Shown here: piece after piece, positions 1-64,000 of the stretch
Layout: each line of letters starts with the position of its first letter
Position numbering within the stretch: position 1 is the stretch's first letter
From: Methanobacteriota archaeon
GTDB lineage: Archaea; Halobacteriota; Bog-38; Methanoflorentales; Methanoflorentaceae
Assembly: GCA_963720465.1 (NCBI GenBank)
Contig: OY970393.1
Coordinates: forward strand, 1,952,001-2,016,000
Length of the DNA: 64,000 nt
Reading direction: 5' to 3'
Notes under the pieces: generated by a model
Databases searched by the model: none
What the model was told of the DNA's origin: nothing
What the model saw: the letters and a program-made list of their open reading frames with translations, nothing else
Made by a program: the position numbers and the translations under genes

Positions 1-438
1 GAATAAGCGCAACGACGATACCCATGACGATCCGACCAAGCTTCGAGCTATTCTAGCGAAAACTCAAATGGCTGCCATCGAGGTCTAGTTTTCTCTGCTG
101 TTCCCAAAGAACTAAATATGTTAATAATTTAGCTATGCAATTATTTAGCTCTTTGTCATTCCTAAACGAATAAAAGAGTCTAAAATTGAGTTTTCTGTGG
201 TGGTCGTAGTGTGCCAGGCAGCGAGTGCCGTCCCACGCAGTCGCTGGAGGATCACAAGACGATCTTGTTGCTGTCCTGCGGGCACCACCTAAGCGATCCA
301 AGGCCAAACCGCGTCGACGGCGTGAAGCTGCCAAAAGCGCTCGCGCACCGTTTCAACGCAGAAGTGAGGATATAAATAGGAACAAAGCAGATTATTGGAA
401 AGTGATTATTCTCCGTCGAAGGGTTAGCAGGTGATCAC

Positions 439-993
439 ATGGACGAGAGACGAATGAAAGGTAGAAAAATGACCACGAGAGAAAATTGGATGCTGGATAC
501 CCTTGCTGATGTCAGACGCGCACTCGACGCTGTGCTTGCGAGCGCTGAGGACCTCTACAAGAGGCTTGTTCCGGAGCCGCAGCGCTCGCGTGCTGAGCAC
601 TTGTACAAAACGTACGTACCCGATTTCATACCAATGCCTCGAGGGCCGGTTAGGACCCCAGACGTAGATATTATCGACGTCGGGACAGAAATTCACCTGG
701 TGGCTGATCTGCCAGGGGTCAAGAAAGAGGACATTGACATCAACCTCACGCCAGACACCATAGAGATTAGTGCCGAATCAAAAGCTGAAATAGCACGTGA
801 GCAGCAACCGTACGCTCGTCGGGAGAGGGGCTATATGGCGTACAAGCGAAGAATGTACTTGCCAGCTTCAGTGATTCCAGACAAAGCTAAAGCGCGATTC
901 AACAACGGGGTCTTAGAGGTTACAATGCCCCGAAAAGAGCCTGTCGAAAAGGTTACAGGCGTCAAAGTGGATATCAAGAATACGGGTGAATAG
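439..993 (+). CDS. Hsp20/alpha-crystallin small heat-shock protein
   Basis: DLPGVKKEDIDI and AKARFNNGVLEVTMPR alpha-crystallin motifs; GGTGA RBS just before the ATG. Confidence 0.92.
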   Translation: MDERRMKGRKMTTRENWMLDTLADVRRALDAVLASAEDLYKRLVPEPQRSRAEHLYKTYVPDFIPMPRGPVRTPDVDIIDVGTEIHLVADLPGVKKEDIDINLTPDTIEISAESKAEIAREQQPYARRERGYMAYKRRMYLPASVIPDKAKARFNNGVLEVTMPRKEPVEKVTGVKVDIKNTGE

Positions 994-1011
994 ATTTAAA
1001 ACGCAGAAAGC

Positions 1012-1039
1012 CGTCCTTTCCATAACGTCCTTTCCATAA
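1012..1039. repeat. 14-bp exact tandem duplication (CGTCCTTTCCATAA x2)
   Basis: Directly visible just downstream of the hsp20 stop. Confidence 0.85.
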
Positions 1040-1386
1040 ATACGGACGTGCACGGCTCTGTGTCAGATTGCTGCAAACGTGAGATAGTTTCGCTTTATTA
1101 ATTTTGGCCTGCGCGCAGGTCTCACGTTTTTGCTAGTGGATCAGCTGGCAGTAATTTGCGCACACCTAGGAAGCTCCTCCTCATAAGCTTCTGGTGCGTG
1201 GCGCGAATGTCGAAGGTCAATAAAATCCACGCGCTTAATAGAATACGGCTTCATCATCTTATATTCCTTCTCGCAAATACATATACAAGGAACGGTGACG
1301 TTGAATAGGCGTTGCGCAGAGGGGTTGTTTACTCTCGACAGACACGTTTTTCTGGTTGGAGAACGTCACACAGGAGAACCACCGAC

Positions 1387-3918
1387 GTGTCATTAGCTCA
1401 TTATCCGGCGTTTTTTACGCCGACAGAAGAAGAGAAGCGTCTTCCCGAGCTAACTGTCTCGATAGGCATCATTGACTCGCAAGTGCGCTTCGCCTTCAAT
1501 CAGAACCGCGTTGCTGATTTGCCGCCAGCGATTCAGGCACAAGTGCGGCAGATGCTAGGTCAGTTTGAACGTGATTTTGCTACGTGGGTTTCCTTGAGTC
1601 ATAATCAGCCAGCGCGAACGCTCCCAGCGCGGGTAGTCCTTGCGACCAGTTCGCCGGCTCTCGACGTTGACACAAACAGCATAGCGTTAGCAAGCGTGGA
1701 CGACAGTGTCATTTATCTGAGCTATGCCGTGCTGCGAGAAGGCGTGCCCGTGGGTTTTCGACTCGGCGTGTTTGCGTACGTGTTTGACTGCCGTGCGCGA
1801 AATGGAAACAACAGAAACCGAGACGAACTCCTCGATGAACTCTCACTGCCGCTTCTCAAAGATCAAGTCAACGTGTTGGGGGCGCCTGAGCGCTATGCGA
1901 TGTTCGCCGACGAAGACTGGTTGGACGCATTGTCCGCGCATTTGGCGAAGAAGCTCTCGCATTTGGGCGTGCAAGCGCCCCCGCTCGCCACCTCAAAGCC
2001 CACTGCGCTTGGCAAGCGAGAAACGCTTTCGCACGAGCCCGATACTGAGCTTTCGGAAGAGCAACGTCAGCGGATAGCCGAGTTAGCCGCGAGAAATAGA
2101 ATAGACAAGGCCCTCCTCCTCAAGAAGATGCGCACGCTCGTGACCATTATCTCAACGGGACTGGGTGAGGATGTTGACATCAGCGTCGTTCCTGGCGAAT
2201 GGTGGGCTTTTGACTATGAGAGTAACACCATAACCTTCCCTCTTGTCGACCTCGTCACAGCACCGCCAGAGAAAATCATCGGCTCCTTGTTGCACGAAAT
2301 CGGCCACTACCAGGTAACGCGTGTCGACGTGAAACATCCGATCTTCATGCGTCTTCTTTCGAGCGAATCATTGCGCTTACTGCTCAACACGTTCGAAGAT
2401 CCGCGCGCAAGTAACTGGATGAAAGCCACGTTTAAAGGAACGGCCCCCTATTTTGATCTCATTTACGACGATCTGTTGTTAGAAGACCTCAGCGTGACAG
2501 CTTACAGCCACAAATTACAGAAGGAGGTGCAAAAATACGCGAATTCAACGATTCAGGCGTACCAGCTGTTCCCGCATCTCGAGTATCTGTTGTGCGTTCT
2601 GTACTTTTGGCGGTTTGGCAGGCTTCCTTCGTACGTGATAAGTCCACAAGTGAGCGCCGCTCTCGAAAGCACGGCTCAGTTTTTTCAATCAATCTTCGAC
2701 CACTATCCCCCCAGTCGCGCGACAGAGCAAGACAAGCTTCGTTACGCACTGGAAGCGGCCGGACAGATACAGAGCCATATTCTAGAGCCGTACGAGAAGC
2801 TGCTCAAGCAAGCCGCCGACAACCTTGCGCTAACTATAGAGCGCGGGCAGCAACCTCTCGGCGAAGGTGAAAACCCGTCTGAAATCAACCTGCAACCACT
2901 GGAGCAAGAAGCGCAGGAGATCCTCGACGAGCAAGCCAAGGAACTCGCCGATCGGTTGTCTGCTAAGCGAAATGTGCCCGAATCGGTTGATGCAGATGTC
3001 CTTGAACAAAAAATTGGGGAGAACAGGGATAGCCTTGAGCACGTGCGGCTCTCAGCACACAAGCCGCACTCCGAACTCACCCGAAGAGATCTTATCGCCC
3101 AGCGCCGGCACCTCGAGTTCGAACGCAGCCGCCGTATGAACGAATACCACCGGGCGTACGCTGCGGTGTCGGGATTGCTGCATATCCTCGTCGGAACGCT
3201 CGAAAATGTGCTCGCAAAGAATCGCAAGCCAAAGTACGAAGGCTACTATGCTTCTGGCCAAAAACCAGATTTGCGTCGTGTGATGGACGTTACGCGCAAG
3301 ATGCAACAGGGCTTGCCAACGACCAAGAAAGATTTCGACGTATTCCTCAAGCGTAGGCGGCCGACTCGGTTGGATCACCGGATTATGTTGCTTTTAGACG
3401 AATCAGGCTCCATGCAGGAACCAAAGCGAACTGCTGCACTGCAAGCGCTTTTACTCTTCATGGAAGCGTTCGATTATCTGGGAATCAACTACGCGATCAT
3501 CGGCTTCGCGGACGCGCCAATCATCCATAAGCCGTTTGGAGATACACTGACTCAGCGTGCTCGTGAGGATGTGTTTGAGGACGTATCTCAGTTTATTCCG
3601 CTCGGGGCAACGGCAGATGCCGACGCGCTCGCGTTAGGGATCGACCTATTCGATCGAGAGCTAGAAGATGTGTATCGCCTCATGATCGTCATATCCGACG
3701 GGGAAGGAAACGTCAACACGACTGGCATAACGTTCAAGGAACTACAAGACGTGGCGGAAACAAAAGCCATAAGCTTGATCGGCATCGGTATCGGCGAACA
3801 GGCAAAAACGATAGGCACGCGGTATGACCATCCGATACAGGTCGCTACTGTTGACGAGCTGCCGTTGACGTTGGGCCGCGTGCTGCAGCAAGAGGTGACG
3901 AGTGATTCATCCTCATAA
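1387..3918 (+). CDS. vWA (MIDAS) protein with central HEXXH zincin-like domain; midasin-tail-like C-terminus
   Basis: LLHEIGH and NTFEDPR motifs; MIDAS IMLLLDESGSM, T and VISDG. Start placed at in-frame GTG 1387 behind an AGGAG RBS (ORF track starts at TTG 1312). Confidence 0.85.
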   Translation: MSLAHYPAFFTPTEEEKRLPELTVSIGIIDSQVRFAFNQNRVADLPPAIQAQVRQMLGQFERDFATWVSLSHNQPARTLPARVVLATSSPALDVDTNSIALASVDDSVIYLSYAVLREGVPVGFRLGVFAYVFDCRARNGNNRNRDELLDELSLPLLKDQVNVLGAPERYAMFADEDWLDALSAHLAKKLSHLGVQAPPLATSKPTALGKRETLSHEPDTELSEEQRQRIAELAARNRIDKALLLKKMRTLVTIISTGLGEDVDISVVPGEWWAFDYESNTITFPLVDLVTAPPEKIIGSLLHEIGHYQVTRVDVKHPIFMRLLSSESLRLLLNTFEDPRASNWMKATFKGTAPYFDLIYDDLLLEDLSVTAYSHKLQKEVQKYANSTIQAYQLFPHLEYLLCVLYFWRFGRLPSYVISPQVSAALESTAQFFQSIFDHYPPSRATEQDKLRYALEAAGQIQSHILEPYEKLLKQAADNLALTIERGQQPLGEGENPSEINLQPLEQEAQEILDEQAKELADRLSAKRNVPESVDADVLEQKIGENRDSLEHVRLSAHKPHSELTRRDLIAQRRHLEFERSRRMNEYHRAYAAVSGLLHILVGTLENVLAKNRKPKYEGYYASGQKPDLRRVMDVTRKMQQGLPTTKKDFDVFLKRRRPTRLDHRIMLLLDESGSMQEPKRTAALQALLLFMEAFDYLGINYAIIGFADAPIIHKPFGDTLTQRAREDVFEDVSQFIPLGATADADALALGIDLFDRELEDVYRLMIVISDGEGNVNTTGITFKELQDVAETKAISLIGIGIGEQAKTIGTRYDHPIQVATVDELPLTLGRVLQQEVTSDSSS

Positions 3919-6900
3919 CTCGTCAAGACGCGACGCTCCAAGGGACAGGCGACGGCCTTCTGAAGTCACCGGCGATAGGTTCACTGCCGCGCTCGGAGCA
4001 TTAATCGCTGCCGTTTATCTCAAACTTAAGCATGACTTTCCCGACTTTTTTACAATTCGGGATTTGAAACGGGCAACTGAAGCAGTGACGCTGTTCCTGG
4101 AGTCTGGCTTAAGCGAGAAAGATGCGTTTGTTGAAGCGTGTCGCTATGGATTCATGCGGGTACGACCCGAGAATGAAAAGATCATCCGTTCAATAGTTGA
4201 AGAGCAACAAAACATCAAAGAAGTGCTAACGGATTTTGAACCGTTGGATCTCACTTCGCAAGCTCCACAGCTGCCCGCGCTGCTCACTTCTCTTTCCGAA
4301 GGCGCGAACTCTTTCGTAGAGATTCTCATCACCTTTGCTGCAAGTCCTCGCATTAAGCCGCTCTTGAGCGCGCTTTACGCGTTAGTGAGTGCATCGGACA
4401 AACAGACCCAGATCGTCGGACGCAAGATCGCATATCAAGTTCTTGTCGCTGATTTTTTGCGCGAGATTATTGTGGAGGAATTGGAAGGCGATTTAACCGA
4501 TGCAGCATGGACTGCACGCCAAGAAGCCGTCGCCGTTCTGGCCTCCGTGTACACGGAGCGCATCAGGGAGGGAAAAGCCGTCGACACGAGTCTTCTCGAG
4601 CTGTTGCTTCGCGATGAATCGTGGGCCGTACGGCAAGCGACCGCCGAAGCACTCGGCACCGTCTACGCAGCACTCATCCAACGAGGCACGGATGTCGATC
4701 TCAAAGCTCTTGAAGCGGCTCTCAGTGATCGATCCTGGGTTGTACGCAAAACAACCGCGAACGCACTCGGCACCGTCTACCCAGCGCTGATCGAACACGG
4801 GAATGCGGTTCAAATGGCCTCTCTGCAGCGCCTGCTGACTGATCACGACACAGAGGTGCGCCAAGCCGCGGTGCGGGCTTTAGGTGTGTCTTATCCAGAA
4901 CTTGTCAAACGCGGCGAGAGCGTTGACATGGACGCGCTCGAGGCCGATCTTGGAGATCGTGACGAGAAATTTCAAGTGGCGCTCATGAATACCCTCGGTC
5001 GCGTTTATGTTTCGCTGCTCGACCGAGGAGTGGTGCCCTCATTATCAAAGCTTGAGCGCGCGCTTGACAGCGAGTTCCTCGGAGTGCGTAAGATGGCAGC
5101 GCAGGTTCTGAGCGCTGTTTATCCGGCGTTCATAAAGCATGACGTGCAGATAAACTTAGCTCAAATTGAACGGGGCCTGGACGGACTGATCGATTACATT
5201 CGGCAAACGACGATAGAGGCCATCGGTATCATCTATCCGGCGCTGATTGAGGTAGGCGTAGCGATAGACGTGTCACGCTTAGAGACTGGGCTTACTGATG
5301 AATATTGGGCCGTACGGCAAGCGACCGCCGAAGCACTCGGCACCGTCTACGCAGCACTCATCCAACGAGGCACGGATGTCGATCTCAAAGCTCTTGAAGC
5401 GGCTCTCAGTGATCGATCCTGGGTTGTACGCAAAACAACCGCGAACGCACTCGGCACCGTCTACCCAGCGCTGATCGAACACGGGAATGCGGTTGACAGC
5501 ACACTGCTCGAGCGCCTTTTGTCAGACTCAAATGACCAGATGCGTCGGACTGCGGCTAGTGCGATGAGCCGCGTTTGCCTCGCCCTAACTGAGCGCGGGA
5601 CCGCCGCCGTAAACGTAGCGCCTCTAGAGCAGCTGCTTACTGATCACGACCCGGGCGTGCGTCGGACAACGATAGAAGCGCTTGGCGCGATATATCCAGC
5701 GCTGCTTCAAAGGGAAGCGGCCTTCGAGGTCAAAGAATTAGAGAAATCGATACACAGCAAACACTCAGGAGTTCGCGTGGCAGCGGCCGAAGCTCTAAGC
5801 AGGGTCTACTCAGCACTCATCGAACGCGGGACCGCCGTAAACGTAGCTCCTCTAGAGCAGCTGCTTACTGATCACGACCCGGGCGTGCGCCGGACAACGA
5901 TAGAAGCGCTCCAACGAGTCTATCCGCGACAAGTCAGTGAGGGCAGGGCCACGCCGCTGCGCGAGCTGGAGCGCGCGCTGGACGACGAGGCGGCCGATGT
6001 TCGCGCTGTCGCGCAAGACCTTTTCGCCAGCGTTGCGCGCGTAGTGTTATCGGGCCAGGAGGAAGCAGGGTTTGCGGAGGCCATTGAAAAGCTGGGGGAG
6101 GAGCTAAACGAGCCATTGTCTGCCCCACTTTCTGGTGCCTATTCGTCTTTTGTTGTGTTGGGAAAAGACTCCCTTCAGGTAGGCCGTCTGACCCTGAAGA
6201 AGAAGCAACTACGCACCAGCACACCGCCGTGCATCGTGACCAAGGCCTCGTACGAGATGCTCTACGCTATCGCTTCAGCGTATCGTCTGCACCACCCGCT
6301 CTTGCTGATGGGGCCGACGTCTACGGGGAAGAGCTTCTTGGTCAAGTGGCTAACTGAGGCGCTGGGCAACCAACACGTCTCGTACACGCTCAACCCGTAC
6401 ATTTCCAAGTCAGAACTCATAGGCGGGATAAAGCCAAACAAACGAGGCATCTTTGCCTGGCAGGATGGGATCATACTCAAGGCAGCCAAGCGCGGCATGT
6501 GCCTCGTTCTCGAAGAGCTCAACCTCGCGACCTCTGAAGTCCTTGAGATACTGAATGACTACCTGATCACCGGCAAGTTTGTCTATTCAGAGGATGGCGA
6601 TCAACGCGTTGTCGAACCATCAAACGAATTCCGGCTGTTTGCCACAGCGAACCCACTGAGTTACGCGCAAAGAGAACGGCTTTCGCAGGTGTTTGTGTCG
6701 AGATTCAAAGTGCACTATCAACCCGAGCTGAGCGAAGAAGACCTCATTGAGATTTTGAGCGGGCTATTCGACATTCCCGCTCATTTGGCGTACTCGGTGG
6801 CGTTTTTCCACACTACCCTGCAGGAACAAGCGGACTCGAAAGTCATCGGCAAGGAGGAAAAAGAGCCATACATATTCAGTTTGCGCGACTTGATACGGCT

Positions 6901-7729
6901 CGGTAGGCGATTAACGCCGGCTATACAGGCGAATGTGCCCGAACCAGAGCTTTTGCAGCTCTTCGCTAGAGAACTATCAGATATTTATGTGGCACGCGTT
7001 CGAAACGGCGACGAACGGGAAGCTCTTGTAAAGCTTGTCGACACGCTCTTTGGCCTTAAAACTAAAAGCACGACCATTGAGGACGTTCTTGCTGTCGGTA
7101 TTGAGCAGCTGGAGCAGTTCTTAGCGGACTTGTCGGTTACTCGCGGTCGCCACCTTATCCCTGGCCAAGAGGCTAACATTGTCCCGACCAAAACCCAGAG
7201 ACATACGCTCGCGAGCGTTGTCAAAGCGCTCTTTTTCAATGAGCCGATTCTTTTGGTTGGCTACCCTGCTTCAGGCAAAACGACGTTGATACGCTACCTT
7301 GCACGAGAGAAGAAAACAGACCTCTACTACGTTAACCTGTCATCAGACTCAGGTCTCGAGGAGCTCTTGGGTGGCTACACGCAAGGCCGCAGCGGCAAAT
7401 GGCACTACAAGCGAGGGCTGCTTTTTAAGGCTATTAAGAAGGGCGCGTGGCTTTTGATTGACGAGGCAAACCTCAATCCTCTCTCTGAGTATCTCAACAC
7501 GTTATTAGACTTCGGCTACGTTGCCGATGAAAAGGGGACCCTCTTTGAACTACATCCCAATTTCAGGTTGTTCTTTTCCATCAATCCTCCTAAAATTCAC
7601 CCGTCGCGAAACGTGCTCTCTCCCGCGCTGCGCACCAGGTTCAACGAGATTTGGATCGAGGAAATCACTGACCCAGAAGAACTATCAGAATTGGTCGAGA
7701 GCTGGAAGCACGCTCAATCGCCGATGTGA
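3902..7729 (+). CDS. HEAT-repeat protein with two tandem midasin/MoxR-type AAA+ domains
   Basis: 38-aa W/xVR HEAT repeats; AAA1 GPTSTGKS/LVLEELN/ATANP/SRF; AAA2 GYPASGKT/LLIDEAN/HPNFRLF/LSPALRTRF; GAGGTGA RBS; overlaps the vWA gene by 17 bp. Confidence 0.88.
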   Translation: MIHPHNSSRRDAPRDRRRPSEVTGDRFTAALGALIAAVYLKLKHDFPDFFTIRDLKRATEAVTLFLESGLSEKDAFVEACRYGFMRVRPENEKIIRSIVEEQQNIKEVLTDFEPLDLTSQAPQLPALLTSLSEGANSFVEILITFAASPRIKPLLSALYALVSASDKQTQIVGRKIAYQVLVADFLREIIVEELEGDLTDAAWTARQEAVAVLASVYTERIREGKAVDTSLLELLLRDESWAVRQATAEALGTVYAALIQRGTDVDLKALEAALSDRSWVVRKTTANALGTVYPALIEHGNAVQMASLQRLLTDHDTEVRQAAVRALGVSYPELVKRGESVDMDALEADLGDRDEKFQVALMNTLGRVYVSLLDRGVVPSLSKLERALDSEFLGVRKMAAQVLSAVYPAFIKHDVQINLAQIERGLDGLIDYIRQTTIEAIGIIYPALIEVGVAIDVSRLETGLTDEYWAVRQATAEALGTVYAALIQRGTDVDLKALEAALSDRSWVVRKTTANALGTVYPALIEHGNAVDSTLLERLLSDSNDQMRRTAASAMSRVCLALTERGTAAVNVAPLEQLLTDHDPGVRRTTIEALGAIYPALLQREAAFEVKELEKSIHSKHSGVRVAAAEALSRVYSALIERGTAVNVAPLEQLLTDHDPGVRRTTIEALQRVYPRQVSEGRATPLRELERALDDEAADVRAVAQDLFASVARVVLSGQEEAGFAEAIEKLGEELNEPLSAPLSGAYSSFVVLGKDSLQVGRLTLKKKQLRTSTPPCIVTKASYEMLYAIASAYRLHHPLLLMGPTSTGKSFLVKWLTEALGNQHVSYTLNPYISKSELIGGIKPNKRGIFAWQDGIILKAAKRGMCLVLEELNLATSEVLEILNDYLITGKFVYSEDGDQRVVEPSNEFRLFATANPLSYAQRERLSQVFVSRFKVHYQPELSEEDLIEILSGLFDIPAHLAYSVAFFHTTLQEQADSKVIGKEEKEPYIFSLRDLIRLGRRLTPAIQANVPEPELLQLFARELSDIYVARVRNGDEREALVKLVDTLFGLKTKSTTIEDVLAVGIEQLEQFLADLSVTRGRHLIPGQEANIVPTKTQRHTLASVVKALFFNEPILLVGYPASGKTTLIRYLAREKKTDLYYVNLSSDSGLEELLGGYTQGRSGKWHYKRGLLFKAIKKGAWLLIDEANLNPLSEYLNTLLDFGYVADEKGTLFELHPNFRLFFSINPPKIHPSRNVLSPALRTRFNEIWIEEITDPEELSELVESWKHAQSPM
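4622..5494 (+). repeat. 189-bp exact direct repeat (4622-4810 and 5306-5494) in the HEAT array
   Basis: Identical by eye; offset 684 bp = 6 x 114-bp (38-aa) units. Confidence 0.9.
5604..5910 (+). repeat. ~79-bp near-exact direct repeat (about 5604-5682 and 5832-5910) in the HEAT array
   Basis: Encodes AVNVAPLEQLLTDHDPGVRRTTIEAL twice; offset 228 bp = 2 units; two synonymous differences. Confidence 0.85.
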
Positions 7730-7965
7730 AACAATAGGCCCTTGGTCGGGGTTTGCCTTAATCGAACCCGTCCTAAGACTCTTGCGAGGGATCTGTTTGC
7801 GACGTGCTGGTTGGCTGATTTCTTAACGGGCTTCGGCGCCGCTGTGCTCAACCCGTCAGGCCCGAACGATGGTCGAGTGTGATTATCGCTGGGTTTATTC
7901 TACGATGCGTGCGGCCCTCCCCTAGTGCAATAACGCTTAAGTAGCCGCCCAGTCACGTTGAGGTA

Positions 7966-8523
7966 ATGACTGAAATTGCGCTCATTTGGGATCGGCCCCT
8001 TCTTTTTGAGAAGCTATTTGTGGAGTACGGTTTCGCGTGCGAGCGCGTCTCTCCATTGCAGGTCGGCAGCGCGTACTCGCCCAAGTTCGAGGTGGCAATA
8101 CTCCCTGTAGGCTTTGGGAATCCCGCTTACAGCACCGTTGCAAAATCAGTGAAAAGCCTGGGAACGCCGCTTCGCGAGTTCGTGCGAAAAGGGGGATCAC
8201 TGGTCGCGTTCAGCCCGTACGTTGACGATTACGACTTCGGGTGGCTTGGTCTTCCGTGCCGGTTCAGGCTGCTACCGCGAGATGAGCTCGTGAAAATGGC
8301 TATGAAGAGGGAACATGCGGCAACACAGATCGTTGATGTCCTTGAGGCCCACACAGATGGCTACCTGACCGGCGCGATAGAACACGACGTGATTCTAGAG
8401 ACAGAAGACGGTGCCGTTTTGACGGTGACGTCGTCAGATAATGGGCGCTTCATATTGTCGACGATTCACGAGTTTCCAGCAAGGCGATTCATCGCGTGGG
8501 CCCTCGAATCAGCGCGAGCATAG
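7966..8523 (+). CDS. Conserved archaeal hypothetical protein, class I GATase-like fold
   Basis: ILPVGFGN...FVRKGGSLVAF pattern and C-terminal STIHEFP; GAGGT RBS. Confidence 0.6.
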   Translation: MTEIALIWDRPLLFEKLFVEYGFACERVSPLQVGSAYSPKFEVAILPVGFGNPAYSTVAKSVKSLGTPLREFVRKGGSLVAFSPYVDDYDFGWLGLPCRFRLLPRDELVKMAMKREHAATQIVDVLEAHTDGYLTGAIEHDVILETEDGAVLTVTSSDNGRFILSTIHEFPARRFIAWALESARA

Positions 8524-8542
8524 CCTGAAAGAGGCATCATCT

Positions 8543-9751
8543 CTAACGGCGTCGCCTGCTGGCGCGCAAGAACCCCAAACTCGCTGCCACCCCGACAGCG
8601 ACTATGACCGGCACCGCCAGCTCACTTACGACCCTCTCGCTATCAAATGTATTCATTTGATCGTTAATCACGCCGCCGTGTGCCATCTCTTGAGACATGA
8701 CTCCCTGGCTCGAGGCAGCTGACGTGCTGACCACGTGCAATGTCGAAGTATCGCGCGGGAGGGTTGCGTCTGAAGATTCGTTGATTACTACGCGCCCGGT
8801 GTCACTTGTGGCGTACGTTTGAATCAGCGTATCTGTAACGTCGCTTGAGTCCGTTCCTACGGCCACTCGCACGTGATGATCGTCAACAAAGCCCAGCGTT
8901 TGTTGTGGTTCGTAGGGCACCCATCCTATGTCAGGATAGTACACCTCGATCCAAGCGTGCGGCCCGGCGTTCCAAGTATAGCCGTACGTCGATAGGTAAC
9001 TACTTATGGTGATATCTCCGCCCACGAGGTAGCCGCTCACATAGCGCGCTGGAATTCCGACGCTCCTCAGCAGTGCCAGTGACAGCTGCGCGTAGTTCTC
9101 GCACGTTCCCCGCTTATTGTAAAATGTCCAGGCCGCGTCGTGGTTCGTCACGCTAGAATCGTATTTGAGATTGTTACGCACCCACAACATTATGGACGTC
9201 ACTGCGGCACTCTCGTAGTGAGCGTTGCTGATAAGGGTTTCCGCGGTTTTTTTGATGGCTGAATCGTTTGATTGCACGTACTTCGAAGGGGCGAGGTATT
9301 CGCTAGCGCTCTGATCAGAAGAATTGAGCCTTATCGGTAGCTGTGAATCTGAGTTCAGCCCCGCAACCTGTACATCGATGGTCAAATTGGCCGCTATCGT
9401 GTAGCTTAATCTTGGTGGCGGGTTTAGCCACGTGGCAGCAATCCCTCCGTTCGTAGCCGTTGCCTGGTCGGGTTTCGTGCTATATGAAATGCTGAATGAC
9501 AGCACTCTCTGCGAGTAGGCGAAGAGACTCGCATTCAGCGCCGTTGGAATCTGGACCACTACCTTTTGAGTTCCTTGGGGAACGATGATGTCGCGCGTTG
9601 TGGTATAGTGTACAGTGCTAGCCATGGCGCCCTGGCAAATCAGGGCGTTTCCCGATACTTGCAGTGGCGCTAAAAAAGCAATCGCAATAAGCGCGCAAGC
9701 AATGATTTTCATTTGGTGGGTACACGGCACAATAAGGGGCAGTCCGCGCAT
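8543..9751 (-). CDS. Membrane-anchored transglutaminase-like protein
   Basis: Signal peptide; RGTCENYA, GIPARYVSGY, HAWIEVY, WVPYEP motifs; C-terminal TM followed by RRRR. Confidence 0.88.
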   Translation of the reverse strand: MRGLPLIVPCTHQMKIIACALIAIAFLAPLQVSGNALICQGAMASTVHYTTTRDIIVPQGTQKVVVQIPTALNASLFAYSQRVLSFSISYSTKPDQATATNGGIAATWLNPPPRLSYTIAANLTIDVQVAGLNSDSQLPIRLNSSDQSASEYLAPSKYVQSNDSAIKKTAETLISNAHYESAAVTSIMLWVRNNLKYDSSVTNHDAAWTFYNKRGTCENYAQLSLALLRSVGIPARYVSGYLVGGDITISSYLSTYGYTWNAGPHAWIEVYYPDIGWVPYEPQQTLGFVDDHHVRVAVGTDSSDVTDTLIQTYATSDTGRVVINESSDATLPRDTSTLHVVSTSAASSQGVMSQEMAHGGVINDQMNTFDSERVVSELAVPVIVAVGVAASLGFLRASRRRR

Positions 9752-10081
9752 GGAGTTTTTTTTGTACGTACTTAAAGGTTGGGCCTCGAATTGCCCGTTG
9801 GTGCCACGTCGCGGGCTTAGTTTTTGAGCCTTATAGGAGTATCCTATGTTAGCTCATCGGCTTTCGGGGTCAACGATCGAGGCTGACCTAAAGCGGTTTG
9901 TTGCGCACGGAGAACGGTTGCCATATCGGAATGCTTATAACTGTAGTTTATCGTTTTTTATCTAGAACGACCGAGGCAATTGTGCTTGAACGCTTGTGCA
10001 ACGATTGTCGTAAACTTCACGTAAGCGGAACGCTAGGTCCGAACCCCGAATTCAATGTTCCAGGCATGAAAGGTCTCTCAC

Positions 10082-12214
10082 ATGACTTACAAAAAGCTTG
10101 CTGCGATCCTCCTCATCGCTTTAATAGCGCTTTCGGTGAGCGGAGCCATCATCCAGCAAAGTAGCTCCGCGGCCGCTTCCTCGATAAATGCGACAGGCGC
10201 GCTAAATACGTGGAGCCAAGCGCCGATAAATCCCGCATTCGCTCAGTATCTGAAGAATCAAGCGGCGGGAAACGCGACGACCACCGTGAGCGGGCACCAG
10301 GAAAGCCTAGTCCCGTCGACTATTAATTTCTCCACCCTTGCAGGCCAGAGTGTGCGCGCGGCGGCCGTTCCCCTCGTTGGATATCCATCGTCCTATGATC
10401 TGCGCGCGCTCGGCAAAGTCAGCCCCGTGGAGAGTCAGGGCACTGCACCTGCGTGCTGGACGTTTGCCACATACGGCTCGCTTGAGTCGTATCTACTCCC
10501 GGGAACGAAGGCAAGCTTCTCAGAGAATAACATGAAGAACTTGGCCGGATTCGATCTGACGTGCGAAGATGGAGGAAATCAGCAGATGGCGACAGCGTAC
10601 CTCGCCCGGTGGGGCGGTAGTGCGCAGAGCGGCCCGGTTACTACCGCGTGCGATCCGTTCAACCAGAATTCGTGCACCGATACGTCGTTGTGCTCCGTGC
10701 AACAGCACGTCCAAAACGTGCTCTTTCTGCCATACAGAGCTAACCCAACCGATAACAGCAACATAAAATGGGCACTGCAGAATTATGGCGGCGTTTATGC
10801 CGTCATGTGGTTCGACCCGTCCACGAGCTCGAACTATAACTCAAATACCGCGGCTTACTACTACAGTGGCAGCACCGCTCCCGATCACGCCGTGACTATC
10901 GTCGGTTGGAATGATTCCTACCCCGCCAGTAACTTCGCCAGCCGCCCGCCGGGGCCGGGCGCCTTTATCGTAAAAAACAGTTGGGGCACTTCTTTTGGAA
11001 AATCCGGTTTCTTCTACGTTTCTTACTACGACACTCAGTTCGCCACGAATTCTCAACCGCCCACGGTCTTCACTGCTGAACCAACAACGAACTACAACAC
11101 CAATTATCAATATGATTCGTTAGGGTGGGTGACTAATATCGGTAGTACTAATATCGGTAGTCTCTCCTCCAATACGGCATGGGGCGCGAACGTATTTACC
11201 GCCACGTCTAACCAGCGACTGTCCGCTGTCAGTTTCTACGCTGGTTCAGTGAATACGAATTATCAGATATACGTGTATACCAATCCGACCTCGGGTCCCA
11301 TTGGCGGCACTGCGTACACTGGCCCTAACGGCACGATCGCCACGCCCGGCTACTATACCCTCCCGCTTAATACGACCGTCCCGCTGACGGCAGGTCAGAA
11401 GTTTTCCGTTGTCATAAAGATTACCACCCCTGGAAGCAACTACCCCATCCCCGTGGAATCTACTCTACAGGGCTACAGCTCGGCAACGGGGCAACCAGGA
11501 CAGGGCTACTTGAGTGCAACTGGGAGCTCGTGGACGGATGCAACGCGGGTCAGCGCGAATATGAGTATCTGCATAAAGGCGTTTACGATGAAGCCCCAGA
11601 CCAGCGTCACCATCACCCCGTCCACCACCACCGCCACCGTCAACCAACCGGTCAATTTCACCGCCACCCTCAAGAACGGCACAGCCCCCCTCCCGTCTGA
11701 GTCCGTCACCATCTACCACTATCTCAACGGCGTCCGCTACAACGACACCACCAAGACCACCAACGCCATCGGCCAGATCACCCTCACCACGAGCTTTGGC
11801 TCCCCCGGCACACGCACCTACTACGCCACCTTCGCCGGCGACAGCTCCTATAAAGCATCGACAAGCAGCGTCGTCACCGTCAACGTCACCGCCCGGACCA
11901 ATGTCACTCTCGCTGCGTCTCCCACCACCCCCGCCGTGAATCAGTCCGTCACCTTCACCGCAACGCTCTCGTGGTGGAACCCCGCAACCGGCAAATGGAT
12001 CGTCGTCGCGACGAGCGGCAAGCCGATACAGATCTGGCACACCCTCAACGGCATCCGCTACAACGACACAACGACATACACCAACGCGAGCGGCACGGCT
12101 ACGTTCACACAGAAGTTTGCGTCAGCCGGCACACGCACCTACTACGCCACCTTCGCCGGCGACACATGGTATAATGTGTCGACGAGCGCGGTCGTGACGA
12201 TAAGCGTGCATTAG
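10082..12214 (+). CDS. Secreted papain-family (C1A) cysteine peptidase with lectin-like domain and two C-terminal Ig-like repeats
   Basis: QG..ACWTFA, HAVTIVGW and KNSWG catalytic motifs; NYQYD..GW lectin-like start; two GTRTYYATFAGD repeats. Confidence 0.92.
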   Translation: MTYKKLAAILLIALIALSVSGAIIQQSSSAAASSINATGALNTWSQAPINPAFAQYLKNQAAGNATTTVSGHQESLVPSTINFSTLAGQSVRAAAVPLVGYPSSYDLRALGKVSPVESQGTAPACWTFATYGSLESYLLPGTKASFSENNMKNLAGFDLTCEDGGNQQMATAYLARWGGSAQSGPVTTACDPFNQNSCTDTSLCSVQQHVQNVLFLPYRANPTDNSNIKWALQNYGGVYAVMWFDPSTSSNYNSNTAAYYYSGSTAPDHAVTIVGWNDSYPASNFASRPPGPGAFIVKNSWGTSFGKSGFFYVSYYDTQFATNSQPPTVFTAEPTTNYNTNYQYDSLGWVTNIGSTNIGSLSSNTAWGANVFTATSNQRLSAVSFYAGSVNTNYQIYVYTNPTSGPIGGTAYTGPNGTIATPGYYTLPLNTTVPLTAGQKFSVVIKITTPGSNYPIPVESTLQGYSSATGQPGQGYLSATGSSWTDATRVSANMSICIKAFTMKPQTSVTITPSTTTATVNQPVNFTATLKNGTAPLPSESVTIYHYLNGVRYNDTTKTTNAIGQITLTTSFGSPGTRTYYATFAGDSSYKASTSSVVTVNVTARTNVTLAASPTTPAVNQSVTFTATLSWWNPATGKWIVVATSGKPIQIWHTLNGIRYNDTTTYTNASGTATFTQKFASAGTRTYYATFAGDTWYNVSTSAVVTISVH
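11132..11161 (+). repeat. 15-bp in-frame tandem duplication (TNIGS x2)
   Basis: ACTAATATCGGTAGT repeated twice. Confidence 0.85.
11805..12164 (+). repeat. 39-bp exact repeat (11805-11843 and 12126-12164) between the Ig-like domains
   Basis: CCGGCACACGCACCTACTACGCCACCTTCGCCGGCGACA occurs twice. Confidence 0.85.
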
Positions 12215-12393
12215 CCTATCGATCCCCATCCACTTATTCACCGAGAAGAGTTCAAGCAGCCCTGGGTCTGTTTTTTTTTGACGAGTCGTGATTCTGACCC
12301 TATCTAAACAATCACTTGGGCGGGCCGCATGAACTTAGGTAAACAAAAAAAGCGGCCGGAGCTTACGTGGTCAAAAATTAGTAGTGATGGCCC

Positions 12394-12654
12394 TTAGACA
12401 ACAATCCCGAGCACGAACAATAGTATTACAAGCAACGCTCCGGGTATCCCCGCCAAGGCGCAAATAATTATGGTAATCAGGTTTATGGGTACAGGAAGTC
12501 CAACGAAATTCGCCAAAAGTAGAACGATGATACCGAGTATCGAATTCACTGCCAAGTACTTCCCATATCTGGCCCCCAGCTTGACGAGAAGGTACAGCAC
12601 GATCAGGACCAGAATAGCTACGACGAGCAATCCTATCGCACTAGTGACGTCCAT
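12394..12654 (-). CDS. Pro-sigmaK processing inhibitor BofA-family membrane protein
   Basis: 86 aa, three TM segments, NSILG...PIN..TI...LAGIPG signature. Confidence 0.8.
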   Translation of the reverse strand: MDVTSAIGLLVVAILVLIVLYLLVKLGARYGKYLAVNSILGIIVLLLANFVGLPVPINLITIIICALAGIPGALLVILLFVLGIVV

Positions 12655-12886
12655 CAGGCCAACTTACGTAGTCGGAGAGAAATAGTTTTCGATCTCGGCT
12701 TTTTGGTTGAAAGATGGGCTGGCGTTAGATTGGATTCAGCGATTGCTATTTAGGCAGCGTGGGAATCGAGGCAGACCGAACGTTACCCGCTGGTTCTTAC
12801 GCAAGGCAGTGTATTGACATCCGTCCCGTCGCACGTTGACGCCGCGAGTTGCCCGCGACCACTGGGCGTTGAATATCACCTAGCAA

Positions 12887-13521
12887 TTAAATGTTTATGA
12901 AACTAGCGTAAACAAAACCTAGCCCAAGTATGGACAAGAAGACGCCACAGCTTATGAGAACAAATTGATAGGTGTCACCAGCAATGGCGGCCCCTCTGTC
13001 TGCAGAGATGGAAACGAATCCGTACCACGAGAAATCCGAGGCCCAGTGACCAATGAGAAGCGCAGTCAGCCCAACCAATCCGGCGAGTCTGAGACCCTCG
13101 AACACAAACGCCGCTCCGACCGTAAACCACCACATGAAGAAGAACGGATTCGACAAGCTGGTTATTATGCCGTTGTAAATAGGCCCGTATGCAAGCGTCG
13201 GTTTTTCGGCAGTCGTCTGGATGGAGGTCTTCCCTTGGCCGCTCTTTATCAAATTGATGCCCATGGGCACAAGAAATGCTCCGCCAATAACGCAAATTGC
13301 AATAAATGAGGCTTTCAGTCCTATGATCTGGCTGAGGCCTAGACCGAGCAGCACGACTATATTGGTCTCAGCTACTACGTGACCGAAAACCACACTCGTT
13401 CCGGCCTTGTAACCCTTTTTGAATGATTCGGTTATTGAGACCGTAAGCATTGGGCCTGGCACGATAGCGCCAGAAAAACCTACCAGAAACGCTGTGAAAC
13501 CAAACCTAGAAGTTCAACTAT
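12887..13521 (-). CDS. LysE-family translocator; 5' end frameshifted
   Basis: GFSGAIVPGP, GH...E and SLSNPFF..WW motifs. The PGP frame is closed upstream by TGA; the IVELLG N-terminus lies in another frame (break near 13502), starting at ATA after an AGGTGG RBS. Confidence 0.75.
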
Positions 13522-13795
13522 CGTCTAGACCACCTATCTAGCGTTTTCCGACCTTCTGCCCTCGTAGCGTTTTTTCGAAGCGCGGAAGCGCATAGTAGTT
13601 GGCTTTATACAGCCTGTGCAATTCTTGCTTTGCTCGGCTATAGGTTCGTCGCACGCAACCCCGCACGCAAATTCTCGGAATCTGCAGGGTTGGCTCTTGT
13701 CATGAAAGGGTTAACAAGCGATGGCACGTCTCGTGACACTGAACAGAACAAGACACAGACGCAAGTTGCTGATCAAAGTCGAGTTGCTTCCGTTT

Positions 13796-14338
13796 TTAAT
13801 TAGTAGCCGTGAAGTACGGCTTGTCGGCAGGGACACGAGAACCTTCAAGGCCAAAGAATTCGTACTTTGAGGTGACATATAAGTGCTCCGCCTTTTGCGG
13901 CTCACCTCGTGTCGCAACAACTTCTCCGACAAACACAGTATGGTCGCCTGTCTCGAACTGCCCGACTACTTTACATTCATGTGCAACGGTCGCTCCTTCA
14001 ATCGTTGGCACCTGGACCACACCAGAGTCGATCAATGAGAGCCCCGCCTCTTTTATCTTATCGATATCTCGTCCCGATCTCGTGCCGCAAAACCACGCGG
14101 CTTCCGCCTGTTCCGCACTTGGATAGTGCACCACAAACTCCTTGTGAAAGTCAATTCCCGCATGCGAATAGCGCGAATGATCAATGGAGATCATCAGCAA
14201 GAAAGGGTCAAGTGACGTGCGCGTCACCCAAGATACGCCGAGTGCGTTCGGTCTTCCGTTTGTGTCCAGCGACGTTACCAGGCTGTAGATCATTGGCGCA
14301 GCGAGCGCAACGCCCTGATTAGGGGTCAATGTTTGCAT
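13796..14338 (-). CDS. Flavin reductase-like FMN-binding protein (flavoredoxin family)
   Basis: CGTRSGRDIDK, ECKV and GDHTVFVGEV motifs. Confidence 0.88.
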   Translation of the reverse strand: MQTLTPNQGVALAAPMIYSLVTSLDTNGRPNALGVSWVTRTSLDPFLLMISIDHSRYSHAGIDFHKEFVVHYPSAEQAEAAWFCGTRSGRDIDKIKEAGLSLIDSGVVQVPTIEGATVAHECKVVGQFETGDHTVFVGEVVATRGEPQKAEHLYVTSKYEFFGLEGSRVPADKPYFTATN

Positions 14339-14768
14339 GCTTTAACTCCTCAGGGTGAACATGTCGTCTCTGACTTATGAGGTCTTCCGTCTAGGATGGA
14401 GCTCTCGGCGTCCACTACAACGTATGAACAGCTTGAATGGTTCTCACAAACCTCGATCTGCTCGAGCACGACGCGGGCGATTAGCACCCGTCAGCGGTTT
14501 GACTGCTAGATCTGCAGCTACTCGGCACTGAATCACGAGGCAAGGTACGCCGACTCAATCTTTGCCGAGTGGATCGTGGCTAGAGATGCTTGAACGGACG
14601 TTGCCAGCTAGTTCCACAAGCGGCGCACGCTCTCCAGGACAACGCACGAGCAAAGAGGCGCGCGCTGCGTTCTCTATTTGATTCAACATGACGAGTCCGA
14701 CAACTGGTGATCCTGAGAAGAGGAAAATGATAATTATTTACAGCGCTCAAGAAGACGCGGTGATTTGA

Positions 14769-14990
14769 GTGAACGTTCCCGACACGCTTGACAACGCAAA
14801 CCTGTGTCTCTGTCCGAGTTGTCCGACGCGAAACGAGTGCATGAAGCGCCAGGAGCAGAGGTTGTTCTGTGCGCGCGGAAAAACAGACTGTGATTTTGCG
14901 CGTAAAGGGTGTTTCTGTGGCGGATGTCCGTTAGAAAACGAATACCAGTTTTCTGGACTCTATTTCTGCGAATCAGGTGCGGTCCAATAG
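14769..14990 (+). CDS. DUF2769-type small Cys-rich protein
   Basis: CLCPSCPT..C..LFCARGKTDC....GCFCGGCP...Y......FC..G pattern. Confidence 0.8.
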   Translation: MNVPDTLDNANLCLCPSCPTRNECMKRQEQRLFCARGKTDCDFARKGCFCGGCPLENEYQFSGLYFCESGAVQ

Positions 14991-15095
14991 GTACCTTTTA
15001 AGCAGCTACCGCCTCTGACAGGTCTCAACCGGCCCGCGTGAGCGGTCGGCGTGCTGCACAGCGCCCTGCAGTTTGACAGCTTAGAAAATAGGACG

Positions 15096-15746
15096 CTATA
15101 CCCAGTCACTCATCGCGGATTGAAAATCAGTTGTGAAACCAGTGTGCGCAGTGACCATCAGAGATATGTTCTTGAGTTGTGCCAACTTTTTTACTGATTC
15201 GGTTTGTGTCGCAATGTCCATGTGTATCATATCTCCCAGGTGCAGCCTTGAGAAGGGACGAACCTTCCCGTCTTTTAGAGCTAGCGTATCGCCAACAAAC
15301 AGAATGGAATCATTGACCAGGTAGGACATTGAGCCTGGAGTGTGGCCCGGAGTTGCTAGCGCCTCTATTTTCGTCTGTCCCGCCTGGACAATATCCCGGT
15401 TTTTGAGCAGTGTGTAGCTTTTCTTAAGCGGTGGATTGTACACGAAGCCTAAGAACCGCGGCGTGGTTCTATTAACCATCTGCTCTTCATCGATCGACAA
15501 GTACACGTCGGCATTTTTGAATAGATTCAGGCCGCCCACATGGTCGCGGTCGGTATGGGTGAGAAACACGTACTTCACGTGCTCAGGCTTGAAACCAAGC
15601 GCATCAAACTCTCGCTTGACGGGCCCCTCACTAATGCCCGTGTCGAAGCAGATTGGCGAATCATCTGTCGTGTACACGAACATACTGACTGACCTCGATT
15701 TGACCTCATACACGTTATCGGCGATCCACATTACTAACAATCCCAT
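15096..15746 (-). CDS. MBL-fold metallo-hydrolase
   Basis: THTDRDHVGG, TPGHTPGS, FVGD and TAHTG motifs. Confidence 0.88.
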   Translation of the reverse strand: MGLLVMWIADNVYEVKSRSVSMFVYTTDDSPICFDTGISEGPVKREFDALGFKPEHVKYVFLTHTDRDHVGGLNLFKNADVYLSIDEEQMVNRTTPRFLGFVYNPPLKKSYTLLKNRDIVQAGQTKIEALATPGHTPGSMSYLVNDSILFVGDTLALKDGKVRPFSRLHLGDMIHMDIATQTESVKKLAQLKNISLMVTAHTGFTTDFQSAMSDWV

Positions 15747-16175
15747 ATTTTTAGTCGTTTTTGCACGAATTTGTGAGATGGTTCTCGCTATATATCCTTA
15801 TGTGCACCCACTAACAATCGGACAGCAGGTCTAGCAGTCAATGAAACGTTCGGTCGGAGAGCACAATATTCCGACACCCTATGTGAATGGCTCACCTCTC
15901 GATGCAACTGCCGCAGTCGCACGCGCATTCAGATCGTGCGCGAAAACTCGCAGACGTTGGACACGGCGCCGGGCGTTATTCTGCTATTGAATGTACTCAC
16001 GAGCCTGAAGGAAATTCGGGCGACACGGCGATACCGTTCGAAGGGGAACTCATCTTATCGGGCGTAGAAGCTCAGCGTCAATGGGGTTCTGCTCCTATCT
16101 GAGCTCTCGCGACACGCACACGCGAATGATGAGACACAATGCCGTATTAATACTCGTGAGTGAAACCTATCACTT

Positions 16176-16838
16176 ATGACGCACGTTTCACCCTTCACCA
16201 ACCAGGACAATGCGATCCTTGACCGAATTCTCGAATCACGGCGTTCAGTGAGGTCGTTCGCGCCAGATATTCCTCGAAAAGAGGATATTGTGAGAATCAT
16301 ACGGGCAGGATTGCTCGCTCCATATGCGGCGCAGGCCGTTGCTGGACAGGACTTCCGGCGATTTTTTGTGTTCCAAGAGGGGAGCCCCCAACTTGCACAC
16401 GTCGCCGAGCTTGGGAAGCGCCAGGCGAAGTTCATGGCGCAACAGCTGCGCGATGAACTGGCGGCTAATCCATCATTGGAAGACCAAGCCCGGGGGTTTG
16501 TAACAAGACTGGAGCAACTCGCAGAGATGGGTGTACCAGGTATCGGTACCGCTCCCTACTACATCGTCGTGGCAGAACGAAGAGGCATCCCACCTGCCGA
16601 GCAGCAATCACTCGCTCACTGTCTGGAGAACATGTGGCTGAAGGCAACCGCTCTGGGCCTGGGATTTCAGCTCGTGTCAGTGACTGCTCAGATGGGACAG
16701 GAGAGGGAGTTCTGTTCAGTGCTAGGCATACCACACAGCGAATTTGGAACCAACGGATGTGCGATTGGCTATCCAATGAAGCGCTTCCCAGCTGTCGAGC
16801 GTCCCGATGCTCGCGAAGTAACCAAATGGATCGACTGA
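16176..16838 (+). CDS. Nitroreductase-family protein
   Basis: RRSVRSF, LAP, ENMWLKATALGLG and IGYP motifs. Confidence 0.88.
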   Translation: MTHVSPFTNQDNAILDRILESRRSVRSFAPDIPRKEDIVRIIRAGLLAPYAAQAVAGQDFRRFFVFQEGSPQLAHVAELGKRQAKFMAQQLRDELAANPSLEDQARGFVTRLEQLAEMGVPGIGTAPYYIVVAERRGIPPAEQQSLAHCLENMWLKATALGLGFQLVSVTAQMGQEREFCSVLGIPHSEFGTNGCAIGYPMKRFPAVERPDAREVTKWID

Positions 16839-17427
16839 CTTTGAACACTTCAGCTCCGTTAAAGTCATCTCGCTTAGATCGGTGTGTGCATAATCGTACA
16901 ATAAGTGCTCGCAGTTCTGATATTCCGAGATGATACGATGGAGGAAGTGTGTTAGAGTCTGAGATATCTCAGTCGTCTAACCTCCACCTGATAGCCAGAG
17001 GCTTGCGAACGTAACGCTAGGAATGGCAGTTGCCTCTGTGATCTGCATCTAGCGATTGACCAGGGGCCGCTCGTTCTGAATGCGTCTAGATTAATGATGC
17101 GGTCAACAAGTCTGTATTACGGAAGACGAAAGAATCAGTCATTCACTGCGCCACGCATCGTCATTGAAGGTCGCGCCAACAACGTCGTGCACATCGCGTT
17201 GAGTCGCGTCAAAGAAGACCCACCCGAGACGATCTTCGCCGTCAAGCTCAAAGCCTCTCCCGGACCCCCTTAGCTTAAACGGCTTATCCGACAAAGATAG
17301 ATATATAAATCAAACCTCACAGAAGGAAGTCGATTCGTCTGCGCGCGCTGCGGCTGCGAGAGGCACGAGTAAGACAAACCTTAGCGATTGTCCGCGAAAA
17401 TGGGTCGGTTCGACTCAGGAGTTCGTA

Positions 17428-18155
17428 TGAAAGATGATGTCTGCATTCGCGACCTTGAAAAAGACTTTGGTGGCTTCAAAGCCGTAAACAAGCTGTCGCT
17501 CCGGGTTAAGCACGGCGAAATCTACGGGTTGCTAGGCCCAAACGGCGCCGGAAAAACGACCGTCATCAAAATCCTCTGCGGGTTGTTGCGGCCATCGTCA
17601 GGGGAAGCGTACGTGCTTGACATGAAGGTCCCCGATCCGCGCACTGCTTCGCGTATCGGCTATATGCCGCAGGAGTTGGCAATGTACCGGGGTTTGACCG
17701 TGCACGAAAACCTCGCGTTTTATGGCGAGGTGTTTGGGCTCAGCAAACAGCGGATTGATACACGCGAACAAGCGCTTCTCAAGCTTATCGATCTGCAAGC
17801 TTTCAGAGATACACTGGTCGATCAGTTGAGCGGCGGCATGCAGCAACGCACCTCGCTCGCCTGCGCTTTGCTCCACGAACCGCAACTCCTGTTTCTTGAT
17901 GAGCCGACGGTAGGCGTCGATCCCGACCTACGCGCGTCGTTCTGGCAGTACTTTGAGGAGCTGCGGGATTCGGGAATTACTATCCTAATCACTACCCACT
18001 ACATGGACGAGGCGCGCCATTGCGATCGCATTGGCTTTATGCGCGAAGGGCGCCTTATCGCCGAGGGCTCTCCTCAGGAGCTTCTCGAGTTGACGCACAC
18101 CGACTCGCTCGAGGACGCGTTTTTGTCGTATTCCCGGACTGGAGGATCCACATGA
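17428..18155 (+). CDS. ABC-2 type exporter ATP-binding subunit
   Basis: GPNGAGKT, LSGGMQQR, LFLDEP and TTHYM motifs; start at ATG behind AGGAG. Confidence 0.93.
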
Positions 18156-19282
18156 AGGTCTCGCGCGTGTTTGCGGTGACAAAGCGCGCGTTGCGGGACA
18201 TTAAGAACGATCGCCGCACCCGTGTCCTCATTTTTGTGGCCCCGCTACTCGTAATGATTCTCTTCGGCGTCGCGTTTACGGGCAACGTCAAGGACGTGCG
18301 GGTGATCGTGGTTAACAATGACACGGCAGCGGCGAGCAGCTCACTGTCAGATAAGATCATCTCAAATTTCGACACCAGCACTCTCAACGTTGCGTACTCG
18401 AACAGTGAGAGCGATGCCATAGGCCAGGTACAAAACGGGAGTGCATCTGCTGTTATCGCGTTTCCCTCGACCTTCACCCAATCAGTAGAGGCCCGGGCCG
18501 CGGGTCAAACGTCCATCCCGCAGGAGAACGTGACTGTTAGCATTCTCGCGGACAAGAGCAACGTTAACGTCGCCAACCCGATCATCGCGGCGGTCAACAA
18601 CGCGGTGGTGCAAACTACGCAGGGCCAAGGCCATCAGCCACCGGTCTCAGTTGACTCAAGCAACGCTATTTACGGCGCGAACGCGCAGTTCATCGATACC
18701 TTTGTGCCAGGCATCGTCTCGGTGGCTGTGTGGCAGATTACGATGCTTCTCACGCTCATCGCGTTCGTCGGTGAACGGACGTCAGGAACGCTCTCTCGGC
18801 TGCTTGCATCCCCGCTAAAGGAGAGCGAGCTGGTCGCGGGGTACGCTGTCGCGTTTGGTGCGATTGGCGCCGCCCAGTCTGCGGTGCTGCTTGCGGTTGC
18901 CGTGCTGCTGTTTCACATTACCATCGTTGGAAACGTTTTTCTGTCATTCGGGGTCATCGCGCTCCTTGCGATCGTGGCGGAGGGGCTCGGCATACTGCTC
19001 TCGAGCTTTGCACGACGGGAGGCCCAGGCAGTCCAGTTTTTGCCATTCGTTGTATTGCCTGCATTCCTCCTCTCTGGAGTTTTTTGGCCCATAGAAGCAA
19101 TCCCAGAGTGGCTGCAGCCCGTGTCGTACCTCCTTCCGACGACCTACGCGGTAGAGGCCGTGCGCTCTGTGAATTTGCGTGGATGGGGGCTCGATAAGAT
19201 ATACCCCGACGTTGTCGCATTGCTCATCTTCGCCGGCGTCTTTCTCGTCCTGGCGACGATCTTGTTGCGGCGAAGAGAGTAA
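18152..19282 (+). CDS. ABC-2 type exporter permease
   Basis: ERTSGTL.RL and LSGVFWP..P.WLQ..SY.LP.TY motifs; ATGA overlap with the ATPase stop. Confidence 0.92.
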   Translation: MKVSRVFAVTKRALRDIKNDRRTRVLIFVAPLLVMILFGVAFTGNVKDVRVIVVNNDTAAASSSLSDKIISNFDTSTLNVAYSNSESDAIGQVQNGSASAVIAFPSTFTQSVEARAAGQTSIPQENVTVSILADKSNVNVANPIIAAVNNAVVQTTQGQGHQPPVSVDSSNAIYGANAQFIDTFVPGIVSVAVWQITMLLTLIAFVGERTSGTLSRLLASPLKESELVAGYAVAFGAIGAAQSAVLLAVAVLLFHITIVGNVFLSFGVIALLAIVAEGLGILLSSFARREAQAVQFLPFVVLPAFLLSGVFWPIEAIPEWLQPVSYLLPTTYAVEAVRSVNLRGWGLDKIYPDVVALLIFAGVFLVLATILLRRRE

Positions 19283-19520
19283 GACGATGCGTTGGCTTCA
19301 TAGCTCTCTCTTTTTGTAGGAGTCCTTTCCGATTATGCACTTTGCGTCCGACTCTTCGTTCTTTTGGTTCGTTTTGGTAGTTGTTAGTCCGGCTGAGCTG
19401 TCTGGTTTGAGAGACAAATAGAATTAGAGGCACCGATCTACTGTGAATCGCCGCCTTGATGAGAACACGCGTCCCGTTTGAGTGCGGTGTCTCACTACTC
19501 GCCGCTTCCCGGCCGCACGG

Positions 19521-20171
19521 TCAAACCGATGCATTCAAGGGTGCGTAAAGGAGCAACACTCTGAGCGCAACCGCTGTCAGCACAAAACCGAGGATGGCCC
19601 CCGTGATCGCCTGCGCGACCGTATGCTTCTTGAGGTAGACCCTGCTCCAGATAACGGGCGGCAAGAGCAATCCGAGTAGCACGCCCCAATAACCGAAGAC
19701 GAATATGAGAACAGTCGTTGGTCCTGCGATGCCCATCGTGTGGATGCTGATCTTCCAGTACAGATTGATAAAGAAAAGGCAGAGCGTTCCAGCAAAATAG
19801 CCAAACATGAGGGCGGTCGTAAGCAGCGGCGCATGTGCGGCAATCAATACGACAGTCCCGATGAGGTATGATGTGCAGGCGAAGAGCAGCGGATGGCTCC
19901 TCTCTGTTCTCGCGGGAACGTCAAGGTCAAACTTCGCCTTCGTTCTCGTTTCCCAGATCAGCAACATGCTGAGGGGCACAATTGCCGCAAACAGTGTGGT
20001 GATACACGTGACCGCGACAAACGGAAATCCCCGCAACAAGGAATAGTTAATGAGTGAGAACATGAGCACAGCAATGACTGGAGGGATCGTCATATCCGAG
20101 ACGAAGGAAGCCCATTTACGTTTATTACTATCTCCGTCCGAGACGCGACTGTTTTGCATCCGCCCCCCCAT
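19521..20171 (-). CDS. PAP2-like integral membrane protein
   Basis: Multiple TMs; KISIH and WSRVYLKKHT..Q motifs. Confidence 0.75.
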   Translation of the reverse strand: MGGRMQNSRVSDGDSNKRKWASFVSDMTIPPVIAVLMFSLINYSLLRGFPFVAVTCITTLFAAIVPLSMLLIWETRTKAKFDLDVPARTERSHPLLFACTSYLIGTVVLIAAHAPLLTTALMFGYFAGTLCLFFINLYWKISIHTMGIAGPTTVLIFVFGYWGVLLGLLLPPVIWSRVYLKKHTVAQAITGAILGFVLTAVALRVLLLYAPLNASV

Positions 20172-20502
20172 AAACGCTGCAGTGGTATAACGCTTCTGTT
20201 TTTTTTAGCTCCGTTCTGCGTAGTGGAAGGGCCCCATCCATATTCAGCGCGCGGTCGCCGCTCTCGTTTGTTGCTTTGGTCTCTCTCGCACCGGCGACGA
20301 TATGTTCCGAAGGAAAGAGCAGGGCTTTTTCTGGCTTGTTCGGGGGTTCTCTTTTTTTACGAAGCTAGTCTCCTGCGACGCGTCAACGACTTGGTGCAAC
20401 GAATACATCTTGAAAAGAAAGAAAAGGCCCAGCATCGTATCAGCGGAGCGAGGCTAGCATATTGTATATAGGTTGAAGAAGAACGCCCATGCGGTTGAAC
20501 GA

Positions 20503-21174
20503 ATGGTTAAGCTCACCGAGTATAGCGCAACAAACCTTTTCGCCGAAGCTCACGTTGACCCGGAAAAGTGGAATCTACTGCCGCCCGACAACGAAGTGGC
20601 CCAGACGGTCGAAGCAATAGCGCTGCGCGGTATAGCGGTAGTTCGCGCAAAAAATGGAGAAATCGCCCTCGAAATATTAAAAGACCTGATTCCGCCAGAG
20701 GCAGAAGTGATGTACGGCTCGTCGACTACCTTGGCCGAGATTGGCTACGATGAATATGTGAATAGTGACGAATCACAATGGAACGATCTTCATCGCGCTA
20801 TCATTGCCGAAAATGACGAAGAAAAGAGACGTGCGCTAAGAAGGAAATCTGTGACGGCTGATTATTTCATCTCGGGAGCCAATGCCATCGCGCAGTCAGG
20901 CGAAATTATTGCGTGCGACAAGGTAGGGAGCCGGGTCGGAGCGTGGCCCTATGCGGCAGCTCACCTAATAATCGTGAGCGGCACTAACAAGATCGCCCCC
21001 ACGCTTGACCTCGCCTTACGCCGCGTCTGGGAGTATGCTTGCCCTCTAGAAAATGCCCGCGCACAGAGGGCATATGGGGCCTCGAGTGAGATCGGAAAAT
21101 GTGTCATTCTCGCGAAAGAGGAAATTGAGGGCAGAGTGACCCTGATTCTCATCGATGAGCCTTTAGGGTACTGA
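20503..21174 (+). CDS. LUD-domain (LutC/YkgG-like) protein
   Basis: GSSTTL.EIG, ADYFISGANAI...G, GSRV and GTNKI motifs; exact start uncertain. Confidence 0.82.
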   Translation: MVKLTEYSATNLFAEAHVDPEKWNLLPPDNEVAQTVEAIALRGIAVVRAKNGEIALEILKDLIPPEAEVMYGSSTTLAEIGYDEYVNSDESQWNDLHRAIIAENDEEKRRALRRKSVTADYFISGANAIAQSGEIIACDKVGSRVGAWPYAAAHLIIVSGTNKIAPTLDLALRRVWEYACPLENARAQRAYGASSEIGKCVILAKEEIEGRVTLILIDEPLGY

Positions 21175-21441
21175 GTGCAAGCGAAAAAAGCCCCCCGACA
21201 CGTGCCCCAAACAAATGCCGGGTCTGACGATATTTCGTTGGCGGGTGCGTGTTCCAGCAATCATCCTTGTTGCACATTAGTGAGGTTACCGTAGGCAGAT
21301 CGATACGTTGTCTGGTTTTTGGAGACTTGCACGCGTGCCTCATATTGCTGGTGATCTTTTTTGCGCGCGCGAAGAAACGTCGGTAGGAAGACTTGCTAGC
21401 ACGGGAAGAATTATTTATAACAATCCGGCCGTGAAAAATAT

Positions 21442-22875
21442 GTGAGGCTAAAACACGCACTGATAGCTATCGTTCTCGTTGCGGTGCTCGTCGCCGTCAG
21501 CGCCAGCGGGTGTACGTCGACAAATAACTCGACAAGCTCAGGAGGCGCCGTGCTAACCGCAGAGCCAACGGGCGGAAGCTGGAAGACGTTCGTCTTAAGT
21601 TCAAGCGATGAGATACGTTCCCTGCCGCCACCTTCGCAAGGCTCGCCACAATTCACTCAGGATGTCAACGAGCTGCTGGCGCTTCAGCTGAACCGAACGG
21701 CGGTGGTTAACCAAAGCATCGCTTATTGGAATAACGGTTCAGTTGTGTGCTGGAACGCGATCGCGCGCAGCCTTATCATAAAATATGGCACCTCAGCGCC
21801 CATGGCCTCACGCGTCTATGCGCTGGTGAGTGTGGCGCAGTACGATGCGCTCGTCTCTACGTGGAATAACAAGTACACATACAACCGGTCGAGTCCATAC
21901 GACCTTGACTCAAGCATTCAGCCTGCTTTGCAGACGACTAGCGACCCGGCGTACCCGTCTGATCACGCCGCTGTCGCCGGCGCATCCGCGGCGGTGCTTT
22001 CGTACCTGTATCCCAATGAAACCGCTTGGCTGAACAAACAAGCGGCTGCAGACGATGAATCACGGCTTGAGGCAGGAGTGAACTTCCGTAGCGATATCAC
22101 CGCCGGCAATGCGATCGGCCTCACCGTCGCACAGGACGTCATCAACCGTGCTAAAAATGATGGCTCGAATGTCCCTTGGACTGGCACAATCCCCACCGGT
22201 GCAGGAAAATGGGTTAGCACGACATCGCCACCGACGCCGCCCCTCTTGCCAAACTGGGGCAATGTCACCCCGTGGCTGCTTAATAAGTCGGACCTGATCA
22301 TGCCACCACCACCACCGGGATTTGGCTCTGCGCAATTCGAAGCGGGTCTCAACGAGGTCAAAGAGATCGCCAACAATCGGACGGCGGACCAACTGCAGAT
22401 CGCTCAGTTTTGGGACGATGGCAACGGGACGGCAACGCCCACGGGCCACTGGAATGCGATTGCGTGCGGCCTCATTCAAAACTATTCGCTCGACGAACTG
22501 CGCGCCGCGCGGACGCTCGCGCTAATGAATACTGCGACAGAGGACGCTGGGATCTGCTGTTGGAAAGCTAAGTACGAGTATTGGGAACTCAGGCCCATTA
22601 CGGCCGATCCGACTATCAAGACGGCCTTCGCCACTCCGAACTTCCCCTCGTACACCTCGGGTCACTCTGACTTTTCAGGCGCGGCGGCCGGGGTATTGAG
22701 TTACATCTTTCCGAAGGAACAGAGTCAGTTAGAAGCCCAGGCGCAACAAGCGTCTCTGTCTCGCGTTTACGCAGGTATCCACTACCCATTTGATTGCGAT
22801 CAGGGGCTAAAGGTCGGCAGCGAGGTCGCCCAGGTCGCAATTCAACGCGGGGAACACGACGGCTCTCCGCAATAA
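21442..22875 (+). CDS. Lipoprotein with tandem PAP2/vanadium-haloperoxidase-like domains
   Basis: Lipobox SASGC; domain 2 has KYEYWELRP, PSYTSGH and SRVYAGIHYPFD; domain 1 is degenerate. Confidence 0.85.
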   Translation: MRLKHALIAIVLVAVLVAVSASGCTSTNNSTSSGGAVLTAEPTGGSWKTFVLSSSDEIRSLPPPSQGSPQFTQDVNELLALQLNRTAVVNQSIAYWNNGSVVCWNAIARSLIIKYGTSAPMASRVYALVSVAQYDALVSTWNNKYTYNRSSPYDLDSSIQPALQTTSDPAYPSDHAAVAGASAAVLSYLYPNETAWLNKQAAADDESRLEAGVNFRSDITAGNAIGLTVAQDVINRAKNDGSNVPWTGTIPTGAGKWVSTTSPPTPPLLPNWGNVTPWLLNKSDLIMPPPPPGFGSAQFEAGLNEVKEIANNRTADQLQIAQFWDDGNGTATPTGHWNAIACGLIQNYSLDELRAARTLALMNTATEDAGICCWKAKYEYWELRPITADPTIKTAFATPNFPSYTSGHSDFSGAAAGVLSYIFPKEQSQLEAQAQQASLSRVYAGIHYPFDCDQGLKVGSEVAQVAIQRGEHDGSPQ

Positions 22876-22969
22876 GCATCATAATGGCCGACTCCCCGCT
22901 TAGCGGGAACGTACGCGCGCCGTTCATCGTAACACGAAGATTCACGCCGTGTCGTTCGAGCGGGAAATC

Positions 22970-22998
22970 GCAGGTGCGCCCTCCGGGGTGCATCCTGC
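22970..22998. terminator. GC-rich hairpin between convergent genes
   Basis: GCAGGTGCGCCC-TCC-GGGGTGCATCCTGC imperfect inverted repeat. Confidence 0.35.
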
Positions 22999-23017
22999 TG
23001 TCGCTTGGGCCAACAGC

Positions 23018-23473
23018 TCAGCGGCGCTCCTTCTTGTTTTTTATCATACTATCAAAATAGTCTTCTAGATAAAATACGCGAAGATAGTCAGGCAATGAAT
23101 TCATGCGCCTGTTCATATCTTTGACCTGTAACTCCGTCGGCGGCGTTATGGTCTTTGCAAGTTCGGCACGTATCGCACGGCGTTCTTTTGCACTCAAACG
23201 AGCACTTTCAATGTTCAAGTCTGCGGTGAGCCAAAATACGAAACGGCTAAACGGGTCCTCTACACACTCTTCGATTATTTTGCCCAGGACAAGAGTTGCT
23301 TTGCGAGTCCGCCCCCCCGCGTCTGCGTAGGGATATACGAGGGTTGCCACTAGTAAGTTGTGGCTGAAAACGGTACCGATCTTTTTCCATTCGATGACAT
23401 AGTCAGGTGGGACCCCCTTTCCCACTCTGGGGCCCGTTTCCGATAATTGCGCACCTACCCCGTCACGTGTCAT
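23018..23473 (-). CDS. Hypothetical protein
   Basis: 151-aa ORF with protein-like composition; no motif recognised. Confidence 0.55.
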   Translation of the reverse strand: MTRDGVGAQLSETGPRVGKGVPPDYVIEWKKIGTVFSHNLLVATLVYPYADAGGRTRKATLVLGKIIEECVEDPFSRFVFWLTADLNIESARLSAKERRAIRAELAKTITPPTELQVKDMNRRMNSLPDYLRVFYLEDYFDSMIKNKKERR

Positions 23474-23764
23474 TATCTCACGCCTTTGGAATCAACCGCG
23501 TTTCACCGCACCGTGCTTTATACAGATACCCACATACATTTAACTTAGTTCGCTGATGCGAGAAAAGGAGCAAAGAGCTTATTGGCCTTCGAGAGCCGGA
23601 TCTAAATCAGCAGTTGCTACATAGACAGCAAAATCGGGCAGCAGCGGTGCGTCAAAAGAACGATTGGTAGTGCCACAGTGGTAGGCGTTGTCCGGTTAGT
23701 AAGACAAAGCAACAAAGCGTCGGGGCGAACAAAGAAGCTTTGGCAAAAGAAGAGGTACGCAGTT

Positions 23765-24433
23765 ATGGATGTGATAGATGCGCTGCACGCCCGCTCGACC
23801 GTGCCTGCTTACAAGCCTGATCCAGTGCGGAAGGACACGATTCTGAAGATTCTGAAAGCTGCAACCCGCGCGCCTTCTTGGGCTAATACCCAGCCGTGGG
23901 AGATTTTTGTCGCGGGGGGAGAGCCGCTCGAGAGGCTGCGCACGGCGTACGTGGGGCGCTATCAGGAACGCGTGCCACCTAATCCGGATCTCTCGGCACC
24001 GCAGACGTGGCCGCCCGTCATCCGACAGCGTATGGCCGAATTGATGTCTGCGCGGGCTCGACTAAAACGCACTGACAGAGAACGCGACGGTGCCGCTGTT
24101 CGACAAAGCTTGTTCGAATCCAACTATCGGTTTTTTGGTGCGCCGGCCGTGGTTTTTCTTTGCATGGATCGTAACCTTTCGTCCTGGTCATTATTTGATA
24201 TGGGACTGCTGGCGCAGAGCATCATGCTGGCGGCACAAGAATATCAGGTGGATTCGGCACCCGCTTTCCTTTTCGGATCATACCCTGACCTTGTTCGTGC
24301 AGAATTAGATATCCCCACAGAGTTATCGATACTCATCGGATTGGCACTTGGTTACGCTGACATGAACCCGCAGAACCAGTATCGAAGCGTTCGGCGGTCG
24401 ATTGAGGACGTCGTTCACTGTAAGAGCCTTTAG
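23765..24433 (+). CDS. Nitroreductase-family protein
   Basis: RAPSWANTQPW, FFGAP, QSIMLAA and LGYAD motifs; GAGGT RBS before ATG 23765. Confidence 0.9.
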   Translation: MDVIDALHARSTVPAYKPDPVRKDTILKILKAATRAPSWANTQPWEIFVAGGEPLERLRTAYVGRYQERVPPNPDLSAPQTWPPVIRQRMAELMSARARLKRTDRERDGAAVRQSLFESNYRFFGAPAVVFLCMDRNLSSWSLFDMGLLAQSIMLAAQEYQVDSAPAFLFGSYPDLVRAELDIPTELSILIGLALGYADMNPQNQYRSVRRSIEDVVHCKSL

Positions 24434-24513
24434 TTGCAGAAATAGAAAGTACTACCAGTTCACAGCGCGGCTGGGACTCTTTTGCAAGCATTTCAACCGA
24501 GAGCAAGAGAGCT

Positions 24514-24801
24514 TCAAAGCGCTTCTTGCTGATCTCTAAGCTGTTTAACATAGTTAACTCCTTGCGCCGTAAGCGTGAGGGACGCTATCTTCCCGCCAAG
24601 AATGGGATGCGCTGTCACATATCCTAACAGGTCGAAATCCATCGCGTAGCGGTACACCTCTCGTTCATTGAAGCCCATTTTTTTAGCAAGGCTATAAAGT
24701 TCGCCGCGCTCTATGATCTTGCTGCCGTTGGATTCAGCTTGGTCGGAAAGGCAGATGATAAAGTCATTCTCGCGTTGCGGCAAATCCAAAATGAACACCA
24801 A
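24514..24801 (-). CDS. Small winged-helix-like protein
   Basis: Helices followed by LGYV and LTLTAQGVNYV wing motif. Confidence 0.55.
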   Translation of the reverse strand: MVFILDLPQRENDFIICLSDQAESNGSKIIERGELYSLAKKMGFNEREVYRYAMDFDLLGYVTAHPILGGKIASLTLTAQGVNYVKQLRDQQEAL

Positions 24802-25004
24802 ATGTCAGAGTATTTCTGAGAAAGGATTATACTTTCGCTCTGATCGGCTTCATATTCTCTCAGTTTACCGCTATTGGCGTGATAATCGCTCCTGACGCAC
24901 GTCTTCGAAATCACGCTCCTTGCACTCGTCTGCGGTCTTCTATTTTCCTTTATTCGGGAACAAGGGTTATTAAGCTTCAGTGGCAAAATGATTAGTGATT
25001 CATT

Positions 25005-26519
25005 ATGTCGACGCACACCGAGCATTCCGTAAGGAGTCGGCAAATCAACTCACAAGAGTCAGAACCGCTGTACTCGGCCCTCAATACGGTGAACGTCTTG
25101 TTGGGCAATGTCCTCATTCGAAAGGCAGTTCACGGCATCTGCGTCGACGACAAGCAGGCGATCTACGAAGCCTTGAGCTACTACAGCGGCCAAAGCGATC
25201 TACGCCTCTTAAAGAAGCTTAAGCTGCTGCCGATCTGTGCGTTCGTCGAACTGGGAAGAATGTCCTTCCACGTGGACAGGTCCAAGATGCAGAGGTACTT
25301 CAGTCAGCAGGTGACGCGACGCGGCCTATCGAATATCATTAAGAGCATAGCGGAGTACGGCATCAGCAAGCCCCTCAAACTTCAGGCGCCCTTTTTGGTC
25401 GTTTGGAACTACACGGATGCGTGCAATCTGCGCTGCAAGCACTGCTACCAACGTGCAGGCAAAATGTCAAAGGATGAGCTCAGCCTCGAGGAGCGGCTCA
25501 ACATCGTCGATCAGCTCGCTGACAACGATGTCGTCGCTATTGCGTTTTCTGGGGGCGAGGCGCTCCTGCGGGACGACTTCTGGGAAGTCGCTCGTTATGC
25601 TTCAGGCAAGGGGTTATACCTCTCATTGGCGACCAATGGCACGCTGCTCACAAAAGACGTCGTCCGCCGGCTTAAGGACGTTGGGGTTCAGTACTTCGAG
25701 ATAAGTCTTGACTCAGTTGATCCGGCAAAACACGACGCGTTCCGGGGTGTTGCAGGCGCTTGGGAACGCACGGTAGCGGGGATCAAAAATGTCGTGGCCC
25801 AAGATGGCGCGTACTCGTGCATCGCCAATACTCTCACGAATGAGAACTACCGCGAACTGGATGACCTCGTCGCCTTCAGCAGGAAGCTTGGCGTCAACAG
25901 GACCTTGATCTTCAATTTTATCCCTGTAGGTCGAGGTTCAGATATCATCGACATGGATTTGCCCCCGGAAGCACGCGAGCACGTTTTGCAGCAGATGTAC
26001 GGGTACTTGAGTGGGCAAGACGAGAGCTTTGAAATTCTGACAACGGCCCCGCAATTCTCACGCGTGTGCATGATGAACTCACAAAATGGCGTTATTTCAC
26101 TCGCACACGTTGGGGCAGCGGGTTTCAGCGACAAGGTGGGGTTACTCGCTGAGTACATCGGAGGATGTGGGGCCGGCCGCATGTACTGCGCCATTCAGCC
26201 GAACGGAATCGTTACCCCGTGCGTCTTCATGCCGATACCTGTAGGCGATTTGCGAACAGAATCATTTATCGATATTTGGAAGAATGCCGAGGTGATGCAG
26301 TCACTCAGGGACCGGCACGATCTTAAGGAGCACTGCGGGTCGTGCGACTACAAGAACGTTTGTGGCGGTTGCCGCGCCCGCGCGTATGCGTATTTCAACG
26401 ACATCAAAGCCCCGGACATTGGATGTATTAACAACCTGGCCGCGTACAACGCGCTAAAGGATAAATCGCGTGTGCCAAGCGTCGCGGAGACAAAAGAGGC
26501 GGCCGAATCAAGCTTTTGA
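25005..26519 (+). CDS. Radical SAM/SPASM enzyme with N-terminal extension; candidate GMGT synthase (Gms-like)
   Basis: CNLRCKHC, FSGGE, GGCGAGR..C...PCVF and CGSC..CGGCRARA..GC motifs; RRGL.N..K....G..KP....AP.LVVW segment. Confidence 0.75.
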   Translation: MSTHTEHSVRSRQINSQESEPLYSALNTVNVLLGNVLIRKAVHGICVDDKQAIYEALSYYSGQSDLRLLKKLKLLPICAFVELGRMSFHVDRSKMQRYFSQQVTRRGLSNIIKSIAEYGISKPLKLQAPFLVVWNYTDACNLRCKHCYQRAGKMSKDELSLEERLNIVDQLADNDVVAIAFSGGEALLRDDFWEVARYASGKGLYLSLATNGTLLTKDVVRRLKDVGVQYFEISLDSVDPAKHDAFRGVAGAWERTVAGIKNVVAQDGAYSCIANTLTNENYRELDDLVAFSRKLGVNRTLIFNFIPVGRGSDIIDMDLPPEAREHVLQQMYGYLSGQDESFEILTTAPQFSRVCMMNSQNGVISLAHVGAAGFSDKVGLLAEYIGGCGAGRMYCAIQPNGIVTPCVFMPIPVGDLRTESFIDIWKNAEVMQSLRDRHDLKEHCGSCDYKNVCGGCRARAYAYFNDIKAPDIGCINNLAAYNALKDKSRVPSVAETKEAAESSF

Positions 26520-26543
26520 ACGATCCGTCAGACTGCGAGGACT

Positions 26544-27974
26544 TTACTGATTTTCGGAGTGCGGGTCAACTGCCGTGCCGAGAATGGGCGTTGATTTCAT
26601 CTTAAGCGCGCCTTTGAACACTTTGTACATTACCAGGGCGAACAGAAGCTTGTCTCGGCTTAATTGCTTGAAGAGATAGTTTGGCCTCAGGTAGAACTCT
26701 TTGAATGCCTCTCTTTGAGTGTCCTGAAGCTCTCTGAGCGTAAGATCAACGGATTCAATGACCGGCGTGAGCAGCGTGAAGTGCGTCCAATCTTTTATTC
26801 TAATGAGGCCCATCTTGCTCGCGAGCTCATAGAACTTGGTGCCAGGGTACGGTGTGGCGAGCGAGAAGAGTGCGTAGTCAGGGTTCACCCATTTTGCGAA
26901 GCCAATTGTCTCATCGATAGTAGTTTTGTTCTCGCCGGGCATTCCTAGAGTCATTGAAGCGATCGTATGCATGCCGATGTCTTTTGCGGTTTTGAAGGCT
27001 CGTTTGGCCTGTGCCACTTTGGTGCCCTTTTGGACGTTGTCCAGGATCTTTTGATTCCCGCTCTCAACGCCAAAAAGCAGCGTTCGGCAGCCCGCCTTCC
27101 ACATCTGCGAGAGCAGCTCTTTATTGAACCGATCGACCCGCGCCGTGCATCCCCATACAACATCGATTCCGCGGCTGATTATCCCTTTACAGAAGCTGTA
27201 CACCCACTTTGGAAACAGGGTGAAGGTATCGTCCATGAAGCCGACCATTCTAACTTTGTAGTCATCTACTACCTGTTCCATCTCGTCTGCAGCGTTTTCT
27301 GGCGATCTGAAACGGACTCGTCGCCCGTGCATCGCACTTGACGCGCAGAATGAACAGCCCATCGGGCATCCTCTGCTGCAGATCATGGTGGCTAAGACCT
27401 GTTTGCGTCCGAAGAGCATGTATTCGCTCATCGGAAGTAGGTGACGCGCAGGGAACGGCAGGGCATCGAGATCTTCGATAGGCCTTCGTTTAGGGGTTTC
27501 CACGATGCGGTCGCCGTCGCGGTAATTGATGCCATCAATGTTGCGCAGAGGCTTTTCTTTCTCTATAGCGTCGACGAGCTCGAGGGTAGCGTATTCCCCC
27601 TCATTCCTGACCACGACATCGACGAAGTCGTTTTCACGCAAGACCTGCTCTGGCATGAAGGTGGCGTGATATCCTCCCATTGTGACTGTGCACTCAGGGT
27701 TGAGCTCTTTGGTAATTTTGCCCACTGTGAGGGCTTGCTTGATCGTCGGCGTCGTCGTCTGCACCCCGAGCAGATCGACGTGCTTATTTGCAAGCTCTCG
27801 GCGGTAGCCCTCGAAATCCATATCGAGCGCCGGCGCGTCTAAAATGGTGACCTTGACGTCGTTCTCTTCCAGTACGGCGCCGATGTACGCGAGACCTAGG
27901 GGAGGCGCGGTAAGACCTAACACATCCTTATATTTGGATGCGATGTCGGGAGGATTAACAAGGAGGACTTCCAT
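26544..27974 (-). CDS. Cobalamin-binding (class B) radical SAM enzyme, likely methyltransferase
   Basis: PPLGLAYI and GGYHAT B12 domain; SRGCPMGCSFC; DDTF; GVESG; TPYPGT. Confidence 0.9.
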   Translation of the reverse strand: MEVLLVNPPDIASKYKDVLGLTAPPLGLAYIGAVLEENDVKVTILDAPALDMDFEGYRRELANKHVDLLGVQTTTPTIKQALTVGKITKELNPECTVTMGGYHATFMPEQVLRENDFVDVVVRNEGEYATLELVDAIEKEKPLRNIDGINYRDGDRIVETPKRRPIEDLDALPFPARHLLPMSEYMLFGRKQVLATMICSRGCPMGCSFCASSAMHGRRVRFRSPENAADEMEQVVDDYKVRMVGFMDDTFTLFPKWVYSFCKGIISRGIDVVWGCTARVDRFNKELLSQMWKAGCRTLLFGVESGNQKILDNVQKGTKVAQAKRAFKTAKDIGMHTIASMTLGMPGENKTTIDETIGFAKWVNPDYALFSLATPYPGTKFYELASKMGLIRIKDWTHFTLLTPVIESVDLTLRELQDTQREAFKEFYLRPNYLFKQLSRDKLLFALVMYKVFKGALKMKSTPILGTAVDPHSENQ

Positions 27975-28080
27975 CGCGATCTCTCAATAGGTAAGGGTGC
28001 CGAAAATATAAGGTTAACCGCGGAAGGGAGCAGTTTGGGATACAGCGTCTCATTTGACGTGCGCGTGAAACGCCATGCCA

Positions 28081-28680
28081 TCAAGTCTCGCTGACGGCTT
28101 CTTTCTTAGTGAGTCGTTGCTCGAGCAGCGCCAAATGCTCCCGTTTGCCCTTTGTGAGAGCGGTTAACTCTCGCTTCGAGAGCGCTCTGAAATAGCACGC
28201 GTCGATACACGCCATGTTTTCATACCCTTTGCACCTGTCGCACTTGTATGCTCTTCGTGTGGTTTTTCGCTTTCGCGTGCGTTCGGTCTCAGCACTCATC
28301 GCTTTCCTGTCAAAGAGCATGTGCAAAACGCTTCGCTCGCGCGCTTCAGGCGCCGGCGCGGCGGGGCTCTCTTCGATGAAGATCGCATTGAACGGGCAAC
28401 TGCTCGCGCACCGGCCGCAGCCGATGCATTTGGCCTCATCGATGGATATGACGTCGTTCTCCCGCACAATAGCCTTCGGCTTGCACACCTCGATACACGC
28501 CGGGTTTTCACATTGCTTGCATACGATAGGGAGCGCTTCATCATCGAATATGAGCCCCCTCGACTGTAGCACGTCTTTCACTTTCAGGCGCGCTTTTCCG
28601 CCGTGCCGTTCCGCGCACGCCATTTCGCACACGCCACAGTTTTCGCACCTTTTCAGATTGACGGTCACTACCTCAGTCAT
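28081..28680 (-). CDS. 4Fe-4S dicluster protein (HycB/CooF/DmsB-like)
   Basis: CENCGVCEMAC, CKQCENPACIEVC, CIGCGRCASSCP and KCDRC..ACIDAC motifs. Confidence 0.88.
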   Translation of the reverse strand: MTEVVTVNLKRCENCGVCEMACAERHGGKARLKVKDVLQSRGLIFDDEALPIVCKQCENPACIEVCKPKAIVRENDVISIDEAKCIGCGRCASSCPFNAIFIEESPAAPAPEARERSVLHMLFDRKAMSAETERTRKRKTTRRAYKCDRCKGYENMACIDACYFRALSKRELTALTKGKREHLALLEQRLTKKEAVSET

Positions 28681-28708
28681 AGAGTCACTCTTCTCTTCGC
28701 GCGGACGT

Positions 28709-29656
28709 TCAATAGCCGACGACAGTTTGTAGCCCTTCTTTCAATAAGTATTTGTAGGCGCCTATCGCAGCCTTTGCGCCCTCCCCAGCTGCGACGATGA
28801 TTTGTTTTTCGGGAACGGTGGTGACGTCGCCCGCTGCGTACATGCCAGGAACACTCGTCGAACAGTCGTAGTCGACGACAATCTCTCCATTCTCGTTGAG
28901 CGTGACAAGGTCCCTCACGACGTCAGAATTCGGAATCAGGCCGATTTCGATGAATATACCCGTGACCGGAAATGACACCAATGAGTTGTCAGAGAGGTTC
29001 TTGAAGACCGCTGCATTGACGGTGTCATCTCCTTTCACCTCGATGAGCTCATACCCAACAAGTAGGTCTAAGTTTGCTGCCTCGCGAATTTTCTCCAAAT
29101 ATACCTCATCAGCCTTCCAAGGGCTTCGGTTGATGAGATACACTTTGCGCGCAATGCGTGTCAGCTCGTATGCGGCGGTAAAGGCTGAGTTCCCGCCGCC
29201 GAGTACCGCGACGTCTGTATCCATAAAAAGTGGCGCGTCGCATGTAGCGCAATAACTAACGCCGCGACCAACGAATCTCTCCACACCTTTAGCATTGAGC
29301 GTTCGTGATCTTTTTCCCGTAGCAATAATAATCGTTTTTGAGCGATACTCGTCGTCTGTCTCGGTGCGCGCTACAAATGCGTCGCTTTCTTTCTCGACAC
29401 TTTTTACTTGCGCAAATGTTCGTGGCACGTTGTACTTTTCGACCTGCTTTTCAAAGCGATCCATCAAATCCGGGCCCGATATGAACTGATAGCCCATATA
29501 GTTTTCCACGTTGAGGCTGTACAGAACCTGACCGCCGATATTCTGGGTAATCAGCAGTACATTCAACATCTTTCGAGTCGCGTAGACTGCTGCGGTCAAC
29601 CCTGCTGGGCCGCCGCCGACGATTATCAGGTCATATAATACAGTGCTCTCTTTCAT
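28709..29656 (-). CDS. trxB: Thioredoxin reductase
   Basis: GGGPAGLTAA, GVSYCATCD, GGGNSA and AAGDV motifs. Confidence 0.88.
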   Translation of the reverse strand: MKESTVLYDLIIVGGGPAGLTAAVYATRKMLNVLLITQNIGGQVLYSLNVENYMGYQFISGPDLMDRFEKQVEKYNVPRTFAQVKSVEKESDAFVARTETDDEYRSKTIIIATGKRSRTLNAKGVERFVGRGVSYCATCDAPLFMDTDVAVLGGGNSAFTAAYELTRIARKVYLINRSPWKADEVYLEKIREAANLDLLVGYELIEVKGDDTVNAAVFKNLSDNSLVSFPVTGIFIEIGLIPNSDVVRDLVTLNENGEIVVDYDCSTSVPGMYAAGDVTTVPEKQIIVAAGEGAKAAIGAYKYLLKEGLQTVVGY

Positions 29657-29784
29657 GGCGGGTTTGGAAATGAGATTTGCGCCAAAGTGTTTAAGAATAT
29701 TGCTTGTTACCGGCGGTCATCAGGGACTGAAATGAGCTGGGGCTGCATTGAGAAAAAGTGGCGGGTGCCGTTAGCACGTCTCAT

Positions 29785-30276
29785 CTACTCGTTGGTAGGA
29801 CCACTTTCGTTATCTGCAGATGGCGTTTGGCGGGGATCTTCAGCTTGAGGCGTCGATTCCCGACTCTCGCGTGCTACGCTGCTGGAAGTCTGTCTCCCAT
29901 TTGGTCTTGGCCGACGTTTTATTTCGCGCTCGCTCATCGTATCTCGAGAAAGCCTGTCCGTCACTACCGTGTCCCAAACCTTGCTCATGGTGATCGCGGA
30001 AACCGGGCAAATCATCGCGCACTCACTACAAAATACACAGTGTCCGACGAAGATGCGCACACTTTTCTCAGAGGCACTTGTGCGCAGTGCGATGGCTCCG
30101 GCAGGGCAGACTTTCCCACAGCGTCCACACAAGATACATTTTTCGGGATCAATAATCGGCGTACCACGGTAGGCCGCCGGGACTTCGACCTCAGACGCGC
30201 TCCGCACGGTTGCCGTCTTGCCGGCTAAGCCGACTGTAAAGGAACGTATTAAATCTTTGATAAATCCGGAAGCCAT
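29785..30276 (-). CDS. Group-4 hydrogenase 2[4Fe-4S] subunit (NuoI/EchF-like)
   Basis: YRG.P, CILCGRCGKVCP, CVFCSECAMICP; low-complexity C-terminal tail. Confidence 0.88.
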   Translation of the reverse strand: MASGFIKDLIRSFTVGLAGKTATVRSASEVEVPAAYRGTPIIDPEKCILCGRCGKVCPAGAIALRTSASEKSVRIFVGHCVFCSECAMICPVSAITMSKVWDTVVTDRLSRDTMSEREIKRRPRPNGRQTSSSVARESRESTPQAEDPRQTPSADNESGPTNE

Positions 30277-30277
30277 T

Positions 30278-31213
30278 CTAGAGCCCCGCCCATCCGAACA
30301 GGAAGTGCATGTACCTAACGCCTGCAACGTACAAGATCAGGTCCGTGACTGCGAGTAGGGTAGGAATCGTCCAGTAATACCTGAGCACGCGGGTAACACG
30401 GGTTCTCCCGGTAGTCGCCTGCCAAAACGCAATGAAGGCACTGACGAGCAATGCAATGATCGCGAATTCAATGATAAGATTTATACCGGTCCCGAAGTGG
30501 TAGATGGCCGTTCCAAAGAACACTACTACTATAAGCGACGCGTAGAGAAATGTCTTAAGCCACTGCCCAAGTTGCAAAAGGGCGAGATTCGGTCCTGAAT
30601 ACTCGACGTATGGGCCAGAAACGATCTCAGTCTCGGCTTCAGCGATGTCAAAGGGTTGAACCGCCGCTGCGGCAGGCAATGTCCATATTGCAGCAATCGC
30701 TGCGAGCGGCAAGACGGTGATCCACGCTGTCGACGATATCGTAGTTAACTGGAACGATCCTGCCGCGAGAGCTACCGTCACCATGGCGACGATGAATGGA
30801 ACTTCGTAGGCAATGAGGAGCGCGACCTCGCGTGCAGCGCCAATGGCGCCGTATGGGCTTCCGCTGGCCGAACCGCCGAGGATCAGTGCAATTGGCGGTA
30901 TTGCGAGGAGGTAAATCACCAATATGAGGTCGCCCGCACCGACTGCAGACGCAGAGGCGGCTAAAGGTATCACTAGTGCCGCAAAGAGCATAGAGGCGAC
31001 GCTGAGGATTGGCGCGAGGTTGAAGAGCAGGGGGCTTGTCACATTCGGTGTCAAGCTCTCTTTGCCCATCAGTTTGAAGAAGTCGTAAAACGCTTGGAAG
31101 ATGCTTGGACCTTTGCGAAACTGACTGTGCGCCACGACGATACGGCGAATCCCCTGCAGTAGCAAGGCAGCAACAAAGGCATAGACCAGCACGACGACTA
31201 TTGAAGCGACCAT
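30278..31213 (-). CDS. Group-4 hydrogenase membrane subunit (NuoH/EchB-like)
   Basis: GP...Q.FYD..KL..KE, SPYG..GA.RE and PFDIAEAETEIVSGPYVEYSG motifs. Confidence 0.92.
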   Translation of the reverse strand: MVASIVVVLVYAFVAALLLQGIRRIVVAHSQFRKGPSIFQAFYDFFKLMGKESLTPNVTSPLLFNLAPILSVASMLFAALVIPLAASASAVGAGDLILVIYLLAIPPIALILGGSASGSPYGAIGAAREVALLIAYEVPFIVAMVTVALAAGSFQLTTISSTAWITVLPLAAIAAIWTLPAAAAVQPFDIAEAETEIVSGPYVEYSGPNLALLQLGQWLKTFLYASLIVVVFFGTAIYHFGTGINLIIEFAIIALLVSAFIAFWQATTGRTRVTRVLRYYWTIPTLLAVTDLILYVAGVRYMHFLFGWAGL

Positions 31214-32383
31214 CAAATCCTCCCTGTTTTCAATTCCTGTGCACTGACGATCTTACGTCTGCCGTCCTTTATCACGGTCACCCGATCAGGTACAGCTAAA
31301 GCAGGGATCGATTGATGCGGCGATGATAGGGATATCGGCTACTTGACATCCGATGAACTTCGGCACGTAGGAGGGGATATTGGCGAGCGTCGGGGATCTG
31401 ATTTTTATTCGCTCGAAGAATCTCGTGCCATTTGTCTCGGTGTAGTGGATGAGTTCACCACGGGGGGCTTCAACTCGACCAACGCTCCGCCCTGGCGGTA
31501 TCTCATGGTCCTCAACTTGGAGCGCCCCCTCAGGCAGGTTCGCGATAAGCTCCTTAGTGAGCTGAATTGATTGTTTGAGTTCTGCTAAGCGCACCAGTGC
31601 CTGAGCCACGACATCTCCGTCTTTCGCTATCTGTGGCTCGAGATCGAAATCGCCGTACGCTGCGTACTTGCACATCACTCGCGTGTCTTCGGGAACGCCG
31701 CTCGCACGTGCATTCGGGCCCACTGCCCCTAGACGGATCGCGTCCTCTTTGCTCAGGCAGCCGACGCCCTTGCCTCGTTCTGCGATGCTGCTGTCTTTTA
31801 GAACTGCTTTAGTGATCTTCTCGGCAGTGGTGTCGAGATAGCCGAGGACACCGAGCGCGGAGCGTGCTTGTTCATCGGAGATATTCCACTTGACGCCGCC
31901 AATTTTATTGCATCCGTGCATGACCCTGTTCCCGCTCAGCATTTCGAAGAGATCCATCACCTTTTCCCGCTCGCGCCAGGTGTACATGAACAAGGTATGA
32001 TAGCCGATCTCTTCACCTGCAATTCCCGCCCACAGCATGTGCGAGTGAATCCGCTCGAGCTCTGCGTAAATGGTCCTTATGTATTTTGCTCTCTCGGGCA
32101 CCTCGATATCAGCGATGTCTTCAACGCGTTCGACGTGGTTTAGTGGGTGGGCGTGTGAACAGATGCCGCAGATGCGTTCAACGAGATATACGATCTTAGA
32201 AAATGGCCGCTCTTGGCAGAGTCGTTCGATGCTGCGGTGGTTGTAGCCGATTTCATAGTCGACGTCGACCACCTTCTCGCCCTCTACCTCAAACAAGAAC
32301 CTCGCAGGCTCCTCCAAGGCGGGGTGGCTTGGCCCGATGGGGACCTTCAACTTCGCAAAGCCGCGATCGTTAACCTCTGCCAC
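31213..32383 (-). CDS. Group-4 [NiFe]-hydrogenase large subunit (EchE/HycE-like); +1 frameshift at the C-terminus
   Basis: GPSHP, ERICGICSHAH, EAPRGE and DPCFSCT, then TGA at 31286-31288; the +1 frame continues DRVTVIKDG...GRI to a TGA overlapping the next ATG. Confidence 0.9.
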
Positions 32384-32385
32384 GG

Positions 32386-32784
32386 TTACACCCTCCGAAG
32401 TGGCGGCGTCGGATCGCTATATTTCGGGGGCAGTTCGAGCGGCCTTGAATCAGGAATCCCGATCACGTTGATGCCAAGCAAGCCGATGAGCTCTCGCTCA
32501 TAGAGTAACGCGGCCACAAAGTGGTTGGTAATCGTCGGGACGTTTGGATTGTCATAGGAGAGGTCCACGATGATGGTGTGCAGCTGTGCCGATAGGGCAA
32601 AGTGGTACAGCACTTCGAGATGATCTCGTGCATCTTTGCCGGTAATGGTGCCTAGTCGTGCCCCCTCCTGCTTAAGAAATGAGAGTGCCGCATCGAGGTC
32701 GTTGAGGGCGACACGGTAGTATGAGTTTAAACCCTTGTGACTCGACTCTGTGACCGGTACTACATCTTCAAGCGGTCGCTTCAT
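32386..32784 (-). CDS. Group-4 hydrogenase subunit (NuoC/EchD-like)
   Basis: RL.TITG.D, VLYHF and A.LYERE...LLGI...G.PD motifs. Confidence 0.88.
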   Translation of the reverse strand: MKRPLEDVVPVTESSHKGLNSYYRVALNDLDAALSFLKQEGARLGTITGKDARDHLEVLYHFALSAQLHTIIVDLSYDNPNVPTITNHFVAALLYERELIGLLGINVIGIPDSRPLELPPKYSDPTPPLRRV

Positions 32785-33299
32785 CTTCCTGCCTCGGGAA
32801 CGTTATCTGATGACTGGAACTTCGGATCGATGACCGTCTCCTTTGACATCGCTTCGTCAAATCGTGTCGTAGGTCGAGCGCCTTTGCCTTTTCTCTTTGA
32901 GTCGAGCATCTTTGCTGCGGTTCGAATGCCTGATAGAATGTTGAGCGGTCTAGGAGGGCAGCCCATGACGTAGACGTCGACGGGGATGACCGTGTCAAGC
33001 GGCCCCGTTAATGAATACCCACCGTCAAAGATTCCGTTTGACGTGGGGCAACTCCCGACCGCAACGACGGCTTTCGGGTTTGGAATCTGGTCATAGATCA
33101 TCGTCAAGCGGTCCTCCATGCGTTTGGTAATGGGACCCGTTACCACGAGCACATCAGCGTGCCGCGGAGATCCAACGCGCAAAACGCCGTAGCGTTCCGC
33201 GCTGTACCGCGGATTTTGAATCGCAAGAACCTCGATATCGCATCCATTGCAGGATCCGGTGTTTATGAAGTAGACCCATGGTGACCTTGCTCGAAACAT
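32781..33299 (-). CDS. Group-4 hydrogenase small subunit (NuoB/EchC-like)
   Basis: SCNGCDIE, SPRHAD, GSC and GCPPRP motifs; start at ATG 33299 behind GGAGG. Confidence 0.92.
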   Translation of the reverse strand: MFRARSPWVYFINTGSCNGCDIEVLAIQNPRYSAERYGVLRVGSPRHADVLVVTGPITKRMEDRLTMIYDQIPNPKAVVAVGSCPTSNGIFDGGYSLTGPLDTVIPVDVYVMGCPPRPLNILSGIRTAAKMLDSKRKGKGARPTTRFDEAMSKETVIDPKFQSSDNVPEAGR

Positions 33300-33301
33300 G
33301 A

Positions 33302-34708
33302 TCAACCTCCTAACAGAGCGAGTGATAGCTTGTTGATTTGGTCTACGATTGCTGTCGGAAATATACCCATCAACACACAAAGAACGCTCAAGATAATTAT
33401 GGGGATTATTATATAAATAGATAGATACGACACTGCAGGCGCTTCTATCTTTTGATCGACGGTGAGGAACACCCGTTGAAAAACTTTGATATAGGCTGCA
33501 AACATTGGAAACGTGAGCACGAGCAACACCGCCGACAAGGCGGGATAGACTCCTCCCTTAGCGAATCCCGCTTGAAGGATCAAATATTCACTGATAAAGC
33601 CGTTGAGTGGCGGAATCCCCGAGAGCGCAAGCGCTCCTATCAAGAACCCTCCGGCCACGATCGGCATCTTCGTCACCAGGCCGCCAAGCCCGTTGACATT
33701 TCGTTGCTTGGTTGCCGCGATAATGGCCCCCACACAGAGGAAAAGTAGTGATTTCATAACCATGTTATTAATTATTTGAAAAATTCCTCCCGTCAGCGCA
33801 GCAGATGATCCAATACCAACCGCAAATAGTATAATTCCGGCTTGTTCTATCGATGAATAAGCGAGAAACCGCTTTAGGTCCTTCTGGGTGTACGCCATAA
33901 GGGCGCCTACGCCCACGGTAAGCACCGCGGTGACTGCGATGAACAACAGCACAACATCAAGAGCCGGGTGTAACGCAAACAAGAACCGAATGAGGATAAA
34001 CGCGGTGGCTGCCTTGACGATGCCTGCCAAAAACGCGCTGACAGGCGTCGGGGCCTCCCCGTACGTATCAGGAACCCACGAATGCATCGGAACGACGCCG
34101 ATTTTCGTTCCCAATCCTATGAACAAGAAGAGGCTCATTAAAAGAACCGCGTTGCTCGATGTGCTTCCGAAGCTTGCTATATTGAGCGTTCCGTAGTTGA
34201 GGAACATCAAGATGAGCGCGATCAGCGTGAACGAGCTTCCGATGCTGTTTAGAACGACAAATTTTGTTGCTGCCTCAAACGCACGTCCCTTTCGGTATGT
34301 CACGAGGATTGCCGTCGAAAGGGTGCTGATTTCCAAAAAGATGTACAGCGTCGCAACGTTGGTGCTGAGGACCGCAGCAGCTGTGGCACTTATGATGATC
34401 AAAAGGAGAGGATAGTAGATGCGCCCGGCGTTTTCGATGTAAGGGAGACTAAACCACGTGACAAGGGTTCCGATAACGATCACCACATACGCTATCATGA
34501 GCCCCACCGTGGACAGCCCGACCGCCGTTGCAAATGAATCGAGGCTGGCAGTCGCGCTCGTGGCGACAAACAAATTGACCGTGAAAAGGACAGCGCTTAG
34601 CGTCATCCCAATGACAGCGGCATATGCTGCCATTTTCGTTTTACGACCGAAAAGCGCGCATATCGCTGCCGTGATCAACGGAATGGCCAAGGTGTACAGG
34701 ATATACAT
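33302..34708 (-). CDS. Antiporter-like membrane subunit (MrpD/NuoM/HyfF-like)
   Basis: K.G..P.H.W.PD....AP.PVSA.L.G, KR.LAYSS and GIPPLNGF.SE motifs. Confidence 0.9.
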   Translation of the reverse strand: MYILYTLAIPLITAAICALFGRKTKMAAYAAVIGMTLSAVLFTVNLFVATSATASLDSFATAVGLSTVGLMIAYVVIVIGTLVTWFSLPYIENAGRIYYPLLLIIISATAAAVLSTNVATLYIFLEISTLSTAILVTYRKGRAFEAATKFVVLNSIGSSFTLIALILMFLNYGTLNIASFGSTSSNAVLLMSLFLFIGLGTKIGVVPMHSWVPDTYGEAPTPVSAFLAGIVKAATAFILIRFLFALHPALDVVLLFIAVTAVLTVGVGALMAYTQKDLKRFLAYSSIEQAGIILFAVGIGSSAALTGGIFQIINNMVMKSLLFLCVGAIIAATKQRNVNGLGGLVTKMPIVAGGFLIGALALSGIPPLNGFISEYLILQAGFAKGGVYPALSAVLLVLTFPMFAAYIKVFQRVFLTVDQKIEAPAVSYLSIYIIIPIIILSVLCVLMGIFPTAIVDQINKLSLALLGG

Positions 34709-34720
34709 TTAGGTTCTCCG

Positions 34721-35320
34721 CTATCCACGAAGGTTGGTCAACTTGCTGCTGTCAATGGAATCATATTCGGCGAAGTCCATGAGCGCTATCAAGGCTATTG
34801 TGAGCGTGATTAGCACCACGAACACCTCAGCGACGACGGCAAGCAGCGCCGTGTTTTCTCCCCACGCGATGAGCAGTGTTCCGATGTTTTCGAGGACGAG
34901 TATACCGAGGAGGAGCTTAAAGATGCTTCTTTGGCTCACAAGGATTAGAAAAGCGATACCGAAGAGCGCGATAAGAGCGTAGGTTTCGCTGATCCGTCCA
35001 GGCGGAAATTGCGATTGCATTGAAAAAGCTACCACGTACGAAAGTGCTACGGTCACGAGCGCCACCGAAATCATTGGCAGCGTACTAAATCGAGGCTGGG
35101 TTTGTTTTGTACGAGCGACGGCCAGCAGGATGATGATGGGAGACAGTATCCCGAGCGCCGCCTTTACGAGTGCCCCTATCACATCGTTTTCCGTAAACAG
35201 GAATGCTGCGATTATCAAGTTTAGAGCGAGGAGCGCCAACGTTGACCATTTATCGCTTAAGATCACGATGAGAATCGCGCATATCACCCACAGGATACCA
35301 AACGCAAGTACTGTCTCCAT
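34721..35320 (-). CDS. HyfE-like (NuoK-related) membrane subunit
   Basis: ~6 TMs; K.LLG.LVLEN motif; C-terminal L..LRG. Confidence 0.75.
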   Translation of the reverse strand: METVLAFGILWVICAILIVILSDKWSTLALLALNLIIAAFLFTENDVIGALVKAALGILSPIIILLAVARTKQTQPRFSTLPMISVALVTVALSYVVAFSMQSQFPPGRISETYALIALFGIAFLILVSQRSIFKLLLGILVLENIGTLLIAWGENTALLAVVAEVFVVLITLTIALIALMDFAEYDSIDSSKLTNLRG

Positions 35321-37200
35321 TACGACCCCCTAAAAACTAGAAAAACGGCTCCCGCAAGGAGCAGCCAAACGAATATCCACGCGGCATACCTGATCACGTT
35401 TCCGTTTTGTGCTCGGCGTAGCGCTCTCGACAGCGAGTCCACGCCTCGCCCGATTGCAGCGTAGGCATAGTCAGGGTCAATCCATCGCAATCGCTCGAAC
35501 GGCTGCGTCACTTGGTAGAGAAAGTGCCTTCCAGATGCGTACACGTATCCTTCAGGCAGCTCGTATCCCGCTCCGAAAAGCTGTTTGGATGTTGGAGCGG
35601 TCTCACGAGGTCGCCGCGTTAGGAATTCGTTAAGGATTAGACCGGCAAGTATAGCCGTCAAAAGGAGAATCGCCGCCAGGGCGGGGGCGAAACTGGATAC
35701 GCCTGGTATTTCGATATTAGTGAGCACGATCGCGGACTGCGTGACCACTGTCCCGGTGTACGGGACCTGCGCTATGATGGCGAGGGGGTATTGCGCGAAG
35801 ATCCCCAAAGCGACGCACCCCGCCGCAAGGATTACCTGTGGCACCCACATCGTGGCGGGCGCCTCGTGTGCGCCTTCCAAGTCGGCCGGAAGCTGACCGT
35901 AGAATACGCTAATCGTCGCGCGGAAGATGTAGCCTGCAGAGAGCACGCTCCCTGCCAGTACCACAATCACGAAGACCTGCAAGCCCGCAGTCGTCGTGGC
36001 GATGCTGCTCGAGTAAATGAGCCACTTGCTTACAAAGCCGACAAGGGGCGGCACGCCTGCTAGTGTCACGGCGGCGATGGTGAATGAAGCGGCGGTATAC
36101 GGCATCTTTCTCGATAGGCCGCCCAGCTTGTTGAGATCCATCGTATGTGCGGTGTGATCAACGGACCCCGCTCCTAGAAACAGACAGGCCTTAAAAAAGC
36201 CGTGCGCGAGGAATTGCATTAATCCCGCGACGAGCCCTATCGGTCCAAAGCTGAATGCAAGGAACATGAATCCCAGGTTTGTGATGGTGCTGTACGCGAG
36301 GACCTCCTTCAGGTCGTTAGCGCGCATTGCGAAGGTAGCGGCCAACACCAGCGTGAATCCGCCGATGATGGCGAGCACCCAGGGCCAGCCGCCGGTAAAC
36401 AACGGAAAGAGTCGTGCCGCGAGATACACACCAGCGGGGACCATTGCAGCGCTGTGCAACAACGCAGAAACTGGTGTGGGGCCTTGCATTGCGCTGGGCA
36501 ACCACGAGAAGAACGGCGTTTGCGCAGACTTGGCGAATATGGCGATGAGCGCGAGGGCGAGCAGAGTATTCATCTGCCACGCTGCCGGCGTCGACGTTAA
36601 CAATGCATTGATGTTAAGGCTGCCCGTCCACGCGTAGGCGCCGATCGCAAACAGCAACAATGCCTCTCCTGGTATGTGTGTAAAGAAGAAGACTTTTTTT
36701 GCGGCCTCGTTCTTTAAGGGGTCGGCATACCAGAAACCGACTAACAGGAACGAGCAAATGCCCACGATCTCCCAGCCCATGTAAAAAACGACCAGATTGG
36801 CGGCGTTGACAAGCATCAGCATTCCGCCGACGAAAAATAACATGAGGAAGTAGTAACGCCCTCTTCCGCTCTCGTTTTGCATGTAGCTATTTGAGTACCA
36901 TATGATCACGCACCCCATCAGCGCAACAACGAGCGAGAACAGAAGACTAAGCGCGTCGAATCTGAATGAAAAAAGTTGCAGATTGTTGACAGCCACGTTT
37001 GCCACGGCTGCGGTCACTGGTCCGGTGTACGCGATAGCAAGGGCTGAAGCGAAGACGAGGGTAATCAGCGCAATAAGGGTAGAAACGTAGTCCACAATTT
37101 TTGACTGCGTGAAGCCGCCGAGAATTAGAGGCACAAGCGAAAACACGGTAGGAGTGAATATCAAGGCGAGCAGAAGGTACGACGTCGATAAACCATCCAT
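35320..37200 (-). CDS. Antiporter-like membrane subunit (MrpA/NuoL/EchA-like)
   Basis: GWE.VG.CSF.L.GFW, KSAQ.PF..WLP.AM.GPTPVSALLHSA and LAYST motifs. Confidence 0.92.
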   Translation of the reverse strand: MDGLSTSYLLLALIFTPTVFSLVPLILGGFTQSKIVDYVSTLIALITLVFASALAIAYTGPVTAAVANVAVNNLQLFSFRFDALSLLFSLVVALMGCVIIWYSNSYMQNESGRGRYYFLMLFFVGGMLMLVNAANLVVFYMGWEIVGICSFLLVGFWYADPLKNEAAKKVFFFTHIPGEALLLFAIGAYAWTGSLNINALLTSTPAAWQMNTLLALALIAIFAKSAQTPFFSWLPSAMQGPTPVSALLHSAAMVPAGVYLAARLFPLFTGGWPWVLAIIGGFTLVLAATFAMRANDLKEVLAYSTITNLGFMFLAFSFGPIGLVAGLMQFLAHGFFKACLFLGAGSVDHTAHTMDLNKLGGLSRKMPYTAASFTIAAVTLAGVPPLVGFVSKWLIYSSSIATTTAGLQVFVIVVLAGSVLSAGYIFRATISVFYGQLPADLEGAHEAPATMWVPQVILAAGCVALGIFAQYPLAIIAQVPYTGTVVTQSAIVLTNIEIPGVSSFAPALAAILLLTAILAGLILNEFLTRRPRETAPTSKQLFGAGYELPEGYVYASGRHFLYQVTQPFERLRWIDPDYAYAAIGRGVDSLSRALRRAQNGNVIRYAAWIFVWLLLAGAVFLVFRGS

Positions 37201-37203
37201 ATG

Positions 37204-37224
37204 ACGACTCCGGTTGCGGGTCGT
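37204..37224 (-). promoter_or_regulatory. 5'-UTR hairpin covering the GGAG Shine-Dalgarno of the first hydrogenase gene
   Basis: On the minus strand ACGACCCG-CAAC-CGGAGTCGT, 3 nt before the ATG; TTTAATA TATA-like box near 37243-37249. Confidence 0.35.
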
Positions 37225-37334
37225 ATAGATGTGATGGTTGCTTATTAAACTGACGCTTTTTTACGCGAGCACCGCGCTCGGTTCGAAAGCGGCAGTAATC
37301 GCGGTGCGGTCATATTGCCGGTAAAAGCTCTCAG

Positions 37335-37700
37335 ATGCGCTATCATTATATCAATGATATCAACGCCAAAAGCAACGACGACGGTAAAACAAATGACGCC
37401 AACACCATCGCTGGCAGTAACATCCCCACGAAGGCCAAGGCAACCTCGACGCCCCGTCTACTAGTAGCTTCTAAGCAGGCATCCGGTCAGCCAAGTGCCT
37501 CAGGCTCGAATTCCCCGATAGCTGCGAAAAGTGCGTCTCCAATGCCTGACGATGCATCGATGCTGGGAACGTCTGTACCAGCAGCTCAAACGAGCGGTGT
37601 TGCAAGCTTACCCTCGCAGCCGGTTCCAGAATTCTCGCTGCTTGGGCTCGGAATACCGGCACTTGTCGCCGGGTCCATATATCTGCCTATCAAGCGGTAA
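37335..37700 (+). CDS. Low-complexity S/A/P/T protein with PEF-CTERM sorting signal (possibly truncated)
   Basis: Ends PVPEF + hydrophobic segment + KR; no signal peptide. Confidence 0.6.
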   Translation: MRYHYINDINAKSNDDGKTNDANTIAGSNIPTKAKATSTPRLLVASKQASGQPSASGSNSPIAAKSASPMPDDASMLGTSVPAAQTSGVASLPSQPVPEFSLLGLGIPALVAGSIYLPIKR

Positions 37701-37922
37701 ATGATCCCTACACGGGATCCTTCTTTTTCTCATTTAAGGTAAGGCGTCAGCGCTTTAAAACCTCGTCATTATGAGGGTGTTTTGCATCGAATTGCTGCGG
37801 TTTTACTGTTTTTGGAACGTCGCGCATAGTCGAGGCGCCGGCAGGGTTGCGGATACAATAGCCAAAGTGGAACAAAGGTTTTATAAACGCATCTTAACCA
37901 ATCTATCCAAACGGGTTTTTCA

Positions 37923-38591
37923 ATGCGCATAACCTTGCTTGGTGGTACGGGAAACATCGGAGAGGGACTGGCGCTTCGCTGGGCTCCAAAACACGACGTG
38001 GTCATAGGATCACGAAGCGCTGAAAAAGCTGAGGAAGCTGCACTTTCCTGCGAAGCGCGATTACTCAACGAAGGCATTACGTGCGAACTGTACGGGGAAG
38101 AAAACGTTCAAGCCATAGAACATAGCGATGTGGTAGTGATTGCACTGCAGTATCAGTTTGCAATCCCCACGGCGGTTGCGATCAAAGATCAGCTAGCGGG
38201 TAACGCAATAGTCGTATCTCCGGTCGTGCCAATGACTAAAGATGGGTTCTTGCGCTACGTGCCCGCCGACAAGTATGGAAGCGCTGCCGTTGAGATGCAA
38301 GATATTCTTTCGAACAATAATGTCGTTTCAGCGTTTCACACGACGCCTGCGGCACGTCTGATTGATCTCAAAGACAAGCTCGGCCTAGACGTTCTTGTGT
38401 GTGGCTCTGAACAGCCGAAGGCAACCGTTATGGAGCTCATTAAGGACATAGAGGGACTTACTCCCTTCGATGCTGGGCCACTTGAAGCATCATCTATGGT
38501 CGAATCGATAACGCCTCTTTTGATAAACGTATCAGCGCGAAACCGGCTAAAGAACAGTTCCATTCGCATAATTGGGCAGAGCGTTGAATGA
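37923..38591 (+). CDS. npdG: NADPH-dependent F420 reductase
   Basis: GGTGNIGEGLALR, IGSR..EKA, SAA, VSAFH and DAGPL..S..VES.TPLLIN motifs. Confidence 0.93.
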   Translation: MRITLLGGTGNIGEGLALRWAPKHDVVIGSRSAEKAEEAALSCEARLLNEGITCELYGEENVQAIEHSDVVVIALQYQFAIPTAVAIKDQLAGNAIVVSPVVPMTKDGFLRYVPADKYGSAAVEMQDILSNNNVVSAFHTTPAARLIDLKDKLGLDVLVCGSEQPKATVMELIKDIEGLTPFDAGPLEASSMVESITPLLINVSARNRLKNSSIRIIGQSVE

Positions 38592-38630
38592 GTGCTGGTC
38601 TTCTCATAGAGGGCGCCGTTCGTACCTTCT

Positions 38631-38996
38631 ATGAAGACAGCTTCATTACTTGGGCCCTATGAGCAGGCCGCCGGTCCTGTACCCAGTGCAATCTGCCAGC
38701 CGAGGAATGTCCAGTCAGCTGCACAAGTGCCCCCTTCGAGTAGTCCACAAATAGCTTACAGTGAGAAAAGCACGGGAGAAAGGATGCAAACGCTCGGTAG
38801 GACATTAACTCTGTATCTGACTGGATTCATAATTGTCTTGATATTGCTTGTTTTGTTTTTCCCGCTCGGCTTAATTGCATTCTTAATTTGGCTATCTTTA
38901 TCTACCGTTCAAGGCCCAAGAAGTAGAGGAGATATGCTGCCAGATAAATCGGTGAGATTATGCAACTTATCAGAAAATCAAAGGTTACCAAACTAA
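38631..38996 (+). CDS. Small membrane protein (start may be ATG 38784)
   Basis: Hydrophobic hairpin LYLTGFIIVLILLVLFFPLGLIAFLIWL. Confidence 0.5.
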   Translation: MKTASLLGPYEQAAGPVPSAICQPRNVQSAAQVPPSSSPQIAYSEKSTGERMQTLGRTLTLYLTGFIIVLILLVLFFPLGLIAFLIWLSLSTVQGPRSRGDMLPDKSVRLCNLSENQRLPN

Positions 38997-39384
38997 ATGC
39001 CAAAACAGGCATTATCTACCCCCTCATTAGGTTGTCTAAAATCTATGCAGGCGAAATTGGCAAGACGGCCGAGATTTTTGAAAGCAAGCTCGAGAACAAG
39101 CGAGCACTAGTCCTCACTTTCGACGAACAAGCCGAAACAGGTTCTGAAGTTATACAACTTTTGCCTAAAGTTATACAACTAGATTGTCAGGAAGACCTAG
39201 AAGCTCGCCCCGTGAACTCGAATCACGAATCGCGGAGCTTAAATCACTTCTTCTCGAAAACAAAAATCAAAAAGCCCTCCCCAGAGCCAGTTATTTCGTC
39301 AAAGCACCCCAGAAAAAGCATGGGCTCGGCCGGATTCGAACCGGCGACCTCCGCCGTGTGAAGGCGACGTCACAAATGGCCTAG
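38960..39384 (+). pseudogene. Integrase-N-like ORF reading antisense through a tRNA-derived att site; frameshifted
   Basis: AbrB-like YPLIRL N-terminus; frame change near CCCC 39208-39211 restores coiled-coil RELESRIAELKSLL, then GLGRIRTGDLRRVKATS encoded by the tRNA antisense. Confidence 0.6.
39321..39372 (-). mobile_element. 3' fragment of tRNA-Val(CAC); att-site-like
   Basis: Minus strand TGACGTCGCC-TTCACAC-GGCGGAGGTCGCCGG-TTCGAAT-CCGGCCGAGCCCA gives anticodon arm, T arm and 3' acceptor strand; the 5' GGGCTCG strand is absent. Confidence 0.85.
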
Positions 39385-39820
39385 TCCGAAGACGGAAATG
39401 CGCGCACAATGCGTACTTACCTGGACAAACAACACTTTTTTATCCTCCCCGCGTAATCCGCCATATAGCTAACTCCGGCGCGAATGCACAGCGACTCCCA
39501 TTTTTAGAGGGGCACGGCGGTGACGCTGCGTGCAGTGGCGCAAAGACGCACGATCCAAGCGCACAATAAAGACCCGCGTACAAAGGCCACGCCGTGAGAA
39601 AGGGGATTCCTTTTTCTGCCAGAGATAAAAGTGGATCGGTCGAATCGTTTGTGCTGTGCCTCGGTTTTTGCTGGGCGATGGCGCACGGTGAACAAAAAGT
39701 AGAACCCCACGCACGTGAATCAGACTTATGAACTTGCTCATCAAAGATTTGGCGACCGCGTAACAACTGCTAACCCGATCAGAATCCAGATACAGCAACG
39801 CATAGCAGATTTTCTGAGGC

Positions 39821-41056
39821 GTGAAACAGCCGGACAGCACGCAGCGCCACTTTAAGGCAACCCGCATCGTAGGAAAAGACCTCCTCACCGAACTTTTTCA
39901 AGCGGCTGAAATGCGCCGCTGGAACGACAAGCTGTGCCCCGTTCCCCTGACCGAACTCGACAAGCAGGGACACAAGATGACCATCGCCTACGTGCTCGGC
40001 AAGTTCACCGAACACAGCAGCGACTTTAGCTGGATCGAGGTCATCGAGGGCGGCCTGTTTGACTACTTCGAGCGCCTCACCCTTACCGACTTAAAACCCC
40101 AGATCTTCGAGAGGATCAAGGCAAACGACGAGACGTATAACGAGCTGAAGACGGAGGTCTACGCGCGCTTTACGCCCCTCATTTCTGATCTAAACGGCCT
40201 CGACAAACGGTTTGAAGCGTATCTCTTCCGCCCGCCTGACACCAACAGCAGGAAGGTACTCGATGCGGCCCACTTCTACGCGACCAAGTGGGAGTTTGAC
40301 ATCATCGAACGCGAGAACGCGAGCGATTACGAGATTCACGAGATCCGCCGCGGATTGCAGAGGCGCCAGGAGGCACTCGCTGACGTCGAAGGGCTGCGCT
40401 ACCTCGCCCTTTTCCCGACCTATCGCAGCTTCGTCTATTTGTGCGGGCGCCTGCGGTTTCAAGTACGATGGGGGCAGCTCTTCCGAATCCCGCGGACGTC
40501 AGTGCTCGGCCACATGCTCATTGTGGCGATCATTTCGTACCTGTTCTCACTCGAGATTGACGCGTATCCCAAGCGCCGTGCGAACAACTACTTCACCGGG
40601 CTGTTCCACGACCTGCCCGAAGTCCTCACCAAGGACATCATCAGCCCCGTCAAAAGGGCGGCCACGGGCTTGGACCGCTTCGTGAAGGACTTCGAACGGG
40701 AAGAGATGGAGCGCAGAATTTACGGGCCAGAGCTCATCTCGAAGGCGTGGCAGCCAGAGATGCGGATGTTTACTGAAGACGAGTTTGTCTCAAAGGTGAC
40801 GATCGACGGGCAGGTGCGCCACACAACCTCTGACACGATAACCGCGTCGTACAACGGTGACCGATACAATCCGGTCGACGGAGAACTCGTCAAAGCTGCC
40901 GATGATCTCGCGGCGTTTATGGAAGCGTACCTCGCACTGCAAAACGGCATTTCAAATGCGCAATTGCAGGCGGCCGTTCGAGAGAAGAAACTGTTCTATC
41001 GCCAAAAGACGATTGCTGGGATAAACCTTGGCAACGTGTATAAGGATTTTCACTAG
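39821..41056 (+). CDS. Two-domain HD hydrolase (YfbR-like)
   Basis: M.RWND...ELDKQGHK, R.QVRW, SVLGH, GLFHDLPE.LT.DIISPVK and AADDL motifs. Confidence 0.85.
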   Translation: MKQPDSTQRHFKATRIVGKDLLTELFQAAEMRRWNDKLCPVPLTELDKQGHKMTIAYVLGKFTEHSSDFSWIEVIEGGLFDYFERLTLTDLKPQIFERIKANDETYNELKTEVYARFTPLISDLNGLDKRFEAYLFRPPDTNSRKVLDAAHFYATKWEFDIIERENASDYEIHEIRRGLQRRQEALADVEGLRYLALFPTYRSFVYLCGRLRFQVRWGQLFRIPRTSVLGHMLIVAIISYLFSLEIDAYPKRRANNYFTGLFHDLPEVLTKDIISPVKRAATGLDRFVKDFEREEMERRIYGPELISKAWQPEMRMFTEDEFVSKVTIDGQVRHTTSDTITASYNGDRYNPVDGELVKAADDLAAFMEAYLALQNGISNAQLQAAVREKKLFYRQKTIAGINLGNVYKDFH

Positions 41057-41286
41057 ATCGGAGCGCGCCTAAGCAACTGTGTGAAGCACCATTTGGGCTG
41101 GGCTAATGTTGCATTGTTTGCACTCCTTCGTTCGTCAAAAAAACACGCAAAAAAAATAAGGCATCCGCAGGACGATCAGCAAACTGTCTTAGCGGAATGC
41201 TGATTGCTGGGCACGTTATCTTTTTTCGGATTTGTCTATTTCTAAGCGATTCGCAAAGCACATAAACGGTTGCTTCGGCGTTGCCG

Positions 41287-41685
41287 TTACCCTTTCTTAG
41301 GACGGAGCGTAACAAGAATATCCCGTTCGTCAGTCTCAACGGGCGAATAGATAACCTCGAGGTCGCCAAAAGGGGGATTGGGCCTCAGTCTCCTAAAGAC
41401 TCCGTTCTGATATTCTATGTATTGACGCTGTTCCAACAGCTCGACAAACTGATTCAGGGTAAACCCTTTGGACGTTTCAATGTCATCTAAGGAGCGCGTC
41501 TCAAGCCACTGGATGAATGCGAAGAACATCGCCTCTTGAGTGATTATCGCCTCCGGAGGGACAGCCCCAGCGGGGGCTACAAGATCAAGTGCGTCGTAAT
41601 AGAAGTCGTGCACAATGTGTATTATTGCGTCGAATCGTTTTTCGCCGCCCAGCGCCTTTTTGAGCGCTTCAATTTCATCTGTCAT
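41287..41685 (-). CDS. Hypothetical protein
   Basis: 132-aa ORF with GAGGAGG RBS. Confidence 0.6.
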   Translation of the reverse strand: MTDEIEALKKALGGEKRFDAIIHIVHDFYYDALDLVAPAGAVPPEAIITQEAMFFAFIQWLETRSLDDIETSKGFTLNQFVELLEQRQYIEYQNGVFRRLRPNPPFGDLEVIYSPVETDERDILVTLRPKKG

Positions 41686-41813
41686 TATAACCTCCTCTAA
41701 TCCAACTACGTGTGCAATTATTATTCCACTATTTCCCGCATATCGTAATCGTTTTTCTGCTAGTCACTTTTATTTTTACCACCACCGTGGCGTGATGTAT
41801 CCGGATCCTATAT

Positions 41814-43052
41814 TCAAAGTCGGCGGTTCCGTAGTTCTTTGTCGTAAGCAATTGCTAAGCGTGTCCAAAACTCAGCCCACGGCACCTCTGGCGGCTTTCT
41901 TAATCCTCTCCCTTTATGTCGCTTTGGGGCCTTCTTATCGCGACCTTCCTCGTCTTTAATACCCTTATATCGCTTGTAGGTTTTTTCGAAGGTATCATCT
42001 TCATCCCTGATGTGGATTGGATCAGCTGCGAGTGATCGTCTGATGTGCGTTGGGATTGGCGTTGTTAACTTCCCGTAGAACTGAGGGTCCCACGTGCTGA
42101 TCGTGTCTACCAACCTTCTTAAATTGCCGTAGAACTGCGGGTCGCTCTGATTAAGCGTGTCCATCAGCCCTCTTAACTTCTCGTAAAATCGAGGATCGGT
42201 CTCGTTCTTGCGGATCGCAACCAGAAACTTTCTTAACTTCTCGTAGAACTGCGGGTCGCCGTCACGAAGCTCACCCATTACGGATCTCAACACTCCAATG
42301 AACTGAGGGTCGCGGTCACGAAAGTGGCGCATCAGCAAACGTAGCCTCTTGAAGAACGGAGGAAGCGTTTCGCGAAGATTGCGGAGCATCGCCCTGTCTG
42401 CTGACATCCACTCGCGCACGTCTTCTCCGCCAACGAAAAAACGTAGCTCGTCCTTGTCGCTCTCAGATGCGTCGACGGAGACTTGAAGCAACGTTCGCGT
42501 GACGGTCCAGCGTGAACGGTCGGGTTTTGTGAATTTTTTCTTTGCAGACCCGCTCCAGCCGAACGTCACCACTGCTCGTTCATCGACGCCCCAACCACTT
42601 CGTGCTTTCTCTGTCGTTATGATGTATGGGATTATGAACTGCTCCAGCCTCGGTGGGCAACTGACCGAGACTGAAAAGGTGACGTCTTCAAGAGGAGGGT
42701 CATAATCCTCCTTCGTATCCTCAGGAATTGAGAGTTCCACAGTCGGGTGCGTGCGCACCTTCGCGGTGCACTTCTGCACCTGCTTCATAGTCTTCCAGCT
42801 CATCACCCTTCGACTCCAGTGATTCCCGGAACCGCCACGGAGCATCCAGACGCCCGCAGCCGTGCTTATAGCTTGCTCGGATGACGCAGAGATACTTGTC
42901 TTACCTCTATCCTTGCTTCGTGACAGGTTCGGGTGCGGGATGTGTTCCTCTTTGACCCAGCGTTGGAGCGTGCGCATCTTCACTTTGACTCCTAACGAGA
43001 CCAGACGATCGCGTAACTCGCTTACGTTTTGGGGTGGGTTGCTTTCGTTCAT
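41814..43052 (-). CDS. HTH protein with five DPxFY helical repeats
   Basis: N-terminal RTLQRWVKEEHIPHP (MerR/Xis-like HTH); repeats DPQFI, DPQFY, DPRFY, DPQFY, DPQFY. Confidence 0.6.
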   Translation of the reverse strand: MNESNPPQNVSELRDRLVSLGVKVKMRTLQRWVKEEHIPHPNLSRSKDRGKTSISASSEQAISTAAGVWMLRGGSGNHWSRRVMSWKTMKQVQKCTAKVRTHPTVELSIPEDTKEDYDPPLEDVTFSVSVSCPPRLEQFIIPYIITTEKARSGWGVDERAVVTFGWSGSAKKKFTKPDRSRWTVTRTLLQVSVDASESDKDELRFFVGGEDVREWMSADRAMLRNLRETLPPFFKRLRLLMRHFRDRDPQFIGVLRSVMGELRDGDPQFYEKLRKFLVAIRKNETDPRFYEKLRGLMDTLNQSDPQFYGNLRRLVDTISTWDPQFYGKLTTPIPTHIRRSLAADPIHIRDEDDTFEKTYKRYKGIKDEEGRDKKAPKRHKGRGLRKPPEVPWAEFWTRLAIAYDKELRNRRL

Positions 43053-43078
43053 TTACTATGCGCCAAATAAAAACCACG

Positions 43079-43102
43079 TTATGACGTCATAAATGCTAGC
43101 AT
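43079..43102. promoter_or_regulatory. Adjacent perfect palindromes TTATGACGTCATAA and ATGCTAGCAT (candidate operator)
   Basis: 14-bp and 10-bp perfect palindromes abutting in the divergent intergenic region. Confidence 0.5.
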
Positions 43103-43203
43103 GGAGAAAGCCGGGCGCCGCTGGACAGAGCAACAAGTTTTTTGCGTGTCACATGCGCCTGCGGCTTGTCATCTGGAAATGAACCTACAAAGGAGACCAA
43201 ATC

Positions 43204-43530
43204 ATGCCTTATAAAAATCCTGAACAACGCCGCGCATACGACGCGGCATACAAGCAGAAGCAGCGGGCCCAAGGATTGACAAAAAAAGGGGTGGACATGC
43301 GTCTAACCGCCCTTGAAATTAAGACCGCTGAAGATTGCTGCGGCCTCATCAACGAGGTTGTAGACGAGGCGAGAACCGCCGATGGCTCTTCCTTAGGGCT
43401 TGAGGCGAAGTTGCGAATCAAGTTACGAGCCGTAGAAATCGGGCTGCGCGTCATTGAGATTACCAATCTCGAGCGGCGCATCGCCGCCGTCGAGGAGCTA
43501 GCACATGAGCCGAAACGAATCGAGAATTAG
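43204..43530 (+). CDS. Putative terminase small subunit-like protein
   Basis: Small helical protein ending LERRIAAVEE; overlaps the terL start; AGGAG RBS. Confidence 0.5.
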   Translation: MPYKNPEQRRAYDAAYKQKQRAQGLTKKGVDMRLTALEIKTAEDCCGLINEVVDEARTADGSSLGLEAKLRIKLRAVEIGLRVIEITNLERRIAAVEELAHEPKRIEN

Positions 43531-45361
43531 CAAACTTGAAAAGGGCTATAGCCGAGCAGCGACTGAGACGAGGATTCCACGTGATCCCGTAGCCTTCGCT
43601 AGGCTGTTGAACATAGAGCCCGACCCCTGGCAACGCGACCTTCTCATCTCAAGGGACGAGCGCGTAATCATCAACTGCTCGCGGCAGTCCGGGAAATCGA
43701 CCATCGTTGCCATCCTTGCGCTCCATCACGCCCTACTGAACCCCGCGGCGTTCGTGGCCATAGTCTCTCCGTCGCAGCGGCAGTCAACAGAGCTCTTGAG
43801 GAAGGTCAGCGGTTTCCACCGCCTGCTTGGCCAACCGGGCGACAGCATAAGCGATTCAGCCACCACGCTCGAACTCAGAAACGGCAGCCGCATCGTCGCA
43901 CTGCCTGGATCTGAGTCCACAAAACGAGGCTTCACCGCGCCGTTGGTGCTCATAGACGAAGCTGCACAGGTGTCTGAGGGGGACTACTATGCGGCCACGC
44001 CCATGCTCGCCGTTACGGAGGGGCAGCTGATCCTCCTCAGCACGCCGCACGGCAAACAGGGCATATTCTGGCACGCGTGGGACCACGAGCCGGACTGGAA
44101 GAAGGTCAGGGTGACGGCGCACCAGTGCCCGCGCATCGGAAAGGGCTGGTTGGAGCGGGAACGACGCGCCATGGGCGAGTGGCGGTTCGCCCAGGAATAT
44201 TGTTGCGAATTCGTGCAGGACGATGCCAGCATCTTTAAAGAGGGATGGGTTCAGTATTACGATTCCGATGACCTACCATACATGGATCGCATTATCCAAT
44301 CGTGGGACACCGCACAAACCAAATCGGGTTCGTCCAGTTATGTCGTAGGGCAGGTGTGGGGGTGCATCGGTGCCGATTTCTACTTGCTCGACCAGGTGCG
44401 TGGTCGCTACGACTTTGACGAAACGATAAAGGCTATCGAAGATTTGTCAGCGCACTGGCCCCAATCAACAGCTAAACTAGTGGAAGCGCAGGCGCTCGGC
44501 GCTGCCGTAGTCACACACTTAAAACACACGATCCCGGGGCTTATTCCTATATCCGTGAAAGGCTCAAAGGAGCGTCGGGCTATCGATTGCCTACCGGTCT
44601 GGCAATCAAAGAACGTGTACATACCCAAACTGGATGACGGCGAATACGCGTGGGTCCGGGAATACATGCAGGAGCTTTTGAGCTTCCCGAATGTCGCCCA
44701 TGACGACCAGGTGGATGCAACGACCCTTGCGTTAAATCAGCTGCAGGGCCCGTTATTTCCCAAACCGAAAGAGCGTGTGATCGAGACTAGTGACTCGCGG
44801 CCACCGTACTCGCCACCACTGCAAGGACATTACTACTTCATCGGGTGGGTTCCAGGGCTCTCACTGGACACGTATACAGTTCTGGTCTTTGACCGCACAG
44901 ATCACAAGGTCGTCCACTTCGCGCGCTTCCCGGTAGAGTCCCTAGAACAACAGATTACGGGGCTCTCTCAACTATCGCGACACTACAATCGCGCCGTGGT
45001 CAGGGCCTTTGATCGCGTGAGTAAGGCGTTGACATCAGCGCTCGAGATGCGCCGCGTTTATGTGGAGCGCGTCAAGTACTCAAAGCTTGCGGATTCCTAC
45101 GAGAACTTGGCCCTCCTGAGGGAGATGATCACCATCCCCAACTATCCCGGGCTCCAGGCCGAGCTCGACGTCTTCAAGTCGGGTCTCACTTTTGATGGGA
45201 GTGCCGATTACAGCCTGCAGGTCGCGCAGCAATCAGGGATCCACGCCTTGTGTCTCGTCACGTATGACCTCAGCGCGGAACTGCTCCACTACCGCAGGCA
45301 GCCGAGCGTCTACTATAACTACGATCGGTATTTGGAAGGAGACGTGCACTTCAGTTTGTAA
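43505..45361 (+). CDS. terL: Viral-type terminase large subunit with extra C-terminal domain
   Basis: PWQ, SRQSGKST (Walker A), LIDEAA (Walker B), LSTP, QEY.CEF; nuclease motifs IIQSWDTA, VEA and HDDQVDA. Confidence 0.88.
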   Translation: MSRNESRISKLEKGYSRAATETRIPRDPVAFARLLNIEPDPWQRDLLISRDERVIINCSRQSGKSTIVAILALHHALLNPAAFVAIVSPSQRQSTELLRKVSGFHRLLGQPGDSISDSATTLELRNGSRIVALPGSESTKRGFTAPLVLIDEAAQVSEGDYYAATPMLAVTEGQLILLSTPHGKQGIFWHAWDHEPDWKKVRVTAHQCPRIGKGWLERERRAMGEWRFAQEYCCEFVQDDASIFKEGWVQYYDSDDLPYMDRIIQSWDTAQTKSGSSSYVVGQVWGCIGADFYLLDQVRGRYDFDETIKAIEDLSAHWPQSTAKLVEAQALGAAVVTHLKHTIPGLIPISVKGSKERRAIDCLPVWQSKNVYIPKLDDGEYAWVREYMQELLSFPNVAHDDQVDATTLALNQLQGPLFPKPKERVIETSDSRPPYSPPLQGHYYFIGWVPGLSLDTYTVLVFDRTDHKVVHFARFPVESLEQQITGLSQLSRHYNRAVVRAFDRVSKALTSALEMRRVYVERVKYSKLADSYENLALLREMITIPNYPGLQAELDVFKSGLTFDGSADYSLQVAQQSGIHALCLVTYDLSAELLHYRRQPSVYYNYDRYLEGDVHFSL

Positions 45362-45546
45362 GCTCGCGGGACCTTCGCGTACGCGCCGAGAACAGCTTGC
45401 TATAATATGCTTCGCACTCCAGACCGCCAGCACTGCGATGAACAACGACTTTACGGCTTGGGAAGCTCACGTGACAACCTCCAGGGTTACGCCTACTAGG
45501 GGTGACGACGGCGCGAACGCAAGGGTGTGGCGTTGGATCTGATGTG

Positions 45547-47169
45547 TTACTTCCTGTCGTTCAGTTTGACACCTTCAGCTTCTGCCAAAACAGCTGTTTC
45601 GCCCAAAATCTTCTTTCCGGTCAACGCGTTTATTCTCACACGTCTTTTTGAGGACTCGTCTGCGTACAAGACTTGAAGAACAGGCGAATATATGATATTT
45701 GCATCGGTCACCTCGCAGCCGGGATACAGTCCCCGTATGAGTCCTTTGAGTTTTTGCTTTGGTAACCTGGGCTTTATGACATCTTCTACGCGACCCTCTC
45801 TAAGCTGCAAACCCTCGGCGCTCTCTGACACGAGGGATCTTGGATAGCTTATGTCATGCAGGGAGAAATAGCGTTCATCTTTTATCCCGATCAAACCACG
45901 TTCTTCGAGCTTTTTCAAGCTCGATTTGACGCCCTTGTCGGGCAGCGCTTGGCGTAATTGCGCATAGGTGGTGCCGCCTCTGTCCAATATGAAATCCATC
46001 ACTTTCAGTTGAGTTGGGTTCAGATCTGCGAGAAGGTGTAGATTCTTAGACCGGCGCCGCACGCCGTCCGGGCTTAGAAGATCCCCGGTAATAGCATCAA
46101 TCAAGACGGAGTAGTCCTTGAACCTCGTGCCCATGAGTCGTTTCTTCATCTCTCGAATGCTAACGGAGAATATTGGCAACATTAGCAGATCGAAGTCATT
46201 GACGCTCTCACTCCTGCCGAAGAACTTGAACTGCTTGCGCTTGTTACTGTTTAAGGCGCTGAGGACCGTGGTTTCGTCGAATGGGATATACTTAACCTTC
46301 CTACTTCCCGTCGTCGTATCAAGAGCGAGTCGCGCTCGCATGTGCTCGGCCTTGTCCAAATCCTGTGCCGCGCGAACGCTACCGTGTGGCGTGAGATCCG
46401 ATGCGTACTCGGTCCGACGCTGAATGGTGGGGGTCGCCCCTCCGTGGCGCGTGTTCCGCTGCCGCACTTTGATGAACGAAGGATCAGCGATAGCTCCTTG
46501 GACGTAAAACTGTCCCGGTTCAAGTGCTGTCAGCTGGCGTGCATCATCCATCGAGGAGAAAAATATACGCACCGAATCGATATCGTTTTTTAACGTCAGC
46601 TTTCCGATGAACACGTTGTTGCACTGGCTCAAAACGTTCTTATTGACCAAAGCAGGCCTCTGCGTAGCAAAAAGGATACCAAGGCCCCGCTTCCTGCCTC
46701 TTCTGCTCATTACCTGCAGGATATCGAGTCCGCGTCCTCTCTGCGGAACGTAAATGTCAGCCTCTTCGACGATGACTAAGAAAGGATTCTGCCGATGGCG
46801 CCCCTCTCGGAACATGTCCGTGGCGACCTGATAGACGATTCCCAAGAACTTATCTATGACCTTTGGATCAGTCTCGGAAACGTCAAGGACTATTTTTTGT
46901 GACTCTTCGATGATTTTTCGGACCCGCTCTTCGTCGGTCGAAATAGGTTCAGTGTCTTCAATTACATCGATGTTCTTGTAGCCGGAGAGCCCAGCGTATT
47001 CTCCTTCAGTATCGATCACGACGAATCCGAGATCACTTGCGGCAAGTTCTTCGCAGATCACACTCACGAGATAGCTTTTGCCGCTTCCGCTTTGGCCGAT
47101 AACGGCGCTTCGTTCCGTTACAAGGTACCCCGGGTCAATGCTGAACGTCTCTCCGATGTGGAGCTCCAT
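45547..47169 (-). CDS. HerA/FtsK-like (DUF87) ATPase with C-terminal winged helix
   Basis: GQSGSGKS, IDTEGEY, IVEEAD, RRGRKRGLG, ATQRP and SQCN motifs; LKKLEERGLI wHTH. Confidence 0.85.
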   Translation of the reverse strand: MELHIGETFSIDPGYLVTERSAVIGQSGSGKSYLVSVICEELAASDLGFVVIDTEGEYAGLSGYKNIDVIEDTEPISTDEERVRKIIEESQKIVLDVSETDPKVIDKFLGIVYQVATDMFREGRHRQNPFLVIVEEADIYVPQRGRGLDILQVMSRRGRKRGLGILFATQRPALVNKNVLSQCNNVFIGKLTLKNDIDSVRIFFSSMDDARQLTALEPGQFYVQGAIADPSFIKVRQRNTRHGGATPTIQRRTEYASDLTPHGSVRAAQDLDKAEHMRARLALDTTTGSRKVKYIPFDETTVLSALNSNKRKQFKFFGRSESVNDFDLLMLPIFSVSIREMKKRLMGTRFKDYSVLIDAITGDLLSPDGVRRRSKNLHLLADLNPTQLKVMDFILDRGGTTYAQLRQALPDKGVKSSLKKLEERGLIGIKDERYFSLHDISYPRSLVSESAEGLQLREGRVEDVIKPRLPKQKLKGLIRGLYPGCEVTDANIIYSPVLQVLYADESSKRRVRINALTGKKILGETAVLAEAEGVKLNDRK

Positions 47170-47305
47170 TGGTTCAACATGGCTTATTTGTCCGATATAA
47201 GCTTAGTGTAATGCGACAAAATCCATCTAAGACCTTTTTGACGCCAAACTGGACTGCTCTCTGCGCGCGAGCAGAACTGAGTTGTAGGAAGCCGACCCGC
47301 GATCA

Positions 47306-48376
47306 CTAGCGGGAGGCTATCAGGGTCACAGTATCGTTATCCAAGAGCACGTGGGTTAGCCCGACGCGCTGCCCCGCATGTCTCGCACTCGCACCCCACA
47401 CTTGAGCGTATCTGAATCGTCTGGAGATACGTGCGTGCATGAGGTTGCAGACCTCTTCGATCGTGGAGTTGCGGCGCAAAATCAGCGGGTTTTTCCTATC
47501 TGCCGCCTTGTCCGGGGGTTTCAAGTATACCCGAATGAATCTGAGTTTTTCAAAGATCAGCTCTTTTAGATCTTCGATGTTGGTGCCATGCTCCGCAGAA
47601 ATGTGAACGTCCCCGAAACTTGCTGACCCAGAAGACTGGTCTATCTTGTTTACGACCGTTAGTGCGGGTAAGAAAAGTCTGCTCGGTAATAGGGCATCGA
47701 CGAATCGATCGACATCAAGGTCTTCGTTAAGAATGACGTCGGCGTTGTGGATCTTGAAGTCATGTAAAATCGCTTTTATCGTAGCTTCGTCGATTTCAGC
47801 CGCATGGGGAGCCCCGCTAACCGTAACCCCCCCGCGAGGTTTCTTGATTATCGCTACGTTTGGAGGGCTTTGGTTTATCCTGATTCCTGCGTCATACAGT
47901 TCTTTTTTGACTACTTCGACTTGATATTCGCTGAAAACGTCGACCACGATCAATATTAGGTCCGCGCTTCTCACAACTGAAATAATCTCTTTTCCTCTGC
48001 CTTTTCCGACTGCTGCGCCGCCTATAAGTCCAGGGATGTCCAAGACTTGTATGTGCGCTCCGTTGTGCACCATAGCGCCAGGGATGACGTTCAGCGTCGT
48101 GAAATCGTAAGATCCAACTGGCGATTTTGCATTAGTGAGCGCGTTTAGCAGGGTTGACTTTCCCGCGGACGGATATCCGACTAACACACAGGTAGCGTCA
48201 CCGGACTTTCGTGGAGCAAATCCGGTTCCCTTGTGCGAACCCCTGGACTCTCGCTTCTCCTTCAGCCGCGCAAGTTTCGCTTTTAGACGACCGATGTGGA
48301 GTTGTGTCGCTTTGTTGTAGGGTGTGTCGCGTATCTCCGTTTCTATTTCGCTGATTTGCTCTTCTATGCTAGTCAC
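47306..48376 (-). CDS. DRG/Rbg1-family (Obg-like) GTPase with TGS domain
   Basis: YNKAT..HIG.LKAKLA, GYPSAGKST, FTT, DIPG, NKID and QRVGL.H.L.D.D motifs. Confidence 0.93.
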   Translation of the reverse strand: MTSIEEQISEIETEIRDTPYNKATQLHIGRLKAKLARLKEKRESRGSHKGTGFAPRKSGDATCVLVGYPSAGKSTLLNALTNAKSPVGSYDFTTLNVIPGAMVHNGAHIQVLDIPGLIGGAAVGKGRGKEIISVVRSADLILIVVDVFSEYQVEVVKKELYDAGIRINQSPPNVAIIKKPRGGVTVSGAPHAAEIDEATIKAILHDFKIHNADVILNEDLDVDRFVDALLPSRLFLPALTVVNKIDQSSGSASFGDVHISAEHGTNIEDLKELIFEKLRFIRVYLKPPDKAADRKNPLILRRNSTIEEVCNLMHARISRRFRYAQVWGASARHAGQRVGLTHVLLDNDTVTLIASR

Positions 48377-48443
48377 GCGATTTCCTGCCAGTCATCAACG
48401 TCTTCAGCGAATGCAGAGTGAAGACCGCATATATTCAAAAAAG

Positions 48444-48845
48444 TTAGGCTTTGCTCCGCGAGTGAACCTTCGTATTCACCAAAACGAACTTCGTTCTCTC
48501 TCCTCGGATAGCGACGAGATAGACGTGCGGCTCATTTGATGCCATGCATTCCATCCATTTCTTATGCAACGTCCCATCTGAGGAAATGGGGGGCGATCCG
48601 TTTCTCGCGCGAAGCTCGTTGATGCAATATACAAAATCTGACTCAGATAAGCGCGCGACCTTGGATTTCGTGCCGATGTTGCGAGGCCACCATACTTGCA
48701 GCTCTTTTCTTATGTCGTTTATGAAGCTCACATTCGGCATCTTGCTATCAAGACTCTCAATGACTTCTACTTCACAATCTCCATCAGCTAAACTATAGTA
48801 GCATTTTGCCACGTTTTTGGCCAGCTCTCGGTCGCGTTTTCCCAA
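48444..48845 (-). CDS. Hypothetical protein
   Basis: 133-aa ORF co-oriented with its neighbours; no motif recognised. Confidence 0.5.
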   Translation of the reverse strand: MGKRDRELAKNVAKCYYSLADGDCEVEVIESLDSKMPNVSFINDIRKELQVWWPRNIGTKSKVARLSESDFVYCINELRARNGSPPISSDGTLHKKWMECMASNEPHVYLVAIRGERTKFVLVNTKVHSRSKA

Positions 48846-49151
48846 AAATAAGTCCCGTATTAATATTTGCGATTAAAGTATTTCAACGTTGTGAAATAAG
48901 TCGCAGCCGACGCCAGTTTTTCGTGTTTAACAACTGTGAGTCGCGTTTTTCTAAAAAAAGTGTCTGTTAATCAAGAATTGAAATCGAACGAAGTTTGGTT
49001 CGTACCTTTGGATAAGCACGCTTTCACGTTGGTGATCGTCATAATAAAGGCCGGTTTGCCCTCAAGCACTCAAGCAAAGAGTGCGTGGCCCCTAACGAGA
49101 ACACGCCAAAAATACTGCCGTTTCATGCGTCAGTTCGAAGACTCGCTCATG

Positions 49152-49292
49152 TTACATAAGTAGTTCTAGCCACTCATCGAGCAGCGAACAGTCCTCTGGA
49201 TTACATACTTCGTGGCATCCTATACACGGAGCTATCTTACCTTGCGCTAAGAGTAGGTCGTGCTTGCTTTTTTTGCTTTGTGTTACGTTCAC
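49152..49292 (-). CDS. Stand-alone Fe-S domain of a TFE-beta/RPC34-like protein
   Basis: DLLL...APCIGCHEVCNPEDCSLLDEW; directly downstream of lsm; AGGTG RBS before GTG 49292. Confidence 0.6.
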   Translation of the reverse strand: MNVTQSKKSKHDLLLAQGKIAPCIGCHEVCNPEDCSLLDEWLELLM

Positions 49293-49403
49293 TGTGGCAC
49301 CTTTCTTAGGATCGAGCAACCCAGCTGCGATCACAGGGGAGGTTGGACAATATGCCAGTGGAGTATTGGTTGTTCTCTCGAAGTAGGTTCAGTTAATTCC
49401 GGA

Positions 49404-49628
49404 TTAGTCGTTTACAGGATTTAGAAGAATGATGTTGTTGCCGCGAAGTACGACCGATCCTAAAACTCGGGACTTTTGTCCGTCAACAACTTCAGTGGTG
49501 TTTGTAAGATGCAAGTTTAAATAGTCATCTGCACTCATCAATAGGCCTTCGAGCACGCATTTTTCGCCCTTCATCTCGACTTGGATCTTGGAACCAACCA
49601 GATTTTGAACCTTCTTTGACGGGAACAA
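49404..49628 (-). CDS. Sm/Lsm-like RNA-binding protein
   Basis: VEMKG, G.L.S.DDYLNL.L and VLRGNNI Sm1/Sm2 motifs. Confidence 0.93.
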   Translation of the reverse strand: MFPSKKVQNLVGSKIQVEMKGEKCVLEGLLMSADDYLNLHLTNTTEVVDGQKSRVLGSVVLRGNNIILLNPVND

Positions 49629-49791
49629 TTTGAATCCTCACATGAAAGTGGCTTTTCGAATACTTTAATATTTTGTTCGCCTTTGTTCGCCGAGAATTGC
49701 TCCACAATGCTTCAGTCGCTGATAATTCAAGCCTACTTGTAGCCACGCTAAGTCCCGCATTTCACGTATTAGCTCGCGAAGAAGGGCCTTA

Positions 49792-50259
49792 CTACCCGTA
49801 AAGCAAGAAGACGACGACTGCGGCACACGACAACAAAATGATTGATGTATTGGCTAAAGGGCTGTCGTACTTGCAGAGGTGCGCCGAAAAACGGTGACGG
49901 CTGAGCGGCCAGAGCAGCGGACAACCAGACACCGTCAGCGAATCGAGAAGGATATGGCTTGTAATGGCCGCTACGACGGCGGGTATGACGATTAGATCGA
50001 GTGGCGTGTATGGCGAGAACAAGACGTAGGAAAGACATGCGCACGCCGCTGCGGTGAAGATCGAGTGCGAAAATCCACTTCTGTGACCGATGAGTCGTAG
50101 CGGCAGACGCGCATCGAGGTCAGGAAGTGACGCTAGCAGCAGTGAAACTGTGGCAGAAAGCAGCAAGAACAATTTGTTTGTCGCGGTTGGGGAGAGCGCG
50201 ATCTCGCTAACGGCGACGCAGAAAACGAAAGCGAAAATCGAGTGTGTTAAAGCTTTCAC
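49792..50259 (-). CDS. YdjM-like membrane metal-dependent hydrolase
   Basis: TH, LPDLD, HR.GFSHS and SHILLD..T..G..LLWP motifs. Confidence 0.85.
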   Translation of the reverse strand: MKALTHSIFAFVFCVAVSEIALSPTATNKLFLLLSATVSLLLASLPDLDARLPLRLIGHRSGFSHSIFTAAACACLSYVLFSPYTPLDLIVIPAVVAAITSHILLDSLTVSGCPLLWPLSRHRFSAHLCKYDSPLANTSIILLSCAAVVVFLLYG

Positions 50260-50373
50260 GACACCACGGTGTTAGCAGCGCTTTCGTTAAGTAAATATAT
50301 GGTCGTGCGTGACTGTAGGTAGTAGCGTGCGCCGCTCGGATGAGCAGTTTGCGCTAGTATAGAAGGTAGCTAT

Positions 50374-50446
50374 AGCCCGGTAGTGTAGCGGTCAATCATG
50401 TGAGACTCTGGATCTCACGACCACGGTTCGAATCCGTGCCGGGCTA
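50374..50446 (+). tRNA. tRNA-Gln(CTG)
   Basis: AGCCCGG/CCGGGCT acceptor stem; TGAGA-CTCTGGA-TCTCA anticodon arm; GGTTCGAATCC T arm; no encoded CCA. Confidence 0.95.
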
Positions 50447-50453
50447 TCTGCGT

Positions 50454-51992
50454 TCAAGTGAGTGGTTCGAGTCGCAGCTTGCCGTGGGTACGCTCCCACT
50501 CCTCGAGAGGGATGCTGTACTTCTTTTCGATGGCATCTCGGTAGCAGGGGCCACTATTGTACGCGCAAAATGGGATGATTAGTCCGTCTGGGACTGCGTA
50601 GTGGATGGCGCAACGCTTGACCCGTTCCACGTCGTAGTTGTAGGCGTCCATGAAATGCATGCCGCCGATAAAAAGGGTATGCTTATGAAAGTCTCCGAGC
50701 GCAGTGTAGTCGTGATGCAGCAAAACCGTCTTAATCATCTCTTTAAACTGAATGGACTTCGGCTGATTCTCCTCGTTGACGAGCGAATTTAGTGCTAGCA
50801 GTCCTCGCATAAGCGCTGTTGGCTTGCGCAGCACACCGCCATTATTCAGGTTGTTTGCAAGCTTTTGGGTAAGCTCAAAGAATTTGTCAACGTCCACGAA
50901 TCTATTTATCGGGATGAGCTTCCCGTCCTCGACGAACAAGTAGGTGGCGATGCCACAGTGCGGATGGCAGCTAAACTCGATCTGCGGAGCTCCTGTGTAA
51001 GCCTCAATGAGCTTTGAGATCGAAACGACACACGGCACGGGATAAAAGTCGTCAGCCCTTACTTGTCCGCCCGTCTGCTGTTCTATGTTAAATGCGAGGT
51101 CAGGTAGGGTAAACCTCTGTGCGTTTCTTACGGCCGGCGCTAAATCGTTCGCAGCGCCGGTGAAAGCCATTGGTTGGAAGTTGACCCCTCTGATTACGTC
51201 CAGGTTTTGAGCTGCAAAAAGGATTATTTTGCCGACTTCGTGTTCATTCAGCCCACGACCGATCGTAGGAACCAGCACTACGCCTTGGCCAACATCTCTA
51301 CAGTTCTCGATGGCCTTCTTTTTTAGCTCGATGAACCTGTCGGTCTGCTTGGATACCCCGTTGAATTGAAGATATACTGTGTTCAGCCCGGTGCGTCTAA
51401 GCCTGCCTGCGAGGGTCACATCTTTTGCAAGCCTGATGCCATTAGTGGCAATTTGGGTCTGAATAAAACCCAGCTCAACCGCTTTACTAATGATCTCGGG
51501 GAGATCGTCCCTCAGCGTTGGTTCGCCGCCAGAAAACTGCACCGCAAGCGTCGGGACGGGTCGTTCTTCGCGCAGCGTCGTAAGCATATCCGTGAGTTGC
51601 TCGAAAGTAGGCTCATAGACATAACCCCGAGCGTGGGCATTCGCAAAACACCATTCGCAGTGCAAGTTGCACCGGTTGGTGACGTCCACGTTTGCCAGAC
51701 ACGTGGATGTCAGATGGACATCACAGAGGCCGCATTCGAGTGGACATGCGTCGTGAAGCGTCAGTTGTGGGTTCTGAACCCCTTTTCCTGCGTACGAAAA
51801 GCGCTCAGCCTTGTGGTACATCTCTGCGCTGGACCAGTACAACTCGTCGAACACGCCGTGCTCAGGACATCTCTTGACCATCCACACCTGGCCGTCCTTC
51901 TGGTAGATGGTAGCCTCGATGGGCTTCAAGCATTCGTGGCACAAGGAGGTCGTTCGCTTAGGTAATGTGACAGGCGCTTCATAAATTGACAT
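50454..51992 (-). CDS. tes: Tetraether lipid (GDGT) synthase, radical SAM
   Basis: N-terminal SLC.EC..C.EHG; CP.ECGLC..H; TNRCNLHCEWC; VNFQP; CHPHCG; RC.IHY..PFCAYN. Confidence 0.88.
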   Translation of the reverse strand: MSIYEAPVTLPKRTTSLCHECLKPIEATIYQKDGQVWMVKRCPEHGVFDELYWSSAEMYHKAERFSYAGKGVQNPQLTLHDACPLECGLCDVHLTSTCLANVDVTNRCNLHCEWCFANAHARGYVYEPTFEQLTDMLTTLREERPVPTLAVQFSGGEPTLRDDLPEIISKAVELGFIQTQIATNGIRLAKDVTLAGRLRRTGLNTVYLQFNGVSKQTDRFIELKKKAIENCRDVGQGVVLVPTIGRGLNEHEVGKIILFAAQNLDVIRGVNFQPMAFTGAANDLAPAVRNAQRFTLPDLAFNIEQQTGGQVRADDFYPVPCVVSISKLIEAYTGAPQIEFSCHPHCGIATYLFVEDGKLIPINRFVDVDKFFELTQKLANNLNNGGVLRKPTALMRGLLALNSLVNEENQPKSIQFKEMIKTVLLHHDYTALGDFHKHTLFIGGMHFMDAYNYDVERVKRCAIHYAVPDGLIIPFCAYNSGPCYRDAIEKKYSIPLEEWERTHGKLRLEPLT

Positions 51993-52158
51993 GTAGTTCT
52001 CCGGCGTTTCCTAATAGAGTTTTTATGTTGTTACTATTATTATTTTGTGCTTTGAAGTGCGGGTGCAGAGCGGCAGTTATGTCGTGCTCTGGGCGATTAC
52101 GGACCAATTCGACCGCCGGAGACAGATTTAATATGCATGATGCGCCTTTCGCAATGCA

Positions 52159-52692
52159 ATGCTTGCGCTCATTATTGATGCCCTATGGCTGATGCTCCCC
52201 GCATACGTGCCTAATTCGAGTGCCGTCCTGTTTGCGGGAAAAACTCCTATAGATCTCGGTCGGAACTTTGTCGACGGAAAAAGGGTTTTTGGGCCGGGCA
52301 AAACGTTTAGAGGGTTAATCGGCGGGACGCTGTCAGGAATCGCAGTGGGCCTACTGCTACAACTCATCAAGAACAGCACACACATTGGCGTGCCCTCATT
52401 TGAGCCTCTTTCTGTGATAGCCACGTTATCATTGGGGGCGATGCTCGGAGACCTCACAAAGAGTTTCTTTAAAAGGAGGCTGGGGATGGATCGGGGGGAC
52501 CCGCTTCCTATTGTCGATCAGCTCGACTTTGTCATCGGCGCGTGGGTGCTCACCTATGTTTTTTTTAGCGGCTGGTTTACCCTCAACTTTACGCTCCCTG
52601 TAATCGTCGTCGTCCTGATCTTAACTCCGCTCTTGCACCTCGCCGTCAACGTCATCGGGTTCAAGCTTGGCAAGAAAAAGGAGCCGTGGTAA
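52159..52692 (+). CDS. carS: CDP-archaeol synthase
   Basis: LPAY.PN, PID.G....DG.R.FG.GKT.RG, GD...SF.KRR.G, DQLDF and C-terminal KKEPW. Confidence 0.93.
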   Translation: MLALIIDALWLMLPAYVPNSSAVLFAGKTPIDLGRNFVDGKRVFGPGKTFRGLIGGTLSGIAVGLLLQLIKNSTHIGVPSFEPLSVIATLSLGAMLGDLTKSFFKRRLGMDRGDPLPIVDQLDFVIGAWVLTYVFFSGWFTLNFTLPVIVVVLILTPLLHLAVNVIGFKLGKKKEPW

Positions 52693-53595
52693 CTAACAGA
52701 GCAGCTTTAACAGCAAGGCCTTGTGGGCGTGCAATCGGTTTTCCGCTTGGTCAAAAACGGCTGAATGTGGTCCGTCCATGACTTCGTCAGTGATCTCCTG
52801 CCCCCGGTGGGCGGGAAGACAGTGGAGAACGATCGCGTCGCTCTTTGCTACATCAAGCACCTTGCGGTCAATGCGGTACTCAGAGAACGCGCGCGCGCGC
52901 AGTGCAGAGGCGGCTTCATCTCCCATAGAAACCCAGGCGTCCGTATATAAAATATCTGCAGCGGAGGCTGCTTCCAGCGGATCGCGAAGGATTCTCACGG
53001 CGGACAGCTGCTGACCTCTGCGCAGAATCTCGTCGTTCGGTTCATAACCGGAGGGGCACGCGACGTCAACGCTCATACCCATCAGCGCGCACGACAGTAT
53101 TGCTGAATTGCAGACATTATTTCCGTCTCCAATCCACGCGAGTTTCATACCGCTGAGCGCCCCCTTCTTCTCATAAATCGTCATCAAGTCTGCTAGTAGC
53201 TGACACGGGTGCTCGATATCAGAAAGGGCGTTAATCACGGGGACTGAGGCGTTTTTAGCCATGTCAATGATCGTTGAATGGCTGTTCGCCCGCATGATGA
53301 TGCAGCTCAGATACCGTGAGAGTACGCGCGCCGTATCTGCAGTCGTCTCCCCTCGTCCCAACTGAAGGTCATTCCAGTTCAAGTAGATGGGGTATCCGCC
53401 CAACTCGACCACCGCAACTTCAAACGCCGTTCGCGTTCGAGTTGAGGGTTTTTCAAATATCATCCCAAGGGTTTTGTGCTCTAAACCGTTCGGGAATATT
53501 CCTTTTGATCGTTCTTCTTTGAGGCGGATGGCAAGCTGGATGATCTCGAAGATTTCACCTTTCGTTAAATCGCCAATAGAAATAAGATTCTTCAT
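52693..53595 (-). CDS. argF: Ornithine carbamoyltransferase
   Basis: FEKPSTRT, HPCQ.LAD, GDGNNV, WVSMG, HCLP and AENR motifs. Confidence 0.95.
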   Translation of the reverse strand: MKNLISIGDLTKGEIFEIIQLAIRLKEERSKGIFPNGLEHKTLGMIFEKPSTRTRTAFEVAVVELGGYPIYLNWNDLQLGRGETTADTARVLSRYLSCIIMRANSHSTIIDMAKNASVPVINALSDIEHPCQLLADLMTIYEKKGALSGMKLAWIGDGNNVCNSAILSCALMGMSVDVACPSGYEPNDEILRRGQQLSAVRILRDPLEAASAADILYTDAWVSMGDEAASALRARAFSEYRIDRKVLDVAKSDAIVLHCLPAHRGQEITDEVMDGPHSAVFDQAENRLHAHKALLLKLLC

Positions 53596-53625
53596 TGTGA
53601 ATCCTCTAAGGGGCACAATTCTTAG

Positions 53626-54906
53626 CTAAGCATCCCTGATGCGCTTCATGTGCTCAATGCGACTCTGTACTAGCTCTTTTTTCCCGATGTCGTGCCGCGC
53701 AAATACGTCACCCTTTATAAACTGAAGCGCTCGCTCTGCTTGTTGTTCCGCATTTTCTATAGTCTCTGCCACGCCGAGGACTGCCAAAGCTCGAGACGTA
53801 GTGGTGGTGATCGTGCCGTTGCGGTCATCGACGCTTGCATAAAACAGCGCGGCATCGATGTGATCCTTATCGATCGTGATCTCGGTTGGCTTGGGGTTCG
53901 TTGGATAGCCGGCCGGCACAACGTATTTGCAGACCGTTGCACGAAGGTCGTAATCAGTCTGCTTCAACGTGCCATCGACAGCCGATTCTGCGAGCTCAAT
54001 GAAGTCGGATCTGAGCAGAGGAAGAATGTTCATCGCTTCTGGATCCCCGAATCGACAGTTGAACTCGACAACCATGGGTCCCGTTCGTGTAAGCATGAAT
54101 TGGCCGTACAAGATACCCTTAAACGTAATACCCTCACTTTTCAGAGCGTTTACCGTGTCTTGCATTATGGTTACAGCAGCGCGGTAGTCTTCTTCGGTCA
54201 TGAAAGGTAGCACGTAGGACTTGTCTGTATAAGAACCCATCCCTCCCGTGTTCGGTCCAAGGTCGCCTTCAAAGGCGCGCTTGTGATCTTGAACTGCTGG
54301 CGCGGGTGCCAACACCTTCCCGTCAACGAATGCTTGCACCGTGAATTCTTCCCCAGAAAGGCACTCTTCAATGACTACAGGCCCTCGAAGCTTCTTCAGG
54401 TACTCTTTGCCCTCGGAATAGCTATTGATGACTACAACACCCTTTCCGCCAGTCAACCCAACTGGCTTGATAACTAACTCTTCTTCATCGATGTTGTCTC
54501 TGATGAAGCGATCTGCATCACTTAAATCGTCGAACAGCGCGTATTTAGGACATCCTCTGATGCCTTTTTCAGACATGAACGAGCGGGCCCATCCTTTATC
54601 TGATTCGATTAAAGCTGCGTTCCGCGTAGGTCCAAAAGCGCGCACACCGCGTTCGTCGAGCACATCTACGATCCCCTCTGCCAGCGGTGCCTCAGGCCCG
54701 ATCACTACTAGGTCGGCGCGGCGGGCGTAATCTGCCACTTTCTCTAAGTCAGTTTCGTCGACGAGGAGGTAATCCTTGCACAATTGGGCGATACCTGGGT
54801 TTTTGTATTTCATTGCGGCGTAGAGCGTCGGCTCTTCAACGCTCTGAGCAATCGCCATCGCCATGGCGTGTTCACGACCGCCTGAACCTACTAACAGGAC
54901 CTTCAT
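53626..54906 (-). CDS. purD: Phosphoribosylamine-glycine ligase
   Basis: GSGGREHA, GPEAPL, GKGV, QDHKR, GPNTGGMG and EFN.RFGDPE motifs. Confidence 0.96.
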   Translation of the reverse strand: MKVLLVGSGGREHAMAMAIAQSVEEPTLYAAMKYKNPGIAQLCKDYLLVDETDLEKVADYARRADLVVIGPEAPLAEGIVDVLDERGVRAFGPTRNAALIESDKGWARSFMSEKGIRGCPKYALFDDLSDADRFIRDNIDEEELVIKPVGLTGGKGVVVINSYSEGKEYLKKLRGPVVIEECLSGEEFTVQAFVDGKVLAPAPAVQDHKRAFEGDLGPNTGGMGSYTDKSYVLPFMTEEDYRAAVTIMQDTVNALKSEGITFKGILYGQFMLTRTGPMVVEFNCRFGDPEAMNILPLLRSDFIELAESAVDGTLKQTDYDLRATVCKYVVPAGYPTNPKPTEITIDKDHIDAALFYASVDDRNGTITTTTSRALAVLGVAETIENAEQQAERALQFIKGDVFARHDIGKKELVQSRIEHMKRIRDA

Positions 54907-54994
54907 GGTGTGGTGGGTAAGTCATTTTGCGATAAAAAGCTATCCGGGGAGCCGGCAAATATGAGACAAATAAGATGAATGACGAGTAGTTTGG

Positions 54995-55082
54995 AGTTTA
55001 ACTTTCAATATTAATATTATTAGTTAATATAAAGTATACAACTGTTGACAAAATAACATAAAGTATTTAACTATTTACAATG
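54995..55082. promoter_or_regulatory. Very AT-rich segment with palindromes between divergent purD and glmS
   Basis: Perfect AATATTAATATT at 55007-55018; ATAAAGTAT twice. Confidence 0.4.
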
Positions 55083-55245
55083 GTCAGTTCTTGTGCAGAA
55101 GATATAAATGCGCGGCGCTGTTCGCCAGCAACAGCTATATGAGCTGCTAATCCACACTAAACGGCAAAGCAAAAATCGGAACTTTTATAGATCATCACGG
55201 CCGCCTATGTGTTGGGCCTCGAAACAATTCTAACGAGACGGTTGA

Positions 55246-57072
55246 ATGTGCGGCATAGTAGGATGTATCGGCAACCGAAGCGTTACGCCAATCATAGTTG
55301 AGTCATTGAAACGGCTCGAGTACCGAGGTTATGACTCAGCAGGCATTGCCACGCTGAACGGCGCGGAAATTGATATAACGAAAACAGAAGGAAAGATCGC
55401 TGATCTTGAAAATATTTTAAGTTTGACCAACAATGCCTGCGTTGGAATCGGTCACACCCGTTGGGCTACACACGGGATTCCATCCTCCACCAACGCGCAC
55501 CCACACGCCGACTGCAGTGGCAGTTTCGCCGTGGTTCACAACGGCATCATCGAGAACTTTCAAGCTCTGAAAGATGAGCTTACGAGCAAAGGCCACATTT
55601 TCAGCTCTGAGACGGATACTGAAGTGCTAGCACACCTCTGTGAAGACTGCTACAATGGTGACCTTGAACGCGCCGTGCGGGAGGCGCTGCTGCGCGTCGA
55701 AGGCTCATATGCCATTGCGGTCATATCAGACAATGAACCAGACGTTATTGTTGCCGCGAGAAAGGACAGCCCGTTGATCGTGGGATTGGGAGATGGAGAG
55801 AACTTCCTGGCGAGTGATATTCCAGCAATCAGGAAATACACGAATAAGATCATATATATTAACGATGGTGAAATCGTCCGTCTCACCAGAGACAACGTGA
55901 CCGTATCAACATTACAAGGCGTGAATGTTGAGAAGCCCGTGACAATCGTCGAGGGAAGCATCCAAGACGCGGAGCGGGGGGGTTACGAGCACTTTATGCT
56001 CAAGGAGATCCACGAGCAACCCAAGGCATTGCGGGACACCATGGAAGATCGCTTGTGCGAGCTGGAAGGTAGCATCGATTTCAAGGAACTTCGCCCGTTT
56101 GAGGACGAGATTAAAAATATTGAAGGCATTACAATCATCGCCTGTGGGACGTCGTACCACGCCGGGATCCTCGGAAAGTACGCCCTCGAGGATTTGCTGC
56201 GAATCCCGGTCAAGGTGGAGTACAGCTCTGAGTTTCGCTATAATAATTTCCTTTCGGGCAACAGATCCCTGGCAATCTGCATCAGTCAGTCAGGTGAGAC
56301 TGCAGACACGCTCGCCGCGATGAACGAGGCAAAGTCGCAAGGCTACCTAACGCTCGCGATAACAAACGTGGTCGGAAGCACGATTACGCGAAAAGCCGAC
56401 GAAATTCTGCTAACGAAATCAGGAATAGAAATTGGGGTCGCGGCCACAAAAACCTTCACGGCGCAGATACTTACACTTTACATGTTCGGCCTCTACGTGG
56501 CGCGATTGAAGAAGCTCATCGACGTTGAGACGTCACGCCATATCATAACCTCGATGAAGTCCGTGCCGGGCCTGATAGAGTCACTTCTCGACAATATTAG
56601 CAACATCGAAAAAACTTCCTCTCGAATTTGCGAAGCGGATTGCTGCTATTTCATCGGGCGTGGGTTTAGCTATCCCATCGCGCTTGAAGGCGCACTTAAG
56701 ATGAAAGAGATCTCTTACATCAAAGCAGAGGGATTTCCGGCAGGAGAGCTAAAACACGGCCCACTTGCTCTTATCACCGCGGGCACCCCCGTTGTCGCCA
56801 TAGTGCCGAAAGGTAAGACATATTACAAAACGCTCGGCAATATAAAAGAGGTAAAGGCACGAAACGCCTTCGTCATTGCGATCGCGAACGCATCTGACGA
56901 CGAGATCGTCAAATATGTGGACTCTGTGATCAAGATACCGGATGTCGATGAATTGTTCTCGCCGATGCTCGCTGCAGTCGTGCTCCAGTTACTCGCGTAC
57001 TATACAGCCAAGGACATAGGCGCCGAGATCGATCAACCGCGCAATCTCGCCAAGAGCGTTACGGTTGAATAG
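55246..57072 (+). CDS. glmS: Glutamine-fructose-6-phosphate aminotransferase
   Basis: MCGI, LEYRGYDSAG, GHTRWATHG, SQSGET, ELKHG and PRNLAKSVTVE motifs. Confidence 0.97.
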   Translation: MCGIVGCIGNRSVTPIIVESLKRLEYRGYDSAGIATLNGAEIDITKTEGKIADLENILSLTNNACVGIGHTRWATHGIPSSTNAHPHADCSGSFAVVHNGIIENFQALKDELTSKGHIFSSETDTEVLAHLCEDCYNGDLERAVREALLRVEGSYAIAVISDNEPDVIVAARKDSPLIVGLGDGENFLASDIPAIRKYTNKIIYINDGEIVRLTRDNVTVSTLQGVNVEKPVTIVEGSIQDAERGGYEHFMLKEIHEQPKALRDTMEDRLCELEGSIDFKELRPFEDEIKNIEGITIIACGTSYHAGILGKYALEDLLRIPVKVEYSSEFRYNNFLSGNRSLAICISQSGETADTLAAMNEAKSQGYLTLAITNVVGSTITRKADEILLTKSGIEIGVAATKTFTAQILTLYMFGLYVARLKKLIDVETSRHIITSMKSVPGLIESLLDNISNIEKTSSRICEADCCYFIGRGFSYPIALEGALKMKEISYIKAEGFPAGELKHGPLALITAGTPVVAIVPKGKTYYKTLGNIKEVKARNAFVIAIANASDDEIVKYVDSVIKIPDVDELFSPMLAAVVLQLLAYYTAKDIGAEIDQPRNLAKSVTVE

Positions 57073-57184
57073 CTGCTAACGCATCGAGTTTTGTAAGCAG
57101 GTCTGGCCACACTGGGCCTTCGATTGGTCGGTGTTACGGCCACATTAACGTAATTTCACACACGGAGGACGACCGTTTGTAGTT

Positions 57185-58339
57185 ATGCGAAAGACCACCC
57201 CGCCTGAACGGGCCATATACCCTCCCGCCATTGGCATCAGACTTGTGATCCACGGACCTGAACTCATAGACTCCGGAAGAATCGCTGATATCGTAGAAGC
57301 TTTGCGCCCACTTGGACCACTGTACGTGCTAGCTGGAGGTACAATGGCCCGCGTCGCAGCCTTAGATAAGCATCTGACGTTCATTGATACCTCCCAAAAG
57401 ATACACACAAGCGATGCGCTAAACCACGCTTCAGACAAAGAGGTAGCCGTTCTTGCCAATTATGGCAAAACTTCTGAAACAGGACGCGTCTTCGGCCAGA
57501 TAGTATCATCGCGCGTGCGACGTTCTGTTATCCACGTGGAGCGACCGGGCTCAGTCGACGGAAGTGTTATCCTTTGGCGGGGCGCTGACGGGGACACGTC
57601 CCGCAACGTTCAGTACGTCGCTAGTCATTTGTCGGATCGTCTATCGCTTAAGCTCATCAAAAAGCAAAAAAGAGAGTTGTGCGTGGAGCAGACCGGCGAA
57701 GTTGTTACGCGACATATCTACGGCGCCAGGCCAGGGGAACCGTTGTTGGTTCAGGGAATGGTCGTCGGGACAGTGGTTGATAGCGACGTCGCGCTCATCG
57801 TACAACGAGGCAGAATTGTCGACATTGCAGGCGTTGCTACGAAAGCGCACGGGCTTGAGAAAACTGGCAATATTGACTTGGGCACAGCCTATGTTAAGAC
57901 CGGACACCTCAGAGCGAGCAATGAAGCGTGCGTTCAACGCTCGATGCTGCCTGCGCGCCCGTTACAACGCGGTTCAGTCGCATTTGTCAACCACAGCGCA
58001 GACGAAACCTTGGAATCTGTCAATGAAACAACGATCTGTGCTGTTACTGTCGGAGACGATACCACATCAATCTGCGGCGACATCTTATCACGGGCTGGCA
58101 TTCCGATCGTCGGTATCACTGATGGCGACGGAGATGGACTCTATACGGGCGCGTGCGAGGTTGAGGGTTCGCTTGTTCTGCGTCTTGGCAACGCAAGCGA
58201 CGACGATATAGGCTTCTTGCTTGAACGAAGCGGGGAGCTTGATGGCGGAGCCTACACTTTGGCCAACGTTATCGAAATCGTCACGAATTTTTTGCGCGAG
58301 ATGGGAGTTGTTTGGCAGTATAATTCGCGCGAAAAATGA
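57185..58339 (+). CDS. DUF2117-family methanogen protein
   Basis: VIHGPE.IDSG, GGTM.RVA..D, N.GK and TVGDDTT...DIL.R.G.PI.GITDGD.D motifs. Confidence 0.78.
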   Translation: MRKTTPPERAIYPPAIGIRLVIHGPELIDSGRIADIVEALRPLGPLYVLAGGTMARVAALDKHLTFIDTSQKIHTSDALNHASDKEVAVLANYGKTSETGRVFGQIVSSRVRRSVIHVERPGSVDGSVILWRGADGDTSRNVQYVASHLSDRLSLKLIKKQKRELCVEQTGEVVTRHIYGARPGEPLLVQGMVVGTVVDSDVALIVQRGRIVDIAGVATKAHGLEKTGNIDLGTAYVKTGHLRASNEACVQRSMLPARPLQRGSVAFVNHSADETLESVNETTICAVTVGDDTTSICGDILSRAGIPIVGITDGDGDGLYTGACEVEGSLVLRLGNASDDDIGFLLERSGELDGGAYTLANVIEIVTNFLREMGVVWQYNSREK

Positions 58340-58844
58340 CTCGGCTTGAAGATGAATAGTCTGTACAGGGCGCGCATTGCGTCCGAACCTCGTATTAATT
58401 TTCAAAGATGACCTAATCGTGCAAAAGGGAATCGAAAGGCGGCGACCAGCGTGCGGTTGACGTGATGAGCACCGTGTTAAGAGCTGATGCTCTGTTACGC
58501 GTCGCGCGTCCAGAGACGAATTCTGCCTGCAACTTCGCACCAAATTTCACGAGACATCATAAGCTTGACGTACGAAAGCGTTCGTCAAATATGAAACGTC
58601 GTGGTAGCGATGATCGAAGCGAATCCTGCGACAAGCTGAATGGGTCGAAAAATGCCTCAAATAATTGACACCGGCTTTGTTCATCCACATACGTCCGTAA
58701 ATTAGAAACATCCATATAGGGCGTAGCGGTAGTTGCCTGCCATGCTCGCTGCACAAACGGCCCTAAAACGGTCTAGATTTTATACTATTAGGGTTAATAA
58801 AATTCATCTTATCTCTCTAAATGCACCAAAAGGAGGTTACTAGT

Positions 58845-60069
58845 TTGGCCAATATAGTTGAAATGGCGCCGGTTACTCGTGTCGAAGGGCACTCCAAGTT
58901 AGTTCTAGAGACAAACGATGACGGCATAGTGGAAAAAGGAAACTACTTCAGCATTACGCCGATCAGAAACTTTGAAAAGTTCCTTATCGGAAAGCCGATG
59001 GAGTTTGCCCCACTCGCAACATCACGGATATGTGGCATCTGCCCCATCACTCACTCGTGTGCTTCGGTAGAAGCCGTCGAGGACTCAATCGGCGTTCAGC
59101 CGCCGAAGGACGGCATGTTACTGCGAGAGCTCGCTGCGATTGCTAACAAAATGCACAGCCACCCGCTTCATAACATTTTGATTCTCCCGGACTTTGGGAT
59201 CGGAGTCGGCTTTGACAAAAACGTCTACGCAGACGTCATGAAGCGCTGTCAGGGAATGAGAAAAGTCGCCCAGAACATCATTGATATGGTCGGCGGAGAG
59301 GGCCTACACGCTCCAGACATCGTTATAGGCGGGATGCAACATAACATCAGCGATCTTGCAAGAGCGAAATTGCAGAGTACTCTACGAACCTACGAAGGAC
59401 TTGCAAACGAACAGATCGACTTCATGATGGGGCTAATCAAGGACTCTGACTATCCGTCCGACATGGGGCTGCACGACTACGACGTGTTTGCTTCGGACTT
59501 GACCTATGGCGACAGAACGGCCTTCCCGTGGGACACGTTTAACGAAGAACAGCCGAACAACTGGTACAGCTCGCTTGAAGTTGGGCAAGAGGCAAACAAT
59601 ACCATATGCCTTATCGGTGGCGAACCGGTTGAAGTCGGCCCGCGCGCACGTGCCGCGACGTTCAAGGGATTCACTGAGAGAGGCGCACTGGCCATCCAAA
59701 AGGCTCGGCTTCGTGAACAAGGTACGCTTGTTCATCGGGCAGAGAATATCCTGGACGAGCTCAATACAAGCGGGCTAACAAAGGAACCGTGTGCCGGTCG
59801 CGGCGACAACGAGCTTGGAGTCGGAATCAACGAAGCAGCTCGTGGCGCGAACGTTCACATGGCGCGGGTCAAGGAGGGCAGGATTCGGGTACTACAACTG
59901 CCTGGTTCCGACGACATGGAATTACCCAACAATCAGTAAAGCGTTAGAAGGAGACCACTACAAGTTCGCGGAAGTCATAGTACGGATGTATGATCCGTGC
60001 AACTCATGCGCAACGCATATGATCGTGTTGGATCCTGAAAAAAACATCATTCGGAACAAGATGATCTAA
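58845..60069 (+). CDS. frhA: F420-reducing [NiFe]-hydrogenase large subunit, split by a +1 frameshift near 59887-59889
   Basis: TRVEGH, RICGICP..H, EAARG; second frame carries LVPTTWN and [10 protein letters not shown] + cleavable tail; TTG start behind AGGAGG. Confidence 0.92.
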
Positions 60070-60070
60070 A

Positions 60071-60529
60071 GTGAGCGACTCGATTTGCGATGCAGAGGCG
60101 ATTATAGCCTGCTGCGGGAATCCACTCTACGGCGATAATGGCTTCGGGACTGCCTTAGCTCCTGTACTAAAAGAGACATTGAATGGCGCACCGCGCCTTA
60201 AGATCGTCGACGTCGGCAGAGGGTACTTCTTATTTGGTATTCTTGGATGCAAGAAGCTCGTACTCGTCGATTCGATAGATTTCGGAGGTGCTCCTGGAGA
60301 GCTAAGAAAGTTTTCCACAGATGATGTCGATAGGGATCGTTACGCCGATCATCAGTGCTGGCAGACGTCTACACCACTCGACGAGTTAGAGGAACGATGT
60401 GAGGTAGTAATCGTTGCGTGCCAGCCAAAGACTTATAAGCAAATCGAATTTGGACTTACAGAAGAAGTTAAAGGATCGATTCCTGATGCTACGGAGTTAA
60501 TCCAAAAAGAAGTAGAGGAGTATTTATGA
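60071..60529 (+). CDS. frhD: Hydrogenase maturation protease
   Basis: CGNPL.GDNGFG, VDSIDFG..PG, CQP and GLTEEV motifs; position in the operon. Confidence 0.88.
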   Translation: MSDSICDAEAIIACCGNPLYGDNGFGTALAPVLKETLNGAPRLKIVDVGRGYFLFGILGCKKLVLVDSIDFGGAPGELRKFSTDDVDRDRYADHQCWQTSTPLDELEERCEVVIVACQPKTYKQIEFGLTEEVKGSIPDATELIQKEVEEYL

Positions 60530-61389
60530 GCCCGTTTTGGAAGAAAGAGAAGAAATCTGACGCCGAAAACATCGCGGAGATGCAGAGGGCCAGCCCTCCG
60601 GCTGCAGAAGAGAAAACGGAGGCCGCTCAACCGGAAATAACAGTGAAGCCCGCAGAAGCGGAGGCTGAGGTGAAAGAAATGGCTGCTGCAAAACCAAAAG
60701 TACTGACGTCAGTATTTAGCGGATGCACGGGGTGTCTTGTATCGCTAACCGACAACTACGACATTCTCCTTGATTTGCTCGACGCGATAGACTACCGGTA
60801 TGAGACTACGCTTGCGGACGTACGAGAAGTTCCCGATGAACAAATGGATATCGCCATTGTTCACGGTTCTATTTGTCTGCAGGATAAGAGACAGGTTGAC
60901 GATATACGGAAGATACGACAGAATTCGACGTTTTTAGTCGCCCTAGGCGGTTGTGCCGCTTCAGGAAACGTGACTCGATACAGCGTAGGTGGACAGGCGG
61001 CGACGCCGTCTCACGAATCGTTCGTTCCCGTCGCGAATCTCGTTAAAGTTGATTTCGCACTTCCTGGATGTCCTACGGGTCCTGAGGCGATCGCGAACAC
61101 GATACTCGCAGCGGTAGGTGCGGACCTCGAGTACTTGAAGCCCCTCGCCGACCTTGCGGGATTTGCGTGCGGCTGTGACCTACTGACAAAAATCATCGGA
61201 AACGGACTGTGCATCGGGTGTGGGACCTGTGCCATGGCGTGCCCAACGCGGGCGATTGACATGGACTACGGGCGGCCGCACGTCAACCAGGAGCTCTGTA
61301 TAAAATGCGGAGCGTGCTATGCACAATGTCCGAGGAGCTTCGAGCCGACCTTTGAAATGATAGAGAAGCGCGTCATGGGGGTGGAGTAG
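60526..61389 (+). CDS. frhG: F420-reducing hydrogenase small subunit
   Basis: SGCTGC, GGCA, PGCP, ACGCD, CIGCGTCAMACP and CIKCGACYAQCP; strong internal GAGGTGA RBS before in-frame ATG 60679. Confidence 0.93.
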   Translation: MSPFWKKEKKSDAENIAEMQRASPPAAEEKTEAAQPEITVKPAEAEAEVKEMAAAKPKVLTSVFSGCTGCLVSLTDNYDILLDLLDAIDYRYETTLADVREVPDEQMDIAIVHGSICLQDKRQVDDIRKIRQNSTFLVALGGCAASGNVTRYSVGGQAATPSHESFVPVANLVKVDFALPGCPTGPEAIANTILAAVGADLEYLKPLADLAGFACGCDLLTKIIGNGLCIGCGTCAMACPTRAIDMDYGRPHVNQELCIKCGACYAQCPRSFEPTFEMIEKRVMGVE

Positions 61390-62238
61390 ATGGTTCTAGG
61401 TAAGTACCTCGACATTATGACGGTTAAGACTACGGACAAGATTCTTCAGAGGAATTCACAAGACGGCGGCATAGTCAGCGCCCTTTTGATCCACGCCCTT
61501 GAAACCGGCGTGATTGAAGGAGCTATCGTCGCTATGCCGACCGAAGAACCTTGGAATCCGGAGCCATACGTCGCCACCACGCCTGAGGAGATTGTCGCAG
61601 CGGCCGGCACAAAATACGTGCTGTGTCCACTCAACAGCGCGCTGAAGATTGCGGCACGCGAGCAAGGCCTCGATAAGATCGGAATGGTCGGAATGCATTG
61701 CCTGACCTATGCGGTCCGAAAGATGCAACTCTACCCGTTTGGCGCGCGCCACCTGCCGAACAAGATGGCATTGCTTCTCGGCATATTCTGCACTGAGAAC
61801 TTCACCTACACAGGAATTAAAGCGATCGTCGAAGAGCTTCACAAGGTGAATATTGAACACGTCGAAAAGATGGATGTGTCAAAAGGCAAGATGATCGTTA
61901 CGTCAACCATGGGCGAGCGGGTCGAAGTCCCTGTGAAGATGACCCACAACTACGTTCAGCCGGGTTGCTATATTTGTCCCGACCTGACCGCGCGGACTGC
62001 CGATATATCAACTGGATCGATCGGCTCGCCCGACGGGTGGTCGACCGTCATGCCGCGGACCAAAGTCGGGAAGGACCTATTCCAAAGCGCAGTCGATATG
62101 GGCCTGTTTGAGACCAAGCCAATAGATCCCGGCAAGACCGGCATGGAAATGCTGACAAAGCTCGCGCAGAACAAGTGGGATCGCTCTGAGAAGACCAGGG
62201 CGGAAAGAGCGGAAATTGGGCTTCCAAATCCGTTCTAA
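61390..62238 (+). CDS. frhB: F420-reducing hydrogenase flavin subunit
   Basis: QDGGIV, AAGTKY, GIFCTENF and GC..C.D....ADISTGS.GSPDGWST motifs. Confidence 0.95.
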   Translation: MVLGKYLDIMTVKTTDKILQRNSQDGGIVSALLIHALETGVIEGAIVAMPTEEPWNPEPYVATTPEEIVAAAGTKYVLCPLNSALKIAAREQGLDKIGMVGMHCLTYAVRKMQLYPFGARHLPNKMALLLGIFCTENFTYTGIKAIVEELHKVNIEHVEKMDVSKGKMIVTSTMGERVEVPVKMTHNYVQPGCYICPDLTARTADISTGSIGSPDGWSTVMPRTKVGKDLFQSAVDMGLFETKPIDPGKTGMEMLTKLAQNKWDRSEKTRAERAEIGLPNPF

Positions 62239-62280
62239 CCCCCCCTCCTTTTTTATTTTTTGCAAACTTTTATATTTTTT
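62239..62280 (+). terminator. Oligo-T archaeal terminator after frhB
   Basis: CCTTTTTTATTTTTT...TTTTTT immediately after the stop. Confidence 0.6.
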
Positions 62281-62326
62281 AAATTATAATACTGGTTAAT
62301 GGAATTGCCGCTTGATAGGTGACCAC

Positions 62327-63544
62327 ATGGAGCTGCTGGCAGACGTGGGAGGAAAGCCCGGGGTTGATTGTCGCGGGTTTTGCAGTTACTGCTATTTTAA
62401 GAACGTAAAGGATTTTAAGCCATTTGGGTGTCGCTTCTGTTCGCCCCTCAGTGAGGGCTGTGACTTCTGCGGAAGAGCGATTGCAGAGAAATACGCGGGG
62501 TTTAAGCCACTGTTGCGCGTGGCGCAAGATGTCCACGCGACCCTCAAGATGAGCTCAAAAGATCCTGAAAAGGTAACGATAAGTGGCGGGGGGGACGTCA
62601 GCTGTTATCCCGATTTACTCGAGCTTGCCGAGTTACTTGCCAGCCTCCAAGTCCCGATCCATCTGGGGTACACAAGTGGCAAAGGCTTTGACAGTCCTGA
62701 AGCCGCCGATAAGCTAGTCGATAGTAACGTGCGTGAAGTATCATTTACCGTTTTTGCAACCGCCCCGCACTTGCGCAAACGCTATATGGGAGATCCTTCG
62801 CCTGAGGCTTCACTTCAATGCCTCTCGACCTTTTGCGCGTCCTGTGACGTTTACGGCGCCGCGGTAATTCTGCCTGGGGTCAACGACGGCGACGTCCTCA
62901 GAAAAACGTGTGACGATCTCGAGCGCATGGGTGCACGGGGTTTGATCTTGATGCGGTTCGCGAATCACGCGAAGGAAGGGTTAATTCTTGGGAATGCGCC
63001 CATAATCCGCAACCTTGAATCTCAGCCAATCGAGAGCTTCAAGGAACTAGTTAGCAGTATCAACGACGATTACAAGCTGCGAGTGACCGGTACGCCGCTG
63101 TGGGACCCTGAAATCGGATCGCCTTTCTACGTGGGAAGCAATCCCGAAGCGCACCTTCCTAGAACTGAGAAGCGCGCCACGGTGATTACCGGAGCTGTAG
63201 CGGGGCCGTATCTTCGTTCTATATTTCAGCGGATAGCGCCAAACGTCAACGTTGTGAGCACCGAAAAAGAGATCGCGTGTCTCATCACGCTCGACGACAT
63301 TCAGAAGCTGAATTTGGCGAATATGAATGACACGGTCATCATCCCTGGTCGGGCAATGGTGCACGACAAGGCCGCTACGGCGGCACTGCGCGCCGATGGA
63401 GTGTACCGAATTGTGCGGCGAGGGCCCGAACAACTCACAGTCGATGGCGAAATGAGTATCGGCCTGAGGCGCGAAGAAGTCTTGGGACGTGAGGTAGCAA
63501 GCTTTAAGGAACTAATTCGGACGATCAATGCGATAGGGACGTGA
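62327..63544 (+). CDS. mmp10: Methanogenesis marker 10; MCR arginine methyltransferase (radical SAM)
   Basis: DVGG.PG.DC.GFC.YCYF, PFGC..C.....GC..C, GGGD.SCYP, HLGYTSGKG, MRFAN and L..DGE.S motifs. Confidence 0.93.
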   Translation: MELLADVGGKPGVDCRGFCSYCYFKNVKDFKPFGCRFCSPLSEGCDFCGRAIAEKYAGFKPLLRVAQDVHATLKMSSKDPEKVTISGGGDVSCYPDLLELAELLASLQVPIHLGYTSGKGFDSPEAADKLVDSNVREVSFTVFATAPHLRKRYMGDPSPEASLQCLSTFCASCDVYGAAVILPGVNDGDVLRKTCDDLERMGARGLILMRFANHAKEGLILGNAPIIRNLESQPIESFKELVSSINDDYKLRVTGTPLWDPEIGSPFYVGSNPEAHLPRTEKRATVITGAVAGPYLRSIFQRIAPNVNVVSTEKEIACLITLDDIQKLNLANMNDTVIIPGRAMVHDKAATAALRADGVYRIVRRGPEQLTVDGEMSIGLRREEVLGREVASFKELIRTINAIGT

Positions 63545-63613
63545 GGCAGCCTAGAAATCGCCGAAAGACAGTCGATTTGCGTGCGCCGGGTGTGTCTAAC
63601 CGGGGGGGGGCTA

Positions 63614-64000
63614 CTAGAGAGCAAATCCCGCGACCGATTTCGTTTTGATTTTCAAGATAACGTATTCACGCATAAACGAAGGTCTAACTTCCGCCACGTC
63701 CGAGAGGGTCGGACCTTCAATGAACTTCACATTCCGTATTCTTTCGTAGTACTCGTCGTAAGGAAGCTTAATTCGCATACCGTCTAAATGCATCGTAATC
63801 GGCGTGGGAGAGAGGCTTTCGCCAACTTGTGGGATCTGTTGTGTGATCTCCTCCATGAGGCGGAAGGGGCTCACCGATAGTGGGTCCTTCTCAAGCTCTT
63901 CGCGCCTCTCATCCAAGGCTTTGCTGATCATTCCGACGATGCTATCCAGGATTGCGAACTCAGATTCTCGATGAAACCCTTTAGCGCGTCGTCCTATCCC
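63614..64000 (-). CDS. Methanogenesis marker protein 7, C-terminal part (runs off the window)
   Basis: DPL.V.P, P.PI...LDG.R.KLPYD and S.M..Y...K motifs; frame open to the window edge. Confidence 0.7.
   Translation of the reverse strand, partial: GIGRRAKGFHRESEFAILDSIVGMISKALDERREELEKDPLSVSPFRLMEEITQQIPQVGESLSPTPITMHLDGMRIKLPYDEYYERIRNVKFIEGPTLSDVAEVRPSFMREYVILKIKTKSVAGFAL

Follow-up and report, generated by a model that had tools for sequence, protein, structure and literature searches.

Midasin (Rea1/Mdn1) is a eukaryotic AAA+ protein that remodels pre-60S particles, and its single chain combines six AAA domains with a linker of ~1700 residues, an acidic stretch and a MIDAS domain. The NorQ-NorD, CbbQ-CbbO and CobS-CobT pairs also couple an AAA_5 core to a vWA partner, encoded separately and composed of an N-domain, a linker and the vWA; their ATPases have one AAA domain per chain, form homo-hexamers and have their clients encoded nearby. 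This layout is given for NorD in PMC13036017. A comparable logic of ATPase, vWA co-chaperone and peptidase has been proposed for the MoxR-vWA systems, including the MoxR-vWA-transglutaminase (YebA-like) and ternary systems of the Aravind group, in PMC3495828 and PMC7159879. Here we describe an archaeal gene pair with features of each of these. The searched literature yielded no description of it, in keeping with the initial annotation of this DNA, whose observations are confirmed and whose interpretation as a whole is partly supported. We give about even chances to the view that the locus belongs to the midasin lineage of AAA+/MIDAS mechano-enzymes, as a prokaryotic representative that is split and minimal, a 'one-third' form, and this estimate takes in the whole mechanism set out below.

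The window, the entire stretch of 64,000 nucleotides that was analysed, belongs to a single 2.31-Mb contig genome that encodes McrA (E 1.7e-68) and has close relatives bearing archaeal MAG names, so that the archaeal host assumed at the outset holds. Two genes lie on its + strand. Gene A (1387..3918) encodes 843 residues from the GTG at 1387, the start given in the initial annotation, which agrees with homologues of 833-847 residues; its frame is open as far as the TTG at 1312, and its stop is at 3916-3918. Gene B (3902..7729), which also starts with GTG, encodes 1275 residues in a frame shifted by +1 from that of A. The two genes, as first noted, overlap, by 17 nucleotides, and are probably translationally coupled. 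The motif strings quoted in the initial annotation all occur in the two translations. In peat RNA libraries, each of 4 runs has contigs over parts of both genes, and one contig of 984 nt spans the A-B junction; contigs of this kind cannot prove transcription.

Gene B is a single unit of lid-like domain, repeat arm, AAA-a, lid and AAA-b. Its AAA_5 match (PF07728, E 2.1e-37) falls in two stretches, residues 799-935 and about 1116-1250, as expected for the proposed tandem pair. The AAA-a core (6269..6733, + strand) has the Walker A motif GPTSTGKS and the Walker B motif LVLEE, with E-E instead of D-E, followed by LNLA; the AAA-b core (7220..7669, + strand) has GYPASGKTT and LLIDE followed by ANLN. 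Between them lies a midasin-type lid (6740..7057, + strand; 'Midasin AAA lid', PF17867, E 4.1e-14, residues 947-1052, 105 of 106 profile positions). No lid comes after AAA-b, since B ends 19 residues past the AAA-b core. Among solved structures the best matches to B are midasins (6or5_A, E 2.2e-109; 6hyp_A, 7.2e-107), aligned in single stretches of 96-120 bits that are colinear over AAA-a, lid and AAA-b; the next are CbbQ (4.4e-8), NorQ (5.7e-6) and CobS (1.4e-5). Chance cannot account for a likeness to midasin of this degree. A search of 1.84 billion representatives returned 4850 matches with E<=1e-3, of which 782 have E<=1e-30, in the order own family, giant proteins (P0147, P0149-P0151, P0153, P0154) and eukaryotic midasins (~400 bits, 29-33% identity). 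Longer proteins number 279 at E<=1e-40; among the 120 listed, three look prokaryotic and nearly all the remaining named ones are eukaryotic, many labelled midasin.

Sequence signatures follow the same pattern. An NLA tripeptide after Walker B is common to AAA-a of the family, most giant domains and most midasin domains, and is absent from AAA-b, CbbQ, GvpN and MoxR. In the giants the lid HMM matches behind a-type or odd domains; in midasins its matches follow AAA1, AAA3 and AAA5. Walker A types alternate in midasin (odd GP.., even GETG..) as they do in P0147 (a-type GPT, b-type GET). B is not a true MoxR: its top matches do not include PF07726, and bpMoxR (PF20030) scores 25.2 bits, below the cut-off of 27. 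The original proposal that the AAA pair lies nearer midasin than single-AAA MoxR is upheld by the database matches, the lid and the NLA signature, and the pair is likewise much nearer midasin than CbbQ, NorQ or CobS.

On sequence, the prokaryotic giants, which the initial annotation did not take into account, are closer relatives of A/B than is eukaryotic midasin, which alters the evolutionary reading. P0147 (4471 aa) has six AAA domains, arranged as three pairs in three tandem B-like units (61-66% identical over about 1150-1200 residues), and then one A-like module, colinear with residues 270-867 of the A protein P0001 (E 2e-69). P0151 (4005 aa, 'Thermoproteota archaeon') has six AAA domains followed by HExxH...vWA, and P0149 has two a-b pairs only. 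With P0147, P0151 and the Omnitrophota proteins P0168 and P0294, A/B share the a and b AAA types, which alternate in the giants, the lid and the HExxH-linker-MIDAS module; the giants differ in joining six AAA domains and the MIDAS module in one chain and in having an own lid after each b-type domain, and P0147 carries TPR arms instead of HEAT. The ring-to-tail-to-MIDAS order of P0147, P0151 and L043 is that of midasin. No description of six-AAA giants was found in the searched literature. The earlier suggestion that three two-AAA chains make up one ring gains indirect support from the three B-like units and single A-like module of P0147.

Deep trees of the AAA cores are unstable. The phylogenetic separation sought by the initial annotation appears in the tree of 104 rows, where CbbQ and GvpN lie apart from the midasin-like set, and disappears in that of 101 rows, where they share a polytomy with the family (support 85). 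An AU test does not reject a tree in which the 13 single-AAA rows all stand on one side (p 0.605, lnL 3.93 better), which is no proof either, and CbbQ cores reach 137-147 bits on the AAA domain HMM, equal to some midasin domains; the AAA-core tree alone does not reliably separate the family from CbbQ and GvpN. AAA-a clusters with the odd domains of P0147 and P0149 (SH-aLRT 99, 104-row tree) and AAA-b with the even ones (support 93 and 97 in the 104- and 101-row trees). These trees also bear on whether a piece of eukaryotic midasin was passed to prokaryotes and then cut down, in which case the family would be uninformative on midasin origin. The identity to midasin (26-33%), above that to any single-AAA prokaryotic family, and the sparse prokaryotic distribution would fit such a transfer. 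However, AAA-a and AAA-b nest in no single eukaryotic AAA1-6 clade, eukaryotic AAA2, AAA4 and AAA6 group as a separate clade (support 94, 92) next to the prokaryotic ones of a and b type, the HExxH domain common to the prokaryotic forms is absent from midasin, and these forms are found in Archaea and Bacteria alike, with several architectures. We regard the transfer as very improbable.

The N-terminal helical domain of B (3959..4306, + strand; residues 20-135, motif FTIRDLKRA) is weakly lid-like. Its hhalign matches to lids reach a probability of 24% at best; against lids after even or b-type AAA domains it gives P values of 8e-4 (P0151), 8e-4 (midasin, post-AAA2), 0.005, 0.014, 0.028 and 0.14. 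Complex prediction of residues 20-135 with residues 740-1275, two parts of one natural chain, scored 0.61 (best of three controls 0.00), with runs agreeing in at least 71% of contacts and a partner pLDDT of at least 75. Of 80 solved complexes 58 attained that mark, compared with 2 among 110 mismatched pairs; these counts hold only roughly because our own alignment was used. The domain is predicted to dock on the large subdomain of AAA-a (residues 747-798 and 929-941), not on AAA-b, though the pass may echo midasin or dynein structures already familiar to the predictor. The HEAT array (4478..6112, + strand; residues 193-737; PF02985, E 8.4e-44) comprises ~14 repeats, the number first proposed, of which 10 with the strict motif are in register at a 38-residue period.

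Gene A encodes a module of HExxH domain, linker and MIDAS vWA, which the six-AAA relatives carry behind the ring within a single chain; all three parts had been recognized at the start. Its N-terminal domain (1387..2001, + strand; ~205 aa) is confined to the window's archaeal clade, with tblastn matches only in loci L001-L003, L005, L006, L012 and L025; it has no match in Pfam, and its Atlas scores (<=0.81) are at chance level. The HExxH domain (2104..2751, + strand) bears HEIGH at 2293-2307 (residues 328-332, P0001 numbering), an E-D motif (FEDPR) and a P-H-x-E motif (PHLEY). All 8 A modules compared keep the H, E, H, E, D, H and E of these motifs unchanged; P0147 and P0151 retain the HExxH motif. 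None of the 8 modules matches a Pfam family here, and comparison with midasin detects no counterpart (E 0.8). An HExxH plus E-D arrangement is typical of peptidases, and the domain is probably a Zn-peptidase. The helical, mildly acidic linker (2752..3186, + strand; residues 481-625, 18.6% D+E; core 500-585 with 22% D+E and net charge -10) aligns with those of P0147 and P0151. Midasin too has an acidic stretch ahead of its MIDAS domain, but the A linker, with only 145 residues and 19% D+E, has no detectable midasin counterpart (E 0.49), and neither a midasin-type linker nor H2 inserts in b-type domains were found in A/B.

The pre-MIDAS segment and vWA domain (3187..3915, + strand; VWA PF00092, E 1.5e-9) include the DxSxS motif DESGS at 3397-3411 (residues 696-700). 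Residues 626-860 of P0001 match S. pombe Mdn1 4448-4709 (E 8e-10), and hhalign aligns the region with five midasin tails (98.3% probability, E 1.2e-14, 245 columns) from ~75 residues ahead of DxSxS. This shared lead-in (G.Y/F..G.+.... then R+.P.+R..+I...D.S.SM) is the parallel drawn in the initial annotation. A profile of the 8 A modules finds the midasin MIDAS domain first in the PDB (6qt8_A, 9.5e-9), then CobT (21vt_A, 1.8e-8), with integrin I domains behind at only ~1e-3, and CobT_C (PF11775) matches around the MIDAS motif in all 8 modules (best E 1.8e-8).

The CobT likeness leads to a different account, in which A/B would serve, like NorQ-NorD, CbbQ-CbbO, CobS-CobT or CoxD-CoxE, as a chaperone for metal-cofactor insertion or as an activase: by twisting the vWA protein the ring would open a specific metallo-enzyme of anaerobes, and the HExxH site would bind or deliver a metal instead of cutting protein. 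The parallel between A and NorD (PMC13036017), the rank of CbbQ and NorQ as next-best AAA matches and their nearness to the family in the 101-row tree agree with this, as does our inference that the hosts are anaerobes rich in metallo-enzymes; as a lead only, the Atlas places the HExxH part by its features near small proteins, 15% of them with PF06213 CobT. Yet no clade has a conserved client enzyme gene beside the system, no CobN-like or other chelatase partner is seen among the window ORFs read, and the peptidase-like motifs point elsewhere. NorQ, CbbQ and CobS lack PF17867, the HEAT arm and HExxH, and we know of no such chaperone with a tandem AAA pair, midasin lid and long HEAT arm. CbbQ_C (PF08406) was not detected in the host genome. 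We consider this account rather unlikely.

The gene pair is tightly linked, as the initial annotation anticipated: A adjoins B in all 34 informative loci (21 fused A-B, 12 split, 1 fused B-A), the other 10 of 44 being interrupted by a contig end within gene B. Of the 24 genomes in the window's archaeal family, 20 carry the module, among them all 5 of high quality, whereas the phylum sample shows it in none of the 177 genomes that represent 25 other families; members also occur in Syntrophales, Desulfofervidaceae, Planctomycetes and Omnitrophota. This patchiness could reflect horizontal spread, among co-habiting anaerobes, of a conflict system in which NTPase, vWA and effector peptidase act as in the MoxR-vWA ternary systems (PMC7159879) and a fast-evolving HEAT arm senses invader proteins. 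Stretches of the arm's DNA were recently duplicated within the array (237 nt at 92%, 79 nt at 97%), and B varies from 1137 to 1275 residues among relatives at least 90% identical in the AAA part. Against a defence role, A is without a match in PADLOC and B has generic HEAT/P-loop ones alone, 72,556 plasmid and 50,697 phage records have no match at E<=1e-10, no defence genes were noticed among the window ORFs read, and the locus keeps a stable, syntenic position across the archaeal family; we judge it improbable. Unlike in MoxR-vWA systems, the putative peptidase of A/B, its HExxH domain, is part of the vWA protein itself. A transglutaminase-like membrane protein gene lies two genes downstream on the other strand, conserved in the archaeal clade only, a likeness to the MoxR-vWA-transglutaminase systems. 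No third gene common across clades was found beside A-B, neighbours differing from clade to clade.

Under the midasin-lineage reading, three B chains would form an (a-b)3 hexameric ring, in which the N-domain of B would pack on its own AAA-a and complete the lid-less AAA-b of the neighbouring chain. The initial annotation had put one A with three B chains; the overlapping, probably coupled genes and the 1:1 fusions in 22 loci point instead to 3:3. Made in step with B, A would dock on the ring through its vWA as in midasin and NorQD, which is probable by analogy with the system treated in PMC13036017. The HEAT arms, which the initial annotation put forward as selectors of substrates, would hold a target protein so that the MIDAS ion can capture one of its acidic residues, ATP hydrolysis would pull through the linker so that the target is extracted or remodelled, and the strictly conserved HExxH domain may cleave or grip the extracted material.

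A/B differ from midasin in having two AAA domains per chain instead of six and the MIDAS module in a separate, upstream gene, and in carrying an HExxH domain and, apparently, a HEAT arm that midasin lacks; their substrates must differ because the host is a methanogen without a nucleus. The system is vertically retained beside an Hsp20 gene in the archaeal family, and therefore a housekeeping role in disassembly or proteostasis is favoured. More broadly, a two-gene machine of this kind may bear on the origin of midasin's six-domain ring.

Two genes on the forward strand of the window, A (1387-3918) and B (3902-7729), overlap by 17 nt, B being read in the +1 frame with respect to A. The host, whose genome is a single 2.31-Mb contig that encodes McrA, is an archaeon. 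Although the frame of A is open from a TTG at 1312 to its end at 3918, the GTG at 1387 that the initial annotation had chosen is the likely start, since homologues are 833-847 aa long. A comprises an N-terminal domain of ~205 aa, seen only in the window's own archaeal clade, a domain with the HExxH motif HEIGH (residues 328-332 in the numbering of protein P0001), a linker of 145 aa with 18.6% D+E, and a vWA domain (PF00092, E 1.5e-9) with the complete MIDAS motif DESGS. B opens with a conserved helical domain (residues 20-135) and continues with ~14 tandem repeats with a period of 38 aa, whose matches to HEAT profiles (PF02985, E 8.4e-44; PF13646, E 7.5e-37) make it a HEAT-repeat protein. It then presents an AAA_5 core, AAA-a (790-944), a lid matching PF17867, 'Midasin AAA lid', over its full length (947-1052, E 4.1e-14), and a second AAA_5 core, AAA-b (1107-1256), 19 residues after which the protein stops. 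Two overlapping genes with these domains in an archaeon were what the initial annotation had reported, and we confirm both this and the presence in the translations of all motif strings that it quoted. A sequencing error as the source of the split is ruled out by many independent assemblies of the same genus with separate proteins of ~840 and 1272 aa. The source annotations name these proteins 'MoxR-like ATPase/HEAT repeat protein/Mg-chelatase subunit ChlD' or 'PDS5'.

The HEAT array contains two recent internal DNA duplications, one of 237 nt (4606-4842 and 5290-5526; 92% identity, spacing 684 nt, or 6 repeats) and one of 79 nt (5604-5682 and 5832-5910; 97%, spacing 228 nt, or 2 repeats). As close relatives of B range from 1137 to 1275 aa, the length of the HEAT arm seems quick to change.

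Among all solved structures, midasin is the top match of B (E 2.2e-109 for S. pombe, 7e-107 for yeast Rea1), in aligned stretches of 96-120 bits each that run colinearly from AAA-a through the lid to AAA-b; CbbQ (4.4e-8), NorQ (5.7e-6) and CobS (1.4e-5) follow. When 1.84 billion representatives were searched exhaustively by HMMER for the AAA module (AAA-a, lid and AAA-b), 4850 matches passed E<=1e-3 and 782 passed E<=1e-30, headed by the family, i.e. the relatives of the window pair, then by a few giants, i.e. huge multi-AAA prokaryotic proteins, and then by eukaryotic midasins (~400 bits, 29-33% identity), including those of Manduca, Trichogramma, Saitoella and S. pombe; a word-index search of longer proteins gave the same picture. 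The signature 'NLA' after Walker B occurs in AAA-a of the family and in most giant and most midasin domains, and is absent in AAA-b (ANLN), CbbQ, GvpN and MoxR. Structure search, lid and signature thus bear out the midasin resemblance of the AAA motifs that the initial annotation had noted. The closest non-family matches of the AAA module are the giants. Secondary acquisition of the pair from eukaryotes is a rival reading that we regard as very improbable.

B shares with midasin the AAA cores and lids of its type (PF07728 and PF17867, colinear across adjacent AAA domains), but has two AAA_5 domains where midasin strings six tandem AAA+ domains in one polypeptide. Each chain of MoxR proper, in contrast, bears one AAA_3 domain that matches PF07726, a profile absent among the matches listed for B; the bpMoxR profile PF20030 gives B 25.2 bits against a cut-off of 27, and on the domain HMM MoxR cores score 42-46 bits versus 166-181 for family cores. 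CbbQ, NorQ and GvpN combine a single AAA_5 domain with a C-terminal domain of their own, unlike the tandem arrangement in B, although the similarity of the cores is real; CbbQ_C (PF08406) was not found in the host genome, and B scores 33 bits on GvpN TIGR02640 (cut-off 266.8) and 33.6 on CobS TIGR01650 (cut-off 558.55).

Phylogenetic trees were built from 104 AAA cores of 155 columns, cut with a purpose-built HMM from the family, the giants, five midasins, and CbbQ, GvpN and MoxR proteins of related genomes. AAA-a and AAA-b of the family each form a clade with support of 99-100 in both quick trees and are distinct, old paralogues, a result robust to the choice of tree. AAA-b groups beside the even domains of the giants P0147 and P0149 in both trees, and AAA-a beside their odd domains with support of 99 in the first, the fork being open in the second; midasin AAA2, AAA4 and AAA6 form one clade in both. 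CbbQ and GvpN fall outside the midasin-like set in the 104-row tree and, once three long-branch rows are dropped, inside a polytomy with the family, so that on these alignments their placement is not robust, the two quick trees disagreeing. A constraint placing all 13 single-AAA rows on one side was not rejected by the AU test (p-AU 0.605), the constrained tree being 3.93 lnL better. Given the unstable placement and this outcome, the 155-column core alone is insufficient for the midasin claim, which rests on similarity that is colinear across a-lid-b, on the presence of the lid, on the signature motifs and on the MIDAS module.

The vWA domain of A aligns with the MIDAS domain of S. pombe Mdn1 at E 8e-10. 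Against the PDB, a vWA profile from eight A-type modules (HExxH-linker-vWA units) retrieves the midasin MIDAS first (9.5e-9), then CobT (1.8e-8) and integrin I domains (~1e-3), and hhalign against five midasin tails returns 98.3% probability (E 1.2e-14, 245 columns). All three comparisons took in ~75 residues before DxSxS, and together they uphold the proposed parallel between the vWA lead-in and midasin. A thus has the C-terminal MIDAS domain and N-terminal extension of midasin, here as a separate protein encoded upstream; its 145-aa linker differs from midasin's ~1700-aa linker and large D/E-rich region before the MIDAS. Profiles of the HExxH domain and of the linker had no match in the five midasin tails (E 0.8 and 0.49), and the idea that the midasin linker hides a peptidase remnant was dropped on this account.

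All eight modules, archaeal and bacterial, carry without variation H-E-x-x-H, an E-D further downstream (FEDxR..W) and P-H-x-E, and the HExxH motif is also kept in P0147 and P0151. None of the eight HExxH domains matches any Pfam family, and none of the solved structures in the PDB is matched; PHROGs returned nothing solid, with a single 'peptidase' match (0.031) in one of three queries, and Atlas features point toward small viral proteins, 15% with the CobT family, which serves as a lead only. We take the domain to be probably a peptidase dependent on zinc, or failing that a site that binds zinc. vWA partners of the CobT/NorD type consist of N-domain, linker and vWA with a MIDAS site and pair with an AAA_5 ATPase. 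CobT_C (PF11775) matches 8/8 modules, the window protein only over profile positions 1-57 of 220; the CobT N-domain (PF06213) was undetected in the modules, and the PDB CobT chain 9uka_G matches them only in the vWA. A metal-insertion or activase chaperone comparable to NorQD, CbbQO or CobST would agree with the CobT_C matches and with the core similarity to CbbQ and NorQ, but we consider such a function rather unlikely.

The giants P0147, P0149-P0151, P0153, P0154, P0168, P0294, P0299 and P0300 are prokaryotic proteins of 2800-7600 aa with 4-6 midasin-like AAA domains, several of them with a C-terminal HExxH-vWA tail; the named ones come from Thermoproteota and Omnitrophota, the latter contributing P0168 and P0294. 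Among the relatives, six AAA domains are found only in P0147, P0150, P0151, P0154 and P0294, and P0149 (7137 aa) has two a-b pairs only. In P0147 (4471 aa) the six AAA_5 domains form three a-b pairs, within three tandem units of ~1150-1200 aa with mutual identity of 61-66% and with TPR repeats as the arms between pairs; the third pair is followed by a region colinear with A 270-867 (E 2e-69), including HExxH, linker and vWA. P0147 amounts to three copies of gene B and then one of gene A, and its order of ring, tail and MIDAS is also that of midasin. P0151 (4005 aa, NCBI name 'Thermoproteota archaeon') likewise has six AAA domains and then HExxH...vWA. Walker A motifs alternate as GPT/GET in P0147 and GET/GPT in P0150, P0151 and P0153, similar to midasin with GP.. 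in odd and GETG.. in even domains, and the PF17867-like lid follows the a-type or odd domains in the giants and AAA1, AAA3 and AAA5 in midasins. The architecture of P0147 is the best available evidence, by analogy, that three B chains may make up one six-module ring. In the same phylum, a 3262-aa open frame (G001:C1:212881-219522) with several weak GvpN/AAA_5-type matches may be another multi-AAA protein; it had no match to the window's AAA module at E<=1e-20.

Modules of ring-forming AAA+ ATPases each pack their lid against the large subdomain of the following one. Gene B has no lid after AAA-b, and the motif 'FTIRDLKRA' in its N-domain echoes 'FSLRDLIRL' of the internal lid. Profile-profile comparison of the N-domain with the internal lid gave P 0.001, and with segments after even or b-type domains 8e-4 (P0151), 8e-4 (midasin post-AAA2), 0.005 (post-AAA4), 0.014 (post-AAA6), 0.028 (P0149) and 0.14 (P0147); these tests suggest lid likeness weakly when taken singly and consistently when taken together. 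A complex prediction for B 20-135 with B 740-1275, made with an alignment of our own, scored 0.61 versus 0.00 for the best of three controls, a mark reached by 58/80 solved complexes and 2/110 mismatched pairs, and one that, concerning two parts of one chain, carries no evidence on A-B binding. Contact agreement between runs was at least 71%, partner pLDDT at least 75, and the predicted interface on AAA-a lies at 747-798 and 929-941; the prediction may owe its score to midasin or dynein structures remembered by the model. PMC4047620 places a lid-like bundle immediately before AAA1 in dynein. We infer that AAA-b has its lid displaced to the N-domain, which would sit on AAA-a of its own chain and complete the AAA-b of a neighbour, closing the ring by lid swapping.

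Scanned for the pattern, 185,579 species genomes yielded 44 loci. The A module adjoins B in 34 of them, fused to the upstream end of B as a single ORF of ~1800-1870 aa (21 loci), split as in the window (12) or fused downstream of the AAA pair (L043, a 2165-aa protein of Planctomycetales); in the remaining 10 a contig end cuts inside gene B. The neighbourhood survey proposed for the gene pair therefore came out in its favour. A conserved third partner gene was rejected, only A and B being common to all clades. From the 17-nt overlap, translational coupling is suggested, and the overlap and the 1:1 fusions speak for A and B being present in equal amounts, against the 3:1 ratio of B to A formerly put forward. 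In three related genomes the B orthologue has one in-frame TGA (G048:C13:10789-12387, G154:C119:3998-4933 and G152:C188:2185-3060), which could mean a broken gene, an assembly error or recoding.

The pair is present in 20/24 genomes of the window's archaeal family, including 5/5 of high quality, the window's genus having the split form and its sister genus the fused one (1875-1884 aa); none of 177 genomes that represent 25 further families in the phylum sample yielded it. Two loci of the fused-form genus (L011:1609-3087 and L027:1713-3191) also encode, ~5 kb upstream of the fused gene, a separate protein of 492 aa that consists of HEAT only. Other holders include Syntrophales, Desulfofervidaceae, Planctomycetes and Omnitrophota, mostly as MAGs from peat, fen and sediment, a pattern suggesting that the pair passed horizontally between anaerobes sharing a habitat and was then stably inherited. 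Such mobility might also be expected of a conflict system; with a PADLOC search for the locus negative, plasmid and phage collections devoid of matches at E<=1e-10, and inheritance apparently stable, we judge that role to be distinctly unlikely.

Upstream of A by 393 nt is an Hsp20/alpha-crystallin gene (439-993, +; PF00011, E 1.8e-17), kept in place in 8 related archaeal loci (L001-L003, L005, L006, L012, L025 and the window). Downstream of B follow orf185 (7966-8523, +), a 185-aa protein of no family kept in 14 loci, a transglutaminase-like (TGL) membrane protein (8543-9751, -; PF01841, E 5.7e-28) kept in 15, and a secreted protease of the papain family that also has lectin-like and Ig-like domains (10082-12214, +). 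Searches of Pfam, NCBIfam and PADLOC gave zero matches for orf185 and for the N- and HExxH domains of A, and Atlas scores for the A N-domain stayed at chance level (at most 0.81). Linkage of MoxR, vWA and TGL genes is discussed in PMC3495828; here the TGL gene is on the strand opposite to A and B and clade-specific. Indeed, orf185, TGL and Hsp20 are confined to the window's archaeal clade, and elsewhere the neighbours differ: in 15 Syntrophales-type bacterial loci a 255-aa gene lies directly downstream of the fused gene (e.g. L016:13611-14393), and the gene after it encodes a small P-loop protein in 10 of them, both cases being probably lineage synteny. RNA-library contigs from peat (4/4 libraries) cover parts of A and B at 93-99% identity, and one of 984 nt crosses the A-B junction; uncovered stretches (e.g. 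1201-2100) being uninformative, these contigs are compatible with expression and are no proof of it. In a contig of run X1 the 184 nt just after the B stop (window 7731-7916) are replaced by 178 others, a strain variation in the spacer between B and orf185.

As a working mechanism, three a-b chains would assemble into a ring, the HEAT arms would hold a target that the MIDAS hook catches, ATP hydrolysis would drive a pull through the linker, and the HExxH domain would cut or grip the target. That this describes a housekeeping extraction or proteostasis machine is a proposition for which we see about even prospects.

The dynein/midasin clade was reportedly classified by Iyer and colleagues in 2004. 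We found no description of prokaryotic midasin-like proteins in the full-text literature searched, an earlier passing mention being possible (e.g. Iyer et al. 2004, Garbarino & Gibbons 2002). PMC3495828 names MoxR as the nearest prokaryotic homologue of the AAA domains of midasin and dynein, and PMC4047620 makes dynein and midasin the sole proteins with six AAA+ domains in one chain; in these and PMC13036017 the two derive from single-domain MoxR, and one of the papers calls MoxR-like ATPases 'strictly prokaryotic'. The locus and its relatives are prokaryotic proteins much nearer to midasin than MoxR is. We tentatively suggest, as a possibility well short of an established one, that eukaryotic midasin arose from a prokaryotic ring protein of three AAA-a/AAA-b pairs with a C-terminal HExxH-linker-MIDAS tail. 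The split form of the window would then be a living 'one-third' protomer, its ring closed by an N-terminal lid donated to the lid-less AAA-b of the neighbour; six-AAA chains would have emerged repeatedly, each time as this very unit was triplicated in tandem (compare P0147), the peptidase domain being lost and the linker expanded thereafter in eukaryotes. The architectures are graded, from two AAA domains with a separate MIDAS protein, through two AAA domains fused to the MIDAS in either order, to six AAA domains with a MIDAS, and hence the origin of the six-domain ring and MIDAS tail becomes testable with small proteins that can be expressed (1275 and 843 aa). The locus, which encodes an AAA+ protein with a vWA partner, bears strongly on the origin of midasin. 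Coupled as it is to a MIDAS hook, its uncharacterised and strictly conserved HExxH domain suggests that methanogens and the partners they live with in syntrophy have an ATP-powered machine for extraction and cleavage.
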